From assembly GCF_011630105.1 (NCBI RefSeq), contig NW_022688036.1, positions 64,001-82,236 on the forward strand: a stretch of DNA of 18,236 nt, given 5' to 3'. Origin of the DNA: Anneissia japonica (Eukaryota). The position numbers and the translations under genes were made by a program. The notes beneath the pieces were generated by a model, which did no database searches, had not been told where the DNA came from, and worked only from the letters and a program-made list of their open reading frames with translations. How positions within the stretch are numbered: the stretch's first letter is position 1; each line of letters starts with the position of its first letter. Below, piece by piece: positions 1 to 18,236 of this stretch.

Positions 1-188
1 TCATACTCTTATATATTAATGGTGGTACTGTAAGATGTGTCAAAATAATAGCCAGATATATTAATAATTGTTATTGCCGTTAACTCTTTTGTTTGCTGCA
101 GTCATCCATAATGTTTTGCTGCATTGTAAGATGGTCATTGATCTTTGATAATACGGTATAAAATATAAACGATAAGATACTACAACAT

Positions 189-208
189 CTTTTTTTTTTT
201 TTTTTTTT
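189..208 (+). repeat. T homopolymer of about 26 nt (189-208 is its 3' part). It serves as the polypyrimidine tract of the acceptor at 212.
   Basis: Direct reading. Confidence 0.9.
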
Positions 209-212
209 GCAG

Positions 213-482
213 GTCAAACTTCATTATACCGAGTCATCCTCTGTACTGCTGTGATAGCTTATTTTCTTGAACAAGCTCTCATGCATTGGAAAAAACTTTC
301 TAGTGATGCCAATGATCAAGAGTTCTTAGCTCTTTATGGCAAGGCATTTTTGAGTCTGAGGAAAGCTGAATCTTTTCTTCAGAAAGAGAGTTTGATGAAA
401 GTGCATCAACACTTGTTGTTGAAAGAAGCAACATGGCTGCAGTTTGCAGAGAACAACTTGCTCGAATTGCCAGCACTGACTG
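213..482 (+). CDS. Internal coding exon of an unidentified multi-exon gene; the window starts inside the gene. Encodes ...QTSLYRVILCTAVIAYFLEQALMHWKKLSSDANDQEFLALYGKAFLSLRKAESFLQKESLMKVHQHLLLKEATWLQFAENNLLELPALT.
   Basis: A 26-nt poly-T tract plus GCAG acceptor ends at 212. An open frame runs from 212 to the donor CTG|GTAAGAAG at 483. The frame has no stops and the exon ends in phase 1, which is exactly what the next exon needs. Confidence 0.6.
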
Positions 483-1443
483 GTAAGAAGTACAAAACAG
501 TCTGTGATATGAAATTTCAGTATGCTATGCAGTGTTCTCCCGAAGCCGTTTTAGCTGTCAATTTTACCAGTAAAAATAACTGACCAACCAGTAAAAATTG
601 TGTGTTGGTAGAATAAAAAAGCACATTATTTGGTCTAGGTTGACTAGGCTGCCCTTCTTTCAATAAACGAACATCATTCCTTTCCAGGCCTAAGCTATGA
701 TTACGTATTATTGTTTTTTGAAGCCATTTAAATCCACTTAAAATTGGCAATATCTGAAGTTGTGTGCGCTTAGCTGGCTCTTTGGACAAATTTACCAGTA
801 AAAATTTTTCAATTGGGAGAACACTGCTATGAATGCTGGATATTTTGTTTTACACGGTTTAGGACTTTCACAGTATATAATGTATAGGAAGTACAGGCTT
901 TTTGTTCATACACAGTATGTATATTTATGAACATCCTACAGTAATTATTTCTACATATTGTATCTGTCAATTATAACATGCAAATTCCCTTAACCTTAGT
1001 CAAAGGAAGTAAACAAACTTTTGAGAATGTACATGTTATACATATCTGTAGAGCCTACAGTCCACCTACCTAACATACACTGCAACATGCACTCAGCTTA
1101 CATATCGTTATATTCTGTAATGTTTTCATTCTTCCCTATAGTAGTAGGGGAGGGACGAGAATCTCATGTCTCCCTGATTTATAGATTTAGCCCACACCAG
1201 TGTGAAGAATTTCTGTGCACCTATGATGATAGAGACATTATAAGGCTAAAACTTTAAGCATCTGTGCCACGTTTGTATGCAGCATTATAGTAGAGAGCTA
1301 CTAATACTGTTGTACTGTAGTCTATCTATATATTGTACACTGGAAGTAGCCATGCTAAATCGCAGAAACAGTCAACCAGTGACAGTTACAAAGTTGTATT
1401 TTTTTAAGGAAATTTTTTAAATGACTCTGTATTTCCCTTACAG

Positions 1444-1544
1444 ACTTACATGTTAACAGTTCATTGATTGCTCCTGCTGAGAAGCTAATAAATTTTGACC
1501 AAAGATTAGGTCAATTATTGAGAAGGTCTGTGGATTGCAAGCAA
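1444..1544 (+). CDS. Coding exon, 101 nt. The carried-over G makes 34 codons: DLHVNSSLIAPAEKLINFDQRLGQLLRRSVDCKQ.
   Basis: Acceptor tttcccttacag|AC and donor CAA|GTAAGT at 1545. No stop codons in the frame fixed by the upstream exon phase; ends in phase 0. Confidence 0.5.
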
Positions 1545-1735
1545 GTAAGTTCCTATTGATTATTTGATCTGCAGTGCAAACCACGAATTGGCTAATATTA
1601 GATAACAGCCGTAAAATTTTTTACCAAAGCAGGTTTACACTTAGTCTTTGATTAATAATAATCAAATGCGAAAACGACTTATATGCTGTAGGCTATCAAA
1701 TGTAACTTTGTTGTATTATTTATATTTATTTATAG

Positions 1736-1835
1736 AAGTCATTTTGGACATTGTCATGCAGTTTTGCTGTAATTTTTGGAATCAACCGCAGAAAAATTAT
1801 AACTGTTTTAGAGCAGGCTGGTCTCAGGTCATTTG
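1736..1835 (+). CDS. Coding exon, 100 nt: KSFWTLSCSFAVIFGINRRKIITVLEQAGLRSF plus 1 nt. The frame differs from the six-frame track ORF 1648-1848.
   Basis: Acceptor tatttatttatag|AAG and donor TTTG|GTATGTACC at 1836. The frame inherited from the exon-2 phase is open, leaves 1 nt, and joins the last exon exactly in its long ORF frame. The track's other frame would hit a stop straight after splicing into the last exon. Confidence 0.45.
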
Positions 1836-2144
1836 GTATGTACCATAATCTTAATATTCTATTTCATACTTACCCAAATAAACAGACTACACTATTACTA
1901 TAACCAACCCCCCCCCCCCAAAAAAAAAGAAAAATAGAATCTTCCATCACTTTAATCCGTTACTATTAGGAAAATATAAACATAACCCTATAACATAAGC
2001 TAATCAAATATTAAGCAAACATATTTAAAAATATCTTTAATATGTTGAATATTGTGACTTTATCCAGATCTTGTGGGAACATGTTAATAGTTCTTTTTTA
2101 GCAATTACATAGTTGTTGATTTTATTCTCCGGTTGAATTTAAAG

Positions 2145-2365
2145 GATTGGCACTTCAACAAGAAGTTTACTCCATGTTTGCCATGGCCATTGGTATTGTG
2201 AGTCTGGCAGCATTATTGCCTGACTACCGTGGCTATACACAAATTCATGACAGATTAAATGCATGGCTGGATGAGAAGGAGAAAGCTAACTATGGCCTAG
2301 CCTCACAGCTTGAACTTGGCAGTAACTGGTTGGATGTGGCCTCTAAAATGTTTCAAGATGTTTGA
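2145..2365 (+). CDS. Terminal coding exon: G-LALQQEVYSMFAMAIGIVSLAALLPDYRGYTQIHDRLNAWLDEKEKANYGLASQLELGSNWLDVASKMFQDV*. Stop TGA at 2363-2365.
   Basis: Acceptor ttattctccggttgaatttaaag|GA. The long ORF 2147-2365 is in the frame predicted by the upstream exon phases. An 18-residue hydrophobic segment (VYSMFAMAIGIVSLAALL) suggests a transmembrane or amphipathic helix. Confidence 0.55.
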
Positions 2366-2375
2366 CTGTTATTGG

Positions 2376-2381
2376 ATTAAA
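2376..2381 (+). terminator. Candidate poly(A) signal variant ATTAAA, 11 nt after the stop codon.
   Basis: ggATTAAAgcagcaaaaaaatt. No canonical AATAAA lies within 300 nt downstream. Confidence 0.2.
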
Positions 2382-5037
2382 GCAGCAAAAAAATTAAGTC
2401 TACTTTAATTGGACAGTTTCTTCAATTTTAAGAGTTTTGCAAATGTTTATAAATGAGACATATTCACCCAGTGCTCTTTAAAAGTTTATGATGATTTTTA
2501 AAAGTTAGTAAGGTAACTCCAAGGAGTATTAAGTAGTATTCTTTAAGATATACTAAGTTGTTTTTATCCTAGCAGACTCAAACATTCTTATAATGTTGGC
2601 GAAAGTTAGTTGTACATCAGAAAATAACGTTAACACAACGCTACAGCAACATTCACACTAATTTCCAAGTACTGTACATTATGTATTTATGTTTTTACAA
2701 AAAAAAAAAAACGGTTTCGACACCAAACTGTAACATTATTATAACATGTCATATTTACCTATATATACCCAGATAAAGTCTTATGTTTTTATGACACCCA
2801 GATAATGAATTTTAAACTTGTTTTAATATTTGAAATAATTATGGTACTAGTTGTGTCAAATTCATAACTGCTTCGGTCAAGTTTCAAAGTAAGAATGAAT
2901 CCAAAAATTTACAACCTTGGTTGTATCTGTAGGATAATGTAGGTATTGGTACCTCAGTGGCAAGTCCGGCCAAATGATTTGTAGATCAACTTAAAGATGT
3001 TCCCTAACTAAATGAACTAAAGGCAGTGACGTCAGATAGAATGAATGGAAAGTACAAGCCAAGTCAGTCTGAGAATGCTCTGCCTAAGTTTAAGACCTGA
3101 TGTATTAAATTTAATGACTACAATTATTCGTTTATAATATAAAAAAAAAAACACCAAAAAAATAGTATGTAGCCAAGGAAAGCATACACTAATGTAAGAG
3201 TTATTGTTGCCAAATTATGAAAGATAAAATGTTTTATATTGTTGTGTAATGTTATTTTGATGTTTAATGTCAACAAATGAAATGCTTTTAAGGTAGTATA
3301 GGAATGAAAAGCTACCCAGAATATAAGCATATGGTAATAAAATATGCTATATTTGAAACATTATATTTTAAAGTTTTATACTGAGGAAATTTCGTAATCA
3401 GTAAATCGTAAAAGTGGCTTATTCATGTTATATTAAATAGAATCTATTTGTCAACTTCAGATTTAAGTGTTTGGTCTTGTATAGCTTTTTGATTTGTTAA
3501 AATGAATTACTGTATCTCCGTTTCTAAGAACAACATGGCTGGTGATCGCATAAGCAGATTTTACAGAAATATGTACAATTTCTGGACTTGATCATGCAAG
3601 GTCGCAATGTGACCTGATACAATGGATGGAGGTGGTGGTGTGGGTGGGGCCACTCGAACGTGGAAGAACATTAATTTATCGTGAAATGATGCAATAATAG
3701 GCCTGGTTGCTTTAACCATAGAGAATATAAAACTTGTCTGTTATATTTTCTTTATGCTTTAACTTACAGTAATTGGGCCTATTTCAGGCGTTTTCTCAAT
3801 ACGAAACGGTAAAATGCACTCACACGCAGGCCTCACCAGTTGAGAACCCTTAAAATATAAGCATTGGATGATCGTATTGACAACGTCACAGAGCCGGTTT
3901 GCATTCATCATCAGTGTTCTCCACCACGCGCGCTTGTATCGGTCTTTATGCATTTTATTGTTATTGTAAGTTTCCTGACTGTTAATCAAACATCTGTTTT
4001 CTATTCTACTTCTTTATTTCCTTCACCGTATTAGATTTGATTCAAAATTGTAAGTGCCTTACTTTTAAAGCTTAAACCATTAAGCTGTTGTATGCCTAAA
4101 TTCTGTATAATATTTTGTTTGCTTTAGAATTAATGTACTGCAATAAAATTGTTAAGAATAGTATTATTTTATTGTTTAATATAACAGCATATAATATAAC
4201 ATAGCAGGTTGTTATGAATTTGCTTGTAACTTAAGATAAACATGTACACAGATGAAAAGAAGAAATTGGAATACGTAAAAAAACTTGTAGGTATATATTT
4301 ACACAGAAACATTTAACGAAAAATATATTTTCGTAGTCTAGGGATATAATAATATACTATTACTATATATCGATTAAGAAGAAATGCGGCGTTGTAAAAT
4401 TACAAATTTACACAAACGTAACCTAGCGTATATTGCGACGGTCGGTCGCTGTCTGACTCAAACATATCTGAACACCATGGTCTGTTTGATTGTCGGCAGC
4501 TGAAAAGATCGTCGTTGATGAACCAATTGCGACGGTATCCTTGGAATTTTCTCATGTATTTATTTTAACATTTTTAAAGTTTAAATATTAATCGAGTCGG
4601 AAATGTTAAACACTATTATTGTTAGGAAAGGATAGTTTTGGACGATATCATTGATATCAACGATATCATTGAGCTAATCTTGTCAACCGATAGTGTGTTG
4701 ATTTGCGTTACCCAAAATTATTGCATAATATATAATTATGAATTTACTCAGTACACGGTGATATTTTTAATGTTCATTTAATGATTATATAATAATAATA
4801 ATATATAATTATTATGATTATGTAATATATATTAAATAATTTACCCCGATTGAAAGAGGATTTGCATTTCATTACCTTGAATAAAGTATATAGTCGGAAT
4901 AGAATAATGAACTTGATTTTAAACGTGTTTTTATATGTCACATTTTTACGTATGTTGAATTTTGTGAATTTCTGCTCCCATATTGTGTAGTCTAGTTTTT
5001 GTCTTGGATCGACAGTGTAGGCTGACTGTATGCAGCA

Positions 5038-5298
5038 TATAGGCGGATTCAAGGGGGACCAACCCGACCCCCCCCCCCCCCCCCTTCAATTTGTCAAAAT
5101 TTTAAAAAAAAATAAGAAAAAAGAAAATTCGACTAAAATTTTGAGTCTAGGAATGCCATTTCCTTCCACCTTGAGTTGCCATAATCATAAATTGTCGTAC
5201 CTCACCCCCAACCATGGTGGGCTGAGGTAGTATAGACCCTCCACCTCTGAAAATCCCTCTCTGGGCCCCTCTATTTCAAATTCCTGGATCCGCCACTG
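5038..5298 (+). mobile_element. MITE-like non-autonomous element, copy A1, about 261 bp, with terminal inverted repeats (TIRs): 5' aggcggattcaaggggg ... 3' cctggatccgccactg. It contains a C16 homopolymer and an internal ccatgg-centred palindrome.
   Basis: Homologous at roughly 75% by eye to 15828-16096, and in reverse orientation to 14072-14290 and 12081-12206. The 5' and 3' termini are reverse complements of each other. Confidence 0.6.
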
Positions 5299-6571
5299 AT
5301 AGGCCTATATGCCGGGTGTTTTGTCGATCGACACTCATGATCAGTCGTGGTAAAACATTGTGCCTCAACCTGTGATTCAATTAAACCACTAAAAGCCCCG
5401 CTCCTTGTAAAGTGTTGATGTTAAGATCCCACAAATCAACACGTGCATTTGCGGGACGCCCGTATTCCAGCCATGTTCCAAAAAATAATTTTAAAAAAAT
5501 ACGTATTATCGCACAAGGATATTAAACAAATAATGTAATTATTAATAATTGGGCGATCATTTTTTTTTTTCCCGGCCCAGCCCCCTAACCGTCCCTGAGT
5601 AATGCTATAAACTATAATAAATATAACTAATTTTAAATGTTAAAGAAGAGGTGGAAAAACAGGGATCCGAACTCCGGGAATCATTGCTGCTTTTCGTTGA
5701 GGAACTATGCTTGAATGTATACTGTAACTTCTACAATATATACAGAGTGACTGATATCCAGCTGAGATGTTATTACGAGTTAGAACCCTTTCAGAGTCGA
5801 AGGCAATTCCAAATGATTATATCTGTAACTTCTGTGTCTTTTGTATCCATGATATTTGGTGTTTCTCTATAAAATACTCTCTACTAATTGGAGGTGTCAA
5901 TTAAAGTCTCCTCATGTTTTGGGGGTTTCTGATTGGATCACAGAGAAATTCTTCTTCTATGATATAAAAACATGTTTATTCAACTACAGTATATTAATAA
6001 TAAATAATAATAATACACATTTTTAAAGCGCCTATTAAAGCAAACAAAAACTTGCTTGTCACCGGCGCTATATTGATATTGTTTCCACGTTTGCATGGCG
6101 AAGTAATAATATATGTTAATGCTTGAGGTACGGTACACCACGAAAAGAACTGTTGTAGATTGGTTGAGGAAATTTCGACGTTTCCATTTAGTTGCTTCAA
6201 TGTTGTCTTCAGGAGAATATATAATATATAGACACTCTTAATTTTGATGGATTATCCTACCTAATATTATTGAATCCTAATAATACATTACAATACATTG
6301 ATACCATACAGGCCTATGCTGTAATACAGTAAACCGATATTATTGTTAGAATAAGTATGACTCCAGAAATAGAGAAAAATAATGAAAAGTTTTAGTCCCA
6401 ACTGTACAAATGCCATTGTCTTTAAAGAAATACAAGAAAGTTCAATTCCAAACTCAAAGTAGATATTTTGTATAGATTGATAATTAATTTTCTAAAATAA
6501 AATATAGGCCTAGGCATATACATCGTAAAGCAAAATGACACCATACCGACACCATCCACAATTTTTTACGA

Positions 6572-6607
6572 TTTATTCCAGCGATTCAGTCGACGTCGCA
6601 CTTTATT
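6572..6607 (-). terminator. Two AATAAA poly(A) signals on the minus strand (plus-strand TTTATT at 6602-6607 and 6572-6577), just downstream of the CTLD stop codon.
   Basis: The minus strand reads ggaaAATAAAgtgcgacg and ctggAATAAAtcgtaaaa, 15 and 45 nt after the stop. Confidence 0.35.
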
Positions 6608-6621
6608 TTCCAACATCGTTG

Positions 6622-7086
6622 CTAATAACCACATGGTTTCATTTCACAAACGTATGAAACAGTTGTGTCACCGCAGGATCCATACACTTCATCAGTCGTC
6701 AGATCAACACTAACGCAGTTGCCTGAAACGAGAGCGGTGGTAGACAGAGAAACGGCATTTCCATCGCTATCAAATACATCTGTTCCATCATTGGTCCAAT
6801 CCACATAGTATTGAGATGACCAAGGAACTAGATCTAAAAGTAACGACTTTGTAGCATTGTAGTTTTCTTCGGTCACGTGCATAAATGTTGAAACCGCTGT
6901 ATCATCGGAGAACTTCTCGCATGTCTTACTTGGTCCTATGTTTTGCCACTGCATGTCGTCTACGACTACTTTGATGCATCGGCTTCCAGGAATGGCGTAC
7001 CAAGTAGATGGACAGCTACTGTCACAAACCACAATAAGAAACAGCAGCATTATGGATTTGACCTTTAATAGACAAAAAAAAATCAT
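6622..7086 (-). CDS. Intronless gene for a secreted C-type lectin-like domain (CTLD) protein, 154 aa. The N-terminus (MIFFCLLKVKSIMLLFLIVVCDSS) is signal-peptide-like; the second Met at codon 13 may be the true start.
   Basis: The translation has the long-form CTLD cysteine framework: C-P-x-x-W...C at the start (CPSTWYAIPGSRC), W...C (WQNIGPSKTCEKF), a W-x-W-x-DG-like core (YVDWTNDG), GNCVSVD, and C...YVCE at the end (SCGDTTVSYVCEMKP). There are no EPN/QPD or WND motifs, so it is probably a non-canonical or non-sugar-binding CTLD. Confidence 0.75.
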   Translation of the reverse strand: MIFFCLLKVKSIMLLFLIVVCDSSCPSTWYAIPGSRCIKVVVDDMQWQNIGPSKTCEKFSDDTAVSTFMHVTEENYNATKSLLLDLVPWSSQYYVDWTNDGTDVFDSDGNAVSLSTTALVSGNCVSVDLTTDEVYGSCGDTTVSYVCEMKPCGY

Positions 7087-7144
7087 TTTGTGGATTTATT
7101 ATTTAAAAAAACCTCGAAAGAGACGATTACAGTTTGGGAAGGAA

Positions 7145-7163
7145 AGGTCAAAGGTTAAGGTCA
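7145..7163. promoter_or_regulatory. Tandem nuclear-receptor half-sites AGGTCA-a-AGGTTA-AGGTCA: a DR1 element plus an abutting third half-site. It lies 59-77 bp upstream of the CTLD ATG, with an A/T-rich TATA-like stretch (7092-7103) in between.
   Basis: Read directly: ggaaAGGTCAaAGGTTAAGGTCAtggg. AGGTCA direct repeats spaced 1 nt apart are the classic HNF4/RXR/COUP-TF (DR1) site. Their position next to a gene start is suggestive. Confidence 0.3.
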
Positions 7164-8160
7164 TGGGAATTCTATTTGATTTTTACCCTCGAGCGTAGAA
7201 AAAAATAATACACGTCTTGCGTATTGTTCGGTATTCAGGCAGGAGGTGTGCACTTTAATTTTATTATTACTATTACTTAGGTCCTACTGTTTGCAAAAAG
7301 AAGATAAATCTTATTTCTGATACAGTCATTACCAAAATAGTGTCAATAAAAGAAACAACCCTTCAACAAAAATTATTTTATGTCGAATTACTGTTCTTTT
7401 ATTTGTATTTTTAATTATTTCTATACTTTATTTTTATTTTTTTTATTTATTTCAATTTATTTTACATTTAATTTTTTTCAGCAAGCTGTTTTAAGGTTTC
7501 TTAGTTTTTGAGTTTAAAAAATGTAGGCCTAATATTGAAGTGTTCAAGTACGTCTGATTGTAGTTGTGAAAGTAAGTTACTTTTATGCCGCCCTAATGTA
7601 CTTGGTAATTGCGATAGTGTGTTCATTTGAGAACTGTAATGCTTGAAATGCAGGTGAGAGTGGATCAGATCTAAAAATATGTCCAAACATATTCCATATC
7701 GACTCCGATATTCTGTGGGAAATTTGTTGGGATTTTGTAATAGTATATATATATATGAATTGCCTATTACGTTAGGCCATGTTGAGAATTCCTAGCAAAT
7801 GTATGACATTATACGACTTTGCTAAAAACGTTGGTTTTGTCCAACTATTACTGTTGTATAAAAGAATTGATTAGTGCTTCATATACTTTTTTTCTAAGGA
7901 AATAGTTTTTTCAACCACACTTCTGTTTTCGAATACAATGGTAGCGAGTGTGTTTTCGTTTATCTATGTCTGTGTCAGTAAATGAACCGAGGAGTTTGTG
8001 TTTTGTTCCGATTTTCAACAATAACTTCACTTATATTTGAATCGTGCACTTACTGTTATCCCTTCGTTAACAATAGGTTTCATTTTAAAGTGCTTTAGTT
8101 ATTTATTTTCTTTAGTTTTTACAGTAAAAAACAAATGAGAGATCTAAAATTGTTCTTGAA

Positions 8161-10180
8161 ATGAATGAATCAAAAATTCACAACTCAAAAGATGTAGCTA
8201 GACGTTTCAATACTTACTTTACAAATATGGCCAATCACCTTGTTGACAAGCTGCCCCCTATGAGACATATATTATATAGCTATGCTTCTAAAGTTATCAA
8301 AGATTTTTATTCTTCCAAAGTTTTAAGTTCATTTACTCTTGAACCTGTTACAGAGGAATTCATTCTGAAACAGTTAGAAAACCTGGACCCTACTAAAAGT
8401 ACCGGTCTTGATGGGTTACCCTAAAGATTTTTTTTAAAGACTGTGCCCATGTATCGGCTTCTCCTATTACTTATATTATAAATCTGTCCATCAATACGGG
8501 ATATGTTCCGAGTGACTTAAAAATTGCTAAGGTCACCCCATTGTATAAAAAGAAATGCCGTAAAACCCAGAAAATTATAGGCCCATAAGCGTTCTAAATA
8601 TTGTTTCTAAAATTCTTGAAAAATCTGTTCATATTCAGTTAGAACAATACATTGTTAACAATAATCTCATTTATCAATATCAGTCAGGTTTTCGACAAAC
8701 TTATTCAACTGAAAGTACCTTAACTTAATTTAACTGATACAATCAAATTAAATAATTCCAAAGGCATACATACTGATATGGTCCTAATTGATTTATGTAG
8801 AGCATTTGATACTGTTGATCACGAGATATATGTGAGAAACTTGCTCTAATGGGCGTTACCTCCTTAGACTGGTTTCGTTCATATCTGACGAATAGGACCC
8901 AGGTTGTTAAAGTTGAAGATTCATTATCTGAGCCTATGGATATCACATGCGGGGTGCCCCAAGGTAGCATTTTGGGTCCCTTGCTTTTTTTTATGCTTTG
9001 TAAATGATATGATAGTATTAACCCTGAATGTAAATTACTCTTATATGCTGATGACAGTGCCATTGTATCTTGGCACAATGATCCAAATGTCGTTGCCGAT
9101 AGACTTGGTAACGCTCTTAATTCATGTAGAATTTGGCTTATTGAAAACAAATTATCTATAAACCTCAGTAAAACGGAGTCAATAATTTTTTGTAGTAAAA
9201 AAAAAACTTAAACGTATAAAATCATTTGAAGTCACTAATGGTGGCCGTACATTAAAAGGTTCCCAGTCTGTCAAATATCTTGGTGTTGAACTCGATAATT
9301 CAGCCTCTGGAAATAATACTTGATATTGCCAAGAGTGTTATCAAGAAGGCAAATGCTAGACTATGGTTTCTTTACCGTCAAGCAAGGTGTCTTGACAAAA
9401 ATACTAGAAAATTATTATCTATGGCCCTTATTCAATGCATTTGTGATTATTGTGCTTCTTCATGGTATGAAGGTATTGATAAAGTTTTGAAACAAAAACC
9501 GAAAATAAAATTATTCGGTTTATCCTTGATTTTGGACCACGGACACATGTAGGTCACAAAGAGCTGTCCAGCCCTGGTCTACTTAAGGTTGAAGATCGAG
9601 TTAAATTTTTAAGACTTTGTAATGTCCATAAGATTCTTAATAATAAGGCAGCTCCATATCTTTCTGAGCAATTTACGCGAGTTTCTGAAATTCATACACA
9701 ACACTCGTCAACATAAAGTCAATTTGGTTGTACCTCTGCTTAAAGGAAATAATCAGTCTCATTCTACCTTTTTCGTTTCGGATCAATGACTGGAATGCTC
9801 TCCCAACTAATTTAAAATTAATTACTAATATGGCTACATTTAAAGTACACATCAAAAAACTGTATGAACGCAATAGTGCTCAATTGCAATAATTACAATT
9901 GAGTACTGTTGCGTTCTATCTAAATAATTAGATAATTGGGTGCATCTTGGTTTTTAAATGCTGTTCTTTTTCTTTTTAATATGTATTAATTTTGATAACT
10001 TTCATGATTTTTAATTGTGCAATGTGCACCCCATTGGAAATCGGCTGGATTCCCGGCCTAATGGGTGTTCCAGATCCTCGTTGTGTTTGATAATTGTAAA
10101 AAAAAATTCCTAAATTTTTTTTATTTCTATATTTTATATTTTACATATGAGCATCGAATAAATTCAATTCAATTCAATTA
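8161..10180 (+). mobile_element. 5'-truncated, frameshifted non-LTR retrotransposon (LINE) of the CR1/L2-like clade. It covers most of the ORF2 RT domain, the C-terminal domain, and a 3' UTR with a hairpin and (CAATT)n tail.
   Basis: Translation across three frames gives hallmark motifs. These are FTLEPVTEEFILKQLENLDPTKSTGLDGLP, then NYRPISVLNIVSKILEKSVHIQLEQYIVNNNLIYQYQSGFRQTYSTESTL, VLIDLCRAFDTVDHEI, GVPQGSILGPLLF and LYADDSAIVS (FADD-like). The tail domain reads WLIENKLSINLSKTESIIF ... GHKELSSPGLLKVEDRVKFLRLCNVHKILNNKAAPYLSEQF. Multiple stops and frameshifts show it is dead. It ends in gagcatcgaataaattcaattcaattcaatt. Confidence 0.8.
9866..9916 (+). other. Hairpin in the LINE 3' UTR: a 21-bp stem (2 mismatches) with a 9-nt loop.
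   Basis: GAACGCAATAGTGCTCAATTG-caataatta-CAATTGAGTACTGTTGCGTTC. CR1-clade LINEs typically carry a 3' stem-loop plus a short tandem-repeat tail instead of poly(A). Confidence 0.5.
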
Positions 10181-10762
10181 CTGAAATCGATCTCTTTAAG
10201 TCGTCGAAAATCGACATCATCTGCGAATGCTGTTTCTTCTGTCATACCATTATTGGTAATTTTAGGTGAAAATGTCTATAGGACCGTTCTAAGGAGTGTC
10301 TGTATTGCGGTTATACGGGTCAATTCCACTCCAGAGCAGCAACAGCTTGCGACAATCGCTAGAAAAACACAAAACTAACCTATTTTGAATTCGCCTGTGA
10401 GCGTACACAACAGCAATACGATAATGTTTACGAATAGTGTGCGAGCTGTAATCATCGTTGACAACTTGGATAATTAAAAAACACGATAGGTATTGACGCA
10501 ATCGCGACTAATGCCAATAATAATGCAAACTGCACTTTTTCTCACTTGGCTGACTGTAAATCTAAATTTAATTGATTTGGTATTCTAGAACACAAGTTTA
10601 TTAACAACCAATGAAAATGGTATGGCAATAAGCATTTTATATTCAACCATTTCTGCCCGTCTACATGTGAAAATAATGTTCCTTGTTGTGTATGCTATAA
10701 AAAAAAAATGCTGTCATAAATATCAATAAAGTACTACTAAGCCTATAAAGTACTTCCCTATA

Positions 10763-10832
10763 TAATAAGAATAATAATAATAATAATAAGAATAATAATA
10801 ATAATAGGCCTAATAATAATAATAATAAACTT
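10763..10832. repeat. (AAT)n microsatellite interrupted by ...aataataGGCCTAataat...
   Basis: Direct reading. Confidence 0.9.
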
Positions 10833-12080
10833 TATTTAACCACGGTAAACTAATTGATCACCTCAATGGTGTTTTGATCAATGCTGTAACAGACATAATC
10901 AAACTTAACTAATGTTAAATAAAGAATAATATTAATTACAGGAAATAAAAGGAAACTATTAAAACCAAATTAGGAAACAAAAACTAAAACTACAAAATAC
11001 GAAAAATTATTGTAATACATAAAAATGTGCTAATCTCAATATCGGGTGTGAAATTCAGAAAGCTATAATATCAAACTCATCCATTAGACTGACTAATACC
11101 GATTGAAAATTATGTAAACATTTGCACACGAACCTACTGGCTGGCCCTCCAACTAATACACTGGGGTTTGTTTTTTTAATACAGTAATATTTTGCCAAGG
11201 GTCAGTGTTCTTATAATTGTGCCATCTTTAGACTCAAAATGTTCTTATTTTGTTCTGATTTTAAACACGCTTCAAAGATAGAAAATGATTATTAAACAAC
11301 AGTAGGCATACCGGTATCTTATTCTAGTGTATATCATTCTCACCTACTGCACATAAGGTAAAGTTATGACCAACATAATTTTAGTGCTTTTTATGGGTTT
11401 TTATAGTTTGTTTAATAAAAACATTATTTGACATTTTACCTAAGCCTCAATTTGTTCTTATTTTGTTCTTGTTGTGCAATTTTAGCTTAAGTGTTCTTAT
11501 AAATTGCGTTCTTATATATATAAAAAAAAAGTGTAGTCATTTACAGGTCAGAATGAAGTCATACGGAGAACTGCTACAATAGGCCTACCGAAACGAAACT
11601 GGAGTTGCTTTTGATGATTTACGTCAAGGCCGTTTGTGAATGGATAACAGAAAATTAATAAACTGGAGATTGGCAGTATGGTTAATATTCACTCTACCTT
11701 GACGCTATTACTGAAGTTTATTGAATACAAAAGCTTTTAAAAGATTTCTAACGTACAATTATATTGAATTGCAGACAAGTACATTGATTTTTGAGTTTAT
11801 CCATCAAAAAATGTTGAAATAACTTGGTTCCTTCACAGTAGAATTTCAACATACCAGCCGTATACTTATTTAAATGATCTGATGGTCTAGAGGTCTTTCT
11901 TTATTAGTAAATAGGATTATGCCTATTTAAATTTTAGATTGTAATAGAGCCCTGCTCTGGGACACTTTTGTGAAGAATCTTGATATAAGTGTCAGTAAAT
12001 ATTATGAATTAATTTTCTTAAACAAGACAAACTAACTTGAAATTAAATGTTGATAGTTTTGACATTCCAATCATGAAGGG

Positions 12081-12206
12081 CTAGGTGTAATCAGGGGCTG
12101 AAATAGAGGGGAGCCAGGAAATGACTTTTACAAATGGAGAGGGAGTATGTATATATATAATTTAGAGGGCCAGGCCGGCTTTTTGCATTTGAATCATCCG
12201 CCACTG
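12081..12206 (-). mobile_element. MITE-like element, copy B1, reverse orientation and strongly internally deleted (about 126 bp). Its right terminus is ...gaatcatccgccactg.
   Basis: ctaggtgtaatcaggggctgaaatagaggggagccaggaaatgac matches B2 and the reverse complement of the A1 3' end. It ends with the family terminus ccgccactg. Confidence 0.45.
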
Positions 12207-12403
12207 GTAATTATCCCCCAAAATTACTTGAAATGATGTTCAAAAGGGTAATGTCACTTAGTCATATCTTCAGAGAGGGGTGTGCGATGGGTGCGAAACA
12301 TGAATGGTTTCCGTGTGACGACATTGAAACTTTGGTCATTTACTTGATCCTCCGTAATCAAAATTTGATCAAAACAATAAGTGTGGTGAACGTATTTTCA
12401 GTA

Positions 12404-12602
12404 CAGTGGCGTATCTGGGGATGTGCGGAGAGACGCACATATCCCCACCCCCTCCTCCCCCACCCTACACTGCAAAAGAAGAAAGTTTACGCTTTTCCAG
12501 TCTCTCCCTCCCCCACCTCCGCACTGCATGGAAATATGAATATATATAAAAATCATCTATTTTATTTTGCCAGCTACCGCCTCCCCCTCTTTACCATCAC
12601 TA
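12404..12602 (+). mobile_element. MITE-like element, copy A3, forward and divergent. It starts TA|cagtggcgtatctgggg and ends ...ccatcactaa.
   Basis: The 5' 100 bp parallel A1 and A2: cagtggcg-atctgggg, then a C-rich run, then aaaagaagaaag. The 3' end resembles the TIR weakly. It lies head-to-head with B1, with 197 bp between them. Confidence 0.35.
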
Positions 12603-13167
12603 ACACACATTTCTCTTAGACACGCCGCTGTGTTTCAATAGCTAGCCTATTTGTTTTGTGCACTACTAAATTTCGAGTAATTCTATCTAAATATAGTATC
12701 CTATTTAGACCTACTTACGTTTTCCATGGTGTGATAAAGTGTCGGTTTATAGATCGTTAATATATTTAAGAATAAATATTATAATGATCTCTGGCCTTGA
12801 TATGTCTTCTGAATTAATATGAGAGCGTTTTATATTCACCGGTACCCAATCATGCCTATAGGATTATTAATATTATAATTGGAATGAATGCTCTGATGTG
12901 GGGATTGGATGTCTCTCCCTTTTATCACTGTTTTTTAACTGAAAATGAATAATTCCTAAAATGAAGTGAAAAAAAAGAAAAAAACAAGTAAGAGTAATAA
13001 GAAAAAAGGCCCTCATTCATTGATACTGCAAAACAAATAAAAGAGGACTTAGAACCATGGTTGAAAAAAAAATGGATCCTCTGCCGGGAAATAGCACATG
13101 CATACTTTACAAAAATGAATGTCCCTCACTTTAAAAGGGTAATACATTTAGATTGCAAATAGTCAAG

Positions 13168-13204
13168 TCATCATCATCATCATCATAATCACCACTACCA
13201 CCAC

Positions 13205-13288
<84 letters not shown>

Positions 13289-13342
13289 CATTATTATTAT
13301 TATTATTATTATCGTTATTACTATTATTGTTATTTTTATTAC

Positions 13343-13402
<60 letters not shown>

Positions 13403-13418
13403 CATCCTCATCGTCATT
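13168..13418. repeat. Compound microsatellite of about 250 bp: (ATC)6, then (ATT)n of roughly 70 units with a few ATC/GTT variants, then ATC/GTC units.
   Basis: Direct reading. It produces the spurious poly-Ile ORF 13163-13432. Confidence 0.95.
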
Positions 13419-14071
13419 AAGGAATGGCGCATTAGAAATCGAATAATGAATTGTTTTTTTATACCACTCCAGGTGGCGTTTTACATATAAACATTACTCA
13501 ATGGACTACGAAGGAAACTTTACAATTAGTAACAAATGTAAGTACAGCATTGAACATTTGCATCGTTAATTCACTAGTTAATGGGAATTCTGTCATCATT
13601 CTATGGTTATTATTTTGACTACGTTTGTTAGGCATCCGCATTGAAGGCATTGACAATTTCCTCGACAGAAGCATGCACTGACATGGCTGCATTTTATTCA
13701 GCAACATACATTCCAAGTGACTCGCTAAAACCACCAAAGACCTGAAACTGCCTAAAATACAGTAATTACAGCTTGGGGCTTGTCAACTTCCGTTCGTTGT
13801 TTACATTGTAGATTCGTATATGTTTGTTTTTTTTTTTGGTTTTTTTCATTGACAATATATGCAATTTATTACTAAGAGCCTATTACTGGTACACAACTGT
13901 CAATCCTGAACAATCGAAATTTGTTATAGCCCGACAAAAATATTTCTATATTATTTTTAAAGGACAGCGAAAGTGATCAGGGTAGGCCCAATTAATGACA
14001 CCAAATGTCTTTATCAACATTGATATTAATATCTTCATGGATGTGTACTTCCATGACAAAAAGGTACTACT

Positions 14072-14290
14072 GTAGTGACGGTTCAAGAAGTTCGAAATAG
14101 AGGGGATCCAGGAGACTTTCACAATGGATTTATGATTATGTCACCTCAATGGTCCATGCTCTAGATGGCCGGAAACAACTTAAATATGAATAAAATTTTC
14201 ATTTTCTTCTCCGTTTTTGAATATTTTTGAATAATTTAGGCGGTGGCCGGTTGCCGGTTGCACAATTCCCCTTTTTGAATATACAGAGCA
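14072..14290 (-). mobile_element. MITE-like element, copy B2, reverse orientation, with an internal deletion.
   Basis: tagtgacggttcaagaagttcgaaatagaggggatccaggag...atttatgattatg...aaaattttcattttcttctcc is the reverse complement of the A1/A2 3' half. The right end is less clear. Confidence 0.5.
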
Positions 14291-14315
14291 GTTCAACATT
14301 TAATATAGGACTGTA

Positions 14316-14399
14316 ATAATAATAATAATAATATTAATAATAATAATAGACCTAATTATAATAATAGACCTAATAATAATAATAATAATAATAATAGGC

Positions 14400-14454
<55 letters not shown>

Positions 14455-14508
14455 TAACAATAAGAATGATAATAATAATAATAACAATAACAATGATAAT
14501 AATAATGA
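14316..14508. repeat. Microsatellite (AAT)n of about 190 bp with interspersed TAGACCTA, TAGGCATA and CAAT variants.
   Basis: Direct reading. Confidence 0.95.
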
Positions 14509-14984
14509 AAAGTTATATAAAGTGCCGGTATCCCTTTAAGAGGAAATGCTCATGGTGTCCCTCTAAAACTCGTAAAGAAAGTCGAAATGTGAAATATATT
14601 TACATTTATAATACATTTGAAATAAAGATAGGCCTACATTTTTAAAAACAGACATGAGCCGTACATGTCTGAGACTCTCTCTATGTGGCCATGTGTGCAC
14701 GGATATTTATTTATTTATTCATTACCAATTCGACATATAGGCCTAGATGAATAATATGAAATGCAAGACATAGACAAGGCCCGACACCAATGGTGGTTCA
14801 CTGATCATATGATAAAATGTAGTTCATACATTCATTCATAAAGTAAAATCAATACAAAAAAGCGTGAATTTGAAAACAGTGTTAGCAAGAGGGCTCACAG
14901 TTTTTAATAAAAGATAGGGCAGCAGACCATTTAACAGAAAATGGCGCTAGGAGGAAGAGTTTTCTACAATTTAGCTGCCTTAAT

Positions 14985-15130
14985 AAAAACCGATTACGCC
15001 CCTTTTCCCCCCAGTTTTTAAATATTCAAAAATCTGTATCTCATTCACCGTTCCCCAGTTTTTCGTCAAACAACTTTTTTCTGTCTTTGAAAAATCAATT
15101 CTACAACATATCATTTTTTTTTTCCTCCGG
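14985..15130 (+). repeat. Possible further partial copy of the same MITE family (5' half).
   Basis: cgccccttttccccccagtttttaaatattcaaaaatctg resembles the A1 stretch cgacccccccccccccccccttcaatttgtcaaaatttt, and the reverse complement of B2 tttttgaatatttttgaataat. Weak. Confidence 0.2.
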
Positions 15131-15344
15131 AGCCTGACTTTAAATCGACATTACTAGCCAATTTAAGAGTCTATGTATGAATAAGAATATAGCACTGGTA
15201 TAATTTAACTGTCTTTTAATTGACAGGAAAACAATTTTGTCATTCATATTGTAAGCTTGTAACTTACTTAAATATAATTATTCAGTTATGAAATTAAATT
15301 CTTTATCTTTCAGCTCAAGAAAGACAGTGTATATTTAAATTTTA

Positions 15345-15492
15345 AATTGGACCTCATTGGAAATGGGCTTGACTCCGGACTAATGGACGTTCCTGGTGCT
15401 CACTACGGTAATTTTTACTTTTCTTGATCTCAATCTATTTGTTATCTTGCTTATGCATGTTGAGCATCGAATAAATTCAATCAATCAAAAAA
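15345..15492 (+). mobile_element. Second, tail-only copy (about 150 bp) of the same LINE 3' end, heavily 5'-truncated.
   Basis: cattggaaatgggcttgactccggactaatggacgttcctggtgctc...tgagcatcgaataaattcaatcaatc matches 10040-10180: cattggaaatcggctggattcccggcctaatgggtgttccagatcctc...tgagcatcgaataaattcaattcaatt. Confidence 0.55.
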
Positions 15493-15827
15493 TATTATAT
15501 CATGAAAAATGTTTGTAGGAAGATTATAGATATAGTATTATATTTATTGTTTATTGTCTATATATTCATTTCTAGTACAATAGTACACATTTTATAAATT
15601 TTATGTACCCGTGACAATCAGAATGCTAACATTATTTGTTTGCGCTATTGCGATCTACTAGTCCTGTCCAATGCCATGTATTTAATAATCCTCACATCAT
15701 TCCGTGGTATGATGATACTATATAGATAATTAATATTTAATATGATTATGCTGATATGATAAGAATTGTGAAGCACTATTATGTTGTACCAGCAGCATTG
15801 TCCATTATCATATATAACTGGTTGAGG

Positions 15828-16096
15828 TGCTCCCCTGGAAGGGGGAGGGGAGGGTGACAACCGTCCTGCCTCCCACCCTAAATCTTTTAAAATGGTAAAA
15901 AATTGGAGAAAAAAAGAAAATTACATTTAAATTTAAAATCTGAGAGTGGCATTTCTGGACATCTAGAGGTGCCATAATCGAAACGTTTATTACCTCAGCC
16001 CCATCCATGGTGGGGAATGAGGTGGTGGGAACCCTTCATATGGCAAAGTCCCTCCCCGTAGGCCCCTTTATTTCAAACCTACTGGCTCTGCCTCTG
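15828..16096 (+). mobile_element. MITE-like element, copy A2, same family.
   Basis: Aligns with A1 along its full length: ...aaaaaagaaaatt...ggcatttc...gccataatc...cctcagcccca-tccatgg-tggggaatgagg...ggcccctttatttcaaacctactggctctgcctctg. Confidence 0.6.
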
Positions 16097-16501
16097 TTTT
16101 TATTTATGTATTATTATGTTTTGATGATACTCCGTTATATTCTTTCTCTGTTTCCTAATCTTTTCTCAATATTTTTCTATTCCAGTGATGTAGACAAAGA
16201 AGCCACAACTGTCAGTAAAAAATGTGAAAGGGCAACCGAACTTACCAATTATTCGTAGATAGCCAAAAATTGTGTAATCTCAAAAAAATAATGTTAGCAA
16301 TATGTAATAATTCTTGTAGGCTTTATGTTTATTAATATTGTATTATTGCTGCTAATATTTATCTTATTGAGGAAGTAACCCGTTTGTTGTAAAGAATGTA
16401 GACATGTACGATAATAAGATATAACATTTTGCGGATTAAAATGAGATTTATTGATATTTGCCAGATGAACATTATATAGGCCTACAGTATATAAACATAA
16501 A

Positions 16502-16504
<3 letters not shown>

Positions 16505-16537
<33 letters not shown>
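16505..16537. repeat. (TA)16 dinucleotide microsatellite.
   Basis: Direct reading. Confidence 0.95.
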
Positions 16538-16538
<1 letters not shown>

Positions 16539-16767
16539 CACAACTTGATTTCAATGATTGAAAATAAATATCAAATGGAATTGTGCATTTCTTTTCATCT
16601 TATTTAATATCTATGTTTACTGTAATAAATCCAATAGCTAAAATATCCTTATTATGATAAGCTTATATACTTAAACCAAAAAGTGAAGAATTGCTTCATC
16701 AATATGTAGGCCTACTACTTTATCTAATAAACTAGCAATTCTTTCGAGGACGCCCTTAACAAAAACA

Positions 16768-16978
16768 TAAAACCGGAAATGACGTGGTTGCTAAGCAACA
16801 AGCTCATGCATAATCATGAATATTCAGTGACACCTGTTATAATTAGACTAACAATAAAATCTTTTTGGTCGATTTTGTCAAAACTGAGCTAAAAGTTTTT
16901 ATTGTTAGTCTAATGAGCACAGGTGTTACTGAATATGCATGAGCTGTAGCCTAGCAACCGACGTCATTTCCTGTTTTG
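16768..16978. mobile_element. Foldback / long-TIR MITE-like element: two inverted arms of about 85-90 bp (roughly 85% identical, with one 10-bp indel) around a 37-bp spacer.
   Basis: Left arm aaaaccggaaatgacgtggttgctaagcaacaagctcatgcataatcatgaatattcagtgacacctgttataattagactaacaataaaa. The right arm reverse-complemented is aaaacaggaaatgacgtcggttgctaggctacagctcatgcatattcagtaacacctgtgctcattagactaacaataaaa. Confidence 0.6.
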
Positions 16979-17420
16979 TAAAATTCGACAGCACCTTGCT
17001 CTGAAAAGTTTCGTAACTTTTTGGTGTCATGTAAATATGTTTTGAAAGAGTGTTTATAAGATATAGTAGCCTGTAGTAGTGCTATATTCGAATCGAAGCG
17101 ATTATAATATATTTAATTCGATTATATACTGAATAATAATCATGAAATATATAATATTATTATTAATGTAATTACGAAAAAAGAAGTACGCACTATGATG
17201 TATTATAAATTACACTACAGTGTACATTTATTTCTTACATACTCGGAAATTTTACATCAGAGCTATATAAACGTAATATAAATAGAATATAAAGATTTTA
17301 GTTTTATATAATATAATATAATATATATATAATGCCTAGGCCTAATTATATTTAACTATGTAATATCATTCGAGAATTACTTGCTCGTTGTATAAGAAAC
17401 ATAATTGGCAAATTTAATTC

Positions 17421-17549
17421 CATTCCGGCAATCCAGTGAAATAAATCCTAATAAATGTCCACGCGATTGAATTAAAACCACATAAATCCGGCTATTGATA
17501 GCATCTTGTGTTCCGGCAATTTAATACACATCGTGTTCCGCTGACAATG
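17421..17549. promoter_or_regulatory. Cluster of four related motifs within about 130 bp: TTCCGGCAAT twice, plus ATCCGGCTATT and TTCCGCTGACAAT. The reverse complement is ATTGCCGGAA, which contains an ETS-type CCGGAA core.
   Basis: cattccggcaatcc (17421), aaatccggctattg (17485), gtgttccggcaattt (17508), gtgttccgctgacaatg (17534). This segment is locally CpG-richer than its surroundings. Confidence 0.15.
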
Positions 17550-18236
17550 ATTGTACATCGACTTCGCACTTATTGATGTATCGGTAGATTTGACCTAAGA
17601 CACTGAAATAAAAGAGATTGAACTAGTGAGAAATGCATTCAAACTATTTTCATTTTGTCAACTGTGTTAATATAGGCCTAATTAAGTATAACTCTCATTA
17701 GATTAAAAACACTTTATGGAAACATTATGACATTCATATTTTCATGAAGTATAGGAATGCAAATTCAGAAAATAAAATTGATTGTTTGATTGATTTAATA
17801 CATTATGTAAAGTGTACATGTTAATAAAGCGTTATTTTAATATGAGTGGGTACATCCCACCCTAAATCGAAAATGGTCCAAATTTTAAGACAGTCGAAAA
17901 TGTACTGATTACACTTTTTTTTTAAATTTCTTATGTAATAAAAAACTTAAAAAGCGAATATTAAATCTTAACATTTTAACCAATACTCTATCGGACCTCT
18001 GTATCGTCCTATAATAATAAAGCTGGGTCCAACGTGCTTTTCCCCTTCACGGCATCTGGAGTTTTAGGTGAACCCTCCCCATTTGGTATGATCATTACAT
18101 CTGATGTTCTGAGATTATTACTTATCTCTTCATTTTTATAGCATTTCGAAAGACGTTTTAGATTTTTTAGATTTTCCCTACATCCTATCATGATTTGTAT
18201 ACATATACAATGTATATGTACATATTTTATATATGT

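Follow-up and report, generated by a model that had tools for sequence, protein, structure and literature searches.

The repeats found in the stretch of DNA analysed here (18,236 nucleotides; hereafter the window) are short, discrete, non-coding elements with terminal inverted repeats (TIRs), i.e. MITEs. Four copies form one family of about 260 bp (A1, A2, B2 and B1), and A3 represents a sister family. We consider it probable, at about 80%, that these repeats represent decayed non-autonomous cut-and-paste DNA transposons of the hAT type. Taken together, 8-bp target-site duplications (TSDs) and a CAGTG terminus favour hAT, leave the P superfamily as a minor alternative and argue against Tc1/mariner or pogo. 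These relics are real but ordinary and eroded, and they belong to a known kind of element.

One family, a sister element and their relatives

The window is AT-rich eukaryotic DNA (32% GC) containing spliced exons, a LINE reverse-transcriptase pseudogene and microsatellites, together with one true repeat family, composed of A1, A2, B2 and the internally deleted B1 (Table 1). BLAST aligned A1 (5067-5298) with A2 (15860-16096) at 70% identity over 237 bp (E 3e-32), and B2, on the minus strand, was 66-76% identical to both. A search profile built from A1, A2 and B2 gave strong matches to exactly those three copies and recovered B1 weakly; B1 also displayed a significant similarity to B2 (z 4.9), and BLAST gave a 39-bp match between the two at 85%. 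Since homology stops at the termini 5298, 16096 and 14073/14074, the four copies are discrete, as is usual for multicopy hAT MITEs, and element sizes range from 126 to 281 bp. The sequence-only reading, which had described a family of separate TIR elements with inverted termini and a poly-C tract followed by an A-rich block, was borne out on these points, this block being alignable in A1, A2 and B2.

Table 1. Positions of the elements, their duplications and their palindromes in the window
Feature	Positions	Strand	Remarks
A1	5038-5298	+	best-preserved copy; 3' terminus ...CCCCTCTATTTCAAATTCCTGGATCCGCCACTG intact; profile E 2.9e-76
A2	15816-16096	+	profile E 7.6e-76; 3' terminus CTGGCTCTGCCTCTG, 4 mismatches to the 16-mer motif
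B2	14073-14290	-	profile E 8.8e-49
B1	12081-12206	-	internally deleted, 126 bp; profile E 0.15 (weak)
A3	12404-12630	+	227-bp TIR element, separate family
A1 left TSD, proposed remnant	5039-5044		ATAGGC, 6 of the 8 bases of ATAGGCCT
A1 right TSD, 8 bp	5299-5306		ATAGGCCT
A3 left candidate TSD	12396-12403		TTTCAGTA; 7/8 against 12633-12640, empirical null P = 0.007
A3 right candidate TSD	12633-12640		TTTCAATA; extra TG (12631-12632) between TSD and CTG end
A1 imperfect palindrome	5200-5227	+	CCTCACCCCCAACCATGGTGGGCTGAGG; dG -9.7 kcal/mol, z -3.45 against shuffles
A2 imperfect palindrome	15993-16022	+	CCTCAGCCCCATCCATGGTGGGGAATGAGG; dG -10.4 kcal/mol, z -3.17 against shuffles

Erosion of the ends varied between copies. 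In the 5' TIR of A1, homology begins at 5042 (GGCGGATTCAAGGGGG), the first four nucleotides (CAGT) being absent. The 5' terminus of A2 is eroded (AACTGGTTGA, 6/10), as is that of B2, around 14280-14290. At its 3' terminus, B2 reads TAGTGACGGTTCAAG on the plus strand from 14073, in agreement with CAGTGGCGGATCCAG at 11 of 15 bases. In B1, the 5' TIR (CAGTGGCGGATGATTCAAA) runs downwards from 12206, with the near-perfect terminus CAGTGGCGGATG at 12195-12206 (-), and the 3' end (...CCCCTCTATTTCAGCCCCTGATTACACCTAG) is eroded. The exact 16-mer CAGTGGCGGATCCAGG, which had been put forward as the common terminus, occupies a single site in the window (5283-5298, minus strand); up to three mismatches brought one further site, the 5' end of A3.

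The earlier count of five or six recently active copies had to be revised to four family members plus one sister-family element. The candidates for a sixth copy, 'A4' (1903-1945 and 14982-15038), proved to be low-complexity or E > 1 matches only. With A1 and A2 only 73% identical (K2P 0.34) and termini mostly eroded, the family is old. Given these mutated or deleted termini and a divergence of about 27% between copies, the window copies are no longer mobile.

A3 had also been counted as a copy of the family. It gave neither a BLAST nor an nhmmer match to A1, A2 or B2, and its global alignment to the other copies did not rise above shuffled sequence (z 0.5-2.2). Its termini, CAGTGGCGTATCT... 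and ...AGACACGCCGCTG, match at 11 of their first 13 bases. As judged by these alignments, the interior of A3 has no demonstrable homology to A1, A2 or B2, and the terminal motifs alone appear to be common. The two families have only a terminal recognition sequence in common, CAGTGGCG(G/T)AT.

A metagenome scan yielded two independent intact relatives (L011/L012 and L013/L014; 191 and 207 bp), with the 5' end CAGTGGCGGATTCAAGGGGG, the 3' end CCCCTCTATTTCCAGTTTCYGGATCCGCCACTG and CAGTGGCGGAT termini, identical at both ends in L011. A profile of the metagenome relatives matched A1 end to end (E 3.3e-7). The repaired LINE reverse transcriptase matched only metagenome proteins, at 56% identity or less; of the loci fetched through these matches (L025-L028), L027 carries the 3' half of a related element and the other three carry none. 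A protein search for further copies with the read-through ORF of the L013 element returned no candidates, and a protein search with the spliced 229-aa gene product found no homologue. Two wider scans produced chance matches: the 10 viral-contig matches to CCTGGATCCGCCACTG all lay in unrelated GC-rich contexts, and none of the 10 matches to CAGTGGCGGATTCAAGGGG in bacterial and archaeal genomes had a 3' TIR within 450 bp.

Regarding coding capacity, neither the window nor the loci L011, L013 and L027 contained a transposase ORF or an autonomous partner; a hAT partner would share the TIRs and encode an enzyme with a BED finger, a DDE/RNase-H fold and a C-terminal hAT dimerisation domain. The sequence-only reading had placed several ORFs inside the copies and dismissed them as genes. 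The dismissal stands, Pfam giving no match for any ORF of at least 60 aa overlapping a copy; the placement needs correcting in two cases, the ORF 12233-12619 lying only partly inside A3 and the interval 15645-16258 consisting of three separate ORFs. In annotation, the segments are best masked as relics of hAT-type MITEs and not labelled as genes or Tc1/mariner elements, and small ORFs running across them should be disregarded.

Target-site duplications and superfamily

The hAT superfamily is recognized by 8-bp TSDs and short TIRs (about 10-25 bp) with the terminal pattern YARNG, into which CAGTG fits. Short TIRs of this type were observed, with the motif at both ends of L011 (CAGTGGCGGAT), at the 3' end of A1 and at the 5' ends of B1 and A3. 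Both intact relatives sit between perfect 8-bp direct repeats (ACTGCGAC and CCACCACT) in which TA is not involved. In the window, 8-bp TSD signals were obtained at A3 (7/8) and at A1, where all six retained bases match within ±2 nt (empirical null P = 0.003). The A2 match (5/8) was not significant (P = 0.25) and none was recognizable at B1 (2/8); no TSD was obtained for A2, B1 or B2.

Each of the two signals in the window requires a small post-insertion indel, which counts against the hAT assignment. In A3, the extra TG would be a later slippage insertion of 2 nt. For A1, we propose that 9 nt (CTCAGTGGC) between two GGC triplets were deleted, namely the final 2 nt of the TSD and the initial 7 nt of the TIR. 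A substitution-only model of this 5' end demands four changes in four nucleotides beside 16/16 identity, for a flank match of 3-4/8 (P 0.59), and the microhomology deletion is therefore more parsimonious. Also counting against hAT, no hAT transposase or autonomous partner came to light in the sequences searched, clean TSDs come from two intact relatives only, A2, B1 and B2 yield none, and neither nTnnnnAn nor nnnTAnnn, the consensus reported in some hAT clades, is seen in the four TSDs.

As a separate observation, the palindrome TAGGCCTA is about 65-fold enriched and is more curious than the MITEs themselves. One of these over-represented octamers, at 5300-5307, overlaps the right TSD of A1; the octamer was absent from all four of the loci L025-L028.

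The TA directly 5' of A3 had been read as compatible with a Tc1/mariner- or pogo-like target. The dinucleotide is present, and Tc1-like TIRs often start with CAGT, but A3 5' is the only assessable junction in the window to carry it, the others being AT (A1 3'), TG (A3 3') and AC (B1 5', in element orientation). TA is also absent from all four junctions of the intact relatives, which show perfect 8-bp TSDs instead, making Tc1/mariner- or pogo-type MITEs at TA targets exceedingly unlikely. It is highly improbable that the copies are segments of a larger composite repeat or reflect chance similarity between G/C runs. The poor definition of most 5' ends in the window, the low complexity of C-run and A-run sequence and the resemblance of A3 to the other copies in general layout only would all fit such an origin. 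Against it, the alignments of A1, A2 and B2 (E 1e-32 to 1e-76) stop at the termini, and the relatives have clean TIR-plus-TSD boundaries. Between flanks, the only similarity detected was a 42-nt AT-rich match (76%) lying upstream of both A1 and A2; its spacing of 10928 is out of register with the 10793 of the elements, and it looks like low-complexity chance similarity.

The P superfamily, whose MITEs would be moved by a P-type (THAP-domain) transposase, is defined by 7-8-bp TSDs and CANRG termini; the evidence used for hAT also fits this definition, and TSD and terminus alone therefore cannot fully tell the two apart. We know of no P elements in land plants, and hAT clades such as Buster, Charlie and SPIN typically have termini of the CAGTG type. 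A near-identical 17-nt terminus belongs to an Arabidopsis element classed as hAT by its authors (PMC2289841). On the other side, 8-bp TSDs and a CAGTG terminus suit P as well as hAT, and 'Pegasus-like' is the term used for the matching families by the silkworm authors, with no superfamily given (PMC2997013). Altogether, we regard a P origin as unlikely.

Under the preferred hAT reading, a transposase encoded elsewhere in the genome would act in trans on these elements (element ends considered for such a partner, CAGTGGCGGAT...ATCCGCCACTG). Binding would involve the TIRs (11-13 bp) and, probably, subterminal sequence too. The element would then be excised and reinserted at a staggered 8-bp cut, the repair of which would generate the 8-bp duplication.

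The internal palindrome

The CCATGG-centred palindrome was described by the sequence-only reading as conserved in all full copies. It was found in two of the four family members, A1 and A2, B2 having lost the left arm of the hairpin and B1 the whole region. Folding, the check suggested for it, gave structures better than shuffles in both carriers (Table 1). Inheritance as part of the family sequence is the likeliest origin of this G/C-rich internal palindrome; a putative further role is that of a subterminal binding or structural feature.

A stronger proposal, that selection maintains the hairpin, or the foldable element in its entirety, as a functional structure of RNA or DNA (for example a MITE-derived small-RNA precursor or a cis-regulatory cruciform), appears very unlikely to us. 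Folding does exceed that of shuffles in A1, A2, L011 and L027 (z -3.1 to -4.4), the distance between hairpin and 3' end is similar in these four, and siRNAs can arise from MITE ends (PMC2289841). Set against this, B1 and B2 no longer have the hairpin, that of L013 is weak (z -0.8), the two carriers in the window offer no informative compensatory change, and no Rfam covariance model matched any part of the window at gathering thresholds. There is a slim chance that the palindrome, about 50-100 nt from the 3' end, would be a functional cis element of the hAT-MITE lineage, selected on structure and not on sequence. This idea comes from the presence of a well-folding palindrome in the window family, L011 and L027, in the same relative position each time despite their internal divergence; its orientation is C-arm first in the window family and G-arm first in L011 and L027. 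Its putative roles in cis may include a structure-specific transposase-binding site or a small-RNA-generating hairpin.

Comparison with published elements

A literature search with the full 16-mer CAGTGGCGGATCCAGG and with TAGGCCTA gave no match, sequence fragments returned only noise such as PCR primers, and the literature on Pegasus, hAT and Anopheles added nothing on the superfamily of Pegasus. The terminus CAGTGGCGGAT(C/T)C, published for silkworm and Arabidopsis MITEs, also occurs in this AT-rich eukaryote, probably an animal, and in metagenome contigs, host-associated or environmental. Near-identity of a 16-17-nt terminus between a plant, an insect and the present genome would imply either an unusually constrained transposase-DNA interface or horizontal transfer; knowledge of transposition itself is unchanged by these relics. 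Stowaway and Tc1/mariner MITEs are likewise small, hairpin-capable TIR elements, some with TIRs starting CAGT, but their defining trait is a TA target duplication, and this the window elements do not show.

The silkworm families BmMITE-13 (CAAGGGCGGATCCAG, 263 bp), BmMITE-14 (CAGTGGCGGATTA), BmMITE-15 (CAGTGGCGTACCTA) and BmMITE-16 (CAGTGGCGGATTT) all have 8-bp TSDs and similar TIRs with unrelated internal sequence; BmMITE-13, -14 and -16 were described as 'Pegasus-like' MITEs, their transposase not being named (Han et al. 2010, PMC2997013). The TIRs of these three are almost identical to CAGTGGCGGATCCAGG / CAGTGGCGGATTCAAGG, their 8-bp TSD is non-specific as here, and their sizes are 263-431 bp. 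TIRs held in common over unrelated interiors also characterize A1/A2/B2 compared with A3. The likeness is one of TIRs, TSD and size; the host differs, and young high-copy bursts (BmMITE-13) contrast with the old, eroded window copies. The TIR of BmMITE-15 is the closest published terminus to that of A3 (CAGTGGCGTATCTGGGG), comparable over the first 11-12 nt only; this family is similar in size (300 bp against 227 bp for A3), and has an 8-bp TSD against 7/8 with a 2-nt offset.

The Arabidopsis element MPF is a 220-bp non-autonomous hAT element beside FLC with an 8-bp TSD, single-copy in Col and Ler, and yields 24-nt siRNAs; the siRNA probe used for one end of the element has the sequence cgagCAGTGGCGGATCCAAGA (Zhai et al. 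2008, PMC2289841). MPF resembles the window elements in its length of about 220 bp, in its 8-bp TSD and in having short TIRs, and it is hAT according to its authors. The end probe contains CAGTGGCGGATCCAAGA, which matches the 3'-terminal inverted repeat of the window elements (CAGTGGCGGATCCAGGA) at 16 of 17 nt, a likeness of terminus and not of internal sequence. MPF differs from the window elements in its plant host, its single-copy state and its role as a source of 24-nt siRNAs.

Copies and age of the repeat family

The window probably (about 0.8) contains an ordinary, old hAT-type MITE family, accompanied by one element of a sister family. These elements show a TIR structure and no coding capacity, and their alignments end at the termini, making them discrete elements. 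Self-BLAST of the window revealed homology between the copies A1 (5067-5298) and A2 (15860-16096), over 237 bp at 70% (E 3e-32), with the minus-strand copy B2 similar to both (66-76%). A profile of these three copies gave strong matches in the window to them only (E 1e-49 to 1e-76), confirming that a repeat family exists. The profile weakly matched the 3′ part of B1 (E 0.15), whose 5′ terminus, CAGTGGCGGATG (12195-12206, minus strand), is near-perfect and whose alignment with B2 lies far above shuffles (z 4.9); B1 is a 126-bp copy with an internal deletion. The 16-mer terminal motif at the 3′ end of A1 (5283-5298, minus strand) occurs exactly once in the window and, with at most three mismatches, at one additional site, against 0.03 expected. 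An intronic stretch, AACCAACCCCCCCCCCCAAAAAAAAAGAAAAATAG (1903-1945, plus strand), similar to the A1 C-run / A-rich block (5060-5125), was not significant against the family profile and may be an element fragment or mere low-complexity sequence.

The sequence-only reading had proposed five or six copies with recent activity. This count was wrong: a sixth copy, "A4", was not found in the window, and A3 does not belong with A1, A2 and B2. A3 possesses good inverted termini (CAGTGGCGTATCT / AGACACGCCGCTG), but its interior, giving no BLAST or nhmmer match to the other copies and a z of 0.5-2.2 against shuffles, could not be aligned to them, and it was therefore treated as a sister family. As to age, the 73% identity of A1 and A2 (K2P 0.34) and the mutated state of most termini mark an old family with no recent activity.

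Intact relatives and target-site duplications

As the window copies are too eroded for direct reading of TSDs, relatives were sought by scanning metagenomes with the pattern CCCCTCTATTTCN{4,12}GGATCCGCCA. Two different intact elements were recovered from four contigs (L011/L012 and L013/L014), both bordered by perfect 8-bp TSDs not involving TA. Their profile matched the whole of A1 (E 3.3e-7), whose 5′ end, GGCGGATTCAAGGGGG, they share exactly. In the window, the TSDs are partial. A1 is flanked on its 3′ side by ATAGGCCT, and its truncated 5′ end reads ATAGGC followed by GGATTCAAGG, which would fit the loss of 9 nt (CTCAGTGGC) between the two GGC triplets in ATAGGCCT joined to CAGTGGCGGATTC (null for this match, P = 0.003). 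The A3 flanks, TTTCAGTA and TTTCAATA, agree at 7/8 positions (empirical null P = 0.007), the right TSD copy being shifted by an extra TG.

A TA does precede A3, from which a Tc1/mariner- or pogo-like target had been proposed; it adjoins the 5′ end of A3 and no other terminus, and this assignment is wrong given the 8-bp TSDs of the relatives.

At 10379-10540 of L013, 160 bp from the intact copy, sits another element of this type, in decayed form (CAGTGACGGATCTAGG...CCCCTTGAATCCAGCTAG); elements thus cluster in that genome too. In the ENA metagenome contig L027, a related element is represented by its 3′ half (8778-8951), ending in TTTCAATTCCTGGATCCGCCCCTG.

Internal palindromes and surrounding sequence

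The CCATGG-centred hairpin, described in the sequence-only reading as conserved in all full copies, is present in A1 and A2 (z -3.45 and -3.17, folding versus shuffles) and missing from B1 and B2, the latter having its left arm deleted. At a similar distance to the 3′ end, the relatives harbor a different G/C palindrome: GGGAAGGGGGCATAGCCCCCTCCC in L011 (z -4.4), GAGGGGGGCACATCCCCCCTC in L027 (z -3.1) and a weak one in L013 (z -0.8). The window palindrome aligns, by its G-rich arm, with the G-rich left arm of that of L011. These few sequences, with no scorable compensatory change, are no more than suggestive of a conserved structural feature.

A distinct 8-bp palindrome, TAGGCCTA, is present at 11 sites in the 18-kb window against ~0.2 expected (~65-fold; reached by 0/200 shuffles), while its one-mismatch variants are enriched only ~3-fold. 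All sites are non-coding, with none in the first 5.3 kb, where the gene sits; one served as the A1 insertion target, and the flanks have no extended consensus in common. L011 and L013, which carry related MITEs, contain 8 sites each, the same enrichment at 43-44% GC, and three unrelated eukaryotic loci (L025-L027) contain none. Since L027 nevertheless bears a related element, the MITE lineage reaches beyond the TAGGCCTA-rich lineage. Possible causes are a protein-binding site specific to the lineage or the target or footprint of a transposon, among others; we found no mention of the motif in the literature.

The window is AT-rich eukaryotic DNA (32% GC). No Rfam match was obtained in it, nor any Pfam match for the scanned ORFs of at least 60 aa, the sole ORF left out being a translated (ATT)n tract.

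Features of the window and intact relatives
Feature	Position	Strand	Description
A1	5038-5298	+	family copy
A2	15816-16096	+	family copy
B1	12081-12206	-	family copy
B2	14073-14290	-	family copy
A3	12404-12630	+	sister-family element
Gene exons	212-483, 1443-1549, 1738-1839, 2143-2365	+	four, GT-AG-bounded
ORF	6622-7086	-	single exon, 154 aa, hydrophobic N-terminus, several cysteines
LINE reverse-transcriptase pseudogene	8100-10180 (RT part ~8100-9900)	+	frameshifted; RVT_1, E 3.8e-29
(ATT)n / (AAT)n microsatellite blocks	13160-13400 and 14310-14510		two, inverted, 194 nt, 88% complementary
Foldback element	16770-16990		~215 bp; arms 16814-16877 and 16879-16942, 84% complementary, 1-nt spacer
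TAGGCCTA sites	5300, 6505, 7524, 10805, 11580, 14629, 14738, 16477, 16707, 17337, 17673		
L011/L012 element			191 bp; TSD ACTGCGAC both sides; 5′ CAGTGGCGGATTCAAGGGGG ... 3′ CCCCTCTATTTCCAGTTTCCGGATCCGCCACTG
L013/L014 element			207 bp; TSD CCACCACT both sides; 5′ CAGTGGCAGATTCAAGGGG ... 3′ CTGGATCCGCCACTG

The four exons code for the last ~229 aa of a protein ending in ...NWLDVASKMFQDV*, which has no Pfam domain and no homologue at E <= 1e-3 in a 5.8-billion-protein search and may be lineage-specific or fast-evolving. The 154-aa ORF, without a Pfam match or an entry in the assembly index, looks like that of a secreted protein from its N-terminus and cysteines. The closest database relatives of the LINE reverse transcriptase are unnamed proteins at 56% identity, and its tail ends in ...GAGCATCGAATAAATTCAATTCAATTCAATT; a second copy of the ~150-bp LINE 3′ tail alone (repeat D12, 15330-15490, plus strand) is either a 5′-truncated LINE copy or a SINE with the LINE tail in common. 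Pairing of the foldback continues outward by eye (AAACCGGAAATGACGT...ACGTCATTTCCTGTTT), and the element resembles an unrelated palindromic MITE. The long microsatellite blocks, ~915 bp apart, flank the region holding B2.

Proposed mobilisation and published termini

A hAT transposase would mobilise these elements in trans, presumably recognising the CAGTGGCGGAT termini and making 8-bp staggered cuts at the target. No partner transposase was found, neither the window nor L011, L013 and L027 containing such an ORF. Mobilisation by the P superfamily, with the same 8-bp TSD and CANRG terminus, is a minor alternative, against which speaks the near-match terminus of a plant hAT element. This element, which favors hAT, is Arabidopsis MPF, non-autonomous and 220 bp long, with a TSD of 8 bp; siRNAs matching one of its ends were probed with cgagCAGTGGCGGATCCAAGA (PMC2289841). 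A silkworm MITE survey described four 8-bp-TSD families of 263-431 bp, named "Pegasus-like" by its authors, with common TIRs (CAAGGGCGGATCCAG, CAGTGGCGGATTA, CAGTGGCGTACCTA and CAGTGGCGGATTT) and internal sequences that are not common (PMC2997013). The terminus found in the window is therefore an already published MITE terminus, assigned to hAT in Arabidopsis.

Follow-up and report, generated by a model that had tools for sequence, protein, structure and literature searches.

A dispersed 8-base palindrome in feather-star DNA as possible excision footprints of a TA-targeting transposon

What could have placed so many copies of one 8-base palindrome, TAGGCCTA, in a short stretch of crinoid DNA? 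The window (the whole 18,236-nt stretch of Anneissia japonica that was analysed) is non-coding DNA with a composition of 32.3% G+C, below the ~35% originally estimated, and ORF 6622-7086 (minus strand) is its only clear gene. A recount bore out the 11 exact copies of the original prediction, one of which had been placed at 16487 and lies at 16477. Their density is 0.6 per kb, and the octamer ranks first in the window once microsatellites and homopolymers are set aside. Across 200 dinucleotide shuffles of the window, the expected count was 0.20 and the maximum 2, with 11 reached in none of them, and Markov models gave expectations of 0.16–0.22 (orders 0–2) and 0.79 (order 3). The excess is 14- to 55-fold depending on the model (14-fold against order 3), in keeping with the expectation of ~0.2 and the ~50-fold excess that had been proposed. 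One-mismatch variants are also frequent (15, vs ~4.8 expected, ~3-fold), and the exact and one-mismatch total of 26 was matched by 0/200 shuffles. Copies are confined to 5300–17680, leaving 1–5299 empty (P=0.023 under a uniform distribution).

The sites, all given without strand, lie in varied surroundings. The copy at 5300..5307 adjoins, as had been noted, the 3' end of a dispersed repeat (...ccgccactga|TAGGCCTA), a second copy of which lies near 15850-16090 and is 79% identical. At 6505..6518, an exact copy overlaps a one-mismatch copy with the middle TA in common (TAGGCCTAGGCATA); this site is ~110 bp past the stop codon of ORF 6622-7086, and the exact copy at 7524..7531 lies ~440 bp upstream of where the same minus-strand ORF starts. 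The copy at 10805..10812 is within an (AAT)n array (10762-10828), and that at 11580..11587 is in unique sequence. Three decayed copies (14347..14402) fall within a (TAA)n array (14314-14506) and are followed by exact copies at 14629..14636 and, 109 bp away, 14738..14745. The remaining exact copies are at 16477..16484 (~20 bp upstream of a (TA)16 tract), 16707..16714, 17337..17344 (at the edge of an (ATATA)n tract) and 17673..17680.

No flanking sequence was shared between copies, either in the window or among 121 further non-ascertained copies elsewhere, and nothing was conserved beyond the 8 bp, with position -1 the sole biased position within 80 bp. This preference is a weak one, with a purine before 69% of half-sites vs 57% before TAGG generally, and the flank bias is slightly palindromic (R at -1, Y at +1). 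The context WWTAGGCCTAMW, described as predominant, was matched in full at just 3 of the 11 copies. Since homology stops at the motif, the octamer is not part of an ordinary interspersed repeat such as a SINE, MITE or satellite consensus. The flanks were equally unrelated when all copies were considered as members of one repeat consensus, upholding the claim that the copies are no ancestral component of a repeat. The other suggestion, which took them for the ends of a tiny element in high copy number, is not supported, as pairs of sites bound no repeated units and conservation ends with the octamer. We also found no target-site duplication outside the octamer: for direct repeats of 3–9 bp, matches between left and right flanks equalled the random control at every length, and full 8-bp matches occurred in 0 of 132 sites. 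A collapsed hAT-type element, with TAGG...CCTA ends and an 8-bp target duplication, was therefore rejected as the origin of the octamer.

At least 120 metagenome contigs from another animal host (marine, unrelated to the crinoid) also carry the octamer within (AAT)n, and it is the most enriched octamer in those contigs too. The motif is present in assemblies from separate pipelines (JGI, ENA/MEGAHIT and Logan), and a 22-mer consisting of the octamer and its array flanks had no match in 596 Gb of prokaryotic genomes or in IMG/VR. A contig from another eukaryote (L121) shows no enrichment (1 copy vs 0.24 expected), so the excess is not a universal compositional effect. An ordinary cause, be it chance, composition, a single interspersed repeat or an assembly or adapter artefact, could appeal to the fact that one 18 kb crinoid window was examined and that its copies all fall in one part of it. 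However, we find such a cause scarcely credible in light of the shuffle and order-3 Markov results, the unrelated flanks, the existence of mutated copies, the recurrence across pipelines, the unmatched 22-mer and the unenriched contig. Chance and a shared repeat, specifically, are already refuted.

The copies embedded in microsatellites are informative about how the octamer arises. The (AAT)n register is unbroken at all four such copies in the window, and the array is restored by taking out 6 bp and no other length, so each represents a gain of 6 bp (TA|GGCC|TA). At 10805, the array becomes perfect again when 6 bp are taken out (31/33 period-3 identity), vs 27–28/33 when 8, 7, 5 or 9 bp are taken out, and turning AATAAT into AGGCCT by substitution alone would require four changes. 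These in-register gains are what TA + GG|CC + TA predicts, and they substantiate the earlier idea that the copies in (AAT)n are secondary insertions. Variants had been reported inside such tracts, which is correct for the (TAA)n array (TAGACCTA at 14347 and 14365; TAGGCATA at 14395), but the copy at 10805 is exact. The two TAGACCTA copies are probably a single event doubled via array slippage. The ratio of variant to exact copies in the window is ~1, with 8/7 calculated for steady production and neutral decay, and the ~3-fold enrichment of one-mismatch copies fits neutral decay, less so a conserved site.

Our preferred reading, which we hold tentatively and put a little short of an even chance, is that TAGGCCTA copies are footprints left by the excision of a cut-and-paste transposon that targets TA and has GG(CC)…(GG)CC ends. 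The transposon origin, the TA target, the end sequence and the cut stagger are inferred, and the TA targeting would point to the Tc1/mariner superfamily. Integration at TA would duplicate the dinucleotide, and excision would cut a few bases inside each end, leaving the donor with both TAs and the terminal bases of the element. When the host re-joins the ends, GGCC overhangs, being self-complementary, could be ligated without processing, giving a uniform TA-GGCC-TA product with a net gain of 6 bp. If three bases (GGC) were retained instead, pairing with a central mismatch would yield TAG(G/C)CTA, following the logic of the canonical Sleeping Beauty footprint. Once formed, the scars would be neutral and would decay by point mutation.

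Known Tc1/mariner footprints have the TA target duplication on either side of a few terminal transposon bases, and the 6-bp gain at 4/4 array-embedded copies here agrees with such a pair of bounding TAs. They also add a few bp (Minos leaves a characteristic 6-bp footprint (PMC3386967)), and their product is palindromic or nearly so. In the canonical Sleeping Beauty footprint, 3-nt overhangs pair with a central mismatch (PMC2874221), and mismatched pairing of 3-nt overhangs explains a centre shorter by one base in this superfamily (PMC2874221, PMC3386967). In contrast to the proposed source of TAGGCCTA, no described Tc1/mariner family that we found has GG(CC) ends; nor do we know of a report of such footprints as a genome's most over-represented word, and the crinoid-window product is, by comparison, strikingly uniform.

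Further support for footprints comes from the second animal. Among all 256 palindromic octamers in its loci, the top three are TAGGCCTA (33x), TACCGGTA (5.3x) and TACATGTA (5.2x), with TAAGCTTA sixth; TACCGGTA corresponds to mariner-type (CC..GG) ends and TACATGTA to Tc1-type (CA..TG) ends, and TA-flanked MITEs beginning with CA occur in the same loci. With the octamer masked in 391 kb of this organism, TAGGCTA/TAGCCTA is the top 7-mer outside low-complexity sequence (101 vs 26.7 expected, 3.8-fold), and TAGGCCCTA is enriched ~13-fold (13 vs 1.0 expected). Both length variants occur in unique contexts and have the same flank bias as the octamer. Substitution variants exceed expectation by ~36 sites and the 7-mer by ~74, so the 7-mer is too frequent to stem from 1-bp decay deletions, and the variable centre resembles a junction of two ends. 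The crinoid window has 3 TAGGCTA variants vs 2.4 expected, which is no enrichment, so this junction heterogeneity is seen in the second organism only. Degenerate copies are weakly enriched there, and G>A transitions are the only enriched substitution variants (2–3 fold). Neighbouring sites are ≤120 bp apart in 23 of 132 cases, vs ~9 expected (an estimate from site density), and such short-range clustering is compatible with local hopping.

The same arrays of the second organism hold a few short hairpin inserts of 26–39 bp with TAGGCCGC... ends (L056:3065, L092:1030, L082:2775, L051:2035 and L080), possibly remnants of a larger element. Hairpins initiated by TAGG are not clearly commoner than those from other TA-tetramers.

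For excision footprints, then, speak the array register, the decay, the variable centre and the Tc1/mariner-like palindromes of the second animal; the part of the original prediction that was not borne out is the source element. Neither the 18 kb window nor ~430 kb of second-organism contigs yielded a cognate TA-flanked element with terminal inverted repeats of the form TA|GG...CC|TA, and pattern-matched candidates were rejected, each being internal to a larger repeat. This sample would miss a family with fewer than ~1,500 copies per genome, so the missing element is weak evidence against footprints. Presence/absence polymorphism, whether as empty or filled sites, was seen in none of 68 comparisons of near-identical metagenome contigs, all of which were conserved. 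Two further considerations weigh against excision. First, the window density extrapolates, if the window is typical, to ~3x10^5 copies genome-wide (genome size 553 Mb, PMC7351957), which would imply unusually many fixed excisions. Second, one octamer in two distant animals would require the same element end sequence in both. We found no earlier description of this dispersed octamer in the literature.

A different view would have TAGGCCTA function as a palindrome bound by a dimeric protein, such as a chromatin, promoter or insulator factor, and kept abundant by selection. Such a site would suit the perfect palindrome with its slight palindromic flank bias, the copies at 6505 and 7524 that bracket the only clear gene of the window, the short-range clustering and the scarcity of substitution variants in the second organism. 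However, the in-register 6-bp gains inside microsatellites speak against it, and the ~3-fold enrichment of decayed copies in the window indicates that loss is tolerated. Moreover, at 0.3–0.6 copies per kb of non-coding DNA the octamer is much denser than known regulatory motifs, enrichment of half-site spacings one base longer or shorter is unexpected for a rigid dimer site, and no second signal lies within 80 bp. We therefore regard selection for binding as quite unlikely. The Drosophila DRE (TATCGATA), which is bound by the transposase-derived DREF and is conserved and concentrated in promoters, has the same TA-NNNN-TA palindromic octamer architecture. It is far sparser, whereas TAGGCCTA occurs in microsatellites and AT-rich non-coding DNA and is not obviously conserved.

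Among described elements, we met this end motif only in the unclassified ATon MITEs of the mosquito Aedes aegypti, which have the conserved ends A|TAGGCC...GGCCTA|T, common to ATon-I and ATon-II, and were first annotated as TA-duplication MITEs with GGCC ends (PMC3422177). They are possibly related to ISL2EU/PHIS, with high copy number and recent activity but without a known autonomous partner (PMC3422177). Their terminal motif is identical, and the octamer equals two ATon ends overlapped on GGCC. The octamers might hence be collapsed remnants of ATon-like or PHIS-type (ISL2EU/Harbinger-related) elements, with TAGG/CCTA as the elements' own terminal bases, joined via GGCC. Besides the matching end motif (PMC3422177), ISL2EU ends usually begin with GG (PMC4482050), and the second organism has mini hairpin inserts with TAGGCCGC...GCGGCCTA ends. 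Yet ATon elements measure 112–144 bp with 15–17 bp terminal inverted repeats, as opposed to just 8 bp for TAGGCCTA, and their empty sites show AT, with aberrant ones below 1%. Integration at AT, as in ATon and ISL2EU, predicts A-TAGGCCTA-T and a gain of 8 bp, whereas the arrays gained 6 bp at TA and the flanks are not A...T: A precedes the octamer at just 34% of half-sites in the second organism (where G is as common) and 41% in the window. For the ISL2EU-type scar, ATGGCCAT, there is no clear enrichment (1.5-fold in the second organism; 2.4-fold in the window, from a single site), and the Harbinger-type scars TTAGGCCTTA and TAAGGCCTAA are absent. On balance, we judge a collapsed ATon-like origin improbable.

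Finally, the octamer may be written by a process that leaves no footprint of an element at all, either a nuclease or repair activity that breaks at TA and adds a fixed GGCC, or a minimal palindrome that propagates itself. The lack of a source element in the window and the ~430 kb of contigs would suit such a process, as would the very high density and very uniform product in the window, the context-free copies and the same octamer topping the list in two unrelated animals. We know of no enzyme that adds a fixed GGCC, which counts against it. Very-short-patch repair restores its target motif, but transition variants of TAGGCCTA are enriched, not depleted, which argues against motif-restoring repair. 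The process would also leave unexplained the class-wide enrichment of TA-NNNN-TA palindromes that match known transposon ends, and the length variants of the centre better suit end joining of element-derived ends. We consider it unlikely, though it retains appreciable weight. The nearest bacterial parallel is HIP1 (GCGATCGC), a highly iterated 8-bp perfect palindrome of cyanobacteria, which is dispersed at about one copy per kb, is no part of a longer repeat, lies within genes and may owe its maintenance to selection or repair, its origin being debated. TAGGCCTA is likewise a dispersed 8-bp perfect palindrome outside longer repeats at roughly one per kb, but HIP1 is bacterial and genic, whereas TAGGCCTA decays neutrally, is found as an insertion in microsatellites and has length variants of its centre. 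That TAGGCCTA is a eukaryotic counterpart of the bacterial highly iterated palindromes, the mark of an unknown sequence-specific insertion or repair activity (or of a self-propagating palindrome) with GGCC(TA) added at TA hundreds of thousands of times in at least two animal phyla, is a view to which we give a rather low probability.

If the octamers are not footprints, a process that writes a fixed palindrome at such density would be unknown and of even greater interest. If they are excision footprints, the commonest non-trivial word of the feather-star genome would be a fossil record of cut-and-paste transposition, and the scars extrapolated to the whole genome would far outnumber the surviving copies of an element that is itself undescribed. 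The ratio of exact to decayed copies would then provide a direct, countable and datable gauge of past excision activity. Excision scars would also be able to reshape k-mer spectra and interrupt microsatellites, and distant marine invertebrates would share a family that targets TA, ends in GGCC and is possibly a relative of ATon.

The 8-bp palindrome TAGGCCTA, of the form TA-GGCC-TA, occurs in 11 exact copies in the window, against 0.20 expected by dinucleotide shuffling (maximum of 2 among 200 shuffles) and 0.16–0.22 (order 0–2) or 0.79 (order 3) expected from Markov models. It is the top over-represented octamer of the window when microsatellite and homopolymer words are set aside, and the strong excess claimed in the original prediction is real. 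The positions listed there were all exact except for 16487, which should read 16477, while the extended context WWTAGGCCTAMW, described there for most copies, is present in only 3 of the 11. GGCC occurs 41 times in the window, 11 of them within TAGGCCTA, and of 15 instances of AGGCCT, 11 have T before and A after; the unit is therefore the whole 8-bp palindrome. The first 5.3 kb lacks any copy (P = 0.023).

The window (18,236 bp, 32.3% G+C) contains many microsatellites and hardly any long open reading frames. The sole convincing one (6622–7086, minus strand) is single-exon and encodes 154 amino acids with 98% identity to the uncharacterised A. japonica protein LOC117121161. Its relatives are A. 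japonica paralogues only, a cysteine-rich family of six paralogues (38–98% identity), and no Pfam domain was found in its product. Given the few long reading frames, the many microsatellites and the species restriction of this one, the window is mostly non-coding crinoid nuclear DNA. These features agree with the published A. japonica genome (553 Mb, 33.2% G+C, assembled from Illumina data only; PMC7351957).

Copies embedded in microsatellites record how much sequence was gained. One exact copy (10805) lies inside an (AAT)n array, and decayed copies (TAGACCTA twice, TAGGCATA once) lie within the (TAA)n array at 14314–14506. The repeat register is equal on both sides in 4/4 array-embedded copies, and the array at 10805 becomes perfect again only after removal of 6 bp (5, 7, 8 and 9 bp fail), so these copies represent a gain of 6 bp, readable as TA-GGCC-TA made from one TA. 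Deriving AGGCCT from two AAT units by substitution would require four changes. The microsatellite copies thus behave as insertions, as had been proposed. The array at 14314–14506, (TAA)62, is also reverse-complementary to (ATT)66 at 13206–13402 (~194 nt, 88%), the two enclosing ~900 bp in a large foldback-like structure; the decayed copies occur in its right arm only, with none in the left. Across the window, one-mismatch variants number 15 against ~4.8 expected. The variant-to-exact ratio is ~1, and our calculation for an 8-bp word gives 8/7; the decayed copies and this ratio are close to steady production with neutral decay.

The flanks of the 11 copies share no common sequence, none of the repeat families found in the window contains a copy, and pairs of sites bound no inverted-repeat element, which leaves unsupported the alternative suggestion of a tiny high-copy element. 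The copy at 5300 does abut the end of a repeat, as was noted originally; a second copy of this ~250-bp dispersed repeat (5053–5299 and ~15850–16090, 79% identical) is without TAGGCCTA at its end, unlike the first. The repeat carries a poly-C tract (5075–5090) and an internal A-rich stretch, and may be a SINE or MITE. Two further repeats were observed. A TA-flanked, MITE-like element of 115 bp (16821–16935) has 14-nt terminal inverted repeats (TTCAGTGACACCTG and CAGGTGTTACTGAA, 13/14 match) and may lie inside a larger palindrome, as the sequences on either side of it (gctcatgca and tgcatgagc) form an inverted repeat of their own. The 21-nt sequence TGAGCATCGAATAAATTCAAT recurs as a perfect direct repeat at 10148–10168 and 15461–15481, 5.3 kb apart in otherwise unrelated contexts.

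Metagenome contigs were scanned with the 22-mer ATAATAATAGGCCTAATAATAA, the octamer set in (AAT)n, which matched at least 120 contigs and had no match in bacterial and archaeal genomes (596 Gb) or in IMG/VR. The matching contigs are eukaryotic host DNA of 40–50% G+C, in which exons for galactosyltransferase and coatomer-beta and a non-LTR retrotransposon were identified. Among named organisms, the brachiopod Lingula has the best relative of the coatomer (COPB1) fragment (83% identity), so the host is a different animal from the crinoid, probably a spiralian; the JGI samples may be gutless-oligochaete symbioses. After duplicate removal, the sample comprised 113 loci (391 kb) with 234 octamers. 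Approximately 121 of these were not selected by the query, or 0.31 per kb, where the order-3 model predicts ~7 sites in total, and TAGGCCTA is the most enriched octamer in this organism too. Contigs chosen by protein rather than by motif contained 4 sites in 39.5 kb (0.57 expected, P = 0.003). About one fifth of the arrays (many of those in loci L001–L060) adjoin one SINE-like repeat (...tttataaagcgc...cttcagaggcgctgg...) to the right of (AAT)n. Such tracts are therefore probably SINE tails, and some of the octamers in arrays could have come along with the tail instead of arising on their own.

Flanking sequences in the second organism are likewise unrelated. The only biased position within 80 bp is -1, where a purine is found in 69% of half-sites versus 57% before TAGG generally, a difference due mainly to extra G, and no second motif or spacing signal, as in piRNA-type mini-promoters, was seen downstream within that distance. 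As no direct repeats of 3–9 bp flank the sites, a collapsed hAT-like element, with its target duplication, is ruled out. Head-to-head copies of the nematode-type telomere repeat TTAGGC were also considered and rejected: T precedes TAGGCCTA in 0 window copies. Nor do the sites belong to an extended palindrome or hairpin, with palindromic matches at -1 to -4 at chance level and no clear over-representation of TAGG-initiated hairpins relative to other TA-tetramers. Overlapping double scars (TAGGCCTAGGCCTA, up to one mismatch) were found twice, about our estimate by chance, and one exact tandem, TAGGCCTATAGGCCTA, is present at L090:1217. Close neighbours are frequent, with 23/132 inter-site distances of at most 120 bp versus ~9 expected by our estimate.

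Substitution variants are hardly enriched in the second organism, except for G>A transitions (2–3 fold). Its copies are therefore younger than those of the crinoid, and the motif is not repaired once a base has been deaminated. The same enrichment of transition variants disfavours the idea that TAGGCCTA is kept up by a motif-restoring repair system.

The centre of the motif is variable. With the octamer masked, TAGGCTA/TAGCCTA is the top 7-mer outside low-complexity sequence (101 versus 26.7 expected) and TAGGCCCTA occurs 13 times versus 1.0 expected, both in unique contexts and with a flank bias as for TAGGCCTA; TAGGTA, TAGCTA and TAGG-N-CCTA with A or T showed no enrichment. Because the excess of one-base-shorter copies is ~74, versus only ~36 for all substitution variants together, the shorter copies cannot be decay products, and they look like an alternative product of joining the ends ...TAGG and CCTA... 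An extreme local cluster occurs in L019, a locus of 2,363 bp with eight TAGGCTA/TAGCCTA sites, every one in a different context. This varying half-site spacing counts against TAGGCCTA being a functional dimer-binding site, a reading also disfavoured by the copies in microsatellites, the tolerance of decay and the very high density.

When all 256 palindromic octamers of the second organism were ranked, the top three were of the form TA-NNNN-TA: TAGGCCTA (33x), TACCGGTA (5.3x) and TACATGTA (5.2x); TAAGCTTA was sixth. In loci L001–L120, TACATGTA has 38 sites versus 7.3 expected and TACCGGTA has 17 versus 3.2. TACATGTA matches Tc1-type ends (CA..TG) and TACCGGTA mariner-type ends (CC..GG), and they may be footprints of elements of these types, which supports a TA-targeting footprint mechanism. 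TA-flanked MITEs with a CA start are present in these loci. Part of the TACCGGTA sites may belong to a repeat, as T precedes 56% of its half-sites.

The +6 bp register and the junction-like variants both favour the original prediction that TAGGCCTA is the excision footprint of a TA-targeting cut-and-paste transposon. This is the best-supported explanation, at slightly under an even chance, and is inferred rather than demonstrated because the source element was not found. Transposons of this kind are known to duplicate TA on integration and, on excision, to cut within their ends; for an element ending 5'-GGCC...GGCC-3', self-complementary GGCC overhangs would be left, and their ligation would yield one product, TA-GGCC-TA (+6 bp). 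By our reasoning, overhangs of three bases (GGC), paired around a central mismatch, would give TAG(G/C)CTA, and the Sleeping Beauty footprint arises likewise. Minos also leaves a characteristic 6-bp footprint (PMC3386967). TAGGCCTA copies work like Tc1/mariner footprints and may belong to that class. Among described elements, this end motif was found only in the Aedes aegypti ATon MITEs, which end in TAGGCC...GGCCTA between an outer A and T. These had initially been annotated as MITEs with a TA duplication, were then shown to insert at AT, and lack a known autonomous partner (PMC3422177). In ISL2EU elements, too, AT is duplicated and the ends begin with GG (PMC4482050). An AT target of either kind does not fit the copies here: A precedes the octamer in only 34–41% of half-sites and the gain is 6 bp, not 8. 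The ISL2EU footprint ATGGCCAT shows no clear enrichment (2.4-fold in the window, from one site, and 1.5-fold in the second organism), and the Harbinger-type footprints TTAGGCCTTA and TAAGGCCTAA have no copy in the window and occur at about the expected frequency in the second organism.

No TAGG...CCTA inverted-repeat source element was found in the window or loci; hits in L084, L120 and L021 lay within larger repeats or longer palindromes. Scanning for TA-flanked MITEs in general recovered ends of the CA type but no true GG-type element, the one GG-type hit being two octamers pairing with one another in the window. This is a weak negative, as a low- or moderate-copy family would escape 0.45 Mb. 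An insertion process of a so far undescribed kind may instead have made TAGGCCTA. Comparisons of presence or absence among paralogues or orthologues were conserved in 68 cases; the few divergent ones, which lie where a repeat is hypervariable, are uninformative. Hairpin inserts of 26–39 bp could be internally deleted element remnants. They have TAGGCCGC...GCGGCCTA-type ends and are at L056:3065–3103, L092:1030–1061, L082:2775–2813, L125:3200–3231, L051:2035–2067 and near 346 of L080 (minus strand). Their ends read TAGGC(C/T)GCATC...GATGC(G/A)GCCTA or TAGGCCGCCCGA..., and several lie inside (ATT)n arrays beside an octamer; those of L056, L092, L082, L051 and L080 share an array with octamers. 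Against their being remnants, three go back to a single event, and hairpins beginning with TAGG do not stand out clearly. Their stem, GCCGCATC/GATGCGGC, resembles enterobacterial REP hairpins, a likeness that is probably coincidental.

In our literature search, TAGGCCTA was not found described as a genome signature or as a footprint. In a contig of yet another organism the enrichment was absent (1 site versus 0.24 expected), so it is lineage-specific rather than universal. The new information is the occurrence of TAGGCCTA in a second, distant animal, together with its junction-like variants.
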